From IMG/VR virus record IMGVR_UViG_3300024262_000013: 64,000 nucleotides of DNA. One strand, given 5' to 3'. The translations under genes were made by a program, and so were the position numbers. Position 1 is the stretch's first letter; every line of letters begins with the position of its first letter. Positions 1 to 64,000 of the stretch are shown here, one piece after another. Below the pieces are notes generated by a model. The model was not told the origin of the DNA. It was given only the letters and a program-made list of their open reading frames with translations, and ran no database searches. Source of the stretch: a virus. Taxonomy: Duplodnaviria > Caudoviricetes.

Positions 1-62
1 AGTGTAACTATAATACCTCCAACCATAATTCCAACACCTAATCCAACCATAAATAATGTCAT
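1..62 (-). CDS. partial small hydrophobic (membrane) protein running off the window start
   Basis: ATG at 62-60, MTLFMVGLGVGIMVGGIIVT..., open to position 1; read by eye. Confidence 0.35.
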   Translation of the reverse strand, partial: MTLFMVGLGVGIMVGGIIVT

Positions 63-149
63 CGTTTTACTTTATTGTAAAAGTAGTAAATATTAATCAT
101 AATAAAAAACGATTGTCACTTTTTTTATAGATACTTTATATTTATAGGT

Positions 150-1112
150 ATGGTATCAGTATATGATAAATTAATAGACAATCTAAGAAGTTACTCATTA
201 CCATATGAGGACCACGACTTTGATTATAATCACCCTTTAACGGGTGTTGAGGATGAGCGTATATTTAATCGTGAAGGTATGTCATTTGATATTGACAACC
301 TTGAAGATATCGAACTCAAAGAACTTGAGGTATTTTATGAAAAGTTAAATCTTGCCAGTAGAGTAAATTATATGCACCATTATGATGAAGATAATCAAAA
401 AGAATTATTTACGTATTATAAGGGAACGGAAGGTTTATATAAAGGAAAAAATATACCAAGAACTTCAGCTATTCATGTTAAAAATTTAAGAAATCATATT
501 CAGAATGTTATATATAAAAAGAAAAGAGCAATACAGGACCAAAATGCTAACGAATTATTACCGACATTAGAAAAATTTTTAGAAATACATAAACAAGGTA
601 ATCCTAATATTTATCCTGATTGGTTACGATTCACATTCAAAGAAGTTAGATGGGGAGATTTGTATATACAACCAATAATAAATCTTGAAAAGTTATTAGA
701 GTCAGGAGACTCCATACTTCAAGCTAAACGAACTAGAGACTTTATAAGTAATATATGGAATAGATTAGTTAGTGCGACAGGTTCATCAAAAAAAACCTCT
801 CCAAGTGTTAAGACGACATATGTTTTATTTGAAGGATTTAAGGACTATATGAAAAATGTCGTTAATAAAAAGATTAAACCACAGATAAAAAATCTACCAA
901 GAGGTAAAGAATGTGTTCATTCTATCATTTTTAGATATAGAAGTAATATTGAGGACATAGAAATACAGATACATCCACGTTATAAACGTGAGTGTACGGA
1001 TGGTTGGAATAGGGTGAACACGTATGACTTTGAACACGAAATTGAGGATATTTTATCTGAATATGGGTGGAGAAAAGGTATAAATTACGTTACATCAACG
1101 AATAGAGACTAA
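150..1112 (+). CDS. hypothetical protein (320 aa)
   Basis: ORF track; TATTTATA at 139-146 just upstream. Confidence 0.8.
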   Translation: MVSVYDKLIDNLRSYSLPYEDHDFDYNHPLTGVEDERIFNREGMSFDIDNLEDIELKELEVFYEKLNLASRVNYMHHYDEDNQKELFTYYKGTEGLYKGKNIPRTSAIHVKNLRNHIQNVIYKKKRAIQDQNANELLPTLEKFLEIHKQGNPNIYPDWLRFTFKEVRWGDLYIQPIINLEKLLESGDSILQAKRTRDFISNIWNRLVSATGSSKKTSPSVKTTYVLFEGFKDYMKNVVNKKIKPQIKNLPRGKECVHSIIFRYRSNIEDIEIQIHPRYKRECTDGWNRVNTYDFEHEIEDILSEYGWRKGINYVTSTNRD

Positions 1113-1116
1113 AAAT

Positions 1117-1731
1117 TTGGATTACAAAGAAAAAATATCCGTTTTAATGAAGTTTTGGGATAAAAAAGGTAACCCAAAGGCTAAAGATACACTATATTTT
1201 GGATGGAAATTCCAAAATAACCAAGAATATTTGAGTGCTTTATCTAAATATTACGATGTAGGAGATATGAAACGACATATGATGGACGAAATTAAAGAAA
1301 TTTTGGTAGGAGATAGGATTTTTGATTTATGTGATAGAAATATAGAATTAGTAGGTTGGAACATAGAGGATTATCCAATGACAGTACCATATGATGGGTA
1401 CGGAAGTAAATCAATAATGCAATTTAAATACGATTATAACCCAAATTGGGATTTACCAAAAGAATGGGTTGACCAAACAATAATTGAGACACTTGAAGAG
1501 TCCGAATCTTATCAAAACCCTAAAAAATACATTAGAGAAGAAATGTCACGACAAATTTATGAAGCTTATGATGAAGAATCTTGCGCTTTTGGTAAAATTT
1601 ATGAAGCCACTAAGTATATTCGTTACAAATATGGGTTTGTTTCCAATATTGAAAGTGGAATGAGAGATTATTCTGGATTAGATGAGCGGATTGACTACTA
1701 TACTGACATTGCATTAAGTAAATTACCGTAA
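1117..1731 (+). CDS. hypothetical protein (204 aa, TTG start)
   Basis: ORF track; 4 nt after the previous stop. Confidence 0.7.
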   Translation: MDYKEKISVLMKFWDKKGNPKAKDTLYFGWKFQNNQEYLSALSKYYDVGDMKRHMMDEIKEILVGDRIFDLCDRNIELVGWNIEDYPMTVPYDGYGSKSIMQFKYDYNPNWDLPKEWVDQTIIETLEESESYQNPKKYIREEMSRQIYEAYDEESCAFGKIYEATKYIRYKYGFVSNIESGMRDYSGLDERIDYYTDIALSKLP

Positions 1732-1783
1732 AATCCTTTAATTTACTCTAAAAATACCTATTTTACTCATAAACTTAAAAATT

Positions 1784-2128
1784 ATGAATAAATTACTATT
1801 AGGGTTTATGCTTTTCTTTATTGGTCAATCAGCCATATGGTTCCAAACCAACGGACAGTTCGTTTGGCCTTGGTTTAAAAAAAACCCCCTAATTGTTTCG
1901 GCGATATTTGGAACAACCATCAGTTATATTTTAATATACGGCACTAAATTCATGGCAGAACACTTCGATGGTCTATTATGGCCAGGTAGATTCATCGCTT
2001 TTGGTTCAGGAATCGTATCATTCACGTTTTTAACGTGGTTTTTCTTAGATGAGGGACTCACAACCAAAACAATAGTCTCTTTATTAGTTGCATTTTCACT
2101 AATAGGTATACAATTATTTTGGAAGTAA
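1784..2128 (+). CDS. small 4-TM membrane protein, SMR/DMT-like
   Basis: 114 aa with four hydrophobic segments; family assignment by recall only. Confidence 0.55.
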   Translation: MNKLLLGFMLFFIGQSAIWFQTNGQFVWPWFKKNPLIVSAIFGTTISYILIYGTKFMAEHFDGLLWPGRFIAFGSGIVSFTFLTWFFLDEGLTTKTIVSLLVAFSLIGIQLFWK

Positions 2129-2174
2129 GAATTTAAATGAAAAAATAGATATTTATAGTAAAACACTATAAGTT

Positions 2175-2411
2175 ATGAAATTTATAAAAGATATTTTTAC
2201 GGAAGACAAAACAGACAACAAATACTCATCTAAAAAGACAATGGGAATCATTTCAGGTGTATTAGTATGTATAGCATTTATAGGTGATGGATTTCATTGG
2301 TTTACAATAAATGAAAACTTATTTAGCTCTATGTTAATATTTTCAGCAACTATGTTAGGGGTATCAACGGTAAAAGCTTTCGCTAAAAAATCGAATAATG
2401 AATCAAAATAA
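2175..2411 (+). CDS. small 2-TM protein, possible holin
   Basis: 78 aa, two hydrophobic segments, basic C-terminus; TATTTATA at 2150-2157. Confidence 0.45.
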   Translation: MKFIKDIFTEDKTDNKYSSKKTMGIISGVLVCIAFIGDGFHWFTINENLFSSMLIFSATMLGVSTVKAFAKKSNNESK

Positions 2412-2547
2412 GGCTCAATTACCGAAAGAAGAAGTTGATATCAGAGAAATTGAAGTTATTAATCTTGAAGAAGTGTCAAATAAATTTGAAGTAGAAGATG
2501 TTTATGGTAATGTTACTATACATAATACAAATGAAATAAAAAAGTAA
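2398..2547 (+). CDS. small acidic hypothetical protein (49 aa), not in the ORF track
   Basis: MNQNKAQLPKEEVDIREIEVINLEEV...; stop TAA overlaps the next ATG (TAATG). Confidence 0.5.
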   Translation: MNQNKAQLPKEEVDIREIEVINLEEVSNKFEVEDVYGNVTIHNTNEIKK

Positions 2548-3866
2548 TGGGAAAGAAAATAATAAAATTAACAGAAATAGATATTTTCAATATCGTAAAA
2601 AAAGTAATTTCAGAACAAACTGAATCGAATAACTGTACAGGTACTAATGAAGTTAGTTCTCCTTATATAGAAACCGAGATAAGATATAAAGACGAAAATG
2701 GAAAATTCGGTACAAATGGTGATATACCAGCAGTAGTTAAATTTAAATTAAAAGCTTATTTTCCAACCGCAACTTCGAGCGATAAAGTTTACCAAGAAGC
2801 CTTATCACAACTAAAACAACAGGTTGAGGATGAACTGTCGAGTAAAGACTTAATAGCTAAATATGATTTAGTACTTGTTAGGGTTGATGACGTTATCGGG
2901 TCAGCAAGTAATTATTTTAATGGACCTTTACAACCTACCCATTTTGGTGGGAAACCAATAGATTCTTCAAAATTATCTTCAGAACCGTATGTAAATTTAC
3001 CAAAAGAGGGGGATAGAAATTGGAATACAAATAAAGGTTACGCTGACAGTAGATGGGGGAATATGGTTTCATATATTAACAAAAATGGTAAAAGTATAGG
3101 TTTTGGTGTTGGTAAAGATTTAAAGGCGCCAAAGACAACAGAATCCCGTATTACTGATACTGGTGGTTGTACTGATGAAAAAAGAGATTCAAATAAATAT
3201 AAAGGTCCGGGTCAATATGTTATAGTTAACGGTTTTATAAAATTAGAACCAAGGAGTCTTGGTGACGAGGACATTGTAAAGTTAACTGAATGTGCTGAAG
3301 GACTTAAAATTATTGTTGGATATTTCAAAGAATCTACAACTGCCATGGATACAGGTATTAAAATGCCGAAAAACACATTTGAACCTGGACATGGACATAC
3401 ATGTGATTACGCAACATTTACAGTTTCTTGTAATGAAATACCTGTGGGTATTTCAAATATGAACAATGGTAAAAATAGAAATAACCCACAAGCTAAAGTT
3501 GGTTTAAATCAAGAAAATGTTGAACGTAGAGCACCAAAAGGAGAAGGTGATACCGTGTATAGTTTGATTACTGTAGGTAAAGAACAATTAAAAAGAATAA
3601 TCACAAATAGTAAAAATGGAAAAGTCTCTATGACTATTCAAGGAACCGATGGTACATTACTAAGACCAAGGAGTAGTCAACGACCAGGAGGAGGATATCA
3701 CGGAGAAGCTCCTATGGTGTGTGCTTATGTTGAGGATGAAGATGGGTCTAAAAGAATTGTATATGGACCTAAAGAACCATTTGGTAGAGGGTCGGGAGAT
3801 GTTAAACCTGGCGTTTCAAAACCAATGGGTTCATTTAACCCTTGTATTACTATTAAAGAGGTTTAA
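2547..3866 (+). CDS. putative virion protein with KKIIKLTE-type leader and OmpA-like domain
   Basis: N-terminus MGKKIIKLTEIDIFNIVKKVISEQ shared with 52750; VIGSASN...NKGYADSRW resembles the OmpA-C pattern. Confidence 0.55.
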   Translation: MGKKIIKLTEIDIFNIVKKVISEQTESNNCTGTNEVSSPYIETEIRYKDENGKFGTNGDIPAVVKFKLKAYFPTATSSDKVYQEALSQLKQQVEDELSSKDLIAKYDLVLVRVDDVIGSASNYFNGPLQPTHFGGKPIDSSKLSSEPYVNLPKEGDRNWNTNKGYADSRWGNMVSYINKNGKSIGFGVGKDLKAPKTTESRITDTGGCTDEKRDSNKYKGPGQYVIVNGFIKLEPRSLGDEDIVKLTECAEGLKIIVGYFKESTTAMDTGIKMPKNTFEPGHGHTCDYATFTVSCNEIPVGISNMNNGKNRNNPQAKVGLNQENVERRAPKGEGDTVYSLITVGKEQLKRIITNSKNGKVSMTIQGTDGTLLRPRSSQRPGGGYHGEAPMVCAYVEDEDGSKRIVYGPKEPFGRGSGDVKPGVSKPMGSFNPCITIKEV

Positions 3867-4356
3867 CCCAAAGTACTAGCGTTGAGTATTTTATTTTAAA
3901 GGTGTAGTTATTCTTTATTTTAACACCGTTACCACAACTTATCGCTCCTACTGTTGCACCTTTATTTAACATTGCTCTGTTGTGACCCTTAGATGTTTTC
4001 CATGAGTAAATTATTTTATTAGCGATTTCATCTATAGAGTCTTCAATACCATTTATTGACACGGAGGATACGTTTTCATTACCTAAAATATAATTGTTAT
4101 CTTGAAATAACATCAATCGATTCCAAAAACTAGGTGTTTCACTATCTTCAGTATGACTTAACTTACCATCCTTAATCATATACTCCGTATGTATTTGAGT
4201 GGATTTGTAAGTCGCATCATCCCATTTTAAATTATGAAGACCATTTTCCACTCTATACTCATTAATTTTTTTGAATACCTTTAACTCCAAAGGTGTTTGT
4301 GAAAACACGTTTAACATTAGGACTGTAAACAATAAACTTAATATCTTTCTTTTCAT
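3853..4356 (-). CDS. secreted CAP/SCP-domain protein
   Basis: Signal peptide MKRKILSLLFTVLMLNVFSQ; INEYR, ENV, WKTSKGHNRAML motifs; start moved to 4356 because TATATTTG promoter lies at 4361-4368. Confidence 0.8.
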   Translation of the reverse strand: MKRKILSLLFTVLMLNVFSQTPLELKVFKKINEYRVENGLHNLKWDDATYKSTQIHTEYMIKDGKLSHTEDSETPSFWNRLMLFQDNNYILGNENVSSVSINGIEDSIDEIANKIIYSWKTSKGHNRAMLNKGATVGAISCGNGVKIKNNYTFKIKYSTLVLWVKPL

Positions 4357-4418
4357 AAAACAAATATACGAAAAATATTTGAATTGGCCATGATATTTAT
4401 AATAAAAGAATAAACTAT

Positions 4419-4775
4419 ATGGGATGTTGGTCAAAAAAATTATTTAAACATTTTCAAACTTATTACGGTAAGCAAATTAATAAATGTGAAAAAGATTTTC
4501 ATAATGGTGATTTTAAATCTATAATCGTTTCTTTGACAAGAACGCTTGTTATAACACCTGAAGAATTCTTAGACGTTTTATTAATTGCCTCGGCGAATAT
4601 AGGTAATGACTGTTTTAAAGATAATCAAGAAGAAAAACTAAATCTTTATAACAAATGCGTTTTTACCGCCAAAAAATATAAAATAGATTTACCAGTAGAG
4701 GTAGAAATATTAGTAAAAGTAGACCAACAAAAAAATGGGTTTATTCATAAAATAAAATCACTATTCAAAAAATAA
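4419..4775 (+). CDS. hypothetical protein (118 aa)
   Basis: ORF track; TATTTATA at 4394-4401. Confidence 0.7.
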   Translation: MGCWSKKLFKHFQTYYGKQINKCEKDFHNGDFKSIIVSLTRTLVITPEEFLDVLLIASANIGNDCFKDNQEEKLNLYNKCVFTAKKYKIDLPVEVEILVKVDQQKNGFIHKIKSLFKK

Positions 4776-5176
4776 TGGAAAAGAAATATATATTATCCGA
4801 AACACAATTAAGAAAAGTAGTAACAGAAGTTATTAAAGAACAAGGTCTTTATGGTAATCCATCAGATGTTGTTGATTATGACTTACCTGAATACTTATCA
4901 GATGTTATCATCCTAAGAAAACTCGAATCAATGGGAGATGTTCAAAACTCAGTTAAGGAATTACACAAGAGAGTTATGCGTTTAGAGAAAGGTTTGGACA
5001 CTGCGGGTTCACATCAAAAAGCGTATGGGACAGGTACAGATTATTCTGAAAAAAATAAAAAGAGTAAGGATATCGAAGATAGGTTTAATTCTGATGAAAG
5101 AGATGATGAACTTCAAAAAGATATTGATGCGTTACAAAAAATAATCAAAAAGACTGAAACTGACGTAAAAGGATAA
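4775..5176 (+). CDS. hypothetical protein with ILSETQLRKVV...IKEQ leader
   Basis: ORF track; leader similar to 2547 and 52750. Confidence 0.75.
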   Translation: MEKKYILSETQLRKVVTEVIKEQGLYGNPSDVVDYDLPEYLSDVIILRKLESMGDVQNSVKELHKRVMRLEKGLDTAGSHQKAYGTGTDYSEKNKKSKDIEDRFNSDERDDELQKDIDALQKIIKKTETDVKG

Positions 5177-5797
5177 ATGGGTAATAACAAACTTAAGTGG
5201 AGTCTTGAAAAACTTTTTAATTCTTTAGGTCGTAATATGGCTATGAAGTATTATGGGTTCGATTCCAAATATGAGGTTGTTAAGATTATAAATGTAAAAA
5301 CAGGTGATGAGGTTACTGACTTCGAAGGTGATATTGACTATGAGGTAATAGTGAAATCTAAGGACGACCTTCCTGAAATTTTTGATGTTAAAATTGAACC
5401 TCTGTGGAGGTACGGTAAGTTCGCTCAACCTATGGATTTGCAGTTTAACCTTGAACACATAACAAAATATATAAGTCCAAGTATAATTGTATCACTTGTT
5501 ACTCCTGAATGGAAAGAGGGCGATTTAGAATACACATCCGTAAAATCATTCGAAAAGAAATGGGGAAGGTCATTAGATTTACCCGCCGATGATTTTCAAA
5601 AAAACCCAAGTAGATGGGTAGAATTAAGTAATGGTTCAGTTGTCGATAAAATAACTGGAAACAGTTTTCCTTTAATGAGTAATGGATTAATTGATAAAAC
5701 TGAAGTATGGAACATAGCTCGAATTGATGAAGATGAATGGTGGGATTCGTTAGACAACAACGACAAACAAAATTTAACCGACGCCTTTAGTAAGTAA
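5177..5797 (+). CDS. hypothetical protein (206 aa)
   Basis: ORF track; abuts the previous gene. Confidence 0.75.
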   Translation: MGNNKLKWSLEKLFNSLGRNMAMKYYGFDSKYEVVKIINVKTGDEVTDFEGDIDYEVIVKSKDDLPEIFDVKIEPLWRYGKFAQPMDLQFNLEHITKYISPSIIVSLVTPEWKEGDLEYTSVKSFEKKWGRSLDLPADDFQKNPSRWVELSNGSVVDKITGNSFPLMSNGLIDKTEVWNIARIDEDEWWDSLDNNDKQNLTDAFSK

Positions 5798-5809
5798 AAC
5801 ATATAATTA

Positions 5810-6475
5810 ATGTCAGACCAAGAAAAAATAGATTTAAAGAAGGGTTCAGAAGAAAAAGGTAAAATGGCTGTAAAAATTTTGGATGCACTTGTATTTAAAA
5901 AAATAGGTATTGATTATAAGTTGACCACTCAACAGAACTACTCATATAATAGTAGATACCCTGATTCCGATAGAAGAACACCTTTTAATTTTAATATCAG
6001 ACTTGATGTTGACGTAGATAGGATGATGGAGTTCTCACCAACCTATGAAAAAGGTTATGAAAATTTAATGTATGAAATTGAAGACCGTATTGAAAAGGCA
6101 TTAAGATACGTTAATTTACAAAATTATTTTGGTGATGTAATTTTTGATTACGTTAATGATACCCTCGCAGAAAATGAATTATCTAAATTACAAAGTAAAT
6201 TAGTACCACAAATTCATTTTAATTTTCCAGATGTTACTGAACAACAAATAATGGATTCAGATTTGTACTTTAGTCTTGATAAGTCTGAAAGTGAACAACC
6301 ATACCTAAGAGTCGAGTTTAGAGGTGACTCTATTGAGCAAGAAGGTGAAGATGGAATGGGTAGTCATATTGAATTAGTGAGTTGTGAACAGTTATACCAA
6401 ATTATGAGTGACCTATTTGAAAGGTCACCACTATCAATGAGTCTTGAGTCTGAAAGTTATCTGTGTCACGGATAG
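5810..6475 (+). CDS. hypothetical protein, paralog of 7002..7673
   Basis: Shared KGKxAxKILDALVF, SPTY, IExALRYVNL, QPYLRVEF/NPYMRVEF and LFxRSPLS blocks. Confidence 0.8.
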   Translation: MSDQEKIDLKKGSEEKGKMAVKILDALVFKKIGIDYKLTTQQNYSYNSRYPDSDRRTPFNFNIRLDVDVDRMMEFSPTYEKGYENLMYEIEDRIEKALRYVNLQNYFGDVIFDYVNDTLAENELSKLQSKLVPQIHFNFPDVTEQQIMDSDLYFSLDKSESEQPYLRVEFRGDSIEQEGEDGMGSHIELVSCEQLYQIMSDLFERSPLSMSLESESYLCHG

Positions 6476-6506
6476 ATTAATAACTGTGACACATTAGTTA
6501 ATGAAA

Positions 6507-6974
6507 CTAGTTCACTTCTTTAGGTGTTAAACCAACCATTGGCATACCATTTGCTCCGCCAAACATATCGTCCCTCCAAATAATTTGACCTTTATCACCA
6601 ATAATCGTTAATTCAATTGCTATTCTAGGTCCACCCTTAGGTAAAATAATATTTAGTATTTGGTCAGGTATAATAATATCGGCTAAATAAATAGGGTCAA
6701 GGCCATAATTCCATAATTCAGGTTCTATATCCATATAACCCTTAAGTTCACCATTTTCTATTCTTTCATCAAAATTAACTTGAATATCTGTGTATAATGT
6801 TGCTCCAAATATATAATATTCATATTTGGAAGTGAACTGACTACTAGTGGTTTTTTCTATAAACTCAAAATCAATTGAGTTAATCTCAAATTTATCTTTA
6901 TAAATTGACCTTAAGGTAGGAGTATTTAAAAGTACTTTACCTAATTCAACAATTTTATCTATTTCATTATCCAT
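6507..6974 (-). CDS. hypothetical protein (155 aa)
   Basis: ORF track; TATTTATA on the minus strand at 6985-6978. Confidence 0.75.
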   Translation of the reverse strand: MDNEIDKIVELGKVLLNTPTLRSIYKDKFEINSIDFEFIEKTTSSQFTSKYEYYIFGATLYTDIQVNFDERIENGELKGYMDIEPELWNYGLDPIYLADIIIPDQILNIILPKGGPRIAIELTIIGDKGQIIWRDDMFGGANGMPMVGLTPKEVN

Positions 6975-6977
6975 AAC

Positions 6978-6997
6978 TATAAATATAACTATTTATA
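6978..6997. promoter_or_regulatory. back-to-back TATTTATA motifs (putative phage late promoters) for divergent genes
   Basis: TATAAATA at 6978-6985 and TATTTATA at 6990-6997, each a few nt from a start codon; same arrangement at 13275-13295. Confidence 0.55.
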
Positions 6998-7001
6998 ATA
7001 A

Positions 7002-7673
7002 ATGGAGATAGAAAAAAACATAGATGATGAATTAAGAGCCGAGGCTCAAGAAAAAGGTAAAATAGCCACAAAAATTCTTGATGCATTAGTGTTTAGTAAG
7101 TTTGGGGGTATTGAATACTCAATGATAATACGTAAACAAAGACAGAATTCTTATTCTTCACCTAGAACTAACCCTATTTATTTTGAATTTGATGTGGATA
7201 TTGATGTGGATAAGACATTTGAACCATCACCTACGTATGATAAAAAATATGAAGACTACATATATGAGATAGGTGAACATATTGAAAGGGCCTTACGGTA
7301 TGTTAACTTACATGATTATATGGCGGAACCTATGTTTACATACGTAAATGACAACTTAGTGGATAATGAAATAGATAGGTTAGAAAATAAATTAATTTCA
7401 TATCTTCAGTCTCAATATGAAGGACTTAGTTATGATAGTATTCGAGAGGCGGATATAGGTTATTATTTTTATAAAGGAGAAACAGATAACCCATATATGA
7501 GAGTTGAATTTGTAGGTCAACCTCCTATTATAGATGGTGACCGTCAATCTACAGATACTATTGAAGAAAGAGAATTTTTTTCTTGTGAAGTGTTAGAAGA
7601 GATAATGAGAGACCTTTTTGATAGGTCACCTCTGTCCCTGTCCTATGATGGTGAAAATTATACCTGCCAATAA
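7002..7673 (+). CDS. hypothetical protein, paralog of 5810..6475
   Basis: See 5810. Confidence 0.8.
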   Translation: MEIEKNIDDELRAEAQEKGKIATKILDALVFSKFGGIEYSMIIRKQRQNSYSSPRTNPIYFEFDVDIDVDKTFEPSPTYDKKYEDYIYEIGEHIERALRYVNLHDYMAEPMFTYVNDNLVDNEIDRLENKLISYLQSQYEGLSYDSIREADIGYYFYKGETDNPYMRVEFVGQPPIIDGDRQSTDTIEEREFFSCEVLEEIMRDLFDRSPLSLSYDGENYTCQ

Positions 7674-7697
7674 GGATAACGTAGATATTTATATGAT

Positions 7698-8774
7698 ATG
7701 AAAGATATTAAACTTGTTAATATATTAAAAGAAACTGTTGTGGAGATGTATCCGCACGAAGGAGCCACGGATGTTGCGACTGTAGAATTTGGTAGAGCAA
7801 ACGTATGGTCAAAATTCGACAAACCAATTAACGTATACTTCAACGAATTAAGTAAGAGCCCTTCAGAAATATCCAACTCAAGTAAAATAGTTCTTACTGA
7901 TAAAAAATCAGGAGAAGATTATGTTTTCGATGCCGATGATATAAGAATTAAAAATGATAAAATGTGGATTAGTGTTAGGGACCTAAGAGAATTATATCCA
8001 AGATTCTTAGAAACATTGTTAGTTAAAGATGATAAGGTAAGAAATGAAAATCTTAATGTTAACACATTAAAAACAAAAGCCTCAGGAATACCTCAACTAA
8101 TATTAGATGTTTTAAAAGAAGTGTATCCAAATAATTGGGGAAAAATTTCTGAACCTGATTGTCAAACATTAGAGGGTGTGATAGATATCTTCCCAGCAAT
8201 GGAAGGTGAGAGATGGTCAATATTAAACTTCTTCGATACCAACCCAGGGGTTATACGAATCTTAGTAGAGAAATACCAAGACGAAAACGATGAGGTAACT
8301 TTAGAAGGGTTCAAAGATTTCCTAAGAGATAACAAAGAAGAGTTGTTCGGACAAGATAGTCCAATACTACAATCGTTAGTAAAAAGAAACCTACAGTCAT
8401 TCGAAAGAGGATGGAAGACAGAAGCCGAGGTCATAGACATCGTTAAGAGAGAGAATCCGACATTAACTGATGAAGATATATCACAATACTGTTTAGGGTC
8501 TGTAGAGGACCGTGTGAGTGGTGTAGACTTTAAAGTTAAGGGTAAAGGATACCAAACCAAACCAGCGTCTAAGATGGAGAGGTTAAAGAACGGAGGAGTA
8601 AGAGTTCAAACCTATGGTATGAGAGATTGGTACCAAAGAAAAAAAGAGATAGATTATATACTATACTCTAACGGTAAGAACATTGCCGTATTCCCAAACA
8701 AAAACTACAAAGTATCCAATGACGGTAAAACCGTTACACATTATGAGAATATTACTAAAGGTACGTTTGGATAA
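7698..8774 (+). CDS. hypothetical protein with possible C-terminal PD-(D/E)xK nuclease-like domain
   Basis: GWKTEAEV...EDRVSGVDFKV..YQTK pattern; leader MKDIKLVNILKE. Confidence 0.45.
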   Translation: MKDIKLVNILKETVVEMYPHEGATDVATVEFGRANVWSKFDKPINVYFNELSKSPSEISNSSKIVLTDKKSGEDYVFDADDIRIKNDKMWISVRDLRELYPRFLETLLVKDDKVRNENLNVNTLKTKASGIPQLILDVLKEVYPNNWGKISEPDCQTLEGVIDIFPAMEGERWSILNFFDTNPGVIRILVEKYQDENDEVTLEGFKDFLRDNKEELFGQDSPILQSLVKRNLQSFERGWKTEAEVIDIVKRENPTLTDEDISQYCLGSVEDRVSGVDFKVKGKGYQTKPASKMERLKNGGVRVQTYGMRDWYQRKKEIDYILYSNGKNIAVFPNKNYKVSNDGKTVTHYENITKGTFG

Positions 8775-8789
8775 GTAAAACTTATGTTC

Positions 8790-8797
8790 TATATTTG
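8790..8797 (+). promoter_or_regulatory. Bacteroidota sigma-A -7 element TATATTTG
   Basis: Matches TAnnTTTG, about 20 nt upstream of the ATG at 8820. Confidence 0.65.
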
Positions 8798-8819
8798 TCG
8801 AACTTAAAGATAAATAACT

Positions 8820-9140
8820 ATGAGGAACATATACAATACTGAAATCGTAGGAGAAATTAATGACACACCACCTATTATAAACAGACATAACATTGTTGTT
8901 GAAACTAAATGGAATGGGTTTAGAATGATGGATAACTCATCTTTCACTGAATGGGTAAGTATGTTTATATTTCCTGATAGTGATAAAGCTGAATACTTTG
9001 CCGAACATTTCGAAAAAGGTATGGATAGGTTTCAAGAAGGTATGTTAAAGGGTGAGTATATCTTTCATAAGATAAATTGTCGTTACCCTATTCCTGAGAA
9101 GATTTATGCGGACCAATTACATATGACTGATAAATTATGA
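8820..9140 (+). CDS. hypothetical early protein (106 aa)
   Basis: ORF track. Confidence 0.7.
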   Translation: MRNIYNTEIVGEINDTPPIINRHNIVVETKWNGFRMMDNSSFTEWVSMFIFPDSDKAEYFAEHFEKGMDRFQEGMLKGEYIFHKINCRYPIPEKIYADQLHMTDKL

Positions 9141-9433
9141 GCAAATACCGAATAATCAGAGAAGAGTTCTATAATGGGAAAGGTATAGCATTCGATGTAT
9201 GTTTCTTCATACAACAACAAAAATCATTTCTATTCTTTAAGTGGTGGACATATGTCACACACGAAACTATCGGTATAAAGAGTCTAAAGAAATTCCCCCT
9301 ACACTTTAAAGGTGGAGTAATCGAAGCCGAAGAGTTTATAAAAGAAGTCCTAATTAAAGGTAATAGGTTTAAAGGGAACTATAAGTTCGTATTAAGAGAG
9401 TATGATTCTAATGGGATGGTAATAAAACTATAA
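9137..9433 (+). CDS. hypothetical protein (98 aa)
   Basis: ORF track; ATGA overlap with the previous gene. Confidence 0.7.
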   Translation: MSKYRIIREEFYNGKGIAFDVCFFIQQQKSFLFFKWWTYVTHETIGIKSLKKFPLHFKGGVIEAEEFIKEVLIKGNRFKGNYKFVLREYDSNGMVIKL

Positions 9434-10217
9434 TTTTTTTGCGTCTACATTTCTCAGGCGGCGGGTCTTTATAAAACTTTCTATTATAAACCTCAAGGTT
9501 ATAACTCCAAAGTTTCCTCAATGTATTATATAAGAGATTCCTTTATATAGAGTCTATAAGATAATACCCACCCATTACATATACACAGTAAAAGAAAGGG
9601 ATATTATATGGATATACATATAAAGGTTAAGAAAATAGGGTATCTATATGGATAAACATATAATCCCCGTAAAACAGGGTGGAGAGACAGTCTTATATAA
9701 TAAACACTACCTATAATTCTCCGTAAGGAGAAGAAAACCAAAGAGTAGTGTGGTTAAAGACTCATATATACCACCCTCTTATAATTAAATCACCTAAAAA
9801 CACGGTTTCATCTACGAAACGCTCTACAAAACACCACTTAGAACACCATTAACAGTGATATAGGGATGGTACCCTATAACTATTTCTAAATAGGGGATTC
9901 CGACAGTAAGGGAGGGGGTTATGACCATTAGTGAATACAATCACTAAAAAGTATAACTAATCAGGGATTTCACCGATGAAAAGAGGGTTTTTTAGGTATC
10001 TGTCGGAATAAACTCTTTGGAAATACCATTAGATGGTGTGAATATAATGATTTAATATACTTAATTAATCATTCATATGCCGGTATCGGATATTTCGGAC
10101 CGTTTTTCTCGACCTTCGGTCGGTCTTTTTGTTCTAAAAATTTTTTTTTAACGGGTCCTTCGTCCCGTATTAATAACACTATTTTAAGAAAGTCTTGAAA
10201 CATAAGGTGGTCACATA
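9434..10217. other. long structured non-coding region (candidate large ncRNA, origin or packaging site)
   Basis: No credible ORF; many nested inverted repeats, e.g. GGGTGG/CCACCC, ACACTAC/GTAGTGT, TTCTCC-GTAA-GGAGAA, ATTCCGACAG/CTGTCGGAAT; palindromic repeat TATATGGATAWACATATA at 9605 and 9645. Confidence 0.6.
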
Positions 10218-10228
10218 TATTTATATGT

Positions 10229-10744
10229 ATGGATTTTAATTTAATGAATAACATGTTTAATAAGATAATGCCTAAATCATATGATGATATTGCTAAATAT
10301 TCTAATATGGTTATGGACCACGAGGTATTAGATGGTAAGATAAAGGATATTGAATTAGACTTCGAACCCTCTAAAGAACCAATTAAATACGGTGGTTATG
10401 AAATGATACAACCGGGTACTCTCGTAATTAATGTGATTTTAAATACAGAAGGTTTTTATGAAATATCTGATAGTGTACCGGCCATTCAAGATACATTTAA
10501 ATTACGTCCTGAACTTGAAGCCGATAGTTTCTTAGAATTTAATGGATACGAATTTATTAAAAACATCCTCTTCCCATATATCGAGAAAAAGTTTCTTAGG
10601 TTAATGGGTTTATCATTAGGTGATGTACCTTATGTTGACTTCAATCTCGTTAACCATAAAGGTGAAACAATACTAACTTACGATGAAGATTTAGATACCT
10701 TTATTGGTTCAAAAAATAGTAGTGTTTGGAAAAAGATGTCTTAA
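10229..10744 (+). CDS. hypothetical protein (171 aa)
   Basis: ORF track; TATTTATA at 10218-10225. Confidence 0.75.
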   Translation: MDFNLMNNMFNKIMPKSYDDIAKYSNMVMDHEVLDGKIKDIELDFEPSKEPIKYGGYEMIQPGTLVINVILNTEGFYEISDSVPAIQDTFKLRPELEADSFLEFNGYEFIKNILFPYIEKKFLRLMGLSLGDVPYVDFNLVNHKGETILTYDEDLDTFIGSKNSSVWKKMS

Positions 10745-11628
10745 AGTTTATACTTACCCTTATTAGTTTCTAACCAACCAATAAATATCGAGAGAATCTC
10801 TGATTGTGATTCAGTATTATAGTTATGCATATTATCATTAAACATACCACCATAACTACGTAAATTAACGAGTGATAACATTCCTATATTTTCCATGAAG
10901 TGGTTTTGATAGTTCATACCATTTGATATTAATTTATCCCAAAATAGTTCCAGTGACGCTCCATCTCCTTCAACAGAGGTTTCCCAAATAGAATTTGAAA
11001 TAGATTCAAATATTGTATTAGGGTCCACCAACATGTTTCCTGTAGAAGACCCTAAATCTACCGAGTCTAAAAAGTCTACTATTGTATTTCGATTAAACTC
11101 ATTACCATTTAGTGTTATTTTTTTGGTATCGTTTATATTGGTGGTGTACATTAATGAATCCGCATCCACTATTTCAATATAGGTTTCTAAAACATTATCG
11201 AATGATTCTAATCTATATAATCCCTGTGGATAATCAGGTAAATCTATTGAATAGTATTTTTTTAATTTAGATTCTACGTCAACTAAATCTTTTTTAAGGT
11301 TATCGTCAATTGTTATTCTATCTCCAAGTCTCTCACCGTTCAATAATATATTATTGAAATCAAGTAACCCAACAGTACTTTTAGGTATGTTAAAATATTT
11401 GGAATCTTTCGCAAAGAATGCCATAAACATATTACGAAACATTTGTTTAGTTCTAAGGGGTAAATCAAAGTTACCTTCAGCGAAGATATCTACAGAAATT
11501 CTATTTTCAGGTAATAGCTCATAATCATAAGTTAAATCTAAACCCATATAGTTAGACCTAGATTGGTTCATAAACTTAAACAACATTCCGTATTTTGTTT
11601 CGGCATCTTTATTATTACTCATACCCAT
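10741..11628 (-). CDS. hypothetical protein (about 295 aa; start may be 11622)
   Basis: ORF track; shares TTAA stop site with the previous gene. Confidence 0.75.
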   Translation of the reverse strand: MGMSNNKDAETKYGMLFKFMNQSRSNYMGLDLTYDYELLPENRISVDIFAEGNFDLPLRTKQMFRNMFMAFFAKDSKYFNIPKSTVGLLDFNNILLNGERLGDRITIDDNLKKDLVDVESKLKKYYSIDLPDYPQGLYRLESFDNVLETYIEIVDADSLMYTTNINDTKKITLNGNEFNRNTIVDFLDSVDLGSSTGNMLVDPNTIFESISNSIWETSVEGDGASLELFWDKLISNGMNYQNHFMENIGMLSLVNLRSYGGMFNDNMHNYNTESQSEILSIFIGWLETNKGKYKL

Positions 11629-11676
11629 AAATACTTATAAAAACTATATTTAACTAATTAGTTGATATTTATTTAC

Positions 11677-12039
11677 ATGAGTAATAAAGTTACATTGGAA
11701 CTATTGAGAGACTTTTTCGTTATGCTTGGACCTAAGAGACCTAGTGGTCTTTTTGACTTCAAGGTAATACCTCTAAGTGGGTCAAGTGACCATTCACATA
11801 CCCTTTCATTTGAGTTACCTGATGAATTGAAAGAACAGTTGAGTATTAAAGAAAATATGTTACCATTAAAAGCCAGTTCTTTAGAGAATTTGATATTATC
11901 TTACATGAGTAGTGAGGGAGAGGTTAATCAAAAGTTTATGAATCTTATAGAGTTTTTAAGTGCTCTACCTGATTTTAAAAAAAAGATTGACAACTATTTT
12001 GAAAATCAAAATATAAGTATTATATTTGATTTTAAATAG
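11677..12039 (+). CDS. hypothetical protein
   Basis: ORF track; start moved to MSNKV after TATTTAT at 11666-11672. Confidence 0.7.
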   Translation: MSNKVTLELLRDFFVMLGPKRPSGLFDFKVIPLSGSSDHSHTLSFELPDELKEQLSIKENMLPLKASSLENLILSYMSSEGEVNQKFMNLIEFLSALPDFKKKIDNYFENQNISIIFDFK

Positions 12040-12067
12040 TGTTCCATAAATTAATTAAATAGAGAGA

Positions 12068-12286
12068 ATGGGAAATGCAGAAAAAATTGGTATCATTGAA
12101 AATAAAATTAAACACTTAGAGAAAGAAATGACGGGTATACAAAAATCGTGTACTCACAAAGAAACTCGTGTAAAATTTAAAGACGGGACTAATAACATGA
12201 GGTTATATTGTTGTGAATGTAATCGAGAGTTAGGTATCCCTAATAATCAAGAAGTAGTTAACTTCTTAAACGTAAAAAAAATATAA
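12068..12286 (+). CDS. small coiled-coil plus Zn-ribbon-like protein
   Basis: CTH...CCECN motif. Confidence 0.6.
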   Translation: MGNAEKIGIIENKIKHLEKEMTGIQKSCTHKETRVKFKDGTNNMRLYCCECNRELGIPNNQEVVNFLNVKKI

Positions 12287-12289
12287 AAT

Positions 12290-12421
12290 ATGGCTTGTGA
12301 AAATTGTACTTGTAGCAAAGAAAAATGTCTAAATGAAGGATGTACGTGTGAAAACTGTACATGTAAGTTTAAAGGTAATATCTCTGAAGAGAGTAAACAT
12401 ATGTCTCCGTATGACAGGTAA
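12290..12421 (+). CDS. metallothionein-like Cys-rich peptide (43 aa), not in the ORF track
   Basis: MACENCTCSKEKCLNEGCTCENCTCKFKGNISEESKHMSPYDR; 8 Cys, CENCTC twice; A-rich upstream. Confidence 0.6.
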   Translation: MACENCTCSKEKCLNEGCTCENCTCKFKGNISEESKHMSPYDR

Positions 12422-12465
12422 TCTGTTGTTGTAGGAGTTTAGGGCCGCTTATAGTTATGAGCGAT

Positions 12466-12499
12466 TAAGGGGAGAGGTTTCGCTACCATCTCCCTTTTT
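12466..12499. terminator. hairpin terminator (probably bidirectional)
   Basis: AAGGGGAGA-GGT-TTCGCT-ACC-A-TCTCCCTT followed by a T-run, between convergent genes. Confidence 0.65.
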
Positions 12500-13259
12500 A
12501 TTTTCTATAACCTTTAATTTCTTTTCGATTGGCGATATCAATTAAACTTTTTAATTTACGAACTCTACCCGATATTACTGATTGCATTAACTCTAATGTT
12601 TCTATATCGTATTCACCATTAACAAAACCCATAAAGTCTTCAGATTTAATTTCAGGTTGAACCTCATCGGTTTCAATATCTTCATTCATTTTAACTCCCG
12701 TCTCAATCTCTTCAATAGTATCAACTTCTTGTTCTACATCCCAAGTGTCGTACCAATCCTCACCTTTAAGAGTACCATCAGCAAGTTCTAAATCACTAGT
12801 TTGTTCAATTAAATATTTTAAGTAAAATGGGTTATATGCAGTTTCAATTAACTCATATCTATCAGATTTTCTACCTGAATAAGTTTCATCACCAATAACT
12901 CTATACGTTTTACTTTTAGGTATAATATAATTGGATTTATCAGTATTTCCGGTAATAAGTTTTCCTTTGTTGATGACCATAAACTCACCTATAAAATCTA
13001 ATTCATCGTAATCTAACTTTGAGATACCAAATAGTTTTATGGTCTTTTCTAAAGACTTTAAAAAACCACCAGAAACTCCATCATCTTCAAGTAGGTTAAG
13101 GTTTTCGTATGTGGTAATATCATCAATAAAGGACGGGTCAATATTATACAAATAATTTAATGCTGACACCAATTTTTCAATATTAACCGGTGCGGTCACA
13201 GGTTTTTGTTCCTGTTCACTTATCATCATTAAACTTCTTATTCTTTTATATTGCGACAT
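12498..13259 (-). CDS. acidic hypothetical protein with RIRSLMMISE leader
   Basis: ORF track. Confidence 0.75.
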   Translation of the reverse strand: MSQYKRIRSLMMISEQEQKPVTAPVNIEKLVSALNYLYNIDPSFIDDITTYENLNLLEDDGVSGGFLKSLEKTIKLFGISKLDYDELDFIGEFMVINKGKLITGNTDKSNYIIPKSKTYRVIGDETYSGRKSDRYELIETAYNPFYLKYLIEQTSDLELADGTLKGEDWYDTWDVEQEVDTIEEIETGVKMNEDIETDEVQPEIKSEDFMGFVNGEYDIETLELMQSVISGRVRKLKSLIDIANRKEIKGYRK

Positions 13260-13311
13260 ATCTTCTATTTTTAAATAAATATCGTAATATTTATAATAAA
13301 GTTTAAAACGA

Positions 13312-14154
13312 ATGGATAAATCAAAAATCGCCGAAGTAGTAAAAAAGTTTATTGAGAAAACTTTAAATAACGCAAAGACATCTAAACCTGGTGTAAGTTA
13401 TATTATTAATCGAATACTAAAATTACCAGCACTTAAGTTATTAGTGACTAATAATTTTACCCCTAAAGAAATAGTGGAATTAGCTTATATCGTATTTTAT
13501 TTGTTTGAGGGATACAGTTTTACGGAAGCGGATTGGAAAAGTAAAAACGAAGTGTATCTCGTTGTCTTAAATGAAGTGGGTGACAGTTATAGTCGAGAGG
13601 TTTCTTGTGATGATTGTTATGGTAATGGTCATTTAGAATGTGAGGAATGTGATGGTGAGGGTGAAATGGATTGTGATGAATGTGAAGGTACAGGTACAAC
13701 AACATCAGATGCTGATGATTCGAATGAGGATTGTGGTGGTTGTGATGGATTTTCACGGAGGTCTTGTGGTAATTGTGAGGGAGAAGCTCAAATAGAATGT
13801 CAATCTTGTGAAGGTAGAGGTGAGGTTGAAAATGAAGATGAAAGTATTTTCTTTAATAAAGTGGTTTGGTTTATCGGTGACCAAAACATGAAAGAAACTT
13901 TATCTGATATGAAATCAGAACTCGGAGAGGACTATACCGATAAGGTCTACGATTTATTTGACACATCAAAAGGTAGTGTATTTTTATCTATTAACATTAG
14001 CGAATGGGACTTCGAAGATTTATTTAGTTTTGGACAAGAAAATGGGTACGATATAGAAGGTCATACTCGAATTGAATCAATAATACCTATCGAGAATACT
14101 GAACCTAAAACCTACAAAATAGAGGATGACAATATTAGGTATCGGTTAATTTAA
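13312..14154 (+). CDS. protein with DnaJ-type CxxCxGxG zinc-finger repeats
   Basis: CDDCYGNG, CEECDGEG, CDECEGTG, CGGCDG, CGNCEG, CQSCEGRG; no J-domain HPD seen. Confidence 0.75.
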   Translation: MDKSKIAEVVKKFIEKTLNNAKTSKPGVSYIINRILKLPALKLLVTNNFTPKEIVELAYIVFYLFEGYSFTEADWKSKNEVYLVVLNEVGDSYSREVSCDDCYGNGHLECEECDGEGEMDCDECEGTGTTTSDADDSNEDCGGCDGFSRRSCGNCEGEAQIECQSCEGRGEVENEDESIFFNKVVWFIGDQNMKETLSDMKSELGEDYTDKVYDLFDTSKGSVFLSINISEWDFEDLFSFGQENGYDIEGHTRIESIIPIENTEPKTYKIEDDNIRYRLI

Positions 14155-14432
14155 ATACCGTATTTATTAATAAATCTTTTAATTTTTTTAATGTCTCCAA
14201 AAGACTTTAAAATAATCGTACCACCATCCTTAGTGATGTTGATTGAAAGATTTTTAATATCGTAAATAATTTGATGTGTAATAGTTTTCTTAACTAATAC
14301 ATTATCGTTAAGTGGAGATAACGTAAAACCCTCACTAATAAGAAGTTCTTGTATTTCATCTTGAGGAATAAATTGTTTTTTTATCTCTTTAGATTTAAAT
14401 AAGTTTTTTATAAAATTAATCATTTTTTTCAT
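14151..14432 (-). CDS. hypothetical protein (93 aa)
   Basis: ORF track. Confidence 0.6.
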   Translation of the reverse strand: MKKMINFIKNLFKSKEIKKQFIPQDEIQELLISEGFTLSPLNDNVLVKKTITHQIIYDIKNLSINITKDGGTIILKSFGDIKKIKRFINKYGI

Positions 14433-14724
14433 CTATTAGTGGGAACTCTTTATCGATACGTAATAATTTAGTTTGTAACCATTTGTTATAGGTCTTATCA
14501 TCTTCTAAAATACCATATCTTTTTAATGTAGTTCTAAGAGTTTCTACTTCACCTCTTAGGTCTTCCATTAATTTCCAAATATCCATAGGCGCTTTACTTA
14601 TACTTTGAGAAGTAATTGTGGTGTGACCTTCAGACTGTAACCATTTTCTTATATCAATGTACATATCGACAATCTTATTATCGTCTTTAGTTTTATCTAA
14701 AAATTTTTCCATTGATGTACCCAT
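14416..14724 (-). CDS. hypothetical protein (102 aa)
   Basis: ORF track; TATTTATA on minus at 14735-14728. Confidence 0.7.
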   Translation of the reverse strand: MGTSMEKFLDKTKDDNKIVDMYIDIRKWLQSEGHTTITSQSISKAPMDIWKLMEDLRGEVETLRTTLKRYGILEDDKTYNKWLQTKLLRIDKEFPLIDEKND

Positions 14725-14749
14725 AACTATAAATATGTGTTAGTATTAA

Positions 14750-15004
14750 TTAATATAACTCCTCAAGTATATTATTATACACTACTTTTCCATTACCGTT
14801 TAGGGTGTTGTTAGTTTTATATTGTTGTATACCAAGAGTACCCGTATTTGATTGTAACCAAAATGAGGCTGAAGGAATGGTCTCTATAGTGTATTCACTA
14901 ATGTCTTCAATATTAAGAACATTAAAAATTTCGTTTAAGTCTTTTTGTGTAAAACTACCGTGTATCTTTATTGTTTTGTTTTCTAAGTCTAAGGTAAATT
15001 TCAT
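14750..15004 (-). CDS. hypothetical protein (84 aa)
   Basis: ORF track. Confidence 0.65.
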   Translation of the reverse strand: MKFTLDLENKTIKIHGSFTQKDLNEIFNVLNIEDISEYTIETIPSASFWLQSNTGTLGIQQYKTNNTLNGNGKVVYNNILEELY

Positions 15005-15258
15005 TTTTTATCTTTATTTTTACAATTATTTTCTTTAGTGTAACAGTATCCGTCATGAATATTGTTCCATAAATAATATAGTAAAAAAACAGATATAAGT
15101 AAAGAAACGGATTCAACTAACCAAAATTCCATAGTGTATCCTAACTCACTTATAATAAAACCTTTTATAGTGTCTACGACAGATAAAAGGGATAACCCAA
15201 ACACGATTAATATCACTTTTTGATATTTTAACATAGTTTTTAGGTAATTATTTTTCAT
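15001..15258 (-). CDS. small 2-TM membrane protein
   Basis: Two hydrophobic segments. Confidence 0.65.
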   Translation of the reverse strand: MKNNYLKTMLKYQKVILIVFGLSLLSVVDTIKGFIISELGYTMEFWLVESVSLLISVFLLYYLWNNIHDGYCYTKENNCKNKDKK

Positions 15259-15259
15259 T

Positions 15260-15883
15260 TTACAAGTAGGTGTCTAATGTGTCAGCATCGGTACTAAACT
15301 CATCTATAAAGTCTTGAGTGAATTTACCATCTTTTTTAATAAATTCTTCAGGTATCGGACTAAAAACCCAGTCTAAACATAGTATAGCGACTAAATGCTT
15401 TTCTTTATCGTATATTGGTACCGCACAATGACCCTTAGTGCCACTTGAAGAAGATAAGGACCTTAAACCAATATCGCTCATATCCTCTATATTAGGATAA
15501 TACATAATACCATTCATAGTATCTGTGATATAGCTAGTAAAACTCGTAATTAAGTGGTTTTGATTTTTTTCGGCTTTTCGTTCTAACCCGTCAGAACATC
15601 TTTCATAGGTTATTGATAATTTTTGCATCGGTGATGTTGTGTAAAAACTACCCCCATTGTGGAACTGCCAAATATAAACACGGTCAGCGTTATACCTACG
15701 TCTAACATCTCTAATAGCTAAATGTACAATCTCATCTTTTTTGATTTGCTCCATTAACCTAACTTTAGACCTATTTTTTTCTTGTTTGTCACTCATCCGT
15801 CTGAAAAATCCAGCACCTACCAACGCAATTACGATTGAGGTAACTGAAGTGACTAATACTTCTAAAATTCTAATCAAATCCAT
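15260..15883 (-). CDS. N-terminal TM plus GAF-like domain protein, possible T4-T-type holin
   Basis: One N-terminal TM, then NADRVYIWQFHNGG...HCAVPIYD...VAILCLDW GAF-like pattern. Confidence 0.5.
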   Translation of the reverse strand: MDLIRILEVLVTSVTSIVIALVGAGFFRRMSDKQEKNRSKVRLMEQIKKDEIVHLAIRDVRRRYNADRVYIWQFHNGGSFYTTSPMQKLSITYERCSDGLERKAEKNQNHLITSFTSYITDTMNGIMYYPNIEDMSDIGLRSLSSSSGTKGHCAVPIYDKEKHLVAILCLDWVFSPIPEEFIKKDGKFTQDFIDEFSTDADTLDTYL

Positions 15884-15916
15884 TAATTTCTTTTTTATAT
15901 CTAATAAATATAACGA

Positions 15917-16156
15917 TTAATGTAGTTTTTCACTATTTTCATCTCGTTTAACACCAATATTAATTTTATACCATAACCTTTCGTGTATAAAATACAGTAT
16001 CATCTTTGTGACTACTTCAAATGAACCTATAGTTAATCCAACCATAGGGTCTCCAGAGACCGCCCAACCGATTAATATTGTGTCAATGGTACCAACTATT
16101 CTCCATGTAATAGTTTTGAGTACGTGTCTTGCGATAGTTACTTTTGATTTGCTCAT
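15917..16156 (-). CDS. DUF2061-like small membrane protein
   Basis: RHVLKTITWRIVGTIDT...KMILYFIHERLW matches my recollection of DUF2061. Confidence 0.7.
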   Translation of the reverse strand: MSKSKVTIARHVLKTITWRIVGTIDTILIGWAVSGDPMVGLTIGSFEVVTKMILYFIHERLWYKINIGVKRDENSEKLH

Positions 16157-16195
16157 AATATATTAAATATTCGAGTATAAAATACTAAAGTAAAT

Positions 16196-16228
16196 AAAAA
16201 CCCTCTAATAGTTAGTTAGAGGGTTTTT
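16196..16228. terminator. intrinsic terminator after clpP
   Basis: AAAAACCCTCTAA-TAGTTAG-TTAGAGGGTTTTT. Confidence 0.8.
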
Positions 16229-16233
16229 ATGAG

Positions 16234-16908
16234 TTATATCTTTTTAGACTTTATAACCTCATCAATAATACCGTATTTTACGGCTTCTTCAGCGGATAAC
16301 CATAAATCACGAGAAGCGTCTTGTTTCACAACATCAGAGTCCTTATCACAAAACTCACCTAATAAATTAAATAAAGTGTCATTTAATTTTTCCCACTCTC
16401 TCATAGTAATTGCCGCGTCTTGTATATTACCTACCGCTCCACCTGATGATTGATGTAACATCGTTCTTGAAAATCTAAGAGAAGAACGTTTACCTTTTGT
16501 ACCTGCACCTAATAGGATAGAACCCATTGACGCAGCTATACCGGTATTGACTGTGACAATATCAGATTTAATGTAATGCATAACATCAACCATTGATAGT
16601 CCAGATTTAACTGAACCACCTGGTGAATCGATATGCATCGTAATGTCCATATTATCTACAGAATCTAAATACATGAGTTGAGCTTGTACTACAGTTGACA
16701 TCGCATCGTTTACTGTTCCCGCAACCCATAATAGTCGGTCCCTCATTAGTCTTGAAAAAATATCTAATTGAGTTGCCCTCATTTCTCTTTCCTCTAAAAT
16801 GTAAGGAGTCATTGAACCCTGTAGTTCTTTTTGATAATGGTGCATCGTCATTGATGATACATTATGTTCGCTCATCGCGTATTTTTGAAAGTCTTTTCCG
16901 TAATCCAT
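16234..16908 (-). CDS. clpP: ATP-dependent Clp protease proteolytic subunit
   Basis: DIFSRLMRDR, IDSPGGSV, GIAASMGS (catalytic Ser), MLHQ (His), RDLWL (Asp); real start MDYGKDF at 16908, with TACCTTTG promoter at 16953-16946. Confidence 0.95.
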   Translation of the reverse strand: MDYGKDFQKYAMSEHNVSSMTMHHYQKELQGSMTPYILEEREMRATQLDIFSRLMRDRLLWVAGTVNDAMSTVVQAQLMYLDSVDNMDITMHIDSPGGSVKSGLSMVDVMHYIKSDIVTVNTGIAASMGSILLGAGTKGKRSSLRFSRTMLHQSSGGAVGNIQDAAITMREWEKLNDTLFNLLGEFCDKDSDVVKQDASRDLWLSAEEAVKYGIIDEVIKSKKI

Positions 16909-16978
16909 ATTTTTAATTTTAGTTGTGACGTTATATTTATTAATACAAAGGTAAGTAAAAAAAGCCAAATAGAAAAGT

Positions 16979-18040
16979 ATGAGGATAAAATTAAATGAGG
17001 CGGTAGGTGTTCCAAAAGGTATCGTAGATGCTGGAGAAAAATTATATGACGATTTTAAACGTAAGGTTATACCTATGTTAAAAGACGGACAAACAGAATA
17101 TAAAGTTAATTTTAAACCTAATGAACCATACACTATTGGTGACGAGGAAATTAATAATGTTGAAATAGATTTAACCCTTAGACCTGACAGTGATAAGTAT
17201 GGTGAATCGAATATGCAAGTCTATAGGAAAAATACTATTAGTAAGGTCGGTGATGATTATGTATTAATGAAAGTTAATAAAAATGGTACCGTAATTTTAT
17301 CTATAGATAAACCTGTTCCTGAGGATTGGTCTATTGATGAGGTAATAAAATCTATCAATAAGGGTAAAGTTCATACAGTAAGTGCATTATCTCACGAATT
17401 AAAACACGAATACGATGATTTAAAAACACCTTACAGTAATGTTAAAAACGTGTCAGAATACCAATCAAATACTGAAATGTTTGATTTTCCTATCGGAGCA
17501 ATACAAAGAATGTTTTATGATTTATATTATTTGGATAATATTGAAAATTCAGTAAGACCAACAGAGTTATATGCTAAATTAAAAACTTTAGGTATTGGTA
17601 AGTCAGGGTTTTTAGAGTTCCTACGGAAAGAATATTTTATAGTTATGGAGTCTATGAAATTCAGCGTTGATGAGATGGTTAGGGAGATATACACAAAAAT
17701 GGATTCAGTTGACAACCTACTTAGTCAAGTTGATATTGGTACCGACATTAAAAACCTAAGTGACGATGAAAAGGTTAATTTAGTTTTAAGGGTTGCATAT
17801 ATAAGTGCGTCTAACAATAGAAGACAGAATTATGGGGATTCATTAGTGGATGACGAGTTAGAAGCTGAAATTGGGTTTGTTGGTGATAAAGCTAAACAAT
17901 TTGGTAAATATGAGAAAGGTTTTGACAAGTATGAAAACGACATTATGAGGTTTTATAAAGATATTGAAAAATATTTAAAAACTACCTCAACTAAAGTACT
18001 AAAAAAACTCGGTAAAGTTTACTCACTATTACCTGATTAA
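16979..18040 (+). CDS. HExxH metallopeptidase-like putative virion protein
   Basis: LSHELKHEY motif; leader MRIKLNE. Confidence 0.55.
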   Translation: MRIKLNEAVGVPKGIVDAGEKLYDDFKRKVIPMLKDGQTEYKVNFKPNEPYTIGDEEINNVEIDLTLRPDSDKYGESNMQVYRKNTISKVGDDYVLMKVNKNGTVILSIDKPVPEDWSIDEVIKSINKGKVHTVSALSHELKHEYDDLKTPYSNVKNVSEYQSNTEMFDFPIGAIQRMFYDLYYLDNIENSVRPTELYAKLKTLGIGKSGFLEFLRKEYFIVMESMKFSVDEMVREIYTKMDSVDNLLSQVDIGTDIKNLSDDEKVNLVLRVAYISASNNRRQNYGDSLVDDELEAEIGFVGDKAKQFGKYEKGFDKYENDIMRFYKDIEKYLKTTSTKVLKKLGKVYSLLPD

Positions 18041-18047
18041 TTTAGTA

Positions 18048-18284
18048 TTATATATTACCATCAAGTTCTAATATCCTCATAACAATTTTATGGGATATCT
18101 CGTTCCACCTTTCAAAGTCATCTATATGTGTAGTGTTAAATAAATCAATCACTTCACTTGATAATGTACCACTTGTAACCAACGCGTCCGCATTTCCAAT
18201 ATATGTTCTAACACCGTCTATACCTTCTTTTTTGTATTTTTCAATTAACACCTCTTCGGTTATCCATCTTTTATGAAATCCCAT
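18048..18284 (-). CDS. hypothetical protein (78 aa)
   Basis: ORF track. Confidence 0.7.
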   Translation of the reverse strand: MGFHKRWITEEVLIEKYKKEGIDGVRTYIGNADALVTSGTLSSEVIDLFNTTHIDDFERWNEISHKIVMRILELDGNI

Positions 18285-18296
18285 AATTTTTATTTT

Positions 18297-18467
18297 CTAT
18301 TTATTGATGATTTGTTTTCTTAAATCTTTGTATTTTTTATTCCATTTAGCAATTTCTTCTCTATAACCCGCTTTAATTAACTCTTGTTTTTCAACTTCTT
18401 TTTTAAGTGACATTACTTCTTTTTCAAGAGTATCTATTTTAATTTCATATAATCGTCTATGTTCCAT
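18297..18467 (-). CDS. small coiled-coil protein (56 aa), not in the ORF track
   Basis: MEHRRLYEIKIDTLEKEV...KQIINK read by eye; fills the intergenic gap. Confidence 0.5.
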   Translation of the reverse strand: MEHRRLYEIKIDTLEKEVMSLKKEVEKQELIKAGYREEIAKWNKKYKDLRKQIINK

Positions 18468-18491
18468 ATTTTAGTTATTTGTATCTTTGTT

Positions 18492-19031
18492 TTATAAATC
18501 TAACACAAATGTTAGAATATATTCTATAGTTTTATCATTAACTTTTAATGTTCTATAGTTAATTGAATTTTCATCCATAATTGATTTAATTTTATTATCA
18601 AAATCTAAAGATTCTTGTTGGTCTTGAAACCTACCATCGTCTTGAAAAACATTAGGTCTATCTAAAAATATGTTAATATTTTCATATTTGTTAAACACAT
18701 CTAAAACCATTTTATCAAAAGTTTCACCATATAATGTTGATGGGTATCCACTTTCATAACCATTTTTATATGCTAATGAAAGTAATATTGGGGAATCTAA
18801 AATTATGTAATCAACCTTACCGTATGACCGAACAACTCCTCTATGTTGATTCGCGAAAATGAATAGTTGGTCATTTATCTGAGAATCATTTTGTTCCCAC
18901 GCAACTTGTTTAGGAAACTCATATGGGTTATCACAACTTATATTTCTTCGTTTAAGTTCATAAAATAATCCTGATGATATAGTGGACTTACCTGAACCAG
19001 GTCCTCCGAATAGATTAATGATTTTTGTCAT
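18492..19031 (-). CDS. P-loop kinase, NadR/AAA_28-like
   Basis: INLFGGPGSGKST Walker A; IILDSPILL; DDGRFQ lid. Confidence 0.8.
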   Translation of the reverse strand: MTKIINLFGGPGSGKSTISSGLFYELKRRNISCDNPYEFPKQVAWEQNDSQINDQLFIFANQHRGVVRSYGKVDYIILDSPILLSLAYKNGYESGYPSTLYGETFDKMVLDVFNKYENINIFLDRPNVFQDDGRFQDQQESLDFDNKIKSIMDENSINYRTLKVNDKTIEYILTFVLDL

Positions 19032-19032
19032 A

Positions 19033-19164
19033 CTATAGATTAGAGAATAACATTAAAACTAATATTATTAAAATACCTACAATTCCTAATGATGCTGCGA
19101 TGTAACTTCCCCTTAGTTGGAGCTTACTTTTACCTTGATAAAAATCTTTTTTGTTAATTTTCAT
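19033..19164 (-). CDS. small single-TM protein (43 aa)
   Basis: MKINKKDFYQGKSKLQLRGSYIAASLGIVGILIILVLMLFSNL read by eye. Confidence 0.5.
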   Translation of the reverse strand: MKINKKDFYQGKSKLQLRGSYIAASLGIVGILIILVLMLFSNL

Positions 19165-19215
19165 ATTATCTATTTTTTAAATATTTTCTTATGTCATTTA
19201 TAATATAAGTGAATA

Positions 19216-19602
19216 TTATTTAATATTCAACTTAGATTTAAAATATTTAACCATAATATGTCCACTTTTATAGTTAGTCGCTAAAGGTACGTCATGTACG
19301 TCACAGAGTCTCATTAACATAGATATGTCAACATCATGTGGATGTTTGTCTAGTGGGTCTCTAAAGAAGAATACTCCATCTATTTCACCACGAGTAATCA
19401 TAGCTCCTATCTCTGCGTCTCCACCCATAGGACCACTATGTACTGCAATTATTTTTTCTATACCTGCCTGAATTATTTTTTTACCTGTATTACCTGTGGT
19501 AACTAAAGATACTTTAGAACTATTAAAGAAGTTTAAACGTTTCATAACAAACGCAACCATATCGGATTTTTTACCATCGTGGGCAATAAGTGCTAATCTC
19601 AT
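19216..19602 (-). CDS. mgsA: methylglyoxal synthase
   Basis: LALIAHDGKK, TTGNTG, SGPMGGDAEIG, FFRDPLDKHPHDVD conserved motifs. Confidence 0.93.
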   Translation of the reverse strand: MRLALIAHDGKKSDMVAFVMKRLNFFNSSKVSLVTTGNTGKKIIQAGIEKIIAVHSGPMGGDAEIGAMITRGEIDGVFFFRDPLDKHPHDVDISMLMRLCDVHDVPLATNYKSGHIMVKYFKSKLNIK

Positions 19603-19662
19603 ATTATTATTATTTTTACAAACATAATATAAATAATCTTATCAGTAAATTAATAATTTAAT

Positions 19663-20082
19663 TTAATCGCATTGATTTCCAAAATTAGAAAGGAAACCTA
19701 CTAAATCTCCCACACCAACATTCGGTTCTGCAAGATATATCAATAAATCTTGAACGGTAACCATACCATCTTCATTAATATCACCAACACAAGGTTCTTC
19801 ATTGTATTGTTCGCAATCTTCCCATGGTTCACCTAAAGGAGATGTCAACGCCGCGAAAAATCCATCACCATATACTAAAGTTGGTGAACCCAACACTGCA
19901 CATCGAGGTGCCGTGTATCCGCAACATGGTATATTAAGTGTAACCGTATCTAATGTGGCACAATTAATATAAGTCCATGTAGACCACTCCGTTGCGGGAA
20001 CAGTTGAAAACACATATTGTTGACATTGCGAACTAACACTAAGTGGTAAAAGAAGGAGTAAGTAAATAAGTAAATTTTTCAT
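19663..20082 (-). CDS. secreted Cys-rich protein with a dockerin/EF-hand-like C-terminus
   Basis: Signal peptide ending SSQ; CVGDINEDGMVTVQDLL and GDLVGFLSNFG. Confidence 0.7.
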   Translation of the reverse strand: MKNLLIYLLLLLPLSVSSQCQQYVFSTVPATEWSTWTYINCATLDTVTLNIPCCGYTAPRCAVLGSPTLVYGDGFFAALTSPLGEPWEDCEQYNEEPCVGDINEDGMVTVQDLLIYLAEPNVGVGDLVGFLSNFGNQCD

Positions 20083-20084
20083 GT

Positions 20085-21722
20085 TTATCTAAATATCGTT
20101 ATATGTCCAGACTGTTCTAATATCTCAGGGGAATCAGACTTACGACCGTAAAAAGTGTAAAGATATACTCCGTCTGAAACATAATGGTCGCCCCCATTTA
20201 CACTCCCATCCCAAGAAGGATAAGAAGAAAATCCAAAATCGTAACCTCGATAAATCATCTCCCCCCACCTATTAAAAATTTTAAATTCTACATCAACCCA
20301 GCAATCTAAATTGTAGACAATCTGCCAAGTATCGTTAATACCATCATTATTTGGGGTAAAAGTATTTGGAATATAAACAGTCCAAGGCCAGCATCCACTT
20401 ATCCCTGGTGGGTCTATACAATCCTCACCGGTTTCACAATCTATTAACTGAGTCTCAATAATTGTTAGTGTATCTATCAGGTAAACATAGTTGTCTACAA
20501 TTACATCCACATATTCTATAATAGTGTCTGTTAATGTAATAAAGTTATCAATATAAAGAGTATCAATAATAAAGTTATCAATATAAAGAGTATCAATAAT
20601 AAAGTTATCAATATAAAGAGTATCAATAATAAAGTTATCAATATAAAGAGTATCAATGGTTTCTATATAAACAGTATCACAAGGTTCTTCAATCTCTTCG
20701 CAATATACACCGGTAGGCATATAAAAAACAAAATTATTATTAGCGGTAATAATCTCGCCGGGCACACTAGTAATGGTCATATAATTACCTTGACCTGCAG
20801 TCCAAGTACCGTCAACGTTAATATTTCCATATACGGTAATCGTATCTCCGGGTTGAATCCAAACTGATAGATTAGAAACTCCATTAAAACAATTAAATGT
20901 TATACCTAAGAAATCATTAAGACAAAAATAAGTAACGGCTTCAGTACCAATATTTACAATGGTTGCAGAATAATTAAACGTAGATAATACACCAACTTCA
21001 AATACCTCACACACTTCATTGGTAACTACTAAGTCAATAATAATAGGGTCGGGTCCAATTGAATAAACACAAGTTCCATCATCAATTGTAGCCTCATCAT
21101 TATAGTTTAGTGCGAAAGGGTCGGTACATCCTGGAAATATAGAGGGACATATAAGAAAAGAATTATTCGAAAGGTCTATGTCAGGGTAGTTTTGAGTTTG
21201 ATTTGCGATATTGGGGTTTACTGCCCATCCTCCGATATCGGTTGTCGCCGTTTGAGATAAATTGATTTGCCAAACCACCAATTCTGCACATTCTCCAATA
21301 TCTTCAGAGTGAGATAAAATCTCATTCCAACAATCATTAGAAAAATTAGCAAACTCAAACACATTTACATCCCAGGTATCTCCTGTTTCTAAAACTTGAT
21401 TACCGAAGAAACTTTTAACTTTCCAAGACCATCCATCATGGTATGTGTTATCTACACAATCAGTCCATCCATCGTCCAATCCTGGAATATGTAACCCTAA
21501 AACGAAATGAGATATTGATTCATTGTTTCCAATATCTGGGCTACCTGAACCATCACAAGTGTTATCTATATTTGTAAATTCATTACAACCGCAGTTTTCT
21601 GAGTTGTCTACCCCTATTACTAATTCACCTGTGGTAGAATTAAAGTCGTTAATTGAAATATCACATTGACCATTGATTAAAAAAGTCTGTAAGAAGACTA
21701 ATAAAAACAGTACGTTTTTCAT
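20085..21722 (-). CDS. secreted protein with T9SS type-B (gliding-motility-associated, CHU_C) C-terminal domain
   Basis: Signal peptide ending NGQ; GCTDPFALNYNDEATIDDGTC repeat; YIPNTFTPNNDGINDTW...IFNRWGE...GVYLY...GHITIFR. Confidence 0.88.
   Translation of the reverse strand: MKNVLFLLVFLQTFLINGQCDISINDFNSTTGELVIGVDNSENCGCNEFTNIDNTCDGSGSPDIGNNESISHFVLGLHIPGLDDGWTDCVDNTYHDGWSWKVKSFFGNQVLETGDTWDVNVFEFANFSNDCWNEILSHSEDIGECAELVVWQINLSQTATTDIGGWAVNPNIANQTQNYPDIDLSNNSFLICPSIFPGCTDPFALNYNDEATIDDGTCVYSIGPDPIIIDLVVTNEVCEVFEVGVLSTFNYSATIVNIGTEAVTYFCLNDFLGITFNCFNGVSNLSVWIQPGDTITVYGNINVDGTWTAGQGNYMTITSVPGEIITANNNFVFYMPTGVYCEEIEEPCDTVYIETIDTLYIDNFIIDTLYIDNFIIDTLYIDNFIIDTLYIDNFITLTDTIIEYVDVIVDNYVYLIDTLTIIETQLIDCETGEDCIDPPGISGCWPWTVYIPNTFTPNNDGINDTWQIVYNLDCWVDVEFKIFNRWGEMIYRGYDFGFSSYPSWDGSVNGGDHYVSDGVYLYTFYGRKSDSPEILEQSGHITIFR
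20538..20657. repeat. 4 perfect 30-bp tandem repeats encoding IDTLYIDNFI
   Basis: Unit AATAAAGTTATCAATATAAAGAGTATCAAT x4, no spacers. Confidence 0.95.
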
Positions 21723-21875
21723 TATTAAGAAAGATTAGTAGTAATTTATATTTAAGAATCGTAGGTTAATTTTCTAATCTGTTTAAGAATTTGATTAAAA
21801 AAATGAACACTATTGGGATTGTTCCTTATAAATATCGTGATACTCTAACTAATCCTCATAAAAGGTGTTAAATGG

Positions 21876-22163
21876 TTATATAGTCATCATAATTAGACCT
21901 CTATCAAAAGATGCAAACGCCTCATAGGTTTTAGCTCTCCTAACAGTCTTAGGGTCTACACGTAAACGAACATGAGTAGGATATTCCTTTTCGGACTCTT
22001 TTTGTTCACGATTTACTTTAGCGATTGCGTCACGTTTAGTCATTCCCCATTCGTTGTTACCCCCGCTGGTTGGTCGGAAGTCTTTAGTTCCTGTCGTTCC
22101 CGCAGGTGCTTCCAACCAACCAAATAGATAAAGGTTTTCGCCCTTTTGATTTTTATATGCCAT
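21876..22163 (-). CDS. hypothetical early protein (95 aa)
   Basis: ORF track. Confidence 0.7.
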   Translation of the reverse strand: MAYKNQKGENLYLFGWLEAPAGTTGTKDFRPTSGGNNEWGMTKRDAIAKVNREQKESEKEYPTHVRLRVDPKTVRRAKTYEAFASFDRGLIMMTI

Positions 22164-22172
22164 ATTAATTAT

Positions 22173-22352
22173 TTAATTTAAAATTGATTTACCTAATACT
22201 AGTGGCGAACCATCTTTGTGTGATGACACAAGAAAACAACTTTCTTTTTCACTAATAATAAGAGTTTTGTCTTTGAACATTTTGTAGTGCTTGTAAGCGT
22301 ACTCTTCTACTTTGCTTTTTACCTCTGGTGTGATTGTTTCTTCTTTACCCAT
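22173..22352 (-). CDS. hypothetical protein (59 aa)
   Basis: Start moved to MGKEE, downstream of TATATTTG at 22397-22390. Confidence 0.6.
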   Translation of the reverse strand: MGKEETITPEVKSKVEEYAYKHYKMFKDKTLIISEKESCFLVSSHKDGSPLVLGKSILN

Positions 22353-22438
22353 GTTTTTATTTTTTAAATATTTAATAATTTCGTTGGTACAAATATACGT
22401 AATAATTCTCAAACTATTACTAATATTTTATATTTTTT

Positions 22439-22687
22439 TTAATCTATAAGTTCGCTAATATTAATACCCTGCGAATCTAATAGGTTTTGTATTTCCCTAA
22501 AGGTCTCATCGATAACCTCAAACTCATCAAGTTCCTTTTGTTGTGACTCAAACCTATGTTCTAATCTCTTTTTAAGGTTATGTGTTAACTCAAATAAAAC
22601 AATTGCCATATCAGTTGATTTAACACATCTCATATGTGACATTCTGTCCTCTGAATCGTTTAAATCGAATTCTAATTTTGCTTTCAT
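22439..22687 (-). CDS. hypothetical phage protein (82 aa)
   Basis: MKAKLEFDLNDSED... ORF track. Confidence 0.7.
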   Translation of the reverse strand: MKAKLEFDLNDSEDRMSHMRCVKSTDMAIVLFELTHNLKKRLEHRFESQQKELDEFEVIDETFREIQNLLDSQGINISELID

Positions 22688-22821
22688 ATTGATATTGATA
22701 TTTCTCGGTTAATCCATCCTACAATTAATTCGTAGTTACCATTTAAAACTCTATCATAGGTTACCTTAATGTAAGGTAATATGTAGATTTGACTCATTAC
22801 TGTATATGTTGTTATTTTCAT
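22684..22821 (-). CDS. small hypothetical protein (45 aa)
   Basis: MKITTYTVMSQIYILPYIKV...; ATGA overlap with the next gene. Confidence 0.55.
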   Translation of the reverse strand: MKITTYTVMSQIYILPYIKVTYDRVLNGNYELIVGWINREISISI

Positions 22822-22842
22822 AATTTATTTTAATTTGTTTTG

Positions 22843-22914
22843 TAGCCCGTAGCAGAATCGAACTGCTATTTCCAGGATGAAAACCTGGCGTCCTAACCGG
22901 TAGACGAACGGGCC
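22843..22914 (-). tRNA. tRNA-Glu (UUC)
   Basis: GGCCCGT/ACGGGCT acceptor; CCAGG-TT-TTC-AT-CCTGG anticodon arm; GTTCGATT T-loop. Confidence 0.93.
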
Positions 22915-23026
22915 AAATAAAAGAGAGACTTCGGGTCTTTCGAGGTTACTGATATATGGGGGTTAACCTTTACCTTTATCCATATAATCTCAGCTTCACT
23001 AATCTCTCTAATTGTAATGGGTTTAG

Positions 23027-23242
23027 TTAAACCAAATTCCACTTTTTTGCTGATAACATAATCGCCTCCTCATTGGTTAAAGTTGGTTTGTCTCTTATAA
23101 TATCCATCGCGGAGTACATAACCTCACTCCTTAATCCTTTTTTTCTTGCCAAGTTTAAAACATCGACATAATAGTTCGGGTCAAATTTTGGTAGTGTACC
23201 ATCTTCTTCCATATCTGCAATTTTACTAAGTATATTACCCAT
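23027..23242 (-). CDS. hypothetical protein (71 aa)
   Basis: Start moved to MGNILSK, since TATATTTG lies at 23271-23264. Confidence 0.65.
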   Translation of the reverse strand: MGNILSKIADMEEDGTLPKFDPNYYVDVLNLARKKGLRSEVMYSAMDIIRDKPTLTNEEAIMLSAKKWNLV

Positions 23243-23321
23243 AAGTGTTTTTTTATTAGAGTACAAATATATGACAAATATTTGATTAAAACAAAATTAA
23301 TAATAAAATATTAAATGCATG

Positions 23322-23366
23322 AAAAAACCATCATTAAGTGTAAAAAAGTTACCTAATGATGGTTTT
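23322..23366 (-). terminator. hairpin terminator closing the tRNA operon
   Basis: 13-bp stem AAAACCATCATTA/TAATGATGGTTTT followed by a U-run on the minus strand. Confidence 0.65.
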
Positions 23367-23408
23367 ATAGTGCAAAGTTAAAAAGTGAGTTCTTTAACGG
23401 TTTATTTG

Positions 23409-23744
23409 TTATCCGTTAATTACGGAATTATTGGGTTTATCTAATTGCCTATAAATCTCTGAGACATGTTCACTCATATTATTTATAGTTTTGTCTACTC
23501 TACTATCAATATGACGGTAGACTTCGCTCATATCACTCTCACTTTGATTGTGTAGATTATCCACATAATCTGTGAGTTCTTTTCGAATCTTTTCTGATTC
23601 ATTATACTGATTTTCGATTACTCGATTCAGTTGGTTTATTTCCACTTTTAAGGACTTAGTTGACATATAATTCACAAACGTACCCACAACCATTACTAAT
23701 ACAATGACTGTACATACACCTAAAATAAATGATGTTATTTCCAT
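23409..23744 (-). CDS. single-TM coiled-coil protein (111 aa)
   Basis: N-terminal TM followed by a heptad-rich region. Confidence 0.7.
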   Translation of the reverse strand: MEITSFILGVCTVIVLVMVVGTFVNYMSTKSLKVEINQLNRVIENQYNESEKIRKELTDYVDNLHNQSESDMSEVYRHIDSRVDKTINNMSEHVSEIYRQLDKPNNSVING

Positions 23745-23760
23745 AATTTCTAATTTTAAT

Positions 23761-23786
23761 TTAATTTTTATGTCAAAGAACTCACT
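23761..23786 (-). promoter_or_regulatory. boxA-like element GTTCTTTGACAT within a 26-bp direct repeat (second copy 24169-24194)
   Basis: TTAATTTTTATGTCAAAGAACTCACT identical at both sites; related motifs at 24718-24729, 25045-25056 and 52667-52678. Confidence 0.6.
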
Positions 23787-24076
23787 TCACTTTTTAACTA
23801 TTAGCACCATCTATAATATAATATAAATGGTCAAGCTGTAAACACCTAAGGTTGGAGGGTGTGTTTTACCTCTTACCAGATTCTTAACTGAATTCCACCA
23901 TATTACAATACAGGTGGTACACTTGATAGATTTAATATGTACTCTCAGCTCTTTTGGTTTCTGCAACGTTACCATTGAATTATCCTGTCGGGTGCAGACA
24001 TAGGTACTGAGGTTATACAATTTATATTCTACCTTTATTTAGTGATATCTCACAAGGTCATAGGTTTAACCTTTAG

Positions 24077-24148
<72 letters not shown>

Positions 24149-24193
24149 ATTTATTTTTTCTTAATTCTTTAATTTTTATGTCAAAGAACTCAC

Positions 24194-24270
24194 TGGTGGA
24201 CCTTGATGGACTCGAACCATCGACCTACGCATTATGAGTGCGGTGCTCTAACCAACTGAGCTAAAAGTCC
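24194..24270 (-). tRNA. tRNA-Ile2 (CAU, lysidine type), CCA encoded
   Basis: GGACTTTTAGCTCAGTTGGTTAGAGCACCGCACTCATAATGCG; resembles bacterial Ile2 rather than Met. Confidence 0.8.
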
Positions 24271-24473
24271 GTTAACAGTCTATTTTATCCAACTACAACT
24301 GTCACGGATGTCCCAATAAAGTATAATCAATATTGGTTAGGAATAAAGTTTTTATTTTTTAGAAGAACTCAAACTCCGACTAGCATACTCACTAGTTGAT
24401 TAGTCACTATAAGGATTCTACCTTATTTCTCTTCATGTATGACACATTAGTCAATGTTACTTTGACACGTTAG

Positions 24474-24547
24474 TACACCCATCAGGATTCGAACCTGAGA
24501 CCGTCTCCTTAGAAGGGAGATGCTCTATCCAGCTGAGCTATGGGTGC
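24474..24547 (-). tRNA. tRNA-Arg (UCU)
   Basis: TCTCC-CT-TCT-AA-GGAGA; GCACCCA/TGGGTGT acceptor. Confidence 0.93.
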
Positions 24548-24613
24548 ATATTTGTAGGGTTCTTTTTTAAAGTTACATAGTTCCTACTAGTATTGTGTAA
24601 CTCCCTACATTAG

Positions 24614-24698
24614 TACCGCTGGGCGGACTCGAACCGCCACGGGATTTCATCCCAACAGATTTTAAGTCTGTCATGTCTACCAATTCCATCACAGCGGC
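24614..24698 (-). tRNA. tRNA-Leu (UAA)
   Basis: ACAGA-CT-TAA-AA-TCTGT; long variable arm GGGATGAAATCCC. Confidence 0.93.
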
Positions 24699-24747
24699 AT
24701 TTATATTAATCTATAATTTCAAATAACGTTTTTGTCTTTCGACTATG

Positions 24748-24755
24748 CAAATATA
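24748..24755 (-). promoter_or_regulatory. internal TATATTTG promoter upstream of tRNA-Leu
   Basis: TAnnTTTG match followed by a boxA variant GTTATTTGAA. Confidence 0.55.
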
Positions 24756-24802
24756 CTACACAAAAAATCAACTAACAACTATCTTAACTAATTTTTTATT
24801 TG

Positions 24803-24876
24803 TAGGAATGGGGGGATTTGAACCCTCGACCTTGACTATATAAGAGTCCTGCTCTAACCAACTGAGCTACATCCCC
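24803..24876 (-). tRNA. tRNA-Ile (UAU)
   Basis: GGACT-CT-TAT-AT-AGTCA anticodon arm (G27xA43 mismatch); GGGGATG/CATTCCT acceptor; A73; one T-stem mismatch. Confidence 0.8.
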
Positions 24877-24934
24877 ATATTGAAAACACCTATAAATTAT
24901 GTAGAGGAGCAAAACTCGATTTTTGTGTTAGTAG

Positions 24935-25007
24935 TGACCCCTCAGGGGTTCGAACCCTGGACCCTCACATTAAAAGTGTGATGCTCTACCAGCTGAGCTA
25001 AGAGGTC
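24935..25007 (-). tRNA. tRNA-Lys (UUU)
   Basis: TCACA-CT-TTT-AA-TGTGA; GACCTCT/AGGGGTC acceptor. Confidence 0.93.
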
Positions 25008-25072
25008 AGTATTTTACCGAATACTGTGTCGTTACTTAATCCTGATGTCAAAGAACGTTATTAATATAAAAC

Positions 25073-25098
25073 AAAAAACCCGAACATCTCTGTTCGGG
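25073..25098 (-). terminator. intrinsic terminator (candidate attenuator) upstream of tRNA-Lys
   Basis: Minus strand CCCGAACA-GAGA-TGTTCGGG-TTTTTTG: 8-bp stem, GNRA loop, U6. Confidence 0.8.
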
Positions 25099-25129
25099 CT
25101 TGTCTTTTTCATAGATTTAAGTCTATTTT

Positions 25130-25210
25130 TTATATCATGTTAACCGAACTTTTACATAATAATGAGAATGTAATTCTTAATATTATATTTTGTTTATATT
25201 GGTTATTCAT
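25130..25210 (-). CDS. putative leader peptide of the tRNA operon (26 aa)
   Basis: MNNQYKQNIILRITFSLLCKSSVNMI; codons 9-12 ATA ATA TTA AGA; lies between promoter and terminator. Confidence 0.55.
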   Translation of the reverse strand: MNNQYKQNIILRITFSLLCKSSVNMI

Positions 25211-25241
25211 TTTATATTTTATTAGTCTTTGTTGTGTGATA

Positions 25242-25272
25242 CAAATATAGGTAAATTTATTCTATTATCAAA
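25242..25272 (-). promoter_or_regulatory. consensus Bacteroidota promoter of the tRNA operon
   Basis: TTTG (25272-25269), 19 nt spacer, TATATTTG (25249-25242). Confidence 0.75.
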
Positions 25273-25284
25273 TAAACTTTTTGA

Positions 25285-25665
25285 TTATTTTGATATGTTC
25301 CTTTTCCTAAACCACGTTTTAGATAAAACAACAACTGTAGTAAAAAATATTAACCCTAATAAAAAGAAAACACCTACGTAATTAGTGGGTAGTGGTAATG
25401 AGTACGTTAATAGGGTCCAACCTAAAATATAACCAAACCATAATATAACCCAAATAATGTCGGGTATACGTTTGGTTTTCTTTTGTAATTTAATTATTTT
25501 TTCATCGTGAACTACACGAGATAATGCGTCTTGTAAATCTTTACCATACGCAGGTACTACCTCTGTTGAGCCATTTACATTTTGAATGGTAACTTCATAT
25601 TTTAACCATCCTTTAAACGTCTTACTTTCTTTACGAAGTTCTGCCTGAACTGCCTTTCTTTTCAT
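25285..25665 (-). CDS. hypothetical membrane protein (126 aa)
   Basis: PAYGKDLQDALSR motif; two C-terminal TM segments. Confidence 0.7.
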   Translation of the reverse strand: MKRKAVQAELRKESKTFKGWLKYEVTIQNVNGSTEVVPAYGKDLQDALSRVVHDEKIIKLQKKTKRIPDIIWVILWFGYILGWTLLTYSLPLPTNYVGVFFLLGLIFFTTVVVLSKTWFRKRNISK

Positions 25666-25798
25666 AATTATATTTTTTAGGGAAACCTATATCCAACCCA
25701 CCATAAATCAAGTCTAAAGAATTTATTTCCTCGATTTAATCCAAAACCAATACGTAACATACGGTTTTCTTTATTTAAATTAATTTTAGTTATTTTCA

Positions 25799-26416
25799 TT
25801 ATTTTATAACTCTACCATCTTGAGTGTAAATTTCCATTGTACTGGATTTACCTGAACTATCTAACCAATCGTTAATTTCTAAGAGTTTATCTTTAAAGAA
25901 AATACGAGATATAAAGTCCCATTCCCCTTCAGGGGTATCAATACCCCCACCCATAATAGAAAAGTCATTAGGTTTAGGCTCTTTATCCGATTCAAATAAC
26001 ATTTCATAAACACCTCCTTTGTTTTCGTCAACAATAAACATAATGTGTTTTTCTTTATCGTTATTATAGTCAGGATTGGCATAATACGATTCGTAATCAT
26101 ACAAAGTGTCGACATCTCCGACATTTTCGTATTGGTCCCCTAAGTCTTTTTCTTCGAACTTTAAAAGTACTTTTCCTTTTTCGTCTACAACATGAAAGAA
26201 AAGTCTTCCATTATCCATTGGTGCCGTCATTTGAAATAAATCGGGACTCCATAAATCGCCTACAATCTCTTCCGTCTCTAACTCAAATCTAGACTCCCAT
26301 AATTCCTTATAGTTCTTATCTTTCATTAGGATTTCAATATCCTCTAATTGTTGGTCATTTAATGAATGTGCCATCGCTTCCATTGACCATCCGTAAACTT
26401 CTAATTTGTACTTCAT
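25799..26416 (-). CDS. acidic hypothetical protein (205 aa)
   Basis: ORF track. Confidence 0.75.
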   Translation of the reverse strand: MKYKLEVYGWSMEAMAHSLNDQQLEDIEILMKDKNYKELWESRFELETEEIVGDLWSPDLFQMTAPMDNGRLFFHVVDEKGKVLLKFEEKDLGDQYENVGDVDTLYDYESYYANPDYNNDKEKHIMFIVDENKGGVYEMLFESDKEPKPNDFSIMGGGIDTPEGEWDFISRIFFKDKLLEINDWLDSSGKSSTMEIYTQDGRVIK

Positions 26417-26423
26417 TTTACTT

Positions 26424-27098
26424 TTAATCTAAAAATTTAATTTCATTCGTATTTGGGTCCCACTCCACAGTTAAGGGTTTATTTTTAAAAATATAATCTT
26501 CACCTAAAACAGATGAGTTAATGTAATGTGTTCCATCTTCAAATTTATATCCGTATCCACTATGAATATGACCAAAGACGTGTATCTTAGGTTTAACGAC
26601 TTCAATTCGTTCAGATAACATCTTACACCCAAGATTATCGTACTGTCCAACTACAGTATCTAAATGACCATGTGGTGGTCCATGAGTTATTAATATGTCT
26701 GTACCTGTAGGTATTTGACTCCACTTTTGTTTTAATTCAACACCATCTTTAGGTAAGTTAAATGCCCAATCATAAAACTCAGGTTGCCAAGGGCTTCCAT
26801 AAATTTTTATACCATCAATTAAAACTTCTTTATCTTGTAGATAAGTAACATCGTATCCGTTTACAATTGTGTTTGATTCCAATGGGTGGTCTTCAAACAT
26901 CTTGTCATGGTTTCCGGCAATAAAGATTTTATGTTTGTAATCTTGAGACTCAAACCAGTCACAGAAATGATTAATCTCCTTTTTATTATGTCCACTATTC
27001 ATTAAATCTCCAGCATGAATTAGTAAATCACCACCTGGTAACTGTGACGTTACCTGATGATGTTTTGTGTGAGTATCAGATATGAATGTTATTTTCAT
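26424..27098 (-). CDS. calcineurin-like metallophosphoesterase
   Basis: ISDTH, HAGD, AGNHD, LITHGPP, HVFGHIH motifs; start MKITF at 27098. Confidence 0.92.
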   Translation of the reverse strand: MKITFISDTHTKHHQVTSQLPGGDLLIHAGDLMNSGHNKKEINHFCDWFESQDYKHKIFIAGNHDKMFEDHPLESNTIVNGYDVTYLQDKEVLIDGIKIYGSPWQPEFYDWAFNLPKDGVELKQKWSQIPTGTDILITHGPPHGHLDTVVGQYDNLGCKMLSERIEVVKPKIHVFGHIHSGYGYKFEDGTHYINSSVLGEDYIFKNKPLTVEWDPNTNEIKFLD

Positions 27099-27134
27099 CT
27101 TATGTTTTCTTTCGGCTAATATAAACATAAAATT

Positions 27135-27713
27135 TTAATCTTTAAACTTTTCTTTTAGTTTTTCTTTATTGACCATGACCCTTAATAATTTAGTGTAATT
27201 TGACGCTTCAGCATATGACTGGTTAAGGTACGAATAATACTCATCTTCTGTATGTATCTTAGATAGATATCTACATTGGTAAAACGCATAATCGTAAACG
27301 GACTCTCTCCAATTTGTATAGTATGCATGACTATGTTGTGTACCCGTGGAGGTATGTATCCTCACCATAGCCTCTTTCATCCCAAAAAGATTATGGTTAT
27401 GTTTAAAAATATTTGAAGTGTAGTTACCACTTTCAAGTTTTGATTGAGCTAAAACTATATGTGGGAATTTAACGTTTAATGATTTTAACATATCTATTAA
27501 CCTATCTTCAGAAAAATTATTTAAAGTGTCATTAATATTAATAACAACTAATTCTAATTCTAAATCGTTTAAATTAGTATTTTCCTTAATTGACGTTGAT
27601 TTTAAAATCGAATACGGAATAACTAATAATATTGATAATAAAACTACCAACACCTTCCAACTTGGTATTTCTTGATAGAGTAAGTCATTTTTTGAATAAT
27701 AAAATAATTTCAT
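27135..27713 (-). CDS. membrane-anchored GH73 glucosaminidase-like muramidase
   Basis: IVLAQSKLESG...NLFGMK...YA motifs with an N-terminal TM. Confidence 0.8.
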   Translation of the reverse strand: MKLFYYSKNDLLYQEIPSWKVLVVLLSILLVIPYSILKSTSIKENTNLNDLELELVVININDTLNNFSEDRLIDMLKSLNVKFPHIVLAQSKLESGNYTSNIFKHNHNLFGMKEAMVRIHTSTGTQHSHAYYTNWRESVYDYAFYQCRYLSKIHTEDEYYSYLNQSYAEASNYTKLLRVMVNKEKLKEKFKD

Positions 27714-27787
27714 AATTTGTGGTTCATAGTTAAAAAATATATCTCACTTATTATAATAAATGAGATGTAAAATAGTTTTTATTGAAC

Positions 27788-28180
27788 TTAAAGTCCCATT
27801 TCTTTTCTAATTTTTGTTGCTGATATGTCTCCAATCTCAGAAGGTGGTATATGTTCGATAATATCATAACCAACACCTCTTCCAAATTCAATTGAACAGA
27901 TATCTGGAATTACTGTTACCACAACTTTACCTGACTCTACTTCAGAAGAGTAGTGTTTCATAATGTTCTCTTTAACTTCTGTTGCGGTGAATGGGTTTTT
28001 CTCGTTAGGTTTACCATCTCTAATACAAATTAAAACATTTTTACCTTTATCCATTGCTTGTTTAAATAATTCTTGATGACCTTTATGTAAAGGTTGCCAT
28101 CGACCTACAAACATCGCATACTGACCATCTCTAGCCGGTATTGATGACTCTACGTGTGATTTACTACTCCAATTACTCAT
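27788..28180 (-). CDS. HxGH nucleotidyltransferase (cytidylyltransferase-like)
   Basis: FVGRWQPLHKGH; ISATKIR. Confidence 0.85.
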   Translation of the reverse strand: MSNWSSKSHVESSIPARDGQYAMFVGRWQPLHKGHQELFKQAMDKGKNVLICIRDGKPNEKNPFTATEVKENIMKHYSSEVESGKVVVTVIPDICSIEFGRGVGYDIIEHIPPSEIGDISATKIRKEMGL

Positions 28181-28189
28181 ATTTTTAAT

Positions 28190-28558
28190 TTAAATATAAT
28201 TAGACCAATCGATACCTTCAAAACCCTCATTTCTATTGAGGTTTATCCCAAAGGCTCTTTGACCTGGTTTATTAGGGTCCATATCGTTAATTAAGATTCT
28301 CGGACCCCTCTCAATTCCTGTAATTAGACGGTCGTATATGATGCCGTTCTCTTGTAATTCTTTAACAGTGTGGTCGTGGAGGTAATCAGGACGAGCGGTA
28401 GTTAAAATTACCATATGACCATCTTTACTCCACGACTCTAACCTTTCTCGTACCTCAGGTAAAACATCTACTGATGAAGTTTCATACGTTTCAAACTTCC
28501 GATACTTGAATATTGTTCCATCGATATCACAAAATATTGTTGATTTCTTATCTACCAT
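28190..28558 (-). CDS. small HAD-family phosphatase
   Basis: FCDIDGT, LTTAR, INDM motifs. Confidence 0.8.
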   Translation of the reverse strand: MVDKKSTIFCDIDGTIFKYRKFETYETSSVDVLPEVRERLESWSKDGHMVILTTARPDYLHDHTVKELQENGIIYDRLITGIERGPRILINDMDPNKPGQRAFGINLNRNEGFEGIDWSNYI

Positions 28559-28989
28559 CCTAATTGTAATATAATTTTTTTAAGGGACTCTTCAGGCGTA
28601 TCAATGGTCGTATCAATATCAATAAAGTTTTCTTTAGGTGCGACATACGCTTCGGATTTAAAATGGTCTCTTTCTCTAGGTTCTGACGTATGAATATAAA
28701 TTTCAATTAAATCCTCCCCTATTAGTTTTTTAAATTCCTCTCTTTGGTCTATATAAGGTGAAACCAAGGAAACTATTACGTTCATTCCTTGGTTGTGTAA
28801 ATAATGTGAAATTTTCTGAGCGGCATCCACATTAGTTACCCTTCCTTTAATCGAATAATCTTTATTAGTAAACAATTCTCTCATCTCATCACCATCAATT
28901 CTATATGCGGTAGGTAGATGTGATTCTTTAAACATATTAGCCAACACGGTCTTACCATGTGACGGCTGTCCTGTAAACCAATAAATCAT
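28552..28989 (-). CDS. cysC: adenylyl-sulfate (APS) kinase
   Basis: IYWFTGQPSHGKT, IDGDEMR, SLVSPY, YVAP motifs. Confidence 0.85.
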   Translation of the reverse strand: MIYWFTGQPSHGKTVLANMFKESHLPTAYRIDGDEMRELFTNKDYSIKGRVTNVDAAQKISHYLHNQGMNVIVSLVSPYIDQREEFKKLIGEDLIEIYIHTSEPRERDHFKSEAYVAPKENFIDIDTTIDTPEESLKKIILQLGW

Positions 28990-29420
28990 TATTCTCCTAT
29001 TTCTACTAATTCAATATTAAAGTTTAACGTCTTACCCGCTAGTGGGTGGTTCATATCTAAGATTAAGTTCTCCTCATCTTCACTAACGATAGTTGCTTGT
29101 ACCGGCATACCCTGAGCGGTCGAACCTTGTACCATTGCGCCAACCTCAACCACAAAGTCATCAGGAAAGTTTTTACGACTAACGGGCATAACCGCATCTT
29201 CACTTCTTTCACCGTAAGCCTTTGATGGTTCTAATACGATATCTTTTATCTGACCAACTGTCATACCCTCCATTGCAGAGTCAAAACCCACAATCATTTG
29301 ACCGGTTCCCACTTCGAAATTAAGTGTCTCACCTCTTTTATGTGAACTATCAAATTCTTCACCGTTATCTAAAGTTCCTGTGTAGTGAACTTTTACCTTG
29401 TTACCTTTTTCTACTTTCAT
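28989..29420 (-). CDS. slyD: FKBP-type peptidyl-prolyl isomerase, SlyD-like
   Basis: KVKVHYTG, GQMIVGFD, AYGE, DMNHPLAGKTLNF; start MKVEK at 29420. Confidence 0.9.
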   Translation of the reverse strand: MKVEKGNKVKVHYTGTLDNGEEFDSSHKRGETLNFEVGTGQMIVGFDSAMEGMTVGQIKDIVLEPSKAYGERSEDAVMPVSRKNFPDDFVVEVGAMVQGSTAQGMPVQATIVSEDEENLILDMNHPLAGKTLNFNIELVEIGE

Positions 29421-29439
29421 TACTGTTGTTTTTATTAAT

Positions 29440-29841
29440 TTATTTAATGTATTTATTTTTAACCCTTTGGGAAATAGGGATAGGTTCCCCTGTCTCATCA
29501 ATCCTTACAAATTTAATTTTAGTTGACAGTATAATCGTTTGATTACCGGAGTAAACACTGTGTGAGCGAGCCTCCATATATAGAGTTACCGATGTGGTTC
29601 CAATACTTTCTACTTCACCGTACATTTTAATTAGTTGACCTTCTTTAGCGGGTTTTTTAAATAAACACTCATCTATTTTAACGGTTACCATTCTTGGTGT
29701 GTCGGCTACCTGCATTGCGAATCCCGCAGCACTTGCGTCTAACCATGAGAGTAGTTTACCACCGAATAGGTTTCCGTGAAAACCTAAATCTGATTTTTTT
29801 ATTGGGTGAGTGTTTAGTAACTCCATTGGATTTGTACTCAT
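29440..29841 (-). CDS. acyl-CoA thioesterase (hotdog fold)
   Basis: DLGFHGNLFGGKLLSWLD, MVTV, GTTS, FVRID. Confidence 0.9.
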   Translation of the reverse strand: MSTNPMELLNTHPIKKSDLGFHGNLFGGKLLSWLDASAAGFAMQVADTPRMVTVKIDECLFKKPAKEGQLIKMYGEVESIGTTSVTLYMEARSHSVYSGNQTIILSTKIKFVRIDETGEPIPISQRVKNKYIK

Positions 29842-29844
29842 ATT

Positions 29845-30438
29845 TTAATTCGACATTATAAAGTGTCCCCAATCTATACCAGAAACATCACTATTAGGAA
29901 AGTAAAACATAATTTCCTTATTGTCAAATTTTATAGTTTTTTTAAATCCTGACGGCACTGTTGCTCCACCGTTAACAATCACTAAATCACCCTCAAAATA
30001 CACTGTAACTTCCACCACTACACTATCAAATATTTTTGATAGACCTACTTCAAATCGCTCTAACTCTTTCCATGGTCCTCTATTAAGTCCTTCATGTTGT
30101 AGCACACAATTTAAATAGGTAAATGTTTTTTTAAGTGTTTCTTTATCACAATTAAATGCGGATGCGGGGGCTAAATGACCTTTATCCCATACATTATCTG
30201 TGTAGTCATCATTATTTGAGGTTTTAATATTTTTGACAATACGAAAATCTAACCCACTTCTAGATGTTTTACCTAATGGACATAATACTTCATATCTTAA
30301 CCATAAAGGTTGTTCTAATTTTTCAGAATAAACCACATCAAATAAATCGGTACGAATAGTGTCATTAGCGATGTCACTATTTTGACCATACGTAGATAAA
30401 GATATTATGGTTAGGAGTATATTAAGAAATATTTTCAT
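29845..30438 (-). CDS. secreted DNA/RNA non-specific endonuclease (NucA family)
   Basis: Signal peptide ending YGQ; WDKGHLAP, LNRGPWKELE, VPSGFKK. Confidence 0.88.
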   Translation of the reverse strand: MKIFLNILLTIISLSTYGQNSDIANDTIRTDLFDVVYSEKLEQPLWLRYEVLCPLGKTSRSGLDFRIVKNIKTSNNDDYTDNVWDKGHLAPASAFNCDKETLKKTFTYLNCVLQHEGLNRGPWKELERFEVGLSKIFDSVVVEVTVYFEGDLVIVNGGATVPSGFKKTIKFDNKEIMFYFPNSDVSGIDWGHFIMSN

Positions 30439-30445
30439 ATATAAG

Positions 30446-30889
30446 TTATCTTTTAATGTTGTAGAGTTGACTAAACAATTCTTTAGTTTCATCTAAAACC
30501 GATTCTTTAGTCCATCTATATTTATTATCTCCACTGTGTGAGGTGTCAAACCCAATCCAGTGACCTTCAGGCCACTCATCACCGTTAGGTATGACTTCTG
30601 AAAACGTTAACCCACCATGTACTCTGACATCAATATCATCATATCCCTTACCATAGTGTTTATGTGAGGGTATAATCTTAACGTACCCATTACCCCATCC
30701 ATTATCCATCACGTTTGTATGATAACTTTTATTCATATTATTTTTTTTAATCATAATAGGTGGGTCGATACCTGAAATATTATATGCTTCCAATACCTCA
30801 TTTACATTCATGTTTAGGTAGAGAACATCCTTTAAAGCTTCATCGCCAATTTCCTTAAGTCTTTGAGTAAAAAAAAATATATTGTTCAT
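30446..30889 (-). CDS. hypothetical phage protein with VHGGLTF motif
   Basis: GWGNGYV...VHGGLTFS...WIGFDTSH; start moved below TATATTTG at about 30920. Confidence 0.7.
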   Translation of the reverse strand: MNNIFFFTQRLKEIGDEALKDVLYLNMNVNEVLEAYNISGIDPPIMIKKNNMNKSYHTNVMDNGWGNGYVKIIPSHKHYGKGYDDIDVRVHGGLTFSEVIPNGDEWPEGHWIGFDTSHSGDNKYRWTKESVLDETKELFSQLYNIKR

Positions 30890-30927
30890 AGTTATACTTA
30901 TTAATAATAGATTAACAATACAAATAT

Positions 30928-31779
30928 ATGGAAAAAATTGAAATAAAACAACAATATTTAGAGGGAGATGAGTATTATACTGACAAAACAGATAAAAAAA
31001 CAATAGTTTTACACCATACGGCAGGAAGCCATAGACCAGATTGGGTTATAAGTTCATGGGATAGAGATAGAACAAAGGGAGGTAGACCTTTAAGGGTTGC
31101 CACTCAATTCGTTATAGGTGGAAAATCAACAAGAGATGGTAGTACCGATTGGGATGGTAAAATAGTCCAATGTTTACCAACTGAAATGTGGGCTCACCAT
31201 TTAGGTACTAAAAATTCAAATAATGTTGAACTTAATAAACAGTCAATAGGTATTGAAATTTGTAATTATGGTCCATTAGTTAAATCGATTAAAGGTGAAT
31301 TTTTTACTTACGTTAACAGTAAGGTACCAAAAGAGGACGTTATTGATTTAGGGAAAAATTGGAGAGGTTATAGATACTACCAAAAATATACGAAATCTCA
31401 AATTGAGTCTGTTAATTTTTTAATTAATAAATATAGTTTGGAATATGGTATTGATGTGTGTAAGGGTATGGTGGAGTTATTTGATACTAAACAATCTTTA
31501 GATGAGGTACCAACATTAGAACTTCAAAAATTCTTAAATGGTAAAGGTTATTTAGGGTTAAATGGTAAACCATTAACTGAGGACGGAATTAATGGTGGTA
31601 ATACTAAATACTCCCTAAGGAATTATAACGATAGTAAAAGAGGTGATTGGGGAGCCTTTGAATATAATAAATTAGCTAACCATGGGGGTGAAGGTATATG
31701 GTCACACACTAATTATCGTAAGGATAAGTTTGATGTTTATCCTTATCCACCTCTAATTGAGATGTTGAAGAGTCTTTAG
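30928..31779 (+). CDS. N-acetylmuramoyl-L-alanine amidase (Amidase_2), probable endolysin
   Basis: IVLHHTAG, WAHHLG, SIGIEIC, WSH...KFD; PG-binding-like insert LQKFLN...DGING. Confidence 0.88.
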   Translation: MEKIEIKQQYLEGDEYYTDKTDKKTIVLHHTAGSHRPDWVISSWDRDRTKGGRPLRVATQFVIGGKSTRDGSTDWDGKIVQCLPTEMWAHHLGTKNSNNVELNKQSIGIEICNYGPLVKSIKGEFFTYVNSKVPKEDVIDLGKNWRGYRYYQKYTKSQIESVNFLINKYSLEYGIDVCKGMVELFDTKQSLDEVPTLELQKFLNGKGYLGLNGKPLTEDGINGGNTKYSLRNYNDSKRGDWGAFEYNKLANHGGEGIWSHTNYRKDKFDVYPYPPLIEMLKSL

Positions 31780-31927
31780 GTAGATACTCCTCCGTTTCAG
31801 AAAAAAACTCATATAAAGAATTAATTTCATCATCTGTTAAGTTATTGAGATAGTATTCTTTTAATTTACCCATTTGGTTATTTGTAATATTAGTGTTATG
31901 TTTGTATTAATAATATAATTAACATTT

Positions 31928-32410
31928 ATGAAACAGTCAATATTTTTAATCACATTACTATTAATGGTTACCAAGGGGTACTCTCAATCGTCAACGGTAG
32001 GGGTTTTATTTGGAAGTGGGGATTTGTTTTTATCTACAGATAATATCAATACCTCAGTAATTAATAGTCGTAACCCATATGCTCCATGGGGGATATATAC
32101 CACAGGTCAATTAAATATAATCAATACTGGGGGTGTCCCAATTATGAATCAAACGGGGACCTACCCTAATAGGTTAGGTATTAATTATGGTTTTTTAAGA
32201 AACGGGATTAATGTAGGTGTTGGAGGTAAAATGGTTTTATACACAAGCGAACCCGCAGATTTTTATCCTGATGTGATGATTAGGTTAAACCCTATTAAAC
32301 TTATCACTCAAAATTCACGTTCAATAGATATCTCATTAATTTTAAATATATCAAATACTGTAGAATTTGGTGCTGGATTATCAATTCCATTCCTACTTAA
32401 CCGATACTGA
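31928..32410 (+). CDS. secreted/outer-membrane beta-strand-rich protein
   Basis: Signal peptide ending YSQ; alternating strands such as RLGINYGF, INVGVGG, VEFGAGLSI. Confidence 0.55.
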   Translation: MKQSIFLITLLLMVTKGYSQSSTVGVLFGSGDLFLSTDNINTSVINSRNPYAPWGIYTTGQLNIINTGGVPIMNQTGTYPNRLGINYGFLRNGINVGVGGKMVLYTSEPADFYPDVMIRLNPIKLITQNSRSIDISLILNISNTVEFGAGLSIPFLLNRY

Positions 32411-32434
32411 TATATTTATAATAAAAGTAAATGT

Positions 32435-32875
32435 ATGGGGTTTGAAGAAGATTTAGAAGATTTAAAACGAATAGCTGACAATGTACCCACTAAAAATAGA
32501 GAACAACTTAATTTTTTAAAGTCACAAAAAAAAGACTTTAAGGGGGTATATCGAGTTTTAGGGTTTAATGAAGGTAATGGTGTTGGTATGACAGGTAAGG
32601 TTAGTTTTGTACCGGTAAAGGTAAGAGTTATGCTTAGTGTTGGTGAACCTAGTTTATATATTAGTTGTAACGTTATCTTTGAGGATTTTAAAGTGAACAA
32701 TAACTCTGCTCAGTCATTATTTGATATGTTAAAAATAGACGTAAAACATAAAAAATCATTAGACGATTTCAGTAACGTATTTCACAATGTCGCAAAAGAA
32801 GAGTTTAATAAATTGATGAGATTAATTGGTATGGGTAATTTTATGTTAGATATAAACAATATAGAGATTAAGTAA
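32435..32875 (+). CDS. hypothetical protein (146 aa)
   Basis: ORF track; TATTTATA at 32413-32420. Confidence 0.7.
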   Translation: MGFEEDLEDLKRIADNVPTKNREQLNFLKSQKKDFKGVYRVLGFNEGNGVGMTGKVSFVPVKVRVMLSVGEPSLYISCNVIFEDFKVNNNSAQSLFDMLKIDVKHKKSLDDFSNVFHNVAKEEFNKLMRLIGMGNFMLDINNIEIK

Positions 32876-32886
32876 TATTTAATAAT

Positions 32887-33741
32887 ATGATTAGTAGTGA
32901 ATTTGAAGATTATTATAATGGGATAATACGGACTATAAGTGATAGTACTGGTTCTAATTCATATGCTCGTAATTTAGGTAAAAAAAATTACTTTAGAATT
33001 AAGACCGGATTTTATGAAGACGAAAGCCCCAAAACCGTATCAAATGAACTGTTAATGACTATTAAAGAGAACCTCAAAGAATCTAAATCCATAAATGAAT
33101 CTAAAGGTATTGATGGACCTATTAGACGTATTGTTAGAGATATTACAAATATTGTAAAATCACAAGAATATGGTGAACATAACTTACCTGAGGATATTAC
33201 TGACACAAATGATTTAGAGTATGACTTCGATTTAGACTTTAAGAAATTAAATGTTAGTAAGTCATATAATATTCCTTCATTTTCAGTTGAGTTATCATAC
33301 GACGCTAATGTTACTATGGATGAACCATATATGATTAACGGGGCATTGATGTCTGATGGGGATACTATCTCGGTAGTTATCATTATAAACCCAAAAAAAT
33401 ACCCTTCATTTATGTATGATTTAATTGCCGACATAAATGATATAGTCGCTCATGAAATAGAACACGTATTCCAAGAAAACTTTATGAGACCTGAGGAGGA
33501 AATACATCAAGAAGACGGTAAAGAACAACCTGACGGTAAAGATTACTATAAACAGAGCCATGAGATACCCGCAGAACTTAAAGGTATTATAAGGGTAGCT
33601 AAACTTCGTAGACAACCAATTAAACAAGTTATTGGTGATTGGTTTAAGAGAAGTCAATATGCTCACCAATTAAACGATAAGGATTCGTTAGAGTTAATTT
33701 CTTTCTTATCCGATGAATACGAAAAAAGATATGGAGTTTAA
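32887..33741 (+). CDS. HExxH metallopeptidase-like protein
   Basis: VAHEIEHVFQ...YYKQSHEIPA. Confidence 0.6.
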   Translation: MISSEFEDYYNGIIRTISDSTGSNSYARNLGKKNYFRIKTGFYEDESPKTVSNELLMTIKENLKESKSINESKGIDGPIRRIVRDITNIVKSQEYGEHNLPEDITDTNDLEYDFDLDFKKLNVSKSYNIPSFSVELSYDANVTMDEPYMINGALMSDGDTISVVIIINPKKYPSFMYDLIADINDIVAHEIEHVFQENFMRPEEEIHQEDGKEQPDGKDYYKQSHEIPAELKGIIRVAKLRRQPIKQVIGDWFKRSQYAHQLNDKDSLELISFLSDEYEKRYGV

Positions 33742-34153
33742 AAGTGAAGAAGAATTTAATAGGGTAGCTAAAAAGGCGGTACAAATACTATTGTACGTAG
33801 TTGAAAGTAAATCTCCGATACTTAGAAAATTAAGGGCGACAAATTTCATATCTAAAATATATGGAGCAAATCAAAATGGTGTAGTTTATTTTGAAATTGA
33901 AGTTCCTTTCACAGTAGATGACCCAGACCATGGACCATTCTGTAACGAGTTAGATAAAATTTTAAGCGGGATACAGAACACATTTGGTAATTACCATTTA
34001 AATAGTAATGTAGAATTTATACTTAAAACAGAAGAAGGTGATGACATGATTGGTTTTTTAAATTCATGTAGTTTTGATTGGACTGACCATGAAGATGAAT
34101 ATAATGGAAAGGCTAATTATGGGTTTGAGTATAATTGGAGCTCTATTGATTAA
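33731..34153 (+). CDS. hypothetical protein
   Basis: Start moved to MEFKSEE. Confidence 0.7.
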   Translation: MEFKSEEEFNRVAKKAVQILLYVVESKSPILRKLRATNFISKIYGANQNGVVYFEIEVPFTVDDPDHGPFCNELDKILSGIQNTFGNYHLNSNVEFILKTEEGDDMIGFLNSCSFDWTDHEDEYNGKANYGFEYNWSSID

Positions 34154-34195
34154 ATTATATTTTTTTTATTGAAATAAAATCCGTATCTTTGTTAG

Positions 34196-34519
34196 ATGGA
34201 ACACACAAGAGAAAATTTAAAGAAATTATCCTTAGTTGAGATTAAACTCATCTGTAAAGAATATAGTTTACCTAGGACAGGTACTAAAACGGCCCTGATT
34301 AATAGTATAGTCGATTTTAACAAACCTATACCCGTCACTATTAATCTCCCTACGGAATATAAATCACCAAAAGGTCAAAAAGTTATTGGTCTTATGATGG
34401 GAGATAACGAAAAGAGAGTACAGCTCGGTAAGTTTAGAGAAAAGAATAATGTGAGAGAACTATATTATTCAATGGGTGTTCACTATTATGAAGTCGATAA
34501 AGATTTTAATTTTATTTAA
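34196..34519 (+). CDS. SAP-like DNA-binding domain protein
   Basis: LKKLSLVEIKLICKEYSLPRTGTKTALINSI; TATCTTTG upstream. Confidence 0.6.
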   Translation: MEHTRENLKKLSLVEIKLICKEYSLPRTGTKTALINSIVDFNKPIPVTINLPTEYKSPKGQKVIGLMMGDNEKRVQLGKFREKNNVRELYYSMGVHYYEVDKDFNFI

Positions 34520-34525
34520 ATAAAA

Positions 34526-35155
34526 TTAAGACTTTTTATTAGAAATTAATTTAGCTATTTTTTGTACAACATCTTTAAGTACTACGCTTGATACAGTAAT
34601 AAGTCCGGAGGTCAATATTGATTCGGTAAATTTCGAGAATTCGATAGAATCAACACCAAATGTGTTAACTACATTAATTAACATACCTAATATTGGAAGT
34701 AAGAAAGTATAAGCTAAGATGTCACCTGCTTTATATATGGTTACACCTAATACCTCTAACATATTAGAAAACTTATCCCTAAGTTGTTCAGTTCTTGAAA
34801 CCGCAACTTTTAGCTCATCTTCTAATCCTTGTTCATATAGTTCCTTTTTTAATTTACGATAATCGTTTCCTTCAAAAAATACTATGGAGATTGCGGCGAT
34901 AACTAAAGAAGAAATCTGCCAAGACTCCAATCCCACAAACTCACCATTTAAATACTTATTAACTGGTTCCATAAGAGCACCAATACCTGCGCCGTAAGTA
35001 AGTGCAAATCTAGCACTTATACCATATTGTTTTTTTACGTCTAATATAATTTTTTTGACTAATGCGTCTAGGTGTTTAAATATTGAAGTAACTTTTTCCC
35101 CGATTCTTTCATTTAAAACCATTCGATACTGCTCTTCTGTTATAACTACTTTCAC
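34526..35155 (-). CDS. multi-TM protein with VVITEEQY...LNE leader
   Basis: ORF track; TATTTATA on minus at 35177-35170. Confidence 0.7.
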   Translation of the reverse strand: MKVVITEEQYRMVLNERIGEKVTSIFKHLDALVKKIILDVKKQYGISARFALTYGAGIGALMEPVNKYLNGEFVGLESWQISSLVIAAISIVFFEGNDYRKLKKELYEQGLEDELKVAVSRTEQLRDKFSNMLEVLGVTIYKAGDILAYTFLLPILGMLINVVNTFGVDSIEFSKFTESILTSGLITVSSVVLKDVVQKIAKLISNKKS

Positions 35156-35228
35156 TTTAAATGTTTTATTATAAATATGGCACTAATACTAAACTGTTAT
35201 TCGATATATTTATTTTAAAAGAGTTTAA

Positions 35229-35861
35229 ATGTCTAAAGATGTAAATCCAAGTTTAAAAGAAGGTGACAATATAATTTTAATTTATATGAAAGACCCATAC
35301 TCACCAGTTCCTGGAGGCACTAAAGGTGTAGTAAATCACGTCAGTAAAGACCCATATGATGAGGGTGAGGACATTATTTCGGTTGAGTGGGAAAATGGTT
35401 CACAATTATCTTTAGTGTCTTCAGAAGACATATGGATGATGGAGAGTGATTTAAAGACAAATATCAAAGAAGGAAATAACCCTAATTTAGACGGTCTTAT
35501 TGTACTTAAAGACATTTTTAAATATTCTAATGAAAAAATATTCTTTGACTTTTTAAGTAAGATTAGGGAGTCAGGTTTAGTTAATATGCTCGAATCAGGT
35601 CAATTTTTATTTTCAGGTCCAAGATATCTTCAGAAGTTTATTGAGTTTGAAGAAATGAAATCAGGTAGAGAATATGATGAAGATATGGTTGAGGAGTTAA
35701 TGGATATGTCTCAAAAAACGAGAGACGAGTTTATTAGAATGGCTATGAAAATGGTTGAAGATGAAGGGACCGAAGACTACTCGAATAGAAATTTAGAGAA
35801 AAAAATAAGAGTCCTCACGAGTAAGGCTCTTCAATACTATGTAATGATGTTCGGTAGATAA
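35229..35861 (+). CDS. DUF4314-like domain protein
   Basis: GDNIILIYMKDPYSPVPGGTKGVV...VEWENGSQLSL. Confidence 0.6.
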   Translation: MSKDVNPSLKEGDNIILIYMKDPYSPVPGGTKGVVNHVSKDPYDEGEDIISVEWENGSQLSLVSSEDIWMMESDLKTNIKEGNNPNLDGLIVLKDIFKYSNEKIFFDFLSKIRESGLVNMLESGQFLFSGPRYLQKFIEFEEMKSGREYDEDMVEELMDMSQKTRDEFIRMAMKMVEDEGTEDYSNRNLEKKIRVLTSKALQYYVMMFGR

Positions 35862-36254
35862 TTAAATAGATTCTTTAATATTAAGTTTACCAACAGTTAA
35901 CCTCCAAGATTGTATACCAAATAATAACATTTCCCTTTCAATTTTTTTTGCAATAAATCTTCTAATATCTCTATTCCTTTGAATAGTACTACGGAAATTA
36001 CGGGGTCTACTTATATTTGATAGTCCATCCCCATCCGCGTAGTAACTCCATCCTTTAATCGCACCTGATACGTTTACGTTTACGATTAAACAAGTACTGT
36101 ATTTGCACTCTTGTTTAATGTGAGTTATTTTAAAAGTTAAGTCATGGTTATCGTAACACCAAGATTCAGTTATGCATTTAGATTTTAAAACTCTGTGTTT
36201 AACTAAGTCCCTAACTTTTTTATCTTCTTGATATAGTGTGATGAAGTCTGACAT
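35862..36254 (-). CDS. hypothetical early protein (130 aa)
   Basis: ORF track; TATATTTG at about 36276-36283. Confidence 0.7.
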   Translation of the reverse strand: MSDFITLYQEDKKVRDLVKHRVLKSKCITESWCYDNHDLTFKITHIKQECKYSTCLIVNVNVSGAIKGWSYYADGDGLSNISRPRNFRSTIQRNRDIRRFIAKKIEREMLLFGIQSWRLTVGKLNIKESI

Positions 36255-36294
36255 ATTTATCTTTGTTTATTAAGACAAATATACGGAATTATTT

Positions 36295-36552
36295 TTAAAC
36301 GGCCATAGAAGTAATTAAGAAAATTGGGTTTCTTTCACCGAAATGACCACCCTTCATATTAAAATAAAAGTACTCATCGGCTTCCTCTTCGTCCATATGA
36401 CCAGTTTTAACTAATTTTTGAATTATTCGTTGTTTAGAGTAAACAATACGGGTTTCCATACCGAACTCCTCACTAACACCAACGATACAATCGTCAAATC
36501 CGTCCATAACAATTGCTCCTTCAGCAATTTCGTCTATTTCTTCTCTTTCCAT
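36295..36552 (-). CDS. hypothetical phage protein (85 aa)
   Basis: MDGFDDCIVG...EADEYFYFN motif. Confidence 0.75.
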   Translation of the reverse strand: MEREEIDEIAEGAIVMDGFDDCIVGVSEEFGMETRIVYSKQRIIQKLVKTGHMDEEEADEYFYFNMKGGHFGERNPIFLITSMAV

Positions 36553-36639
36553 AGTTTTTATTTAAAATATAAACCATTATGGTTATAATGTCAAACAACA
36601 AATGAGTATTACTGTATATTTATTATAAAAACCAATATT

Positions 36640-37722
36640 ATGAGAAACTATTTAACTATATCGGATGAGGAGAAAGATTCTATTCTCCAAACACATTCAG
36701 CATTTTATAATGGATATGCCACAGGTAATGTACCAAGTAACTTACAACCATTAAGGGTTGATAGAAGTATTAAGGATTTTGGTGGTGTAACTGTTGATAA
36801 TCAAGGTAACGTAAAGCCGTATACCAACCATAATGTTAACGAATCTGAAGTAAACGAACAAGAAGGTAAAGGGTGTTCCGAATCTGAAGGTGGTTCAGGA
36901 TGTATTAAGAAAAAAGATGGTGAATGGGTTATATTAAACAATAAAAAAGGTGGAATATTTAAAAAATGTTCATCCAAAAAAGACTGTGAAGAAATATTAG
37001 CTGGTTACCATGCAAATGTAAACGAAGAGGAGGATTTAGGTCCTGAAGATAGAGATGAGTTTGATGGTAGAGATTCTGAAGTTGTAGGTGTCGATTCAGA
37101 TATTGAAGACCAAAGAAAAGAAGCTAACGAAATAGAAGCTGACGATATGGATATATCACATGAAGATTCGGCTTATGATTTTGAATCTGATGGTCCTGAG
37201 CAATTTGATTCATCATACTCTGATGATTCATATGGTGACGACATTGACGCGATTATGAAAATGTTTGGTGGTGATATGTCACCGGCAAGTGTTGATGGTG
37301 TAAATGATATGATGAACTCAGATTTAGACGGTAAAGAAAAATATAGTAATGAAAAATCGGCATTTGACTTTGACTCTGATGGTGGAAACGCTGACGTATA
37401 TGGGGAACAAACCAATATGTCAATAGGGTTTGTTGAAGAAGGTGAAGGTGAAACCGATGAAAGTTTAGTGTCTGTGATACCTATGGATAAACCAATAGGT
37501 AAAATGTATTCATTTAAAGGAAATAACCCAAAATACGAAGTTGAAGAAGGTGAAGTTGAAAAAGGTGAGTCTTGTGAGTCTTGTGGTGGTGAAACGAGTG
37601 AAGGAGAATGTAAAGAATGTGGTTCTATATACGAAGAAGTCGATACGGACTTACATGAGTCATTTGATAACGATAGAAAGGCTATAAGAGAAATGTTTAA
37701 TAGATTTAGTAAATTTAATTAA
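36640..37722 (+). CDS. highly acidic putative internal head protein
   Basis: D/E-rich; C-terminal CESCGG/CKECG; ends FNRFSKFN. Confidence 0.6.
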   Translation: MRNYLTISDEEKDSILQTHSAFYNGYATGNVPSNLQPLRVDRSIKDFGGVTVDNQGNVKPYTNHNVNESEVNEQEGKGCSESEGGSGCIKKKDGEWVILNNKKGGIFKKCSSKKDCEEILAGYHANVNEEEDLGPEDRDEFDGRDSEVVGVDSDIEDQRKEANEIEADDMDISHEDSAYDFESDGPEQFDSSYSDDSYGDDIDAIMKMFGGDMSPASVDGVNDMMNSDLDGKEKYSNEKSAFDFDSDGGNADVYGEQTNMSIGFVEEGEGETDESLVSVIPMDKPIGKMYSFKGNNPKYEVEEGEVEKGESCESCGGETSEGECKECGSIYEEVDTDLHESFDNDRKAIREMFNRFSKFN

Positions 37723-37740
37723 ACTAATTAATATAAGATT

Positions 37741-37768
37741 AAAACCCGTGTAACCCACGGGTTTTTTT
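37741..37768. terminator. bidirectional terminator
   Basis: AAAACCCGTG-TAACC-CACGGGTTTT. Confidence 0.85.
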
Positions 37769-39449
37769 ATTTAGATAAGTTTTTGTATAGTACACCTAAC
37801 TCAAGTAAGTTACGGTACTTAGGATAGTAATCCCAAACTAACGTTACCATCTTCTCACCATCAAATAAATAACCATCCTTAATCATTGTTTCAAGATTTT
37901 CCTTAGTTGTATGAGATAATTCTTGATGTGCAAAATTTCTAAGTTTATGTAAATTAAATTCAACATTACCAAACCACGATAAGTGCCATCCATTAATATC
38001 GTTAAGGTGAGTTTCCTGTTCGTACCTTACATTTCTAATTTCTTGAGGTGTGGTAGTTTTAAGGTATGACCACCTACAAAAAGCAGGCCCTGGCCAGTAC
38101 ATATCCTCAAAGTCCCATTTAAAGTTCCAATATTGCCACCTTTGTAATATAGTTTTAAACGTATCAAAACTAACTTGATTATTTTTAAGTCGGTTTAAGA
38201 TATCGTTATCCCATATTTCATCTATATCTGAAATAAGTACGATATCATCATCATTAGGATTAATTTTTTTTAATACCTCCTTAATCGAATTTCTATGATA
38301 ATTTTCTCTAAACCAATTTAACCTTTCTTCATCATTTTTGGGGGTAGGGTGAGGTTCGTAAAGTACCTCATTAGGTAAATCTATTATAATATGTTCAATC
38401 TTATGTTTAAATTTATTAAATAAATCTTTATGTTTTTGAAAATACAGTTCTTTATCTTTACCGGCGTGACTATTTCTAGACTCTATTAAAATAAAATGGT
38501 CAACATATTCACCCATTTCATGTAACCTTAAGTTTAACATATCTAACTCATGGTCAAAGAGAAAGCAATCGTATATTTTTGGTTTATTTATATTAATTTC
38601 CGTATCATTTATTTTGTCCCATATTTTTGGTAAATCATAACCTTCTTGATTAAATACTCTTAATTTACCTGTAATGCCATCTTTTTTAGTGCCGTTAGAC
38701 GCATACATATCTTTTATTAGATTTTTGATATTATCGTCATCATCCCAAAAGTCACTAACTAATTCGATATGTGAAAACGATTTAAGTTTCTCCCTGATAA
38801 AATCAAAATCACCAAACCATGAAAAGTGAAATCCACCATTTTCCTGAGTGTAAAATACTGTTTGTGTTTCACTCCATCTATCATCTCTTATTTCTTGAAA
38901 GATTTTATTATTAGATATGAAGTGAGAGTAGTAAAAGGCAGTTGAACCCATCCAATGATGCATTTTCTCCAATCGTTTATTCCAAACTAACCATTTCTGT
39001 TTAAAAACTACAGGACCATACGGCAAATTAATGTTTAAATTTTTAAAGATATTCGTATTAGGAAATTCGTCAACATCTGAAACGATTACAATGTCATCAA
39101 ATTTAATATTTAATTCTTTAAGTCCTTTACCTATTGAATTTCTTTGATGAGCTTCCCTATAAAATTCTATGGTCTTCTGAGATTCAATTATAGTAAAATT
39201 CATTAATTCTGTATCGGTAACGGATATTGGCATATCTTTAACCACGTAGTGATATATTTTATCTGACCATTTTGAAAAACGTTTACTATTATTTTTATAA
39301 AATAGTGGTTTTGGTTTTCCTGTAAATGTTTTGTCGGATTCAACAATTAAAAACATATCGACATGGTCATAAAGTTCCTCTAATCTTAACTCCAATAAGT
39401 CTAATTCATTAAAAAATAAAATAGAGTCAATTATTTTTTGTTTACCCAT
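37767..39449 (-). CDS. tandem two-domain GT17-like glycosyltransferase
   Basis: Two copies of D(S/C)xxFxxELDxLxLRLxE, SD(V/I)DE and G(F/W)HxSWFG. Confidence 0.85.
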   Translation of the reverse strand: MGKQKIIDSILFFNELDLLELRLEELYDHVDMFLIVESDKTFTGKPKPLFYKNNSKRFSKWSDKIYHYVVKDMPISVTDTELMNFTIIESQKTIEFYREAHQRNSIGKGLKELNIKFDDIVIVSDVDEFPNTNIFKNLNINLPYGPVVFKQKWLVWNKRLEKMHHWMGSTAFYYSHFISNNKIFQEIRDDRWSETQTVFYTQENGGFHFSWFGDFDFIREKLKSFSHIELVSDFWDDDDNIKNLIKDMYASNGTKKDGITGKLRVFNQEGYDLPKIWDKINDTEININKPKIYDCFLFDHELDMLNLRLHEMGEYVDHFILIESRNSHAGKDKELYFQKHKDLFNKFKHKIEHIIIDLPNEVLYEPHPTPKNDEERLNWFRENYHRNSIKEVLKKINPNDDDIVLISDIDEIWDNDILNRLKNNQVSFDTFKTILQRWQYWNFKWDFEDMYWPGPAFCRWSYLKTTTPQEIRNVRYEQETHLNDINGWHLSWFGNVEFNLHKLRNFAHQELSHTTKENLETMIKDGYLFDGEKMVTLVWDYYPKYRNLLELGVLYKNLSK

Positions 39450-39450
39450 T

Positions 39451-39636
39451 TTAATCTAATTCGTTAATTCGTTTATCATACTTTCTAAGTAATATTTCAT
39501 AACCACAATAATCCCCACTTAACTTATAGTAAAGTTTTATATAATTTAAAGAATTTTTTAACTGTATACCGTTGGTACAGGATAATAAAACCTCCTCGGC
39601 TCTAAAATAATAATTGGTTATGTTGATATCTGTCAT
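39451..39636 (-). CDS. hypothetical protein (61 aa)
   Basis: ORF track. Confidence 0.55.
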   Translation of the reverse strand: MTDINITNYYFRAEEVLLSCTNGIQLKNSLNYIKLYYKLSGDYCGYEILLRKYDKRINELD

Positions 39637-39686
39637 ATGTTACTTACTTTTCATTTATAATGATAACAATAATATAATAGAAATAT

Positions 39687-40286
39687 ATGTCTAAAACAAA
39701 TTTTACCGCTCAAACTGAAACAATCGATACCAATTACGATATGTTAAACTACTATTACTTTGATAATATATTCACATCTTCACAAATAAAAGACATAATT
39801 AAAATATGTGAAAATTTGGGTACTGAGACCGTAACTGCGGATTATAATGGACCATCTAATGACGATAAAAGGAGAACTCAAGTTGGTTACTTACCCATTA
39901 ACAAAGATAATACATGGATTTATGAAAAAATTTACGGGTTATCTATGGACGCAAATCAAGAAATGGGGTGGAATTTTGATATCGATGGTATTGGGAGTTC
40001 TATCGAATATTCTATTCATGGAGACAATGGTGGACATTATCAGTGGAGTTCAGATATATCTAAATCGAACACTAATAAATTATCGGTAACGATACATTTA
40101 TCAACAGACGAAGAATATACGGGTGGAAAAACAGAATTTAATAATGGACTGTCAATTATTAAACCAACTTTTAACATTGGTGATATGGTCGTGACTCCAT
40201 CGTATTTATTACAGAGAGTTACACCCATACTAACAGGTGTCAGACGTACATTAACTCTAACTATAACAGGAAATCCTTTTAAATAA
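39687..40286 (+). CDS. 2OG-Fe(II) oxygenase-like protein lacking both iron-binding His
   Basis: KLSVTIHLS...YTGG...RVTPILTGVRRTL fold motifs; WSSD replaces WHxD and LQRV replaces LHRV. Confidence 0.75.
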   Translation: MSKTNFTAQTETIDTNYDMLNYYYFDNIFTSSQIKDIIKICENLGTETVTADYNGPSNDDKRRTQVGYLPINKDNTWIYEKIYGLSMDANQEMGWNFDIDGIGSSIEYSIHGDNGGHYQWSSDISKSNTNKLSVTIHLSTDEEYTGGKTEFNNGLSIIKPTFNIGDMVVTPSYLLQRVTPILTGVRRTLTLTITGNPFK

Positions 40287-40690
40287 TGGTATATAACGTA
40301 AACGACAGTAATTTATTTGAACATATAAAAAAACATAAAAAAATCATATGGTTTTTATTTAGAAAGGGTCAGGAAAAAAATTTAGTAATAAAACCTTTTG
40401 GTGAAGGACATGAAAGTGTCAATCAAGAACTTAGTGAACAATTTCCAGATGTAACAATTTTCCAAAGTTATATTTCTGATAACCCATTAATTATGGAATA
40501 TTTTGATTTAAACAATTCACCTTTATGGGATTACTATTCAAAAATTTATAACCCTAGATTAATAAGTGTTAAGGATGGGCAAAAAATATATGACCAATCA
40601 GGTAAAGATTGTTATTGTTTAGACACTATTTTAGAAATGATATTTGAGTTATACCCCGAATTAATTCCTATACCAACCAGTGAGGGATAA
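40286..40690 (+). CDS. hypothetical protein, possibly thioredoxin-like fold
   Basis: PRLISVKDG pattern; weak. Confidence 0.5.
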   Translation: MVYNVNDSNLFEHIKKHKKIIWFLFRKGQEKNLVIKPFGEGHESVNQELSEQFPDVTIFQSYISDNPLIMEYFDLNNSPLWDYYSKIYNPRLISVKDGQKIYDQSGKDCYCLDTILEMIFELYPELIPIPTSEG

Positions 40691-41377
40691 TCTAATTTCA
40701 GGTGTACCAGGGTTAACATGGGAAACATAATGTAACTTACCCTTATCTTCAGGTAATAAAAATAATGTTAGACTATTAAATTTAGGCACCTCAACATTTT
40801 CAACAACATTACCGTCATCATTTAAAAAATGTAATAATCCTCCGTACTCAGGTTTCCACTCTTTAGTTAATTGTAACACAAAACCAATTATACCGTTAGG
40901 GCTATCTTGATGAGGAGACAGGAAATCACCTGGAACATAACAAGCGGCAAATACTTCATTAGACCCCGTGATTTTTAAATCCGTCACTTTTGATACTAAA
41001 TTATGTGACTCTTTATCATCTAAATATTCCCTAATCTGACACTCAGTACACTCACAATCTTCAAAGTGATTATCTAAAGTTCTGTGAAATGAGTATGAAA
41101 ATTCATTTTTACCAAAAGAATCTGTAGAGTGTTGTCTAGCTATTTTTATGTTATTATATTCGTCAGGTGTATTTCTAAAATAACTAACACCATCTTTATC
41201 TGTAGATGGATATGTGGCTATTGACCACCAATCGGTAGGCATTTCATAACTAAAAAAATTACTTAAATTATTGGCGATATCATCTTTTAAATAATTATCG
41301 ATAACTACATATCCATTTTTTTTAAAGGATTTTCGTAGTTTATTTAAATCTAAATTTGGGTTAATTAAATCTTTCAT
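40661..41377 (-). CDS. 2OG-Fe(II) oxygenase (prolyl-hydroxylase-like)
   Basis: FLSPHQD, WKPEYGGLL, LHYVSHV, RLSLTGW. Confidence 0.85.
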   Translation of the reverse strand: MKDLINPNLDLNKLRKSFKKNGYVVIDNYLKDDIANNLSNFFSYEMPTDWWSIATYPSTDKDGVSYFRNTPDEYNNIKIARQHSTDSFGKNEFSYSFHRTLDNHFEDCECTECQIREYLDDKESHNLVSKVTDLKITGSNEVFAACYVPGDFLSPHQDSPNGIIGFVLQLTKEWKPEYGGLLHFLNDDGNVVENVEVPKFNSLTLFLLPEDKGKLHYVSHVNPGTPEIRLSLTGWYRN

Positions 41378-41397
41378 TTTTTTCTTTTACTATTTTA

Positions 41398-41976
41398 TTA
41401 AAATTCGGTGGTAAAAAAGAACACTTGAAAAAGTCTACCATCATACTTATCACTACCAAAATAATCCATCGATACGTGATAATTATCTGAACGATATAGT
41501 ACTAATCGGTTAAATTTATTACCTAAACGGTCAACTAAATCCCACTTTGTATAGTCATTAGCGACTGTCATATGTGGAGCTAACGCAGTTTCTTCTTCAC
41601 TATGTAAGTTATTATCCCACCCACATAAACCCGTGTCTCTATGTTTAAATAGACCAGTTCCTGAAGTTACAGGGGCATTAGGAGTTAAATAAAGAACTGC
41701 TGCCCATCCTGTTGTACTGTCAGAATGTATCCAAGAACGGTCATCTGAGGTAGTATACTGAAACGAACCAGAATATTCCCCACCCCAGTTAGTTACTTCA
41801 CCCGCAAAGGGTTTAAGTAACTCTTGTAACGTTTCCTTTAAATCTTCATTTAAATGTGATGTGGTCCTATGTCCGGGATAGTTACCGTCAACTCCAAAAT
41901 CTTGGGATAACGCAAAATCCCTAACTTCTATAGGGTTATTATAAAAATCATCAACTATTAATGTATTAACTCTCAT
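41398..41976 (-). CDS. 2OG-Fe(II) oxygenase-like protein (DUF6445-like)
   Basis: IVDDFY, NYPGHR, WIHSD, VLYLTP, FNRLVLY, YH, RLFQVFF. Confidence 0.75.
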   Translation of the reverse strand: MRVNTLIVDDFYNNPIEVRDFALSQDFGVDGNYPGHRTTSHLNEDLKETLQELLKPFAGEVTNWGGEYSGSFQYTTSDDRSWIHSDSTTGWAAVLYLTPNAPVTSGTGLFKHRDTGLCGWDNNLHSEEETALAPHMTVANDYTKWDLVDRLGNKFNRLVLYRSDNYHVSMDYFGSDKYDGRLFQVFFFTTEF

Positions 41977-41978
41977 AT

Positions 41979-42299
41979 TTATTCTTCTATTGTTAATTCA
42001 GGGTAATCCTTGTCTGAAAAGTAGTAAATAATGAAATCTAGTAAATCATTATCCTCTAAATAATCTTCAACATATTCATCATAAGGAATTACCCAATCTT
42101 TAGTGTAATGACTTTCAGTACTATAATCCCACTCATCACTATATACCTCTAAACCACCTATAGATTCTATATAATCTGAAAATTCTCCTTCACAAATTTT
42201 AATTTCTCGGTATCCTTCTTCCTTATTTAAGGAAAACATTATTTGTAATGTTCCTTTAATAAAATCATATTCGAGTATTTCAATAGTGTCTTTAGTCAT
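41979..42299 (-). CDS. acidic hypothetical protein (106 aa)
   Basis: ORF track. Confidence 0.7.
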   Translation of the reverse strand: MTKDTIEILEYDFIKGTLQIMFSLNKEEGYREIKICEGEFSDYIESIGGLEVYSDEWDYSTESHYTKDWVIPYDEYVEDYLEDNDLLDFIIYYFSDKDYPELTIEE

Positions 42300-42346
42300 T
42301 TTATAGATATTTGTATATAAAATAAAAGAATAATTATAAAAAGAAA

Positions 42347-42655
42347 ATGGAAATTACAGAAATAATATCATCATACATAAATAAAGGTAATAATCTTTTG
42401 AGAGTGGAGTTTCAAGTATTGAACGATGATAGTGTAAAGTCAGACGTTATAGAGTACCATTATGTTAAAGAATTTGGGTATGATGTTGAAATAATAATGG
42501 ATGTATTTGATGATTACGATACAGATTATGACGAATTAGAAACGTGGGATGATGATGATAATGAAGTCTTAATTGATGATGTTACTTTAACTTCATTTTT
42601 AAATGAATATTATATTATTTTTCCCGATAGAAAACCTGACGAAGAATACAATTAA
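42347..42655 (+). CDS. acidic hypothetical protein (102 aa)
   Basis: ORF track. Confidence 0.7.
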   Translation: MEITEIISSYINKGNNLLRVEFQVLNDDSVKSDVIEYHYVKEFGYDVEIIMDVFDDYDTDYDELETWDDDDNEVLIDDVTLTSFLNEYYIIFPDRKPDEEYN

Positions 42656-42669
42656 TACTATTTATAGAT

Positions 42670-43170
42670 ATGTCAAAAAGTATTGTACCCCAAAGTAATA
42701 ATGATAAATCGGGTAATTCCTATATGATGAATCTCATTAATAAATTACTAGGTAAAATATTTCTAAAGAAACCTGTGTTCTTTGGTTTAAACGACCAAAA
42801 AATAACTTTATTGGTTAGTCCTACTATGAAGATATACGGAGTGTATGTGTCACCTGAACGATTAAGAAGTAGGTTCCCTTTTCAAGAAAGGAAATTTTTA
42901 AATCTAAAAGACTTAAAGTTATGGGCAGAAGATAATGAATTTGATATATCATTCTCAGCTGAGACACCTAAACTTAAAAGGGAGTTATTAATCTCTTTAG
43001 GAGATGTTATGGTTGAGTCTACAGGAGATAAGGAAAGAGAGTTGAGTGTTGTGGTAATGGAGGAATTAAAAAAATCTAAATTACCCGACTCAATTAAAGA
43101 GTGGGCTAAAGAAAATCCCGAAAAGTTTATTAGAAACATAAGACATGTTCAAAACATACTAAAAAGATAA
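42670..43170 (+). CDS. hypothetical protein (166 aa)
   Basis: ORF track; TATTTATA at 42659-42666. Confidence 0.7.
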   Translation: MSKSIVPQSNNDKSGNSYMMNLINKLLGKIFLKKPVFFGLNDQKITLLVSPTMKIYGVYVSPERLRSRFPFQERKFLNLKDLKLWAEDNEFDISFSAETPKLKRELLISLGDVMVESTGDKERELSVVVMEELKKSKLPDSIKEWAKENPEKFIRNIRHVQNILKR

Positions 43171-43192
43171 AAGTGGTCAACGACCACTTTTT
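43169..43192. terminator. bidirectional terminator
   Basis: AAAGTGGTC-AAC-GACCACTTT. Confidence 0.75.
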
Positions 43193-43196
43193 CTGT

Positions 43197-43688
43197 TTAA
43201 GGACCTACTCTTGAGAGTCTAATCCACATATTTACATTTTCACCATTATTCAAATGTTGGTTCGGGAATTTTAAAACTAAATGTTCTAACCCATCTTCCT
43301 CAATGATAAAGTTTCTTGGGTGTAGTATTCCTCCGATATAATAGTCAATTCTTAAATCATCCCAGTACCCATCTACCCCTTGATTAACAGTAAATGGGTA
43401 ATTGAATTCCCATTCGTCACCACCTGGAAATACTTGATATCCCATATAGAAAGTTCTACCACTGAATGATACTTTTTCATTTCCAACATCCAAATCACCT
43501 ATAGTTGTAGACACTATCCCATTTTCTATATAATTATTCATTTCAGTCCCATCATGGGTATTAACACCATCATGTCTTATCGAACTAACCATGTACGTAC
43601 CATCTAATGTCGGGTAAGTTTCAAGTTCATATTTTTCACAACCGACAAGTGTAAGGACTAAAGATAAAAGGAATAGTATGTTTTTCAT
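43197..43688 (-). CDS. lipoprotein, lipocalin-like
   Basis: Lipobox LVGC at residue 17; LDGTYMVSS; TATATTTG promoter upstream. Confidence 0.7.
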   Translation of the reverse strand: MKNILFLLSLVLTLVGCEKYELETYPTLDGTYMVSSIRHDGVNTHDGTEMNNYIENGIVSTTIGDLDVGNEKVSFSGRTFYMGYQVFPGGDEWEFNYPFTVNQGVDGYWDDLRIDYYIGGILHPRNFIIEEDGLEHLVLKFPNQHLNNGENVNMWIRLSRVGP

Positions 43689-43776
43689 AATGTTTATGTA
43701 TTTTATTTATACAAATATACGCCTTTTTATTTAACTGCAAAGCAATATAATGGGTTTTTATAATATTTATAGAATT

Positions 43777-44454
43777 ATGGGTTACTTAATAAAGGAAATA
43801 TCACGTATTAAAGGTATCATGGGTTTAATATCTGAAGGTGAATCACAATTTGATTCTTCGGAAAAAAAAACGGTTGACGACTTTGTTGATTTCGTTAAGA
43901 AAGAACTTAATATCGATAATGATGTTGAAGTTAAACTTCAAAATAACAAAGACGGTATTAAGACTACTGCGGTATATAAGTACAAAGACGGTGAGGACGA
44001 AGAATTTGAAGACTCTGAGATAAGGGTGTTTACCTTAGGAAGGGCATTAGTGGACGTTCTACGTTCTATTGCTCATGAGTTAGTACATCATATGCAAAAT
44101 GAAAAAGGAGACCTTGAAGGTAAGGTATCTAATGTTGGTGGACCTATTGAAGATGAGGCAAACTCAGTTGCTGGAGAACTAATTAAAAAATACGGATTGA
44201 AAGACCCTGAGATTTATGGGGATGAAGATAAAGAAGAGATGGGTGAACAAGAAGACGGTGGTGGAGATTCAGATTCATCGTCAGCCAACTCAAGTGTTTC
44301 AACATGGGAAACAGGTATAAGTAGAGGAGTAGGAAACACATTAACATTAAATGTTTGGAATAGTGGTGTAAACCGAAGTAAAGCCAATCATATAGACTCA
44401 ACAGGTACTTGGGAATCCGGAATAAGTAGAGGTAAGTCGAATCCACTAAATTAA
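43777..44454 (+). CDS. HExxH metallopeptidase-like virion protein with C-terminal WE(T/S)GISRG repeats
   Basis: IAHELVHHMQ...IEDEAN; start MGYLIKE after TATTTATA at 43764. Confidence 0.6.
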   Translation: MGYLIKEISRIKGIMGLISEGESQFDSSEKKTVDDFVDFVKKELNIDNDVEVKLQNNKDGIKTTAVYKYKDGEDEEFEDSEIRVFTLGRALVDVLRSIAHELVHHMQNEKGDLEGKVSNVGGPIEDEANSVAGELIKKYGLKDPEIYGDEDKEEMGEQEDGGGDSDSSSANSSVSTWETGISRGVGNTLTLNVWNSGVNRSKANHIDSTGTWESGISRGKSNPLN

Positions 44455-44469
44455 CATATTTATATAACA

Positions 44470-45870
44470 ATGGGAAACTTAAAAGATAAAATTATAACGG
44501 AAGAATTAAAACAAATAGTTATTTTAATGAACTATGATAGGTCTAAGACTTTATTAGAACAAGGTGACGCTAAATTCGATATACAACAAACACAAAGACA
44601 CGCTGAACAACTTGGTGTAACTTACCAGGAGGCTAAAAGAATGGAAAACCCAGAATTATATAAATTAGCCGATAAATTTGAATGGGACCATGACATATCT
44701 GGTATAGTTGAAATAACCTTAGTTATGGCGGGTATTGCTGTTAGTATGACAGGAGTAGGGTTAGTGTCTGGTGTGGGTCCAGCGTTAATACTCGCAGGAA
44801 CTGCAGTAGGAGTTGCCGACGCACTTGTTTACTTCTCTGAAGGCGACCCATATATGGGTACAATGATGTTAGCCCTAAATTTAATACCTGGAGGTGAATT
44901 AGTTAGTATATTAACAAAAAAGGCGGCGGCAGAAACTGCTGAAGTCATTACCGAACAAACCATAAAACAAGCTAGAAGTGGAATGGGAAAATTAGGAAAG
45001 GAAATATTGACTGATGTTGAACAGGCGGCGTTAGACCAAGTATCGAGAGCTATGAAACAAGTCACCCCTGAGATTATTGCTAAAAATGCAAAATATGCTC
45101 TTGAAGCAATGCAAAAAACATTAAAAAGTATACCCCTATCTAAAACTATTGCTTTATTAATGGGATTATCTGGTAAAGTAGGTAAGACAGTTATTAAAGT
45201 AGGTAGAATAGCGATAACGGTAGATTTATTTTGGACATTATTTACCACACCCGAATCGTGGAGAAGTAAAATGAGAGATAAAAGTTCATTTTCTAAAATT
45301 ATGGATATGTTATATGATGGAAAATTAGATGATACAATAATTGATGGACTGTGGGGACTTTGGAATATGCTGTGGAATGAAGATGGTACTGAAAATACTG
45401 AAGGAAGGGAAAAATTTCAAACGCTTTTAGTTGATGATAATATTAGTGACGAAGAACTAGCAAATACGGAATACTCAAATAACCTAAACGAACTATTAAA
45501 TACAGAGTGGGAAAAAAGTTTGAATGATTTAGATTCTCAGTGGGGTGTAAATTCAGAAACAGTTAAATCACAGAAATCTAATTATGAACCTGTTAAATTT
45601 GATAATTTAATTAAAGGAAAGCAGACGATACGTAAAGGTCAGAAAGGCGATGTAGTTAGAGATATACAAAGAATGTTAGTAACTCTTGGATATTATTTAG
45701 GAAATACTGGTAAAACAAAAGATGGGGTAGATGGAGACTATGGTGATAAAATGGAGACAGCTTTATATAAGTTTCAAATAGATAACGACTTAGATGATTT
45801 TGATGGTATAGTGGGTAAAGATACGTCTAATAAACTTTATGAACTATACAAAGAAAAAAAAGGATTATAA
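44470..45870 (+). CDS. putative virion protein with hydrophobic helices and C-terminal peptidoglycan-binding domain
   Basis: ITLVMAGIAV...LILAGTAVGVA; IRKGQKGDVVRDIQRML...VDGDYG...FQ...DGIVG. Confidence 0.7.
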   Translation: MGNLKDKIITEELKQIVILMNYDRSKTLLEQGDAKFDIQQTQRHAEQLGVTYQEAKRMENPELYKLADKFEWDHDISGIVEITLVMAGIAVSMTGVGLVSGVGPALILAGTAVGVADALVYFSEGDPYMGTMMLALNLIPGGELVSILTKKAAAETAEVITEQTIKQARSGMGKLGKEILTDVEQAALDQVSRAMKQVTPEIIAKNAKYALEAMQKTLKSIPLSKTIALLMGLSGKVGKTVIKVGRIAITVDLFWTLFTTPESWRSKMRDKSSFSKIMDMLYDGKLDDTIIDGLWGLWNMLWNEDGTENTEGREKFQTLLVDDNISDEELANTEYSNNLNELLNTEWEKSLNDLDSQWGVNSETVKSQKSNYEPVKFDNLIKGKQTIRKGQKGDVVRDIQRMLVTLGYYLGNTGKTKDGVDGDYGDKMETALYKFQIDNDLDDFDGIVGKDTSNKLYELYKEKKGL

Positions 45871-47888
45871 TGAAAAAAGATAAAAAACTATTATCGGAAA
45901 TAGAAAGATTAAATGAACTTATGGGTAATAAGTTGTTATTAAACGAACAAGGTTGGATAGATGATTTAATTTTAGGTCTTACTAAATTAGGTACTAAACA
46001 AACTGATGAATTAGCCATTGCCGCCTCTAAATTATCAGATAACTCATTAACTTCTGTACAACGTGCAACGGCCTTAGAAGATGTTATACGTATTGCCAAA
46101 AAAAATGGTGATGATGCTATAATAAAACAGATAAATCAGTCTTTAATGAGTAGTGAGTTATTTTCACAAGGAATTAATAAATTAGTAAAAGACGCTGAAA
46201 GTCTTATTGAATCAGGTTTATCCAGAAACGCAAGTAAAGAGGATTTATTAACGATGTTACTTGATGATTTTAATCCTGCAACTGGGGATGATGTATTAAA
46301 CGCATTTATAAACAGACAACTTCGTAGAAAATTAAGTACTCAAATTGACGTTATAATTGCAAAAATGGATGGTGTTGTTGATGATGTTGTTGATAATACG
46401 CGTAGAGCTACTGATGATGTTGTTGATGATGTTGTGGATGATGTGGATGATGTTGTGGATGATGTTGTGGATGATGTTGTGGATGATATAGATATTGAGT
46501 CTATTGAAGAATTAGAAAATTTTAAATGGGATGAAATGACTACACTTTCAGATGAGGAAGCATCATTAATCTTAACAAACGCCAATAAAGGAGGTATTAG
46601 AAAGTTTATTGATGATATTCTTTCTATACGTGTTGATAAAATAACTAAACTTAGTCAAAGAATAAAAAAACTATCAAAGGTATATGTCGAAACAACCAAT
46701 TCGACATTAAAGGCTCAGATTGAAGAACGATTAAAAAAAGATTTTTATACTTTAGGTGTGAATAAAAATTCTGCAGCTAAAGAAACTAACTCTTATTTAA
46801 CTGACGTAATAAATAATTTTCAGAGAGACGCGAGAGGAAATATTATTAATCCTAGTGAAAAAAGATTCGTAGAGTATATAGGGGAGATTAAAAAGGATTC
46901 TGGTAATTTTACAGAGATTGTTAAAATGATGAATTTATCTCAAGCAGGTTCAAAAAAAATAAGTATTTTAAGAGATGCGTGGTCTGGCAGTATAATGTCT
47001 AAAAACATTTTACGTAATATAAGGAACATGGGGAAACAAATTAAAAATACCGGAAAAGGTTTTGTTGGTAAAAGTGTGGAACAAGTAAGTAAAGAAACTG
47101 CGGAGTTAATTGGTAAGGATAGAGAAAAACTTTTTAACTGGTTAAAATCGGGCTCCCCAAGAGGTAACCCATTTAAGCCTAAATATGTAAAGAACTATGT
47201 TGATATAATAGAAAGTGGAGGATTAACTGCGGCTAAAAAAGCGTACATGTTAGAATTAGTTTTTAGACTTGTACAATGGAAAATTTCGTTCGCAGCTCTT
47301 TACACTCTAAGGAACTGGTTGTCATACGCTGTAGCAGGTTCCGAAGATAGAAAACTATTTGAAAAATGTCGTGCTAGTGAACCTGAAAATCGAGAAGCTA
47401 ATTGTCTAGGTATTGATACTTGGGTTAAAGAGTGGGGATTTGATTTTGCGGATGGGGCTACGGAAAGTAATAAAAAATGGTTATACAATTTCTTACCAAA
47501 TTTATGGGGAAATGGATTTTCCGATGAGCTTACTGATTGGATTCCTGGTAGATATGATGATGCCGGTGTTTTTATTTGGAAATTCTTTGAGAAATCAGCA
47601 GATAGTGATACTTTAGATGATATAGAAAGAAATATAAATCAGGGTGTAGAAGAATCGATGGAAGAAATTGATAACATAACAACTGAGATAGAGGATGAAC
47701 TTGAAGAGGAAGATATTAACATTCCAACTATACCTATCTCATATCCATCAGGTAGACCTGGCTCTGTAGAACATTTTATAGAGGAGACAGGTGCTGATGG
47801 CGCTACTCTTGTTAATGGTGTTATTATGTATGACGGTGACGGTTATAAATGGGATGATAACGAAAAAGAATACGTTGAAAATGAATAA
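45870..47888 (+). CDS. large putative virion/ejection protein with DDVV repeat linker
   Basis: Leader LLSEIERLNELMG...LNEQ; 672 aa. Confidence 0.6.
   Translation: MKKDKKLLSEIERLNELMGNKLLLNEQGWIDDLILGLTKLGTKQTDELAIAASKLSDNSLTSVQRATALEDVIRIAKKNGDDAIIKQINQSLMSSELFSQGINKLVKDAESLIESGLSRNASKEDLLTMLLDDFNPATGDDVLNAFINRQLRRKLSTQIDVIIAKMDGVVDDVVDNTRRATDDVVDDVVDDVDDVVDDVVDDVVDDIDIESIEELENFKWDEMTTLSDEEASLILTNANKGGIRKFIDDILSIRVDKITKLSQRIKKLSKVYVETTNSTLKAQIEERLKKDFYTLGVNKNSAAKETNSYLTDVINNFQRDARGNIINPSEKRFVEYIGEIKKDSGNFTEIVKMMNLSQAGSKKISILRDAWSGSIMSKNILRNIRNMGKQIKNTGKGFVGKSVEQVSKETAELIGKDREKLFNWLKSGSPRGNPFKPKYVKNYVDIIESGGLTAAKKAYMLELVFRLVQWKISFAALYTLRNWLSYAVAGSEDRKLFEKCRASEPENREANCLGIDTWVKEWGFDFADGATESNKKWLYNFLPNLWGNGFSDELTDWIPGRYDDAGVFIWKFFEKSADSDTLDDIERNINQGVEESMEEIDNITTEIEDELEEEDINIPTIPISYPSGRPGSVEHFIEETGADGATLVNGVIMYDGDGYKWDDNEKEYVENE
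46368..46489 (+). repeat. imperfect 12-bp GATGATGTTGT(G/T) repeats encoding DDVV
   Basis: Seen directly. Confidence 0.85.
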
Positions 47889-47909
47889 ATATATAATAAA
47901 AAATATAAC

Positions 47910-48980
47910 ATGAGTTTAGGAAAATTTTGTAGTGTGTGTAAAACAGGTAGTAAGGAGTATAAAAAACCTGTTTGTAAAAATAAGGTAAATGACGGAACCG
48001 CCGAATGCACTAAATTTGATTTAGATAAAGTAGCGGCTGACATACCTGAAATTAAAGGTAAAGATGGTGGAGTTGAAGATAAACTTACGATTACTAAAAA
48101 AATGTTAACTACTAAAGACGGTAAAATATATTTTCACGGTGAAGATAAAGAAACCGAAGGTTTGAAAGTGGACTTCGAACTGAAAAAAGAGAATGATGTT
48201 TGGAGCCTTTTGGACCCTAAAAAAGTCGGTGGTGAAGGGTGGATACCTTTTTCAGATTATTTAACAACGTCATTATACGAACAAACATTAAAAGAACAAA
48301 AAGAAATGAAATCAATATCAGACAAAATAGAAGAAAAATTAAGAGACATATATTTTTATACTGTTTCAGAAAAAGGTAAAGAACGAGTAACGTTTGATTT
48401 AGAGGATAAAAGAAATATCGAACAACACTTAAAAGATTTATATAACCAAAACATCGTAGGTGATAGAGGTTTTATAATGGCAGTCGTAAGAGCCAAAGGT
48501 TCAGATAAGGAAGATGGTCAACTAATTAAATTAGGTTCATTTCCAAAAGACTCTAATATTGATTTAGGATTTGAAGAAAAAGGTTTAGGTTCATTGGTCG
48601 GTACTCAATACTTCTCAATTAAAAATAATGATGGACCTGACGATAGAGATTTCGAGATTGTTAGGGGAGACATTAACAAAGACATTGAATTTAAAAAAGA
48701 AGTTGGGGTTGAAGAACCTAAAGAACCTATGAGTCAACCTGTTAAGGAAGAGCCGTATGAAGAGGTTATGAAACAAAGAGAACTTAAAGGTTTAGCATCT
48801 TTAGTTAATTCTGATGAGGTTGGTAATAATTTTACAAAAAAACAAAGAGAAATATTAGAAAAACTTAAAGGTCAAGGATACTTATTTAAGAGACCTGTTG
48901 AAGACACTAACTATAAACAAACAAAAGTTAATAGTTCTGAATTTACAGAATCATTTAATGTTTGGAAAAAACAAAATTAA
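47910..48980 (+). CDS. hypothetical protein (356 aa)
   Basis: ORF track. Confidence 0.75.
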   Translation: MSLGKFCSVCKTGSKEYKKPVCKNKVNDGTAECTKFDLDKVAADIPEIKGKDGGVEDKLTITKKMLTTKDGKIYFHGEDKETEGLKVDFELKKENDVWSLLDPKKVGGEGWIPFSDYLTTSLYEQTLKEQKEMKSISDKIEEKLRDIYFYTVSEKGKERVTFDLEDKRNIEQHLKDLYNQNIVGDRGFIMAVVRAKGSDKEDGQLIKLGSFPKDSNIDLGFEEKGLGSLVGTQYFSIKNNDGPDDRDFEIVRGDINKDIEFKKEVGVEEPKEPMSQPVKEEPYEEVMKQRELKGLASLVNSDEVGNNFTKKQREILEKLKGQGYLFKRPVEDTNYKQTKVNSSEFTESFNVWKKQN

Positions 48981-48984
48981 TAAA

Positions 48985-49590
48985 ATGGGTATAAAAGATT
49001 CAATAAGAAAAAACATTCAAATCTTACAAGAAGAGAAAAAGGTAACGTTAACTGAAGAGAAAATAGTTAAAGGTAGATTTTCTATGGTACCTAAAAATAT
49101 AAATAAACACTCCACAATACAAAATAATAAAACGTTTAATGTACTGTTTAATGAAATCAGAGTCTTAAAGTCTCGTGGTATTAATCAGAAATTAATTAAT
49201 GAAAATTTAGTTCAAGTATTAAGTCAAATGTTTGATGAGGAAGGTCCTCGTTTTCTTGACGTAGTTAAGGAAAAATTAGCTCAATACTTAAAAAGTAAGT
49301 TACAACTTACAGATATAGAACAAGAGATTTTAGTTAGTGCTATTGGTAACACTGAAATGGATGAGGTATCTGAATTATTTAATGACCCAAGATTTTTGGC
49401 TCAGAAAATATCTCAGGCATACTCTGAAGATATGGGTGGTAAATATTCAATGGTGAATATGGACAATTCCCAAGAGATGGTTAAGAAACTTGAGGATACA
49501 TTTGTCGATAAGTTAAAGCCTGTAATAGGGGACGTTAATTCTAAGATGGAATTAAAGTTGAAGGACATTAGAGATAATATGCTTTCATAA
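48985..49590 (+). CDS. hypothetical protein (201 aa)
   Basis: Start moved to MGIKDSIRK. Confidence 0.7.
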   Translation: MGIKDSIRKNIQILQEEKKVTLTEEKIVKGRFSMVPKNINKHSTIQNNKTFNVLFNEIRVLKSRGINQKLINENLVQVLSQMFDEEGPRFLDVVKEKLAQYLKSKLQLTDIEQEILVSAIGNTEMDEVSELFNDPRFLAQKISQAYSEDMGGKYSMVNMDNSQEMVKKLEDTFVDKLKPVIGDVNSKMELKLKDIRDNMLS

Positions 49591-49626
49591 ACTTTTTAAG
49601 AAAAAAGGGGGTTAAAACAATCTATT

Positions 49627-49656
49627 AAAAGGTATCGGAAACGATACCTTTTTTTT
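49627..49656 (+). terminator. intrinsic terminator
   Basis: AAAGGTATCG-GAAA-CGATACCTTT followed by a T-run. Confidence 0.9.
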
Positions 49657-49806
49657 ATATAAATCAGTTTATAATTTGGTGGTTAAGAATTTTATATGTA
49701 TTTTTGTGATGGTGCTTTAAATTTTATAGGTATAATGTTTTATTTTATTAGATACAATACTTGAATTTATCCATAAGTAACATATTTTATAATAAAAAGT
49801 ACTTTT

Positions 49807-50556
49807 ATGAAATTAGACCAAGTATATGTAATTTCTTTGGACCATAGTGAGGAATACTTAAAAGACATATTCGATAGATTAGGTAAAATCCCATTACCAT
49901 ATGATACCCCGGTATTTATTATTGATGCTTTTTTAGGAACCCGTCTAAAAACTGAAACCGACTTAGGTTATGGGTTGTACCATAATTGGGATATTTCTGA
50001 TTTAAAACCTAATTGGCATTGGTGGGAAAGACCCACAACCTATGGTGAAGCCGGTGGTATGATTTCACATACTCTGTGTTGGGAAGATGCATATTCTAAT
50101 GGATATGAAAATATAATGATATTAGAGGATGACTTTGATACTGACGGTACATTAGATTGGAAAATTTTTGATGAGTTAAAAGGTTATCAGTGGGATTTAT
50201 GTTTATTATCTCATAACCAAGTACACCATAATTTTAATAATTTACCCCAACCGTCTGAAATAGGTAAAGAACATTTTATTAAACCATCTTATTTCTATAA
50301 CAGCCACACCTATTTATTACAAAAAGAAGGTATTAGGAAGTTAATAGAGGACCACTTACCTACCCTAAAAGACAATGTAATCGTTTCTGACGAGTTTTTA
50401 TCAGCCGTGGTGACCACACACCCTAGAAAAGATTTAAGAGAGATGTACGTGTCTAATTTGAACGCCATAGCAACTAAAGAAGACTATACATATCAAACTC
50501 GTTATATGAGTGCTGGTAATTCTTTAACTGAACCTACTGAGGACGATAAGAAATAA
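49807..50556 (+). CDS. GT25 family glycosyltransferase
   Basis: VYVISLD, GGMISHTLCW, ILEDD, HTYLL. Confidence 0.85.
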   Translation: MKLDQVYVISLDHSEEYLKDIFDRLGKIPLPYDTPVFIIDAFLGTRLKTETDLGYGLYHNWDISDLKPNWHWWERPTTYGEAGGMISHTLCWEDAYSNGYENIMILEDDFDTDGTLDWKIFDELKGYQWDLCLLSHNQVHHNFNNLPQPSEIGKEHFIKPSYFYNSHTYLLQKEGIRKLIEDHLPTLKDNVIVSDEFLSAVVTTHPRKDLREMYVSNLNAIATKEDYTYQTRYMSAGNSLTEPTEDDKK

Positions 50557-50584
50557 AAAAGGGGGTCGTTTGACCCCCACTTTC
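50556..50584. terminator. bidirectional terminator
   Basis: AAAAA-GGGGGTC-GTTT-GACCCCC. Confidence 0.8.
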
Positions 50585-50587
50585 TTT

Positions 50588-51337
50588 TTACCATTTCATC
50601 ATAATCCCTGCGGTACCTTTCCACTCGATGATTGCTCTTTTTGGAATCCAAAACTCAAACTCACCTATTTCATCGATTTTATTTGACATATCCTCTTTGA
50701 ACTTCGCAACATCATTTGAGTTCTTTGGGTGTTTAATACCTACGTGTCCCGCACAAACTGGTCCGATACCTGTAACTTGTGACATCTCATCAGTAAGTGT
50801 TCTACCACAACAACGACAGATACCTGCGTTATCCTTAGTAAGTTTTGCTTTCAATTTGAAGGCTTTGTTTGAGATAACCATTACCTCGGTAACATCAACT
50901 AAGATTGGGTGAAAATCCATGTCGTAATTTTCTTTGATACTTAAAGCAATTTTACGTCCAAGTTTGATAGTGTTCCCAACCAATTTAATATTCAACTCTT
51001 TTTGTGAGTCTTTTTGAGTCTCACGGTCAATTGCTCTGTAACCAGCAGAAACTTGCTTTTCAGTTAACTTACGGTATTTCTTGTACTTAACTTTCAAATC
51101 ATTAACGAAGTTAGACTCGCCAGTGTACTCAACAATCGCTCTTAACTCAACAGGTAACTCTTCAACTTTTACCTCTACTTGACGTACCTCTTGCATGATT
51201 AACTTCTCAGCAACTGCATACTGTTTTGGTGTTAGTTGACCCCACTTCATAAGTGATGGTTGTAGTTTTTTGATAAAAGAGTTAACTCCTTCATACTGTC
51301 TTACTTTTTCTTCGATGTTGATTCCTGTTACTGTCAT
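50588..51337 (-). CDS. early protein with C-terminal DUF6011-like zinc site
   Basis: CRCCGRTLTD...GIGPVCA; TATATTTG upstream at about 51377. Confidence 0.7.
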   Translation of the reverse strand: MTVTGINIEEKVRQYEGVNSFIKKLQPSLMKWGQLTPKQYAVAEKLIMQEVRQVEVKVEELPVELRAIVEYTGESNFVNDLKVKYKKYRKLTEKQVSAGYRAIDRETQKDSQKELNIKLVGNTIKLGRKIALSIKENYDMDFHPILVDVTEVMVISNKAFKLKAKLTKDNAGICRCCGRTLTDEMSQVTGIGPVCAGHVGIKHPKNSNDVAKFKEDMSNKIDEIGEFEFWIPKRAIIEWKGTAGIMMKW

Positions 51338-51429
51338 GATTTTATATTTTAGTGGTTTATGTTGTGATTAACAATACAAATATACGATAATATATTCATC
51401 CACCAAAATAAAACTTGACAAATCCGAAT

Positions 51430-51879
51430 TTATTTTTCAGACACACTATTCATGACAAATGCTTTGTCTGCCCAAGACTTAGCATTTACCATACTATACT
51501 GTGACTGACTGTATAAGTTAGTTTTATCCCATAGAGAGTTAATGGTGGCAACATCGACAGTTAATAGAATCTTCTCATCAATAATCTTTACCTTATTCCC
51601 TTGTTTAGCGAACACTGTTAACCAATGGTTACCATCAGTTGGGTAGAACTGAATAGTCTGTAAAGAACCTTTTTTATAAAGGCTAAGCATATCCGATGGG
51701 TTCTCAAAATAACGTTCATTCGTGGTATCATACATCACATCATTACAGCTCATCCATCCAGATGTACATTTGGCAATAAATCTAAATTTACCTCCTTTAA
51801 ATTGTGATAGAATATCAATAGGGGTAATATTTGTTGTATTGATAATGTCGATATTTGGTGTTGATGTAGATATTGTCAT
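51430..51879 (-). CDS. hypothetical early protein (149 aa)
   Basis: ORF track; TATCTTTG upstream. Confidence 0.7.
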   Translation of the reverse strand: MTISTSTPNIDIINTTNITPIDILSQFKGGKFRFIAKCTSGWMSCNDVMYDTTNERYFENPSDMLSLYKKGSLQTIQFYPTDGNHWLTVFAKQGNKVKIIDEKILLTVDVATINSLWDKTNLYSQSQYSMVNAKSWADKAFVMNSVSEK

Positions 51880-51972
51880 GTGATATATATTTTTTAATGA
51901 ATAACAAAGATACTACTTTTTATAACATGGCAAAAAAAATACCAACTAAAATTAATTTAATTGGTATTCTAA

Positions 51973-51994
51973 TGGTGGAGGCGGAGGGATTCGA
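51973..51994 (-). other. isolated tmRNA/tRNA-like 3' fragment TCGAATCCCTCCGCCTCCACCA
   Basis: Close match to the tmRNA 3' end (TCGAATCCCGCCGCCTCCA) but with CCA; no matching 5' half. Confidence 0.65.
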
Positions 51995-52151
51995 GTGATG
52001 ATTATAAATTACTTGACGATGGTATCGGTGGTTATAGTTGGTTGAACATATAGAATTTATAAAAGCACCATTACAAATATAGTTTTTTATATTTAAACCA
52101 CAAAATAAATTAATGGAAATTTGTCGAATGATTTATGAGAATTATCCTTTT

Positions 52152-52229
52152 TGGGGTGGAAGATGGGACTCGAACCCACGACCCTCGGTACCACAAACCG
52201 ATGTTCTAACCATCTGAACTACAACCACC
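52152..52229 (-). tRNA. tRNA-His (GUG), G-1 and CCA encoded
   Basis: TCGGT-TT-GTG-GT-ACCGA; G-1:C73; two U:U mismatches in the acceptor stem. Confidence 0.85.
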
Positions 52230-52276
52230 ATTATAAAAAAATTAAACCCCACCGATTGGAGGGGTTTAAATAGTTG

Positions 52277-52663
52277 TGGAGGCGGCGGGATTCGAACCCG
52301 CGTCTTGTTCAGTCCACCCATAAAGGACTACACGTTTAGGACAACATTAATTCACAATGTTCCGTAATATTTAGTTCAATTTTTACATCCTCCACTAACA
52401 ATAGATGTACGATTCAATTTAGGGTTTAATCGTTTTTCCACCACAACAACGGACTTCTGTTCATAGGTATATGTCCTGACCGACCCGATTCACTGTTTAC
52501 GTATTACGCTACAGCTACTTGTGCAGTTCTAAGTAAACCTAGAGCTGACATTTTGTTTAGTACGTTGCCGTCTAAAAAAGTTCCATCATAGATTTAAGTC
52601 ATAGATGAAGTTTGACTACGTGCCCCGTATAACTGACCCTGCCAATCAATTCCATTCGCCCCC
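52277..52663 (-). ncRNA. ssrA: tmRNA; tag GNVLNKMSALGLLRTAQVAVA (52569-52504)
   Basis: GGGGGCG/CGCCTCC acceptor with G3.U70; GGTTCGAATCCC T-arm; resume context TTAGAC-GGC-AAC; promoter at 52701-52694. Confidence 0.92.
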
Positions 52664-52749
52664 ATATTTTCAAAGAACATTTACTTCTGAGTACAAATAT
52701 AAATACTTTTTTTCTAATAAGAAACTATTTATAGTAAAAATATTATAAA

Positions 52750-53982
52750 ATGTCTAAGAAAATTATAAAGTTAACCGAAGGTGATATTGAAAATATCGTA
52801 AAAAAAGTAATTGAAGAACAAAAAAGAGGCGACTTGGGTTACAACAAAAAGAAAAGAAGTAAGAAAGATAAGACAGACCGTAATTCCCCAAATTGGAAAG
52901 GAAGAGATTTGGGAGAACTTAACTTTGAGGTTTTAAATGGACTAATCCCAATAGCGGTTAACGTCACTGAATATAATTTTGATGTCAGATATACCTCATC
53001 TTTATCTAAAGTTGGTAGGTCAATGTCTGTAGTTGAAACACCACCCAAAAAAATTGTTACAATACCAACATATAACGTAAAAGGAAGTAGTCTTCCATAT
53101 GCAGACAATATGGTTATGCCTTACTTTGATAAGTACCCTAACTCTAAACAACAATTTACAAAAATTGTTGAGTCATTTAAAGAATATATTAATGCGGGTG
53201 GAGGCGATAAGCTAACTAATGTTACTATTAAGGGTAGTGCCGATTCAGGTACACCAACATTAAAAGTACCAAGTGGGTATTCTAAATTAGACCATCCAAG
53301 TTCTACCCCATATGGTGGTAAGACAGAACCTAAAGAGATGAATCAATATTTAGCGGACATGAGAGCTAAACAATATGCTCAGTCACTTATTCGTGAGATT
53401 AAAGAGTCTACGGGGTTTGATTTAAATATAAAGGTTTTAAAAGGTGATAATTTCTTTGGTCAAGGAGAAAGTAAAAGAGGTGAAGAATTTAGAAAAATTA
53501 TTTTATCTCCGAATGCTAGTACACATGAGGTAAAAAATACGAAAGAAACACCTGGTACCGTAACAAACCCTAAAATTCAAAAAGGTGGTGGTACCCCTTA
53601 TATTGTTACAATTAATATGGAAGGTAAATCTTTGGAAACTAACGAAACCACCTTAGGATATAGAGTCCTCGATAGTTACGGAAATATACGATTAGGTATT
53701 AGTCGTGAACTAACTGAAAAATTAGATTTACCTATATTTGACGGCAAAGTAAGTTCAGAAGTAAAAGGTCAAGATTTTTATGTTAATGGGAAATTAGTTG
53801 GTAAAATAAAAACTATGAACGAACGTCCTGTTAATTTTAATAATATGTTTGATAAGAGTACTGGTAAACCAAGATATTTCGCCGGACCAATAAGTACGGT
53901 TAAGGCTTATAGAACACATGAAATTAATGGTGAAGATGTAACAATATCTTATTTACAAGACGCTTACTTCTTATTCTTTTAA
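52750..53982 (+). CDS. putative virion protein with KKIIKLTE leader and OmpA-like domain
   Basis: VTIKGSADS...NQYLADMRA...EFRKII; paralog-like to 2547. Confidence 0.6.
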   Translation: MSKKIIKLTEGDIENIVKKVIEEQKRGDLGYNKKKRSKKDKTDRNSPNWKGRDLGELNFEVLNGLIPIAVNVTEYNFDVRYTSSLSKVGRSMSVVETPPKKIVTIPTYNVKGSSLPYADNMVMPYFDKYPNSKQQFTKIVESFKEYINAGGGDKLTNVTIKGSADSGTPTLKVPSGYSKLDHPSSTPYGGKTEPKEMNQYLADMRAKQYAQSLIREIKESTGFDLNIKVLKGDNFFGQGESKRGEEFRKIILSPNASTHEVKNTKETPGTVTNPKIQKGGGTPYIVTINMEGKSLETNETTLGYRVLDSYGNIRLGISRELTEKLDLPIFDGKVSSEVKGQDFYVNGKLVGKIKTMNERPVNFNNMFDKSTGKPRYFAGPISTVKAYRTHEINGEDVTISYLQDAYFLFF

Positions 53983-54512
53983 TTACTATAATTTGGACGT
54001 GGAAACATTTGGATAACAATGATTGCGTTTAGTTTCTCATTGTAAACGACACAACACCCATAGTATCTTGGTAAGATAGTACCACTATTAAAGTAGTCAC
54101 CATTTTCCGTTAAAACATTCATTTTATGGTATTTTGAATTCATAAAATTATTATGAGCTTGAATTGCAATTTCTAAATCTGTGTCAGTTGAGTCGTAGGT
54201 AAATGCCGTTACATTTTCTGATGATATGTCATATTTTGAATTACTTGCGATTTTAATTCTATCGGATGCGGTTTTATATTTTGGGTTAGGGTTAGTATGG
54301 GATACTTGTTTGTAACTTCTTATTGTACTTAAGTAGTCGGCTTGTATTTTAGCTCCATTATTTATTAATGTGTCAGTTACAAAAGTACTTAAACCTCCGT
54401 CACTCCTCTCTTCATTCACTAAATTTAGTAAATGTCTTTGTATTTCACCTAAGTTTTGTGAATAACCTACGCTACAAATAAGTGTTAGTAATATTAGTAG
54501 TATCTTTTTCAT
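53979..54512 (-). CDS. secreted CAP/SCP-domain protein
   Basis: Signal peptide ending YSQ; LVNEER, SENV, FMNSKYHKMNVL; TATATTTG at about 54517. Confidence 0.8.
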   Translation of the reverse strand: MKKILLILLTLICSVGYSQNLGEIQRHLLNLVNEERSDGGLSTFVTDTLINNGAKIQADYLSTIRSYKQVSHTNPNPKYKTASDRIKIASNSKYDISSENVTAFTYDSTDTDLEIAIQAHNNFMNSKYHKMNVLTENGDYFNSGTILPRYYGCCVVYNEKLNAIIVIQMFPRPNYSN

Positions 54513-54577
54513 ATAACAAATATAAGCTTTTAAAACCAATTATCCTATTAATATACTATTTATTATAAAAGTTTTAA

Positions 54578-56509
54578 ATGAAATTTAGCACACTACTAAA
54601 CGAAGGTAAGAAAGAAAACCTTATTTTAAAGTACGGTAACGAACTTATATTCGATAATAATGACTTTATATCTACTATCGTTGATAGTGACCCCTCAAGT
54701 ACTAAGAAGTATTCTGAGTGGACTATTAATCAAGTAATAGAATTCATGAAAGTTAATGACGGAGCATCACTTCCTGATGTTATAACTCAAATAACTGACT
54801 TAATAAAAACTTTTAATGATATCTCACAATCAATAACTGATGAGGATATTACATTCGCTAAAAAATTACATTCAGGTATTGATGATATATACATTAAAGG
54901 TGGTCCAAGAGATATTCATCGATATAAGTCTTATTGGGAACTTCAAACCTTATTATCGGCAATAGATAAAAGAAAAAAAGATAAAGAACAGGAAGTTGAA
55001 GCCAAAAAAGATGTCGATAAGATTTATGAGGATAGTCGTTTTTTAATTGTCCAACCTTACTCACATAAGGCATCTTGTTATTACGGTTCAAATACGAAAT
55101 GGTGTACAGCTTCAAAAGATAATGAGGACTACTTTGATAGATATGGAAACGATGGTAGATTAATCTATATTATAGATAAACAATCTAAAGACTCAACATT
55201 CGGTAAGATGGCGATACACATTAATGTAAACGATAATGTATGGATTTATGACCAAAAAGATGAACAAAGAAGTGAGCAGTTTTTATTAGACCGTTTTGAG
55301 CCTATTGCGGAAACTATCAAGAAAGTAATTAAGGGAGATGATGATTATACCATCCTTAAAAAGATTGAGGAAGGAAAATTAACCCCACCAACTCAAAAAT
55401 TAACCGCACCCTACTTTAAAAGAATGGATAAAGAAAACGTTTACTTAACGTTTGACGACACTAGAGAATATATGTCTTTATTTAGTGAGACATTAGAAGA
55501 TTATGAGATTGATGCATACGCTTATGGTGTAGATGCCCCATATGGGTATGAATCTAACCATTATGACCCATACAACTTCATGGAAGACTTAAAAGAGGGT
55601 TACCCTTTATATGACCTTAGTTCTAGTCATTTAAAAAAATTAAAAGAAATATTAAAAATTGCTGGTAGCGATTTAGAAAAAAGCTTTAAGACTACACCAA
55701 ATGTATCTAAAGAAAAATTAATAAAGTTTAAAGAGTTAGGTCAAGATTTAAAAGATTACTACGAATTATATGATTTATCATTAATAGACCAAGATGGTAG
55801 TTTATCGAATATGGGCGAATTTGTAGCTAGCTTTGACGCAAAATTCTTAGAAACTTTTGATGACACATATGGATACGCTAAAAATCAGTCCATGACTGTA
55901 GGGGTGCAAAAAATATTAAAAGAGGAGTTGTGTGAGATATATAAACCAATAGGTATAGAATTAGAATCTGATTGCTTTTATAAGTATTATATTAGTATTA
56001 GTAAATTAATCTCAATGTATGAAGAAAACTTAGAGTACTATAAAGATTTATCGTTAAATGAAATGTTAATAAGTTATGTTGATAGTAATCTAAGTATTAA
56101 TATTGAAGAACCACATAATTTAGCCTATGAGCATCAAGACCAGGAAACATTTGATTACCACTTTAACGATGATATGGATTCAGCGTTTGATAATCTATTG
56201 GAAAGATTACAAAACTCGGACACCTATATTGATTTAAAGGTTTATAAGGAAATTTATAATTTTATCGAAAATAAATATGGTTTTAACAAAGTAGTTCAAG
56301 TTGAACCATTAAATAATGTGGAAAACAACGGTAAATCTAATACTACTATTCGATTTCTTAGAATTAATCCCGAAACTAATAAAATTGATTTTCAATTAAA
56401 CAAATGGGGTACTAGTGGTGGTGCTGGTTTTAAAACCGGTAGCGCTAAACTGTCAACAATTCAAAAATTAATGACGAACTACCAATTATTTGACCCTTTT
56501 GAAGATTAA
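54578..56509 (+). CDS. large hypothetical protein with a PcfJ-like SCYYGSNTKWC motif
   Basis: 643 aa; leader MKFSTLLNE; family by recall only. Confidence 0.55.
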   Translation: MKFSTLLNEGKKENLILKYGNELIFDNNDFISTIVDSDPSSTKKYSEWTINQVIEFMKVNDGASLPDVITQITDLIKTFNDISQSITDEDITFAKKLHSGIDDIYIKGGPRDIHRYKSYWELQTLLSAIDKRKKDKEQEVEAKKDVDKIYEDSRFLIVQPYSHKASCYYGSNTKWCTASKDNEDYFDRYGNDGRLIYIIDKQSKDSTFGKMAIHINVNDNVWIYDQKDEQRSEQFLLDRFEPIAETIKKVIKGDDDYTILKKIEEGKLTPPTQKLTAPYFKRMDKENVYLTFDDTREYMSLFSETLEDYEIDAYAYGVDAPYGYESNHYDPYNFMEDLKEGYPLYDLSSSHLKKLKEILKIAGSDLEKSFKTTPNVSKEKLIKFKELGQDLKDYYELYDLSLIDQDGSLSNMGEFVASFDAKFLETFDDTYGYAKNQSMTVGVQKILKEELCEIYKPIGIELESDCFYKYYISISKLISMYEENLEYYKDLSLNEMLISYVDSNLSINIEEPHNLAYEHQDQETFDYHFNDDMDSAFDNLLERLQNSDTYIDLKVYKEIYNFIENKYGFNKVVQVEPLNNVENNGKSNTTIRFLRINPETNKIDFQLNKWGTSGGAGFKTGSAKLSTIQKLMTNYQLFDPFED

Positions 56510-57586
56510 TCAATAATCTGAAATTAGTTTTTCTCTGATAATTTCATATAAATCAACTAAATCTTTCTTTTCTAAATAAATAATATCCCCAGTGAATTTA
56601 GATTCAATAGTTATACCAAATGAAGAGTTAGTTACACTAACATTTTCCAAATCATAAGATTCATCATCTAATCCATCATCTAATGTTTGGTCCCATTCAC
56701 TATCATCGTCACTATCATCACCAACATTATTCCATGCTAGTGAATCCCAAGTAGGTTTTTCATACTCATAATTAAATTTAATGTAACCTAACTCACCGAC
56801 TAATCGTGTGGCAAAAATTATTGCTCTTTGGACATCATCCACCACAACAAACTCTTCTGGTGTATGCATGTTATAATAACCACATGAGAAGTTAATACAA
56901 CTAAAATCACCTTTACGTTTAATTTGGGAAACATCGGTATAGGGATGTGATTGAGGGTCCGCAGTAATACCCATAACTTCGTTATATAGTGGTAGGGCAA
57001 TATTAATAAAATCACCATCTTTTTCATATAGACGTGTACCTGAGCAAATTTCAGTAATTAAATTATTACCAGGTGCGTCAAATTGTACCGCGTATCCGAC
57101 ATCTTTAAGAAAGTTAATGTCACATTTACTTGAGCCATGACAACCAGTTTCCTCAGATACGAATAACCCTACTTTTACTTTAGGTAATGACCTTAAGAGT
57201 TCTAAAGCGATAAATACCCCACATTTATCATCACCTCCGATACCCGTAGGTTTACCGTCAGTAGTATATCCTTTTAGTGATATAAATTCTTCATCACCAT
57301 AAGAGTGTCCAAATGTATTAGGTTTCACTAATGATTCAGTTTTAACCACAATTTCATCAACTAAAGAGTGTACGGTATCGGTATGTGCAATAAACATTGG
57401 ATAATGCTCACCCTCGTCTAAGGTTCCTTTCGTGGCGTAAACATTATCCATATCGTCAGTATAGTACTCCACATCGGGCATTGATTCCAATACGTCTCGT
57501 AGGTATTGTACCATGTTATCTTCCTGATAAGTTTTTGTCGGTACTGAGAGTACTTCTTTTAGTCGAGTTAGTTGAGTATTATCCAT
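56510..57586 (-). CDS. M20/M28/M42-type zinc peptidase
   Basis: IAHTDTVH, GIGGDDKCG, SEETG, QFD, YYNMH. Confidence 0.85.
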   Translation of the reverse strand: MDNTQLTRLKEVLSVPTKTYQEDNMVQYLRDVLESMPDVEYYTDDMDNVYATKGTLDEGEHYPMFIAHTDTVHSLVDEIVVKTESLVKPNTFGHSYGDEEFISLKGYTTDGKPTGIGGDDKCGVFIALELLRSLPKVKVGLFVSEETGCHGSSKCDINFLKDVGYAVQFDAPGNNLITEICSGTRLYEKDGDFINIALPLYNEVMGITADPQSHPYTDVSQIKRKGDFSCINFSCGYYNMHTPEEFVVVDDVQRAIIFATRLVGELGYIKFNYEYEKPTWDSLAWNNVGDDSDDDSEWDQTLDDGLDDESYDLENVSVTNSSFGITIESKFTGDIIYLEKKDLVDLYEIIREKLISDY

Positions 57587-57649
57587 TTGTTTATTGTTTA
57601 GTATACAAATATAGTGTTTTTTATTTAAGTGGCAATAAAAAAAGGGAGG

Positions 57650-59668
57650 TTAATCCACTTTTTTTATTGTTAATTCATCTTCACTTAACATTTCAATAGT
57701 AAACGGGTTATTTTCAGTAATGGTACCACGAAGCACTTCCTCTGAAATCAAATCTTCAATTTTTTCTTGGATAGCTCTTTTAATTGGACGAGCACCGTAT
57801 TTCTCATCAAAACCTACACTAGAGATATACTCCTTAACTGAGTCACTAATAGTTATGTTATAGTTCATTTCATCTAAACGATTTGTCAATTTTAACAATT
57901 CAATATCAACAATTTGAGAAACTTCTTTTTCTTTTAAAGGGTTGAAAACCACTATCTCATCGACACGATTTAAAAATTCAGGTGTGAAATGATTCTTTAA
58001 TTCTTTTTGTATTAAAACTTTTTTCATTTCTTCATTATTTGACATTCGGTTGTTTGTTTCGAAACCAACACCTGTACCAAAATCCTGAAGTTTTTTAACT
58101 CCTAAGTTAGATGTCATGATAATCAAACAATTTTTAAAGTTTATCTTACGACCAAAACTATCGGTAAGGTGACCATCATCCATCATTTGAAGTAAAAGTG
58201 AAAAGATATCTTTATTAGCCTTTTCAATTTCATCAAACAATACAACAGAATATGGTTTGTTTTTTACCGCTTCAGTTAATTGTCCTCCTTGGTCATGACC
58301 CACATATCCTGGAGGTGAACCAATCAATCTTGACATGGTGTATTTTTCTTGGTACTCAGACATATCCATTCTAATAAGTGCGTCCTCAGCTCCAAAGATT
58401 TCCTTAGCGAGTTGTTTAGCTAAATGAGTTTTACCTACACCTGTAGAACCTAAGAAGATAAAAGAACCAATAGGACGATTAGGGTCTTTAATCCCGACAC
58501 GGTTTCTACGAATTGCCTTTGCAATCTTCTCAACCGCAAATTCTTGACCGATGACCGAGGTATTTAGACTATCTTCAAGATTTAATAATGATTCTTTATC
58601 GTCATTATTTAGTTTACTAACGGGTATTTTAGTCATAGTCGCAACTACACTATACACCATATCTTCAGTAATAGGTTTACGAGTTATATCTTTTTGTTTT
58701 TCAAACTTTTCCTTTTCATCGTCTAACTTTTTCAAAATCTTCTTCTCCTTATCTCTAAGTTCTGCAGCTTTTTCATATTGTTGAGATTTAACTACTTGAA
58801 TTTTCTCTTCTTTAATTGAAGATGCCTGTTCTTTAAGTTTTTCAATTACTTCAGGTAATTTAACATTAATCTGAGCGCTTGCTCCCACCTCATCCATAAT
58901 GTCGATTGCCTTATCAGGAAATTCACGGTCAGTGATATATCGGTCAGCGAGTGTAACACACGCCTTTAACGATTCATCACTATAAGTTACTTTATGGTGA
59001 AATTCATAACGGGATTTAAGGTTCTCAAGTATGATTAAAGTTTCTTTTGGTGTTGCTCCATCAACAATAACTTTTTGAAAACGACGCTCAAGAGCACCAT
59101 CCTTTTCAATATTCTCTCTGTATTCATCAAGAGTTGTTGCTCCAATACATTGGAGTTCTCCTCTTGCTAATGCTGGTTTAAAAATATTGGACGCATCCAA
59201 AGAGCCCGATGAATTACCTGCACCAATAATTGTGTGTATCTCATCAATAAAGACAATAATATCAGGATTTTCGTATAACTCATCTAAAATAACTTTTAAT
59301 CTTTCCTCGAATTGTCCACGATATTTAGTTCCAGCAACTATAGAAGTCATATCTAACGACACTATTCTTTTATCACATAGATTTTGAGGACAATCACCTT
59401 CAAAAATTTTCATAGCTAAACCCTCAACAATGGCAGTTTTACCCGCTCCTGGTTCACCAATAATAATTGGGTTATTTTTCTTTCGTCTTGAAAGTATTTG
59501 AGCAATCCTATTAATTTCATTTTCACGTCCCACTACTGGGTCAAGTTTACCTTGTTCCGCATGTTTAATAAGGTCACGAGAAAAATTATCTAAAACAGGT
59601 GTTTTAGAGTTACTCATTTCTTTAGGGTTTCTTGCCCCTTTATCGTTTGGGTCTACTTCGTCTATCAT
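57650..59668 (-). CDS. clpC: ClpC-type AAA+ ATPase lacking the N-terminal Clp repeat domain
   Basis: GEPGAGKT and GSTGVGKT Walker A motifs; [14 protein letters not shown] motif; [11 protein letters not shown]. Confidence 0.92.
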
Positions 59669-59727
59669 ATTTTTTTTATTAATTAATCGTTACAAATATA
59701 ACAAAAATATCGAATATATCAAATACT

Positions 59728-59771
59728 TGACATTTTGTCATACTAAATTTATTTTAACTGTCATTTTGACA
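59728..59771. promoter_or_regulatory. pair of 13-bp palindromic operator-like boxes between divergent clpC and UVR gene
   Basis: TGACA-TTT-TGTCA (59728-59740) and TGTCA-TTT-TGACA (59759-59771). Confidence 0.55.
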
Positions 59772-59877
59772 TAACATATGACGATACTACGTAAAAAATA
59801 CATATTACTCATACTGGCACGTTTTTTACCATTTGTCTTATACAAAGATAAACAATAAATCAAAAAAAACTAATATT

Positions 59878-60231
59878 ATGTTTGGAAAAAGAAAAATTAA
59901 TGACCTATTTGAAGAATTTGACACATTCTTTAATGATGCGAGACCCATTTATTATAGTGTAGGACCTAATGGTCATACATTCTTCACTAATCGTGAAAAT
60001 AAAAATAATAAAACTACTGACGAGTTAAATGTATTAAAGAAACAATTAGAGGTTTCAATATCACAAGAAGATTTTGAATCGTCAGTTAAATTTAGAGATA
60101 AAATCAAAACTTTAGAAAAGAACGGTAAGAAAATAAAAGAATTAAGAGAAAAATTAGAAATATCTATCACTGAAGAAAATTTTGAGGAATCAATTAAAAT
60201 TAGGGATAACATTAAAGAGTTAATTAAATAA
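59878..60231 (+). CDS. tandem UVR-domain protein (possible ClpC adaptor)
   Basis: Two L..(A/S)I..E(D/N)FE.S.K.RD.IK repeats. Confidence 0.75.
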   Translation: MFGKRKINDLFEEFDTFFNDARPIYYSVGPNGHTFFTNRENKNNKTTDELNVLKKQLEVSISQEDFESSVKFRDKIKTLEKNGKKIKELREKLEISITEENFEESIKIRDNIKELIK

Positions 60232-60236
60232 ATAAT

Positions 60237-60263
60237 AAACCCTCCATTAAAGGAGGGTTTTTT
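60237..60263 (+). terminator. intrinsic terminator
   Basis: AAACCCTCC-ATTAAA-GGAGGGTTT followed by a T-run. Confidence 0.85.
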
Positions 60264-60302
60264 ATTTTAGTAAAATACCTATACTTATTAAAAAAATGTA
60301 TT

Positions 60303-60551
60303 ATGGGAATTAAAAGCGAAAAAATTAAAGGTAAATTAATTATTAATGAGATTGAATCATCTAACCTTAAGAAAACAGTTTACGACACTTCAGACCAAAA
60401 ACTATTAGTTACATTTAAAAATGGTATGGAGTATGAATATGAGAAAGTACCACATTCAATGTATACTAAATTTAGAATGGCAGAATCACAAGGGGGATTC
60501 TTTAATAAAGAGATAGGTAAGAAATACAAATATAAAAAAATAACAAAGTAA
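60303..60551 (+). CDS. KTSC domain protein
   Basis: SSNLKKTVYD...L.VTFKNG..YEY..VP...AESQGGFFN. Confidence 0.85.
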   Translation: MGIKSEKIKGKLIINEIESSNLKKTVYDTSDQKLLVTFKNGMEYEYEKVPHSMYTKFRMAESQGGFFNKEIGKKYKYKKITK

Positions 60552-60572
60552 TAAAACTTACTATTTATATGT

Positions 60573-61316
60573 ATGGATAAGATAATATCTAGTTTTAATG
60601 TTAAGGACGAATTAAATCCAGTAATATGGGAAAACCCTGAAGACCCTTCAAATGCGAAGATGGTTGAGGAAGTTCGTTTACAATTAATTGAAATTGCAAA
60701 TAAATTTATTGAGTTTTTAAACTATGATATTTTTATTCAAGATATTACAATGACAGGTTCATTAGCTAACTATAATTGGTCAGAATTTTCAGATGTAGAT
60801 TTACATGTTATGTATGACTTTAACGAGTCAGGTGACCAAAAAGAAATCTTTCAAGATTTATTTAAACTAAAGAAAACCTTATTCAATTCAACTCATGATA
60901 TAACAGTGAAGGGTTATGAGGTTGAGTTATATGTTCAAGATACTAATGAACCACATATATCTACAGGTGTTTACTCAGTTTTATTTGATGAATGGTTAGT
61001 GGAACCAACTAAAGAAGATATTAACATCAATCAAAAAATTATTAAAGATAAGGTAGAGCAATGGAAAGACATTATAGACTTAGTCATTGATGATGTAGAA
61101 AATTCAGATGAAGATTTAGAGTTATCTTTAGAAAAAATACAAAAAGTAAAAGATAGATTAAAAAAATATAGAGGTTGTGGTCTTGAGAAAGAAGGTGAGT
61201 ATGCGTATGAAAACTTAGTCTTTAAATACTTAAGAAGAAATGGATATATACAAAAATTATTTGAATTTCAAAATAAAATAGTTGATAGGAATCTATCATT
61301 ATCCGAACAAAAATAA
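60573..61316 (+). CDS. Pol-beta-superfamily nucleotidyltransferase
   Basis: TGSLANYNWSEFSDVDLH; VELYVQD. Confidence 0.8.
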   Translation: MDKIISSFNVKDELNPVIWENPEDPSNAKMVEEVRLQLIEIANKFIEFLNYDIFIQDITMTGSLANYNWSEFSDVDLHVMYDFNESGDQKEIFQDLFKLKKTLFNSTHDITVKGYEVELYVQDTNEPHISTGVYSVLFDEWLVEPTKEDININQKIIKDKVEQWKDIIDLVIDDVENSDEDLELSLEKIQKVKDRLKKYRGCGLEKEGEYAYENLVFKYLRRNGYIQKLFEFQNKIVDRNLSLSEQK

Positions 61317-61389
61317 ACTATAATTGTGTCGTAAGATAAGAAAAAATGGAAATTCTTAACTTACGATATATTTATTATAAAAAACTATT

Positions 61390-61548
61390 ATGGCACAAAC
61401 TGGATGTACATCGACACAATACACGATTCCCATAAGTGGGAGCACCTCTTTTACACCAATGCATGCGACATATGTGAACGATAAAAATGAGTCAATAACT
61501 CAATGCACCACTGTTAGATTAGGTGGAATTAATGGGTTATTTAGTTAA
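61390..61548 (+). CDS. small hypothetical protein (52 aa)
   Basis: MAQTGCTSTQY...QCTTVRLGGINGLFS; TATTTAT at 61369. Confidence 0.6.
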   Translation: MAQTGCTSTQYTIPISGSTSFTPMHATYVNDKNESITQCTTVRLGGINGLFS

Positions 61549-61577
61549 AAATTAAAAATTATTAAAAATATAGAGAT

Positions 61578-62795
61578 ATGGCAGATTTAAAACCTCTAGG
61601 TAGTGAAAAATTAGAAGGTCAAGAACAAATTAAAAGAATTCTTGAGATTTCTAACTATGGTTCAAAACCCACTACTTTAAGTGAAAGTAAAAACTCCAAA
61701 GCCGAATATTCAATTCAAATGGCGGATGGAAAGTACTATGGTATTGTTAAAGAAAAATTAGGATACGTAGTAAAGGTTGGTATAAGTGAATCGGAACTCG
61801 ATTACAATGAACCTATGCAAAACCGTAAACATCACAAATCTTTTTCTCAAGCTATGAAAAAAGTAAATCTAATTGCAGGTGAACTTAATAGAATACATGA
61901 GAATACTGAAGGCGTTAACATAATAGGTGAACAAAAGAAATTTGTTCTTAAAACACCTACGCCTGAGGTGGATGTTGACATTAATGTTGATGAACCCACA
62001 TTAGAACCTGAATTAGATTTAGATTTAGATTTAGATGCTGAGATGGGAGCACCATCGAGTGACGATGAATTAGACTTAGACATGGAGTTAGACAGTGAAG
62101 AAGATATCGATTTAGATATTGAAGAACCTACTGATGGTGAAGACGATGATGAAGGTTCATTTAGAATGATTCAGAAATTGACTGGTAAGTTAGGTCAAAA
62201 ACTTAGAACTTATGATAAAAATCAAGGATTATCTTCAGAAGATATTAAGTATGTGTTAAATTCAATCATATCTGCAGTTGAATTAAATAAACTTTCTGAG
62301 GAAGATAAAGAGGATATTTTAGCTAATTTTGAAGAAGACGAAACTGATTATGATATGGAAGGTGAAGTTGATATTGATGTAGAGTCGAATGATGATGATT
62401 TAGATATGGATTTAGATTTAGATTTAGATATGGAAGAACCAATATCTGATGAAGAATTATCTGAAGATGATAGTATGACTTCAATGGTGGATGAAATATT
62501 TGCTGAGTCTAAAATTGATAAAGTATTAGAAAAGTACTTTGTTGTGACTGAAGGTGAGAAAAAAATTACTGATTCAAAAAATATTAAAAAATTCTTAACA
62601 GAAAAAATTAATAATGTTTCAGTTAAGAAAGAAATAAAAAAACTATCCGAAAGTGTAGAACAAGAATTAACTTCAGAGTTTTTAATGAAGGAAAATACTA
62701 ACATTAAATTTTTAGGTAAAACAAATAAAGGAAATTTAGTATTCGAAGCTAACGGTAAACAATTTAAAGTATCTTCTAAAGGTGAATTACTATGA
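61578..62795 (+). CDS. acidic putative prohead core/scaffold-like protein
   Basis: MADLKPLGSEKL; long D/E-rich tracts with LDLDLD repeats. Confidence 0.55.
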   Translation: MADLKPLGSEKLEGQEQIKRILEISNYGSKPTTLSESKNSKAEYSIQMADGKYYGIVKEKLGYVVKVGISESELDYNEPMQNRKHHKSFSQAMKKVNLIAGELNRIHENTEGVNIIGEQKKFVLKTPTPEVDVDINVDEPTLEPELDLDLDLDAEMGAPSSDDELDLDMELDSEEDIDLDIEEPTDGEDDDEGSFRMIQKLTGKLGQKLRTYDKNQGLSSEDIKYVLNSIISAVELNKLSEEDKEDILANFEEDETDYDMEGEVDIDVESNDDDLDMDLDLDLDMEEPISDEELSEDDSMTSMVDEIFAESKIDKVLEKYFVVTEGEKKITDSKNIKKFLTEKINNVSVKKEIKKLSESVEQELTSEFLMKENTNIKFLGKTNKGNLVFEANGKQFKVSSKGELL

Positions 62796-63202
62796 ATTTA
62801 GTTTATGTAAATGAACTAGGTCCTAACTATAAGGGGGATAATATATATGAATTCATATTTTCAGATGTTAAAGAAGTATGGGGAGACGAATGGGATGCAC
62901 AGCCAGCTAATGGTAACCCTTCACCACCCAATATTCAATTTATAAAAAAGGTGGGAGTATTAAAGAATGTGGGTATTGATTTACATTTAATACAAGAATC
63001 GGACTTTTTCGGGGTGTATGATGCTATTGATGGTGTTATATCATTAGCTTGGGAAAACGAAGATAGTGACTCTATTATAAATGATAAATTAAAGAGATTA
63101 GTTTTTAGTTACGGAGAAAGTGTTAAATCTGTGGAAGATAAACTATACGAAAGAGATATCGTATTAAGCTATGAAAAAAGTTTTATTGAGCATGAGCAGT
63201 AA
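62792..63202 (+). CDS. hypothetical phage protein (136 aa)
   Basis: ORF track; ATGA overlap. Confidence 0.75.
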   Translation: MNLVYVNELGPNYKGDNIYEFIFSDVKEVWGDEWDAQPANGNPSPPNIQFIKKVGVLKNVGIDLHLIQESDFFGVYDAIDGVISLAWENEDSDSIINDKLKRLVFSYGESVKSVEDKLYERDIVLSYEKSFIEHEQ

Positions 63203-64000
63203 ATTTAAAATAATGGACTTACTTAAAGAAGGTTTTAAAATAAACACTCTTAAAAAGTTAGATGGAAAACAATTAAGTGTTTTACATAAAAAAATAGTTA
63301 AGGAACAAAACTCAACTTCTGAAAAACCAAAAGAAATTATAAAAGACCTTACAACGGCCAATCAATTAGCACAAAAATTATCTAATGAATTAGGTGAAGA
63401 AGAGTTAAACGAATGGGGTAGTTCAGACCAAAATGTGTTTAATGGTTATATCCATTCCGAATTAGGTGAACCTGAACGAATGCCAAGCCCTTTTAGTCCC
63501 GATTTAGACAATGCTGCTGAAGAAGCGGTAGATAGATACTGGGACGATTGGGAAGAATACCAAACAGATAGACAAGGTTTGATTGATAACGCTAAACGCG
63601 GTTACTTAAGAAGTTATTTTAGAGATAATTTTAATATGTTAGTTAAAATGTTTGAACCGGCAAAGGAAGTTGACCCCTATGATGTGGATATTAATTTAGA
63701 TGATAGTGAACTATCCGAAGATAAAGATGCTGACAATTCTTTAGAAAAAGAGTCAGGATATAATCCTTACGCGGGTAATAGTCCGGGTAATACTGAAGGA
63801 CCAGCCGGAAATAATCCTAGTGATGATAGTGACGGAATGGGTATATTTGAGGAGAATAAGGGTAAAAAGAAAAAAAGTAAGAAAATTGAAACCTCTATTA
63901 TTCGACCCGCATTTTATACTTTAGGTATGTTTGAGGAGGATAATGAATATGCTATCTGTATGGATAGTATACAAGGTAAGTATGGGCCTAAAAAATCATG
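63192..64000 (+). CDS. partial acidic protein running off the window end
   Basis: ATG at 63192 (MSSKFKIMDLLKEG...), frame checked open to 64000. Confidence 0.75.
   Translation, partial: MSSKFKIMDLLKEGFKINTLKKLDGKQLSVLHKKIVKEQNSTSEKPKEIIKDLTTANQLAQKLSNELGEEELNEWGSSDQNVFNGYIHSELGEPERMPSPFSPDLDNAAEEAVDRYWDDWEEYQTDRQGLIDNAKRGYLRSYFRDNFNMLVKMFEPAKEVDPYDVDINLDDSELSEDKDADNSLEKESGYNPYAGNSPGNTEGPAGNNPSDDSDGMGIFEENKGKKKKSKKIETSIIRPAFYTLGMFEEDNEYAICMDSIQGKYGPKKS

Follow-up and report, generated by a model that had tools for sequence, protein, structure and literature searches.

The locus described here raises the question of what a giant phage keeps in a long gap between two of its small genes. The gap lies in a stretch of 64,000 nt of DNA, which was analyzed as a whole and is referred to as the window. 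It comes from an uncultured giant phage of the sea, whose relatives are metagenomic contigs of marine origin, 160 to 430 kb long and with Tara Oceans scaffolds among them; the hosts of this phage clade are probably Bacteroidota. The window has a G+C content of approximately 30%, its proteins are mostly without an assigned family, and a cmscan search of its whole length at gathering score returned eight tRNA genes and one tmRNA and nothing else. The gap extends from 9434 to 10228 and is flanked by a 98-aa gene (9137-9433, + strand) and a 171-aa gene (10229-10744, + strand). A sequence-only reading of the same DNA had described it as free of open reading frames, which was borne out inasmuch as no ORF of at least 90 aa was found, and had suggested either a large structured RNA or an origin or terminus. 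Our analysis points, with a probability of roughly 0.6, to a functional, modular non-coding locus of a marine giant phage clade, with a stable folded RNA of about 460 nt as the most likely product of its core (9677-10135).

The neighboring genes are small genes of no known function, and PHROGs and Pfam searches with nine neighboring proteins and with the small proteins of the relatives gave nothing usable. For the upstream 358-aa neighbor, AlphaFold2 in combination with Foldseek yielded only weak matches to PD-(D/E)XK-like nuclease folds. Folding of the single sequence was of limited value. All helices and both palindromes named in the sequence-only reading were located where it had placed them, and the folding energy was better than that of shuffled sequences on both strands (z of −2.65 for + and −2.39 for −), which says little and does not discriminate between the possible readings. 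The strong evidence on the structure of the gap comes from the relatives instead.

To gather copies of the element, the flanking proteins were used as queries, the contigs that encode their matches were looked up, and metagenome contigs were scanned with one pattern. In total, approximately 45 distinct copies were found in marine metagenomic relatives, with a constant gene order. Their identity to the window was 97.9% for the nearest relative contig (G001), 93.7% for L003/L004, 93.1 to 93.5% for L028-L035, 89.6% for L006, about 88% for L016-L021, 79.6% for L024, and 69% for L022, and more distant copies were recovered by a profile search with nhmmer (L039-L043, L054, L068, L072, L075, L084-L086, and L045). 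In L006, the coding DNA on either side reaches an identity of only about 72% and the encoded proteins 70 to 72%, as opposed to the 89.6% of the element. In a 60-nt sliding window, the identity steps up at the end of the 98-aa gene, right at its stop codon, and mostly stays between 0.88 and 0.95 across the element, with dips at 9628-9687 and 9748-9806. A non-coding stretch whose conservation exceeds that of the surrounding genes must be under selection of its own.

At the same time, the family is narrow and was found in one clade of marine phages only. BLASTN with the gap as query gave no match among 50,697 phage records, and a conserved 25-mer found only one 27-nt chance match, in Undibacterium, among the genomes of 185,579 prokaryote species. 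The element is also missing from a more distant relative phage that is 98% complete, and it is therefore not essential to the phage group. Within the window, the element is single-copy, and searches with the palindrome, the hairpin of the terminator, GGGATTT, and the motifs of module A and of the start region returned no extra copies above chance. A 14-mer common to 9926-9939 and 14890-14903 was likewise at chance level and was discarded.

Judged from the sequences of the copies, the gap is modular and consists of a module A, a linker with repeats, the core, and the start region of the next gene. The features are summarized in Table 1.

Table 1. Features of the gap, with coordinates in the window and the strand on which each is read
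Feature	Coordinates	Strand	Description
Module A	9445-9520	+	Small hairpin, then conserved hairpin
Module A, small hairpin	AGGC 9456-9459 / GTCT 9465-9468	+	
Module A, conserved hairpin	AAACTTT 9474-9480 / AAAGTTT 9509-9515	+	Inner stem AACC-TCAA-GGTT
Linker and repeats	9521-9664		
Variable linker	9521-9591		Poorly conserved; replaced or lengthened in L022, L024, L082
Two 32-nt direct repeats	9592-9623, 9632-9663	+	
18-nt palindromes	9605-9622, 9645-9662	+	One per 32-nt repeat
Rod domain	9677-9776	+ or −	Four helices, 100 nt
Rod P1	GGGTGG 9677-9682 / CCACCC 9771-9776		
Rod P2	AGTCTT 9689-9694 / AAGACT 9757-9762		
Rod P3	ACACTAC 9704-9710 / GTAGTGT 9745-9751		
Rod P4	TTCTCC 9717-9722 / GGAGAA 9727-9732		Loop GUAA 9723-9726
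Joining region	9777-9830	+	Conserved CTCTTA...AAATCACC, then hairpin GTTTC 9805-9809 / GAAAC 9816-9820
D4 multi-helix domain	9831-10039	+	Closing helix ACACCA 9831-9836 / TGGTGT 10034-10039
D4 hairpin	CACCA 9844-9848 / TGGTA 9867-9871	+	
D4 long stem, first part	ATTTCTAAA 9882-9890 / TTTGGAAAT 10016-10024	+	
D4 long stem, second part	ATTCCGACAG 9897-9906 / CTGTCGGAAT 10000-10009	+	
D4 peripheral stem	9907-9962	+	Hairpin TTAGTGA 9928-9934 / TCACTAA 9941-9947
D4 hairpin with G-rich loop	GAAAA 9978-9982 / TTTTT 9988-9992	+	
A/U-rich hairpin	AATGATT 10046-10052 / AATCATT 10067-10073	+	Within 10040-10109
GCCGG..CGG and GGA..CC hairpins	Within 10040-10109	+	CUUCGG-like loops
Intrinsic terminator	10110-10135	+	CGACC-TTC-GGTCG 10110-10122, then T-run TCTTTTTGTT; proposed RNA 3′ end
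Next-gene region	10136-10228	+	A/T tract; ACGGG 10151-10155 / CCCGT 10164-10168; putative promoter and translation start of the 171-aa gene

Across 27 distinct sequences, which represent all lineages, module A hardly varied and was always found directly 3′ of the gene of approximately 98 aa. Its apical loop is 14 to 15 nt longer in L043 and L084 with unchanged stems, and one of its pairs alternates between A-U and G-U (9 sequences each). Downstream of it, the poorly conserved linker gives way to a minus-strand gene of 110 to 125 aa in a number of distant relatives (L039-L043, L045, L068, L075, L084, and L085), the products of which are 33 to 52% identical to one another. Module A stands between convergent genes in these relatives, and it would be a separate cis element that serves the 3′ end of the upstream gene or the convergent gene pair. 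No trace of the minus-strand gene was found in the window. Here, its place is taken by the two repeats with their palindromes, which are confined to lineages without the minus-strand gene and have no further copy in the window. The pair of 18-mers at 9605 and 9645, 40 bp apart, had been pointed out before and was confirmed with 3 matches against 0.41 expected. The end of the second palindrome is overlapped by a TATAAT (9659-9664), 13 nt upstream of the core, and on the basis of this motif and its spacing we infer a promoter role for the second repeat, which makes the repeat region (9592-9664) a candidate promoter or operator of the core RNA.

The core opens with the rod, for which 24 sequences (18 distinct) were aligned (alignment A3). 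Covariation among homologs had been suggested as a check on the RNA reading, and covarying pairs were found in both the rod and the D4 domain. In the rod, 94.4% of the cells were paired and compensatory changes were found in 8 of 20 pairs, a number reached by none of 500 shuffles, while the covariation score was 0.207 compared to 0.094 in shuffles and at most 0.091 in controls with slid partners. Examples are a G-C to U-A change of P1 in L068, A-U to G-C and U-A to A-U changes in P2, and U-A to C-G and C-G to U-A changes in P4. One of the P2 pairs flips between U-A and A-U among the window, L016, and L022. The apical loop is GUAA, GAUA, or GUUA and hence reads G-N-N-A on the + strand in every case. 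The cells outside Watson-Crick pairing, however, comprised 11 A-C versus 3 G-U and were mostly found in lineages with the minus-strand gene. In these relatives, the rod contains the ATG of the gene, and the bases immediately before this ATG are part of P2. Taken together, the excess of A-C and the overlap with the ATG suggest that the rod may act on the leader of the minus-strand gene, within a + strand antisense RNA, or as both; the excess alone would fit a rod working on the minus-strand mRNA leader. The strand of the rod may accordingly be + or −. Since the rod still covaries in lineages without the minus-strand gene, it is not a mere relic of it.

Behind the rod, the joining region carries a hairpin with variable loop letters, the stem of which was kept in 21 of 26 sequences and showed one U-U mismatch in the other five. 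The multi-helix domain D4 follows, for which a covariance model (R1) was built. In the corresponding alignment of 30 sequences (A7), 97.1% of the cells were paired. On this model-fitted alignment, compensatory changes were found in 5 of 34 pairs, which was reached by 1 of 500 shuffles, and the covariation score was 0.063 compared to 0.037 in shuffles and at most 0.026 in slid controls; on a plain MAFFT alignment, the pair-count measure was weaker, as 38 of 500 shuffles reached the 5 pairs. Most D4 pairs never vary and are uninformative for or against pairing. Domains D3-D5 as a whole reached a covariation score of 0.068 versus 0.053 in shuffles (0 of 500). The model recovered all lineages, including the very divergent L045 copy (46.7 bits, E of 5e-9), in which the long stem shows a compensatory A-U to C-G change. 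This stem comprises approximately 20 bp, and its nine inner pairs were invariant in all 30 sequences. The one-sided changes observed in it all keep pairing on the + strand (U-G, U-A, C-G, or A-U to G-U). One hairpin of D4 alternates between C-G and G-C (14 versus 5 sequences). The peripheral stem of the window lineage is missing from L022, L082, L085, L040, L075, and L068 and takes a different form in L086, L043, and L084; peripheral stems that are present, absent, or replaced are a typical variation of structured RNAs.

Not every helix proposed for this part of the core withstood the comparison. The pairing of ATAGGG (9860-9865) with CCCTAT (9872-9877) from the sequence-only reading exists at its position but is not conserved, as it is not kept in G001, L016, and L006; a conserved CACCA/TGGTG alternative shares part of its sequence. 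A pairing of AAGAGGGU (9981-9988) with ACCCUCUU (9773-9780) was rejected, given that the L016-type lineages lost the G-run without a compensating change, and so was a long-range CGGU/GCCG pairing from one RNAalifold proposal, with one compensatory case against six mismatches. A naive scan for extra covarying column pairs or pseudoknots was swamped by clade-defining substitutions and was uninformative.

The last part of the core contains a block, TATGCCGGAATCGG..TTCGGACC (within 10040-10109), that is conserved in all lineages including L045, with moderate support for its pairing (83 to 91%). The core ends in three hairpins with CUUCGG-like loops, of which the second was called as a + strand terminator. 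The terminator scan placed this call at the hairpin 10109-10123 and found 4 sites in 1.6 kb, where 0.7 would be expected. The terminator hairpin was invariant in 26 of 26 sequences, and a T-rich 3′ sequence follows it in every lineage, mostly as a plain run of at least 4 T. In the D3-D5 cells, 74 G-U stood against 17 A-C. With regards to this G-U excess, the one-sided changes that preserve wobble pairing, and the position of the terminator on the + strand, the + strand is favored for domains D3-D5, as far as can be judged from the sequences. The last 90 nt or so of the gap are probably a separate cis element, the promoter of the next gene. Their last 40 nt are kept in L005, where the 171-aa gene is present and the element is absent.

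The core was compared to catalogued RNA families as well. The sequence-only reading had placed the region in the size class of GOLLD, ROOL, and OLE. Membership in one of these families was not supported by Rfam, neither at gathering score nor at E values up to 10 in three lineages: cmscan with the region and two divergent homologues at this permissive setting gave scattered chance hits, none of them to GOLLD, ROOL, OLE, raiA, or HEARO. The nearest tRNA (22843-22914) is 12.6 kb away from the element. A constant downstream gene, the mark of a riboswitch or attenuator, was not found either, since the element is followed by the 171-aa gene in the window lineage, by a 119-aa gene in L039-L042, and by a 62-aa zinc-ribbon gene in L043. 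The idea of a large structured RNA thus survives in part: conservation, covarying helices, a variable peripheral stem, and a terminator speak for it, but a single RNA of 780 nt has to be replaced by a core of approximately 460 nt plus separable modules. On these grounds, the putative core RNA would be a new family of the general kind of large ornate phage RNAs, with no catalogued match.

An alternative that we consider unlikely is a patchwork of independent cis elements with no single large RNA. Module A would then act as a terminator, or as a stability hairpin, for its neighboring genes, which are convergent in some lineages, and the palindromes would serve as operators. The rod would combine the promoter and the structured leader of the minus-strand gene, left behind after gene loss in the window lineage, and the 3′ hairpins would terminate transcription ahead of the promoter for the next gene. 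The modules are indeed separable, with the minus-strand gene between module A and the rod in the distant relatives; its start codon lies in the rod with P2 just upstream, the A-C mismatches that prevail there are G-U on the minus strand, and the downstream genes vary by lineage. However, the P2 pair that alternates among the window, L016, and L022 shows covariation of the rod within lineages that lost the minus-strand gene. Furthermore, D4 spans approximately 210 nt of nested long-range helices with a variable peripheral stem, at least 150 nt from any start codon, and a leader or terminator does not account for this size, nesting, and distance. The wobble pairs of D4 agree with the + strand, the one opposite the minus-strand gene. 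Finally, simple terminators and operators are not normally 90 to 100% identical over 450 nt while the neighboring proteins fall to 55 to 70%.

A function as DNA is less probable still. In a replication origin, the gap could be a DNA site bound by proteins, with the palindromes and the long inverted repeat as targets, or it could give rise to an R-loop primer transcript, as known from ColE1 RNA II and the T4 ori transcripts. The direct repeats with their palindromes, the AT-rich segments 10040-10075 and 10136-10150, the long inverted repeat with two invariant arms, G-runs able to stabilize an RNA-DNA hybrid, and the weak nuclease-fold matches of the upstream 358-aa protein can all be read in this way, and the invariant arms of the long stem also agree with an inverted repeat in the DNA to which a dimeric protein binds. 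We nevertheless regard an origin as improbable. The repeats, previously termed iteron-like, are only two, occur in the sub-lineage of the window only, and give way to the minus-strand gene in distant relatives; the compensatory and wobble-preserving changes point to single-strand pairing rather than to duplex half-sites; no recognizable initiator, helicase, or primase gene is adjacent; and the related phage that is 98% complete does without the element. The cumulative GC skew within the window has no extremum at 9.4 to 10.2 kb and follows gene orientation. A genome terminus or a pac/cos packaging site appears very improbable. The nearest relative contig begins 720 nt upstream of the element and several metagenomic contigs end within it, but these ends (approximately 9520, 9816, 9845, 9902, 9965, 10002, and 10073) are scattered over 550 nt, the pattern of assembly breaks at an island that is conserved between co-occurring strains. 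Moreover, contigs of 199, 290, and 431 kb carry the element in their interior, and no terminase gene is nearby. As neither a skew inflection nor a fixed contig end nor a multi-copy iteron array was found, the origin and packaging proposals of the sequence-only reading are not supported. Scarcely credible, lastly, is a decaying gene or an unrecognized small or recoded ORF. In L045 and L046, gene callers did predict a 187-aa ORF across the D4 homologue, complete with a lipoprotein-like signal, but the GIF repeats of this ORF are GGGAUUUU motifs read in frame, and tblastn of the L045 ORF against the window gave no match. The element is conserved above the level of real genes, and no frame is open across lineages: the longest stop-free frame has 41 to 87 aa and differs between lineages, and indels of 1 to 2 nt, not multiples of three, separate them. 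The same indels ruled out a minus-strand 61-aa ORF (10069-10254) as conserved coding sequence.

For the folded core RNA, the following course can be proposed, in which we infer transcription, strand, and start point from the sequence. The RNA would be read from left to right and start a few bases before P1; in the window lineage, its promoter probably lies in the second palindromic repeat. Where the minus-strand gene is present, coding sequence directly precedes P1, and a promoter common to all lineages is therefore not visible. From its 5′ end, the RNA would fold into the 100-nt rod, the hairpin of the joining region, and the multi-helix domain closed by the invariant stem of approximately 20 bp, and it would end at the hairpin and U-run of the terminator. 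It may then act in trans, as a ribonucleoprotein scaffold or a decoy that is bound sequence-specifically by a partner from the phage or the host. The invariant strands of the long stem and the recurring G-rich motifs of the GGGGAUUU type suggest such sequence-specific recognition and, in turn, a scaffold or decoy; in the core, these motifs comprise GGGGAUUCC, GGGAUUUC, and the G-rich hairpin loop. Antisense control of the minus-strand 110 to 125-aa gene could be an added role or the ancestral one, the latter being suggested by the rod lying antisense to the start region of this gene in relatives. A bolder version, which we consider possible but doubtful, is that the core is the founding member of a new class of large folded RNAs in giant marine Bacteroidota phages, forming a trans-acting RNA-protein or RNA-only architecture with a role like that of GOLLD and ROOL, capturing its partner via the long stem and the G-rich motifs, and serving as an antisense regulator in some lineages.

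Large, highly structured RNAs without an assigned function are rare, and GOLLD, ROOL, and OLE have proved to be unusual molecular machines or cages. If true, a conserved RNA of approximately 460 nt in phages of 160 to 430 kb that carry tRNA and tmRNA genes would point to further phage-encoded RNA biology, and the short length of the core puts in vitro transcription, chemical probing, and cryo-EM within reach. It also offers a worked case of an RNA module that covers the start of a protein gene in certain lineages and has outlived this gene in others. Among known systems, the R-loop-forming primer RNAs, ColE1 RNA II and the T4 origin transcripts, resemble the element as a predicted structured RNA of a few hundred nt with G-rich runs in non-coding DNA. 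However, the element shows no origin signal, and its terminator would end the RNA, the opposite of a persisting hybrid. The cis-encoded antisense RNAs of phages, such as lambda OOP and P22 sar, are 70 to 80 nt long. As in these, the rod directly faces a divergent gene in related phages, at its start codon and the bases before it, but the gene is absent in the window lineage where the putative RNA is kept, and most of the RNA would lie outside the overlap.

The OLE RNA of Bacillota, with approximately 600 nt, forms a ribonucleoprotein with OapA/B/C and possibly bS21 (PMC12054373). Our element is similarly large and highly conserved, and its invariant blocks suggest protein partners; unlike the bacterial OLE, it is phage-borne, has no Rfam match, and has no Oap-like neighbors. 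GOLLD and ROOL are large ornate RNAs of phages and prophages, often found near tRNA islands, which form RNA-only cages according to cryo-EM, and GOLLD combines a conserved 3′ part with a variable 5′ part (bioRxiv 10.1101/2024.12.08.627333). In comparison, the element has no covariance-model match at E values up to 10 and, at 12.6 kb from the nearest tRNA, no tRNA neighborhood, its core of approximately 460 nt is shorter, and the family is narrow. The likeness, as seen in sequence alone, is that the element is phage-encoded, several hundred nt long, and of no known function, with many nested helices and, as in GOLLD, a strongly conserved 3′ part behind a more variable 5′ part.

Upstream of the element, the conserved non-coding gap of the window, the 106-aa ORF is an insertion: in four related marine phage contigs (L003, L006, L007 and L009) the alignment extends to ~8800–8830, resumes at ~9130–9136 (window coordinates) and leaves nothing in between. 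The contig of a further relative, G001, starts close to this insertion point. The preceding 358-aa protein is conserved in every lineage, even where the RNA is absent. Its AlphaFold2 model reached a pLDDT of 79.6, and a Foldseek search with this model returned weak matches to PD-(D/E)XK nucleases, namely I-Ssp6803I (probability 0.8), NhoI and Eco15I, while Pfam gave a weak RE_MjaI match at residues 257–297. At the opposite end of the element, AAGGTGGTCACATATATTTATATGT is located immediately 5' of the ATG of the 171-aa gene (window 10204–10228). Because TTGAAA (10191–10196) and a TATATT/TATTTA box are found so near to this ATG, the sequence suggests that the mRNA of the gene may carry a very short leader or none at all. 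Feature coordinates are summarized below.

Genes and RNAs of the window and features of related contigs
Feature	Location	Strand	Remark
358-aa protein	window 7698–8774	+	upstream of element
106-aa ORF	window 8820–9140	+	insertion relative to relatives
280-aa protein	window 13312–14154	+	DnaJ-type CXXCXGXG zinc-finger repeats
Seven-tRNA cluster	window 22843–25007	-	
466-aa protein	window 44470–45870	+	endolysin domain at C-terminal end
tRNA adjoining tmRNA	window 52155–52228	-	
tmRNA, full-length	window 52274–52663	-	79 bits vs gathering score 47
672-aa ATP-dependent protease	window 57650–59668	-	phrog_4871, E 6e-242
Conserved 110–125-aa gene	L039 4732–5064; L043 4512–4889; L045 4727–5068	-	
187-aa ORF	L045 5228–5791	+	from gene callers
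Second ORF-free stretch, ~680 nt	L092 1098–1780 = G005 ~90.0–90.7 kb		outside window

In the distant relatives, the conserved 110–125-aa gene, which is absent from the window's lineage and whose product belongs to no known family, is located between module A and the rod, with its start codon lying within the rod itself (GGGTGnnnnCAT). One of these relatives, L045, additionally carries the 187-aa ORF, which covers the divergent homologue of the multi-helix domain D4 (L045 5314–5533). This ORF has a lipoprotein-like signal (..LISC), and its GIF repeats are the in-frame reading of GGGAUUUU motifs. Either the ORF is present by chance, or an RNA gene has been overprinted with a protein gene.

The second ORF-free stretch, found in one relative (L092, G005), is located 15 kb upstream of that relative's own element. 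With the interior of D4 it has a motif in common, consisting of GGGATTT, a hairpin (GATTTCA-TCGG-TGAAATC) and GGGATTTTCT, and a similar AAGGGTGATATATTTAT motif also stands ahead of the next gene.

Follow-up and report, generated by a model that had tools for sequence, protein, structure and literature searches.

Reading the isoleucine codon AUA without misreading the methionine codon AUG is a classic decoding problem, to which lysidine is the answer in nearly all bacteria. Some bacteria are on record as having both LAU and UAU tRNAs plus tilS (Taniguchi 2013, PMC3575796), and the redundant pair of Lactobacillus plantarum has been characterised by Tomikawa 2018 (J Biochem), as cited in PMC10688831. 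Metagenomes hold a further 371 unique tDNA-Ile(TAT), described as 'presumably' bacterial (Taniguchi 2013, PMC3575796). Among phages, the isoleucine tRNAs counted in L. curvatus prophages comprise seven with a CAU anticodon and one each with UAU, AAU and GAU (PMC10688831); this incidental count was all that a full-text literature search for phage tRNA-Ile(UAU) returned.

Here we describe a 64,000-nt stretch of DNA (the window) from an uncultured giant phage of marine origin that holds a tRNA(UAU) and a tRNA(CAU) gene in one cluster. A sequence-only reading had proposed the two as independent AUA decoders, and the comparisons below support a phage with one TilS-dependent and one TilS-independent candidate for that role. 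It is moderately probable that the pair provides a redundant supply of AUA decoding by two working tRNAs, one dependent on TilS and one not. The rival explanations are ordered here by weight: the CAU tRNA serves as a Met elongator, the pair is a backup against nucleases, the UAU gene is decaying, or the UAU tRNA has a broader reading. Transcription, aminoacylation, modification of U34 or C34, discrimination between AUA and AUG, and the identity of the host are all points that we infer.

The tRNA cluster

ARAGORN calls eight tRNA genes in the window (Table 1), each of them on the minus strand, and the seven within the stretch searched with Rfam are backed by RF00005 at 57-71 bits; for the UAU and CAU genes the two methods thus agree with the earlier claim that both are present. 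Six of the genes are packed into less than 1 kb, in the transcription order Lys(UUU)-Ile(UAU)-Leu(UAA)-Arg(UCU)-Ile2(CAU)-fMet.

Table 1. tRNA genes and neighbouring elements in the window.
Feature	Position	Strand	Basis and remarks
tRNA-Lys(UUU), first gene of cluster	24934-25007	-	ARAGORN and Rfam
tRNA-Ile(UAU)	24802-24876	-	ARAGORN and Rfam RF00005, 62.0 bits, E 3.2e-12
tRNA-Leu(UAA)	24613-24698	-	ARAGORN and Rfam
tRNA-Arg(UCU)	24473-24547	-	ARAGORN and Rfam
Ile2-type tRNA(CAU), presumed TilS (lysidine) substrate	24194-24270	-	ARAGORN and RF00005, 70.7 bits, E 1.3e-14
Initiator tRNA-fMet(CAU)	24076-24148	-	ARAGORN and Rfam; missing in relative G001
tRNA-Glu(UUC), downstream of cluster, apart from it	22842-22914	-	ARAGORN and Rfam; missing in G001
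tRNA-His(GUG), distant singleton	52152-52228	-	ARAGORN; missing in G001
26-codon leader ORF, upstream of tRNA cluster	25130-25210	-
Intrinsic-terminator-like hairpin and T run, between leader ORF and tRNA-Lys	25076-25101	-
27-bp perfect direct repeat, copy 1	23760-23786
27-bp perfect direct repeat, copy 2, adjoins 3' end of CAU tRNA	24168-24194

The leader ORF contains the codons AAA ... AUA AUA UUA AGA, which are those decoded by the tRNAs downstream. In a more distant relative (L249) the leader has diverged in sequence, yet AUA UUA AGA and AUA AUA are retained. This codon content fits a link between the tRNA operon and the decoding of AAA, AUA, UUA and AGA. A sigma-70 promoter scan of the cluster gave 16 matches, not above the 11.7 expected from shuffles.

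The initiator gene, a third CAU tRNA that the sequence-only reading had missed, has an A1xC72 mismatch, A11-U24, G12-C23 and a GGG/CCC anticodon stem. The D-stem pairs A11-U24 and G12-C23 are full discriminators of fMet (PMC1635315), and by these marks it is an initiator tRNA. The 27-bp repeats flank a 408-bp unit with this gene, and exactly that unit is missing in G001; a third copy, at 25036-25056, is 86% identical over 21 nt.

Relatives and selection

The nearest record is the IMG/VR contig G001 (161,923 bp), with about 97% identity to the window. Between the two, the spacers of the cluster differ at 19 of 764 nt (2.5%), whereas the five shared tRNA bodies, that of the UAU tRNA included, show no change in 384 nt; one further change lies in the encoded CCA of the CAU tRNA. 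In L249 the gene order of the cluster is maintained, and its CAU tRNA has two compensated T-stem changes. Among deposited phages, megablast of the cluster returned only two 52-nt tRNA matches, and tblastn of a neighbouring 672-aa protein returned nothing.

A 248-kb contig, G002:C1, matches 11 of the 87 window proteins, a syntenic block included, and is binned with a 1.7-Mb Flavobacteriaceae MAG. The possibility that it represents the host's native tRNA cluster was rejected in view of its endolysin-like neighbours and the 11 protein matches; G002:C1 is a distantly related jumbo phage binned into the MAG. Its CAU tRNA is the same as that of the window apart from three compensated anticodon-stem pairs, and a C27xU43 mismatch is common to the CAU tRNAs of the window, L249 and G002:C1.

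The unchanged bodies next to diverged spacers in G001, together with the covariation of the UAU family described below, argue for functional genes. By this pattern both AUA-decoder genes are under purifying and compensatory selection, and a pseudo-tRNA, which the sequence-only reading had kept in view for the pair, appears unlikely.

Identity of the CAU tRNA

The CAU tRNA carries A3-U70, C4-G69, U5.G68, C27xU43, A37, A38 and A73, and its CCA is encoded. It is without initiator marks, with U12-A23 and the anticodon stem CCGCA/UGCGU. In bacterial CAU tRNAs, A3, G3, C70 or T70 excludes Met and fMet, while C4-G69 is typical and C5-G68 frequent in tRNA-Ile(CAT) (Silva et al. 2006, PMC1635315). Both A3-U70 and C4-G69 are present here, with U.G instead of C-G at 5-68. 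The best match was an annotated tRNA-Ile (RefSeq) in 5426 of 5426 complete E. coli genomes, at about 81% identity; two of these matches, when aligned, have a CAT anticodon and an acceptor stem in common with the phage tRNA. The first 26 nt and the CUCAUAA loop occur as exact matches in nine bacterial genomes. In one of them, from Enterococcus, a tRNA array places two fMet, an elongator Met and a third CAU type side by side, and the 5′ half of the phage tRNA is identical to that third type, which is neither Met nor fMet. On the strength of the acceptor-stem discriminators, the E. coli matches and the Enterococcus array, the gene is assigned to the Ile2 (lysidine) type rather than to elongator Met, in agreement with the sequence-only reading.

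A rival explanation accepts the gene but not its role. According to this, the UAU tRNA is the only working AUA decoder, and the CAU tRNA is a passenger of an older Leu-Arg-CAU cluster that outpaces TilS, remains unmodified, is charged by MetRS and acts as an elongator Met tRNA. ARAGORN finds no elongator tRNA-Met in the window, the distant relative G002:C1 has a CAU-Arg-Leu block without any UAU tRNA, and about 29 of 36 UAU-family contigs (fetched stretches) have the UAU tRNA without an Ile2-type CAU tRNA. Moreover, in a strain from which tilS is deleted, unmodified tRNA-Ile2 receives Met, and AUG is the only codon that it binds (Köhrer 2014, PMC3919564). We nevertheless hold this explanation to be unlikely: the relatives keep the Ile2-type discriminators and compensated stems of the CAU tRNA, TilS is present in candidate hosts, and unrelated phages have the pair too, in some cases in adjacent positions, which argues that both genes are kept for the same task.

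The UAU tRNA and its family

The UAU tRNA is a class I tRNA of 74 nt plus one base, with a variable loop of 5 nt, no second arm and no encoded CCA. Its pairs and positions include G1.U72, G4.U69, G27xA43, C32/U38, A50xC64 and A73. The three atypical features named in the sequence-only reading were all recovered: the cmscan alignment flags 27-43 (G,A) and 50-64 (A,C) as non-standard, and the anticodon loop CUUAUAU places a U at position 38.

The exact anticodon arm of this tRNA is matched in 36 IMG/VR contigs. Together with related sequences from a first pattern scan these gave 24 distinct sequences, the UAU family, in which 94.8% of cells fall in standard pairs and both sides have changed in 11 of 21 pairs. 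In 500 shuffles neither the paired fraction nor the covariation score came up to the observed value, and pairing went down to 31-51% when the partners were slid; what is conserved is a genuine UAU cloverleaf under selection. The family is large, and it is seen solely in uncultured viral contigs: the best matches of the window's UAU tRNA in 50,697 deposited phage records reach no more than about 80% over its full length, a generic tRNA similarity, among the matches listed, and no description of the family was found in a literature search.

Several features recur throughout the family. Position 38 is a pyrimidine in 24 of 24 members, as compared with A38 in 42 of 65 UAU tRNAs from an unbiased scan, and G1.U72 is found in 20 of 24. 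G27xA43 is present in all 24, a count to be read with the fact that the selection itself demanded that arm; it is retained in a sub-family with covarying lower stem pairs (GGAUG/CAUCA versus GGACU/AGUCA). Mismatches at 27-43, giving 4-bp anticodon stems, are common among bacterial tRNAs (PMC13092985). Pair 50-64, in contrast to the sequence-only reading, which had listed A50xC64 among features with a possible function, is mostly U.G, G.U or C-G; the window's copy is the sole one of the 24 with a non-pair at this position or a G.U at 4-69. A50xC64 is thus, on the family alignment, a change private to one lineage and not a design feature. The weakened G4.U69 and A50xC64 could mean relaxed selection, a second decoder being present.

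Taken further, these two changes might indicate that the window's UAU gene is decaying or poorly functional, redundant beside the CAU tRNA, and four of the six other tRNAs in the stretch searched with Rfam indeed score higher than its 62 bits. Yet the gene is identical in G001 although the spacers are 2.5% diverged, ARAGORN and Rfam both accept the cloverleaf, and A.C can mimic the geometry of G.U, while 15 of 24 members have G.U or U.G at 50-64. Decay is therefore very unlikely in our estimate.

Codon demand

The sequence-only reading had described ATA as common, and the counts bear this out: 87 ORFs contain 568 ATA codons, that is 30.9 per 1000 codons, above the 27.9 per 1000 of ATG, and 39% of Ile codons. 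With a GC content of 31%, the phage genome also prefers AAA (69.9), GAA (59.3), TTA (51.9) and AGA (18.5 per 1000), so that the anticodons of the cluster fit the most-used codons; codon use in G001 gives the same picture. In loci of the Flavobacteriaceae MAG and in other Flavobacteriaceae loci, both small samples, ATA stands at 27.5 and 22.9 per 1000. Its share of Ile codons is 30% and 29%, respectively, versus 39% in the phage, a comparison that involves small samples and an inferred host. The excess over candidate hosts is modest, and codon mismatch alone would be a weak driver. Judged by these counts, AUA is nonetheless a heavily used codon, which in the candidate host appears to be served by one Ile2 gene.

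Host type and charging

A missing Shine-Dalgarno (SD) signal is the pattern of Bacteroidota. Upstream of the 87 window ORFs an SD-like 4-mer occurs in 6% of cases versus 6.9% in the background, and the leaders are A-rich; in the UAU-family contigs the corresponding values are 4.0% of 423 ORFs and 9.2%. SD-using phages score 57% by the same method. On account of this absence and of the related jumbo-phage contig in the Flavobacteriaceae MAG, we place the probable hosts in the Flavobacteriaceae or elsewhere in the Bacteroidota.

UAU anticodons, which bacteria were said to avoid, are indeed avoided in this group. A search for the D-arm followed by CTTATA found a UAU tRNA in 0 of 401 Flavobacteriaceae genomes, whereas the control, the D-arm with CTCATA, was found in 32 of 41, once each, corresponding to a single native Ile2 gene. 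Among 151 Bacteroidota genomes there is one real UAU tRNA, which lies in a dense array of ten tRNAs and bears the G27xA43 and C38 signature of the family.

All five candidate host (Flavobacteriaceae) genomes encode TilS. On the phage side, PF01171 has no match in G001 and the SGGxDS motif occurs in no frame of the window; out of a genome of roughly 300 kb, these TilS searches covered about 170 kb. Five of five Flavobacteriaceae genomes encode a eukaryote-type (type-2) IleRS of about 1140 aa, with tRNA-synt_1, Anticodon_1 and a C-terminal DUF5915; the best NCBIfam match is ileS, MupA/MupB-like. Among the controls, DUF5915 is present in B. thetaiotaomicron, Thermus, Deinococcus, Corynebacterium and archaea, and absent, as expected, in E. 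coli and B. subtilis.

In E. coli, A38 is an IleRS identity element, as Nureki is said to have established in 1994, and for this reason U38 may hinder charging of the UAU tRNA. The UAU tRNA of L. plantarum was reportedly found uncharged by Tomikawa in 2018. The bacterial-type IleRS of E. coli charges UAU 360-fold worse than LAU (Taniguchi 2013, PMC3575796), and an IleRS able to accept U34 would be expected to have Arg or Lys at the site of E. coli W905 or to be of the eukaryote type. Bacteria with UAU alone (Bifidobacterium, Neorickettsia) have the eukaryote-type enzyme (PMC3575796), and that this type may accept UAU is a published conjecture (Taniguchi 2013, PMC3575796). By analogy, a Bacteroidota host could plausibly charge the phage UAU tRNA, the host itself being deduced from the phage.

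A wider proposition concerns the family as a whole. The plain tRNA-Ile(UAU) family, marked by G1.U72, G27xA43 and Y38, would be specific to phages of SD-less, Bacteroidota-like hosts and never host-encoded; it would act as a TilS-independent AUA decoder by way of the eukaryote-type IleRS, with the 27-43 mismatch and Y38 tuned against AUG misreading. We advance this tentatively, as a possibility that may well prove wrong.

Two proposed routes to AUA

In the explanation that we favour, redundant supply, the cluster would supplement decoding of the A-ending codons that dominate a 31%-GC genome. Host TilS would turn C34 of the CAU tRNA into lysidine, leading to charging by IleRS and to reading of AUA instead of AUG. 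The UAU tRNA would pair with AUA directly, with no need of TilS, and its charging would most likely fall to the eukaryote-type (type 2) IleRS of the host. With both routes available, AUA decoding would be buffered against limited TilS capacity or a limited supply of either tRNA.

Alternatively, the pair could serve in counter-defence, a possibility also touched on in the sequence-only reading. Phage tRNAs would then replace host tRNAs cut or depleted by anticodon nucleases, two different loops would defeat any single nuclease, and Y38 with G27xA43 would make the UAU tRNA a poor substrate. Phage tRNAs are known to escape tRNA-targeting defences, as in the anticodon-loop variants of mycobacteriophages and in the tRNAs of T5 facing the PARIS and retron systems. 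Consistent with such a role, all 24 family members share Y38 and G27xA43, the latter partly built into the selection, and the CAU tRNAs of G002:C1 and the window differ solely by the three anticodon-stem pairs. We know of no nuclease aimed at tRNA-Ile, however. In the phage's Lys, Arg, Leu and CAU tRNAs the anticodon loops are canonical and match their Flavobacteriaceae counterparts exactly, so that the loop changes relative to the host expected of nuclease evasion are absent from the CAU, Lys and Arg tRNAs, and the UAU tRNA is without a host counterpart. RNA-ligase families, which would signal tRNA repair, were not found in G001 or G002:C1, the PF09511 search having been run without a positive control. 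Counter-defence therefore strikes us as quite improbable.

How common is the pair

The sequence-only reading implied that the UAU gene would be rare in phages, and this did not hold. At least 119 IMG/VR viral contigs match a narrow UAU pattern, made up of one D-arm sequence and CTTATA, and ARAGORN calls a tRNA(UAU) in 63 of the 119 matches listed; some of the pattern-matching contigs are giant viruses of eukaryotes, and many have typical phage tRNA sets. An Ile2-type CAU tRNA is also present in 7 of the 36 exact-arm contigs (fetched stretches): L245 (the same record as G001), L249, L220, L226, L230, L233 and L235. In L226, L230 and L233 the UAU and CAU genes are adjacent. Going by these contigs, the UAU and Ile2 pairing is not unique and recurs in several unrelated uncultured phages.

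The same survey bears on a last rival, in which the UAU tRNA, whose anticodon stem has 4 bp and whose U34 may be unmodified, has broadened its reading to AUU, AUC and AUA, or carries another amino acid. ARAGORN finds no tRNA-Ile(GAU) in the window, and extended wobble has been proposed for tRNAs with 4-bp anticodon stems (PMC13092985). In three family contigs (L220, L221 and L223), however, GAU and UAU tRNAs occur together, the window ORFs give no sign of an altered genetic code, and a B. subtilis tRNA-Ile with unmodified UAU showed far stronger binding to AUA than to AUU or AUG (PMC3919564). Such a broadening seems to us highly improbable.

Implications and comparison with known systems

If the family proposition is true, much of the 'presumably bacterial' metagenomic tDNA-Ile(TAT) (Taniguchi 2013) is actually viral. 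If the UAU tRNA is charged by type-2 IleRS, phages can bypass an essential modification enzyme of the host for AUA, which accounts for 3% of codons. A charged UAU tRNA would furthermore supply natural variants, Y38 and G27xA43, for the study of how a U34 tRNA avoids AUG, and would matter for predicting hosts and for genetic code engineering based on AUA. The family-level signature and its possible link to the IleRS type of the host are the parts worth bench testing.

The systems that resemble the phage most are bacteria that keep tilS with LAU and UAU tRNAs, namely Lactobacillus plantarum, L. casei, Cyanothece PCC 7424 and Ferrimonas balearica (PMC3575796; Tomikawa 2018 J Biochem; Uesugi 2022 FEBS J). 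As in these bacteria, CAU (Ile2) and UAU genes would serve the same codon in a cell with TilS. Unlike in these bacteria, both genes reside on a phage, the likely host family is without a UAU gene (0/401), and the phage UAU tRNA has Y38 and G27xA43.

Mycoplasma mobile, Bifidobacterium and Neorickettsia likewise read AUA with a UAU anticodon in the absence of lysidine (PMC3575796; PMC1635315), and the candidate Bacteroidota hosts share the eukaryote-type IleRS with Bifidobacterium and Neorickettsia. M. mobile depends on Arg865 of an IleRS of the bacterial type, together with a ribosome that has co-adapted (PMC3575796; PMC1635315). All three, however, lost tilS and the CAU tRNA. The loss of tilS and Ile2 that marks the M. 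mobile type is not seen here, where the CAU gene is on the phage and tilS in the candidate hosts; since both are kept, this is a redundant state and not a replacement state. The phage pair is a well-supported case of a known redundancy rather than a new principle.

Compared with other phages, the cluster resembles known phage tRNA clusters, in which U34 tRNAs fit preferred A-ending codons (Bailly-Bechet 2007, as cited in PMC10688831). Phage Ile2(CAU) tRNAs and one phage UAU tRNA were already on record from the L. curvatus prophages (PMC10688831); in contrast to those counts, both AUA decoders lie here in one operon.

Turnover of the phage tRNA repertoire

The window and G001, an IMG/VR contig about 97% identical to it, share a Lys-Ile-Leu-Arg-Ile2 tRNA core and differ by small, clean indels that carry the tRNAs for Glu(UUC), fMet and His(GUG). 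This comparison of sequences indicates that the tRNA repertoire turns over fast among near-identical phages while the core is retained. The fMet tRNA lies on a 408-bp unit flanked by 27-bp perfect direct repeats, and exactly this unit is missing from G001. A third copy of the repeat core lies immediately upstream of tRNA-Lys; the repeat might serve as a site at which tRNA cassettes recombine or, alternatively, as a promoter or processing signal.

Features of the tRNA regions and of the leader ORFs
Feature	Position	Strand	Remarks
Glu(UUC) tRNA indel region	window 22836-23025		in window, not in G001
fMet tRNA indel region	window 23786-24168		in window, not in G001
His(GUG) tRNA indel region	window 51994-52276		in window, not in G001
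Direct repeat, 27 bp, perfect, two copies	window 23760-23786 and 24168-24194
Third copy of repeat core, 86%	window 25036-25056		minus-strand sequence GTTCTTTGACAT
Leader ORF, window	25130-25210	-	in front of tRNA cluster
Leader ORF, L249 (more distant relative)	4950-5020	-	in front of tRNA cluster

Maturation and leader ORFs

The CCA end of the Ile2-type CAU tRNA is gene-encoded (window 24194-24196), with a C-to-T change inside it in G001. The remaining tRNAs of the window cluster lack an encoded CCA, and a CCA-adding enzyme must therefore be required for their maturation. The two leader ORFs diverge in sequence; AUA, UUA, AGA and AAA, the codons decoded by the downstream cluster tRNAs, are abundant in both, and in the window their order roughly follows that of the downstream tRNA genes.

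Related tRNA clusters in other genomes

G002:C1 (L138), a 248,233-bp contig within a Flavobacteriaceae MAG, probably represents a jumbo phage that ended up in this bacterial MAG through binning. Eleven window proteins have matches on it, with identities of 31-74% and with a syntenic protease block among them, and an endolysin-like gene adjoins its Glu-Leu-Arg-Ile2 tRNA cluster.

The IMG/VR contigs L017, L077 and L097 carry members of a sister UAU sub-family with the stem GGAUG/CAUCA. They also encode a tRNA-Ile(AAU), a rare type for bacteria, and additional tRNAs that ARAGORN labels SeC(UCA) or Stop(UUA); these may act as suppressors or point to recoding.

The sole real tRNA-Ile(UAU) in a sample of 151 Bacteroidota genomes lies at L255 (G405:C45:2919-5953), in a dense array of 10 tRNAs (Asp, Gln, His, Arg, Ile(UAU), Leu, Met(CAU), Ile(GAU), Lys and Asn) that possibly represents a prophage or else a mobile tRNA array. 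With G27xA43 and C38, this tRNA bears the same signature as the UAU family of the window.

What the first reader, a model, noticed from the sequence alone, without database searches (positions are those of the whole stretch)
25045..25272. Candidate tRNA-sensing ribosome-mediated attenuator controlling the phage tRNA operon
Order on the minus strand: consensus promoter (25272-25242), 26-codon leader ORF (25210-25130), strong terminator CCCGAACA-GAGA-UGUUCGGG-U6 (25098-25073), boxA, then tRNAs Lys, Ile(UAU), Leu(UAA), Arg(UCU), Ile2 and fMet. Leader codons 9-12 are AUA AUA UUA AGA, with further AAA, UUA UUA and AUA: the codons read by the downstream tRNAs. Codons 21-23 contain GUUCGG (25149-25144), complementary to CCGAAC in the terminator 5' arm. 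A ribosome stalled at codons 9-12 would leave GUUCGG free to form the antiterminator, whereas one reaching the stop would cover it, which is the trp/his attenuator geometry. Inference: the phage switches on replacement tRNAs when host tRNAs are depleted or cleaved by defence anticodon nucleases. I know of no described attenuator for a phage tRNA cluster. Caveats: the antiterminator is only 6 bp and AT-rich codons are common here.
Basis: partly seen in the sequence, partly recalled or inferred. Interest (0 to 1): 0.85.

Follow-up and report, generated by a model that had tools for sequence, protein, structure and literature searches.

The report
Leader-peptide attenuator before phage tRNA genes
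A marine giant phage puts a tiny translated test gene and a switchable transcription stop in front of its tRNA genes, so it probably makes these tRNAs only when ribosomes read the matching codons slowly. This is trp-operon logic, and I found no published case of it for tRNA genes.

Summary
On the minus strand these are a promoter, a 26-codon ORF with AUA AUA UUA AGA at codons 9-12, GUUCGG, a strong intrinsic terminator, GTTCTTTGACAT, then tRNA Lys/Ile(UAU)/Leu(UAA)/Arg(UCU)/CAU/CAU.

The whole module is conserved in four lineages of uncultured marine phages whose flanking proteins are about 70% identical.

I surveyed boxA-to-tRNA units under one fixed set of rules. The full cassette (terminator, short ORF, copy complementary to the terminator 5' arm) occurred in 19 of 114 viral units and 0 of 113 bacterial or archaeal units.

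Across these unrelated cassettes the complementary copy changes with the terminator arm. It always ends 32-47 nt before the stem (42 nt here).

Folding gives the classical 1:2, 2:3 and 3:4 alternatives.

This member is a weak one:
- The antiterminator is only 6 bp.
- Overall codon matching in this window is not significant.
- AUA, UUA, AGA and AAA are simply the phage's common codons.

GTTCTTTGACAT is an ordinary rrn-type boxA. The host is probably Bacteroidota.

Sensing of defence nucleases is untested; feedback control of tRNA supply is the simpler reading.

This scan had already noted the same design on other phage DNA. I found no paper describing it.

The parts
25242..25272 (-). Promoter: -33 TTTG (25272-25269), 19-nt spacer, -7 TATATTTG (25249-25242). 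It also reads TTGATA-16-TATATT.
   Evidence: Both boxes and the spacing are invariant in 10 aligned sequences of 4 lineages. The motif is 6-fold enriched in the window.
25130..25210 (-). Leader ORF of 26 codons plus stop, with an A-rich stretch and no Shine-Dalgarno sequence upstream.
   Evidence: The ATG is in the same place in all lineages. The ORF is 23 codons in relatives; a 13-nt deletion in this lineage shifts the 3' frame, yet the ORF still ends 11 nt after GUUCGG.
25175..25186 (-). Candidate sensor codons 9-12: AUA AUA UUA AGA, read by the tRNA-Ile(UAU), Leu(UAA) and Arg(UCU) encoded downstream.
   Evidence: ATATTAAGAA is invariant in all lineages, while the strand it pairs with varies. 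Such runs are rare by chance.
25192..25205 (-). Region 1: UAACC (and AAC), able to pair with region 2 (GGUUA, GUU). This is the candidate anti-antiterminator.
   Evidence: The duplex is -5.4 kcal/mol against -2.7 for shuffles (P about 0.05). Sister lineages use CGAA or AUCGAA against UUCG(GU).
25154..25188 (-). Internal hairpin inside the ORF (AUAUAAUA..AGAAU-UAC-AUUCU..UAUUAUGU).
   Evidence: It is kept in all lineages, and the 13-nt deletion removes only its tip. Energetically it is weak here: the leader without the terminator has z = -1.55.
25144..25149 (-). Region 2: GUUCGG, the 5' strand of the antiterminator. It is complementary to CCGAAC in the terminator 5' arm.
   Evidence: It ends 42 nt before the stem, as in the other cassettes (32-47 nt). 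It is invariant in all lineages.
25111..25126 (-). Small hairpin AUAGA-CUUAAA-UCUAU between region 2 and the terminator.
25073..25101 (-). Intrinsic terminator AAGCCCGAACA-GAGA-UGUUCGGGUUU plus U tract. Region 3 is CCGAAC at 25097-25092.
   Evidence: 11 pairs, 5 G-C; -15 kcal/mol. In L004 a C-to-U change keeps the pair as G-U.
25045..25056 (-). boxA-like GTTCTTTGACAT (rrn-type antitermination signal), 19 nt after the terminator stem (16 nt after the T tract).
   Evidence: three exact copies, all on this strand within the tRNA region. A variant lies between the promoter and the tmRNA. The same motif lies 50-250 nt after the 16S 3' end in 24 of 122 bacterial units.
24076..25007 (-). tRNA array: Lys(UUU) 25007-24934, Ile(UAU) 24876-24802, Leu(UAA) 24698-24613, Arg(UCU) 24547-24473, CAU 24270-24194, second boxA 24189-24178, CAU 24148-24076.

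Best explanation
This is a ribosome-mediated (leader-peptide) transcription attenuator that gates the phage's tRNA array.

Proposed mechanism:
1. Transcription starts at the Bacteroidota-type promoter. A ribosome then translates the 26-codon leader.
2. If AUA AUA UUA AGA at codons 9-12 (and the AAA, UUA and AUA codons elsewhere) are read fast, the ribosome reaches the stop codon and covers GUUCGG. The terminator hairpin forms and RNA polymerase stops at the U tract.
3. If those codons are read slowly, the ribosome stalls over region 1 and the 5' arm of the inner hairpin. GUUCGG stays free and pairs with CCGAAC in the terminator 5' arm. Polymerase reads on.
4. Polymerase that reads on meets boxA, is probably made termination-resistant by host Nus factors, and transcribes tRNA Lys, Ile(UAU), Leu(UAA), Arg(UCU) and the two CAU tRNAs.

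The net effect is most simply negative feedback. The array is made while the cell decodes the phage's A-ending codons poorly, and is shut down once the phage tRNAs have accumulated.

Shown: the sequence anatomy, its conservation, class-wide covariation of region 2 with region 3, and the predicted alternative folds.
Inferred: leader translation, transcription-translation coupling, codon-specific stalling, regulated read-through, and Nus binding.
For: 1. Anatomy and chance checks.
2. The module, with its own promoter, is conserved in 4 lineages. The L007 group lacks the 126-aa upstream gene yet keeps the module.
3. ATATTAAGAA is invariant while its pairing partner in the inner hairpin varies at about half of its positions. 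This points to a constraint beyond structure.
4. The stop codon lies 11 nt after GUUCGG here and directly before it in the relatives, so it is always within a ribosome footprint.
5. With the terminator 3' arm absent, GUUCGG:CCGAAC is predicted with P 0.76-0.98 in the window, 0.87-0.95 in L015 and 0.62-0.68 in L007.
6. Class survey: 19 of 114 viral boxA-to-tRNA units carry terminator, short ORF and a 6-nt-or-longer copy, against 0 of 113 units in bacterial and archaeal genomes.
7. The copy covaries with the arm: AGTTCAGGGT/ACCCTGAACT, TCGAAGC/GCTTCGA, TCCGAGGT/ACCTCGGA, AGTTCGGGT/ACCCGAACT, GGGCTT/AAGCCC. It always ends 32-47 nt before the stem.
8. All 10 units I folded switch from 1:2 to 2:3 to 3:4. 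The summed 1:2 duplex energy is -99.8 against -71.7 (sd 7.7) for shuffles.
9. In 11 unrelated units, leader codons match their own array better than permuted arrays: 0.530 against 0.465, P = 0.0008. The sister lineage L004 matches 17 of 21, with 0 of 416 chance ORFs as high.
10. The Ile codons of the shared leader motif are ATA where the array has tRNA-Ile(UAU), and ATT or ATC where it has Ile(GAU).
11. No promoter motif lies between the terminator and tRNA-Lys.
12. Two contigs from RNA libraries of relatives run from the terminator hairpin into tRNA-Lys, and one runs on into tRNA-Ile (records 19 and 30). This is weak evidence, because DNA carry-over cannot be excluded.
Against: - The antiterminator is only 6 bp, about -4 kcal/mol against -15 for the terminator. 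That is the low end of the class. It is predicted with or without a stalled ribosome, and it is not predicted in L004 (P 0.05).
- GUUCGG and CCGAAC never vary within the clade, so there is no covariation inside it.
- Codon matching in this window is not significant: 9 of 24, P 0.03-0.2.
- AUA, UUA, AGA and AAA are the phage's common codons: 39%, 64%, 56% and 80% of their families.
- N-I-I is part of an N-terminal motif shared by leaders whose arrays lack those tRNAs.
- The leader without the terminator is not significantly structured (z = -1.55).
- One low-coverage contig (L020) keeps the hairpin, terminator and tRNA but lacks the promoter and the ATG.
- Several small-array units match their arrays poorly.
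- There is no experimental evidence for translation or regulation.
- Transcription-translation coupling in Bacteroidota is not established.
Confidence: 0.6

Rival explanations
1. A constitutive leaky terminator or insulator. The hairpin ends transcription from the upstream genes and from this promoter. A fixed fraction of polymerases leaks through to boxA and the tRNAs. The short ORF is incidental and nothing senses codons.
For: - The terminator is far stronger than the 6-bp alternative.
- Codon matching in this window is not significant.
- These are the phage's common codons.
- The leader is weakly structured.
- L020 lacks the ATG and the promoter.
Against: - A dedicated, invariant promoter sits directly upstream, and the ATG and ORF are kept in 4 lineages.
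- The copy complementary to the terminator arm covaries with it across unrelated cassettes and keeps a fixed distance.
- The cassette was absent from all 113 bacterial boxA-to-tRNA units examined.
- The stop codon always lies next to region 2.
Confidence: 0.18
2. A real attenuator that reports general translation capacity (ribosome availability, or any slowdown of elongation) rather than the supply of the particular tRNAs encoded downstream.
For: - The architecture evidence is the same as for the main explanation.
- Leaders of small arrays contain many codons that their array does not read.
- A conserved N-terminal motif is independent of array content.
Against: - Leaders match their own arrays better than permuted arrays (P = 0.0008).
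- L004 matches 17 of 21.
- The Ile codon choice follows the Ile anticodon of the array.
- ATATTAAGAA is invariant.
Confidence: 0.12
3. A stand-alone small gene. In this reading, promoter to terminator makes a small RNA of about 165 nt or a 23-26 residue micropeptide with its own function, and the tRNAs merely lie downstream.
For: - Promoter plus structured RNA plus intrinsic terminator is the usual anatomy of a small-RNA gene.
- Leaders of many phages share an N-terminal peptide motif.
Against: - The peptide is 43% identical between L004 and L007, and its C-terminal half is frame-shifted in this lineage.
- No Rfam family matches.
- The cassette is always tied to boxA plus a tRNA array.
- The tRNA array has no promoter of its own here.
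Confidence: 0.08

Closest known systems
Leader-peptide attenuators of enterobacterial amino-acid operons (trpL, hisL, leuL, thrL, pheL; the multivalent ilvGMEDA leader)
   Same: A short ORF close to the promoter carries the codons to be sensed. Three mutually exclusive pairings are possible (1:2, 2:3, 3:4). An intrinsic terminator precedes the regulated genes. The stop codon is placed so that a terminating ribosome covers region 2. Several different amino acids are sensed, as in the ilv leader.
   Different: The regulated genes are tRNAs, not enzymes, so the signal would be the isoacceptor itself (AUA, UUA and AGA readers). Sensor codons occur once or twice, not in long runs. The antiterminator is only 6 bp. 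The element is phage-encoded, in a probable Bacteroidota host without Shine-Dalgarno use. It is followed by boxA.
pheM leader attenuator of pheST (phenylalanyl-tRNA synthetase) in E. coli
   Same: A leader-peptide attenuator controls a component of the decoding machinery for the very codons it samples.
   Different: The target is an aminoacyl-tRNA synthetase of the cell, not tRNA genes of a phage. It senses a single amino acid.
T-box riboswitches
   Same: They sense tRNA status through a terminator/antiterminator choice in a 5' leader.
   Different: T-boxes bind uncharged tRNA directly, have no ORF, and carry a specifier loop and the T-box sequence. No Rfam match was found here.
rrn antitermination signal boxA (bound by NusB-NusE) of ribosomal RNA operons
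   Same: GTTCTTTGACAT resembles the widespread bacterial boxA. I found the same 12-mer 50-250 nt after the 16S 3' end in 24 of 122 bacterial units. In this phage it precedes only stable-RNA genes.
   Different: Here it lies in phage tRNA, tmRNA and (in relatives) GOLLD RNA units, and downstream of the attenuator. Binding of Nus factors is not shown.
Cassettes noted earlier in this scan on other phage DNA (for example e1-3411523, e1-5378537, e1-5336489)
   Same: The order is the same: promoter, leader ORF, copy of the terminator arm, terminator, boxA, tRNA array. I found such cassettes independently in 12 distinct viral sequences.
   Different: This member has the shortest leader (23-26 codons against 28-40), the shortest antiterminator (6 nt against 7-10), and a small array for A-ending codons only.

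Membership tests
Ribosome-mediated (leader-peptide) transcription attenuator | A short ORF with a start codon lies between the promoter and the terminator. | tested here: met
   26 codons at 25210-25130. The ATG is in the same place in 4 lineages. All 13 class units with a called ORF have one of 18-40 codons.
Ribosome-mediated (leader-peptide) transcription attenuator | The leader is actually translated. | not testable with these tools
   The only support is context: an A-rich stretch upstream with no Shine-Dalgarno sequence, as expected for Bacteroidota. There are no Ribo-seq data.
Ribosome-mediated (leader-peptide) transcription attenuator | The leader is enriched in codons cognate to the regulated function. 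| tested here: inconclusive
   The run AUA AUA UUA AGA is rare by chance. The overall match of 9 of 24 is not significant here. The match is significant in L004 (17 of 21) and across 11 unrelated units (P = 0.0008).
Ribosome-mediated (leader-peptide) transcription attenuator | An intrinsic terminator lies between the leader and the regulated genes. | tested here: met
   11 pairs, a GAGA loop, a U6 tract, -15 to -16 kcal/mol.
Ribosome-mediated (leader-peptide) transcription attenuator | An antiterminator (2:3) is mutually exclusive with the terminator. | tested here: met
   GUUCGG pairs with CCGAAC over 6 bp, and 0 of 200 shuffles reach 6. The pairing is predicted when the 3' arm is absent. It covaries with the arm across the class and keeps a fixed position. 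It is weak, at about -4 kcal/mol.
Ribosome-mediated (leader-peptide) transcription attenuator | A 1:2 pairing sequesters region 2 when no ribosome stalls. | tested here: inconclusive
   The window has UAACC/GGUUA, at -5.4 kcal/mol with P about 0.05. The class sum is -99.8 against -71.7 (sd 7.7). The leader alone has z = -1.55.
Ribosome-mediated (leader-peptide) transcription attenuator | The stop codon is placed so that a terminating ribosome masks region 2. | tested here: met
   The stop begins 11 nt after GUUCGG here and ends just before it in relatives. The pattern is the same in the class.
Ribosome-mediated (leader-peptide) transcription attenuator | Read-through rises when the cognate charged tRNA is scarce. 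| not testable with these tools
   This needs reporter assays, Term-seq or in vitro coupled assays.
rrn-type boxA antitermination signal | A conserved 12-mer is transcribed upstream of stable-RNA genes. | tested here: met
rrn-type boxA antitermination signal | It binds NusB-NusE and makes polymerase termination-resistant. | not testable with these tools
   Inferred from established knowledge of rrn operons (PMC2800207, PMC3177189).
T-box riboswitch | It matches the T-box covariance model (specifier loop, T-box sequence). | tested here: not met
   No T-box hit appeared in the Rfam search of 22500-25700 at E up to 5.

The most novel reading that the evidence does not exclude
The cassette is an on-demand counter-defence switch. 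When a host anticodon nuclease (PrrC-, PARIS- or RloC-like) or codon starvation removes the readers of AAA, AUA, UUA and AGA, ribosomes stall in the leader and the phage turns on nuclease-resistant replacement tRNAs. This would be one member of a phage-specific class of such switches in Bacteroidota phages.
Probability: 0.2. Interest if true: 0.9.

Novelty: new variant of a known kind. Interest (0 to 1): 0.75.

Why it matters
Why phages carry tRNA genes, and how they control them, has been debated for decades (codon compensation versus escape from tRNA-targeting defences; PMC10264068). Very little is known about how phage tRNA genes are regulated.

A leader-peptide attenuator in front of a tRNA array would have three consequences:
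- The phage would measure decoding speed for its own preferred codons and adjust tRNA supply to match.
- Classical attenuation would extend to a new class of target genes and to Bacteroidota, where transcription-translation coupling is little studied.
- It would give a compact, testable sensor of codon-specific translation.

The finding that phage tRNA, tmRNA and GOLLD RNA units carry an rrn-type boxA suggests that these phages borrow the host's ribosomal antitermination system.

Tried and rejected
- **Cultured phages.** Megablast, blastn and tblastn of the region and its neighbours against 50,697 phage records matched only tRNA pieces. Three class leaders also found nothing. No cultivated model system emerged.
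- **Rfam.** No family covers the leader. A MicC hit at 33 bits against a gathering score of 90 was rejected as a chance match driven by the terminator. There is no T-box.
- **Second short ORF over the terminator (25112-25032).** Rejected, because a 1-nt indel breaks its frame in relatives.
- **GTTCTTTGACAT as a promoter box.** Rejected. It lies downstream of the promoter at the tmRNA locus, no -10 or -7 box follows it, and the same 12-mer lies in bacterial 16S-23S spacers.
- **Covariation inside the clade.** None is available, because regions 2 and 3 are invariant.
- **Lineage-specific co-variation.** L004 has extra tRNA Ser/Tyr/Thr and extra Tyr/Ser codons in its leader. This is suggestive only, because the window's leader also has four such codons without those tRNAs.
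- **RNA libraries.** Most laid contigs were tRNA pieces of other organisms. Parts of the stretch without cover say nothing. The common contig ends at 25098-25101 may be assembly branch points where strains diverge, so I do not read them as RNA 5' ends.
- **L020.** This contig lacks the promoter and the ATG but has 1.7x coverage and may be chimeric. I kept it as a caveat.
- **Leader without the terminator.** It is not significantly structured (z = -1.55).
- **Own genome.** It is not held. G001 is 98% identical, too close to be informative.

Full report
**Observation**

Everything below reads on the minus strand. The window holds the following elements in order:
- a promoter at 25272-25242;
- an ORF of 26 codons at 25210-25130 (MNNQYKQNIILRITFSLLCKSSVNMI), whose codons 9-12 are ATA ATA TTA AGA;
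- GTTCGG at 25149-25144;
- an intrinsic terminator, AAGCCCGAACA-GAGA-TGTTCGGGTTT plus a T tract, at 25101-25073;
- GTTCTTTGACAT at 25056-25045;
- tRNA-Lys(UUU), Ile(UAU), Leu(UAA), Arg(UCU) and two CAU tRNAs.

The promoter is better described as TTTG-N19-TATATTTG, the -33/-7 form typical of Bacteroidota. This motif occurs 13 times in the window against 2.2 expected, and 0 of 100 shuffles reach 13. Together these point to a Bacteroidota host.

**What the DNA is**

The window's own assembly is not held. The nearest record, G001, is a 162-kb IMG/VR contig that is 98% identical here. Earlier notes of this scan describe the genome as an uncultured marine giant phage. No cultured phage matches beyond tRNA pieces.

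**Conservation**

Searches with neighbouring proteins and with a DNA pattern anchored on boxA and tRNA-Lys found the module in viral contigs and in 14 marine metagenome contigs. These fall into four lineages: window and G001; L004; the L007 group; and L015 with L026. Their flanking proteins are about 70% identical.

All four lineages keep the following:
- the promoter, with both boxes and the 19-nt spacing invariant;
- the ATG in the same place;
- ATATTAAGAA;
- (A/T)AGTTCGGT;
- the terminator;
- boxA;
- tRNA-Lys.

The L007 group lacks the 126-aa gene that lies upstream in the window. The module is therefore a unit of its own and not the tail of that gene.

In the relatives the ORF has 23 codons and stops directly before AGTTCGG. 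The window lineage has a 13-nt deletion that removes the tip of an internal hairpin and shifts the frame. Its ORF therefore runs through GTTCGG and stops 11 nt later. In both layouts a ribosome at the stop codon would cover GUUCGG.

The peptide itself is poorly conserved (10 of 23 residues between L004 and L007), as expected for a leader peptide. Within the internal hairpin the 5' strand, ATATTAAGAA, never varies, whereas its partner strand varies at about half of its positions. This argues for a constraint beyond pairing.

**Codon statistics**

The phage has 31.6% G+C. AUA makes up 39% of Ile codons, UUA 64% of Leu, AGA 56% of Arg and AAA 80% of Lys. The downstream tRNAs therefore read the phage's common codons, and any AT-rich ORF will contain some of them.

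- A run of four or more ATA/TTA/AGA codons is rare: 0 of 540 gene windows and 2 of 416 other chance ORFs.
- The overall share of leader codons read by the array is not unusual in this window: 9 of 24, equalled by 34-49 of 416 chance ORFs.
- It is borderline in L007: 10 of 21, equalled by 17 of 416.
- It is striking only in L004: 17 of 21, equalled by 0 of 416, binomial P = 1.6e-6. L004's array also holds tRNA-Ser(UGA), Tyr(GUA) and Thr(UGU), and its leader has three Tyr, three UCR and one ACA codon.

**Alternative folds**

The terminator scores -15 to -16 kcal/mol. The GUUCGG:CCGAAC helix scores about -4 kcal/mol.

With the terminator 3' arm left out, that helix is predicted with probability 0.76-0.98 in the window, 0.87-0.95 in L015 and 0.62-0.68 in L007. 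In L004 it is only about 0.05. It is predicted whether or not a stalled ribosome is modelled.

Before the terminator region is made, GUUCGGUUA pairs with UAACC and AAC at codons 2-7 of the ORF. Sister lineages use CGAA or AUCGAA against UUCG(GU) instead. The pairing is weak: the duplex has P about 0.05, and the leader without the terminator has z = -1.55.

**The motif GTTCTTTGACAT**

It has three exact copies in the window. All lie on the minus strand within the tRNA region.

A variant, GTTCTTTGAAAA, lies between a TATATTTG promoter and a tmRNA gene at 52274-52663. ARAGORN missed this tmRNA and Rfam found it.

In relatives the motif precedes tmRNA, tRNA genes and a GOLLD RNA.

In bacterial genomes from many phyla the same pattern precedes tRNA genes. 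In 24 of 122 units it lies 50-250 nt after the 16S 3' end.

It is therefore an ordinary rrn-type boxA, transcribed rather than acting as a promoter. By established knowledge of rrn operons it is likely to recruit NusB-NusE (PMC2800207, PMC3177189).

**Class survey**

Earlier notes of this scan report the same design on other phage DNA. I treated them as a lead and tested the idea independently.

I searched for boxA followed within 20-50 nt by TAGCTCAG. The pattern matched at least 120 stretches in viral contigs and at least 120 in prokaryote genomes; both scans were capped. One fixed set of rules applied to both gave these counts:

| Set | Evaluable units | Strong terminator just upstream of boxA | Plus ORF of 12-60 codons ending beside it | Plus copy of 6 nt or more complementary to the terminator 5' arm |
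|---|---|---|---|---|
| Viral contigs | 114 | 31 | 29 | 19 (12 distinct sequences) |
| Bacterial and archaeal genomes | 113 | 7 | 2 | 0 |

The terminator arms differ between cassettes, and the upstream copy differs with them:
- AGTTCAGGGT with ACCCTGAACT;
- TCGAAGC with GCTTCGA;
- TCCGAGGT(TC) with (GA)ACCTCGGA;
- AGTTCGGGT with ACCCGAACT;
- GGGCTT with AAGCCC;
- GTTCGG with CCGAAC in the window.

The copy always ends 32-47 nt before the stem; in the window the distance is 42 nt.

All ten units that I folded show 1:2 before the terminator, 2:3 when the 3' arm is missing, and 3:4 in full. The 1:2 duplexes are together more stable than shuffles: -99.8 against -71.7 (sd 7.7), with 0 of 300 shuffles as stable.

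Among 11 unrelated units, leader codons match their own array better than permuted arrays: 0.530 against 0.465, P = 0.0008.

**A shared leader motif**

The leaders share an N-terminal motif, x5-(K/T)-H-(N/I)-(I/V)-(I/S). Compare MNKRNTHNIILR in the L007 group with MKNCSKHNIIRM in L070.

This has two implications:
- The window's leader is a member of this family.

The Ile codons at these positions are ATA where the array encodes tRNA-Ile(UAU), and ATT or ATC where it encodes Ile(GAU).

**Transcripts**

No promoter motif of either kind lies between the terminator and tRNA-Lys.

In two marine RNA libraries, contigs from relatives of the L007 group run from the terminator hairpin through boxA into tRNA-Lys, and one runs on into tRNA-Ile (records 19 and 30). 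This fits read-through transcripts. It is weak evidence because DNA may be present in such libraries.

**Verdict**

The most likely reading (0.6) is a ribosome-mediated attenuator that gates the tRNA array. Region 2 is GUUCGG, region 3 is CCGAAC, and the sensor is mainly AUA AUA UUA AGA.

The simplest purpose is feedback on the supply of readers for the phage's A-ending codons. Sensing of tRNA loss caused by defence nucleases is possible but untested.

This window is a weak and reduced member of the class: it has the shortest leader, a 6-bp antiterminator, and codon matching that is not significant.

The rivals are a constitutive leaky terminator (0.18), a sensor of general translation capacity (0.12) and a stand-alone small gene (0.08).

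Four full-text searches found no description of an attenuator for phage tRNA genes, or of boxA in phage tRNA clusters.

Noticed in passing
window 52274-52663 (-), with promoter and boxA variant at about 52710-52667: This is a phage tmRNA gene that ARAGORN missed and Rfam found (79 bits). A TATATTTG promoter and GTTCTTTGAAAA precede it directly. A terminator-like hairpin and tRNA-His (52228-52152) follow it.
   Followed up: partly
window 24189-24178 and 23781-23770 (-): These are two more exact copies of GTTCTTTGACAT, within a shared 26-nt repeat (GTGAGTTCTTTGACATAAAAATTAAA). One precedes the second CAU tRNA. The other precedes a 111-aa ORF (23744-23409), and the same motif-to-ORF pairing is kept in the distant relative L003/G004.
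   Followed up: partly
L027 1501-2336 (+) and L040 681-1512 (-), in relatives G002 and G003: A GOLLD RNA (Rfam RF02032, 293-302 bits) is encoded in related phages behind a Bacteroidota-type promoter and a boxA motif. No GOLLD match occurs in this window.
   Followed up: partly
Leaders in L070, L115, L056, L057, L062, L145, L137, L134, L113 and the window's clade: Leader peptides of otherwise unrelated tRNA cassettes share an N-terminal motif, about x5-(K/T)-H-(N/I)-(I/V)-(I/S), whatever tRNAs follow. Its role is unexplained; it could act as a nascent peptide, an initiation context or an RNA element.
   Followed up: no
L020 1264-1427 (-): This low-coverage marine contig keeps the inner hairpin, GTTCGG, the terminator, boxA and tRNA-Lys nearly unchanged. 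Upstream of AATATAATATTAAG it has unrelated sequence, with no promoter and no ATG. It is either a chimera or a natural variant without the leader start.
   Followed up: partly
window 25665-25285 (-): A 126-aa predicted membrane protein with no family match is present in the window, G001 and L004 lineages but absent from the L007 group. There the 40-aa ORF (window 25799-25677) abuts the tRNA promoter.
   Followed up: no
L053/L145 and L054/L150 (viral contigs): Some cassettes have a second TAnnTTTG promoter between the terminator and boxA (a gap of 51-67 nt). Their arrays may have both an attenuated and a constitutive input.
   Followed up: no
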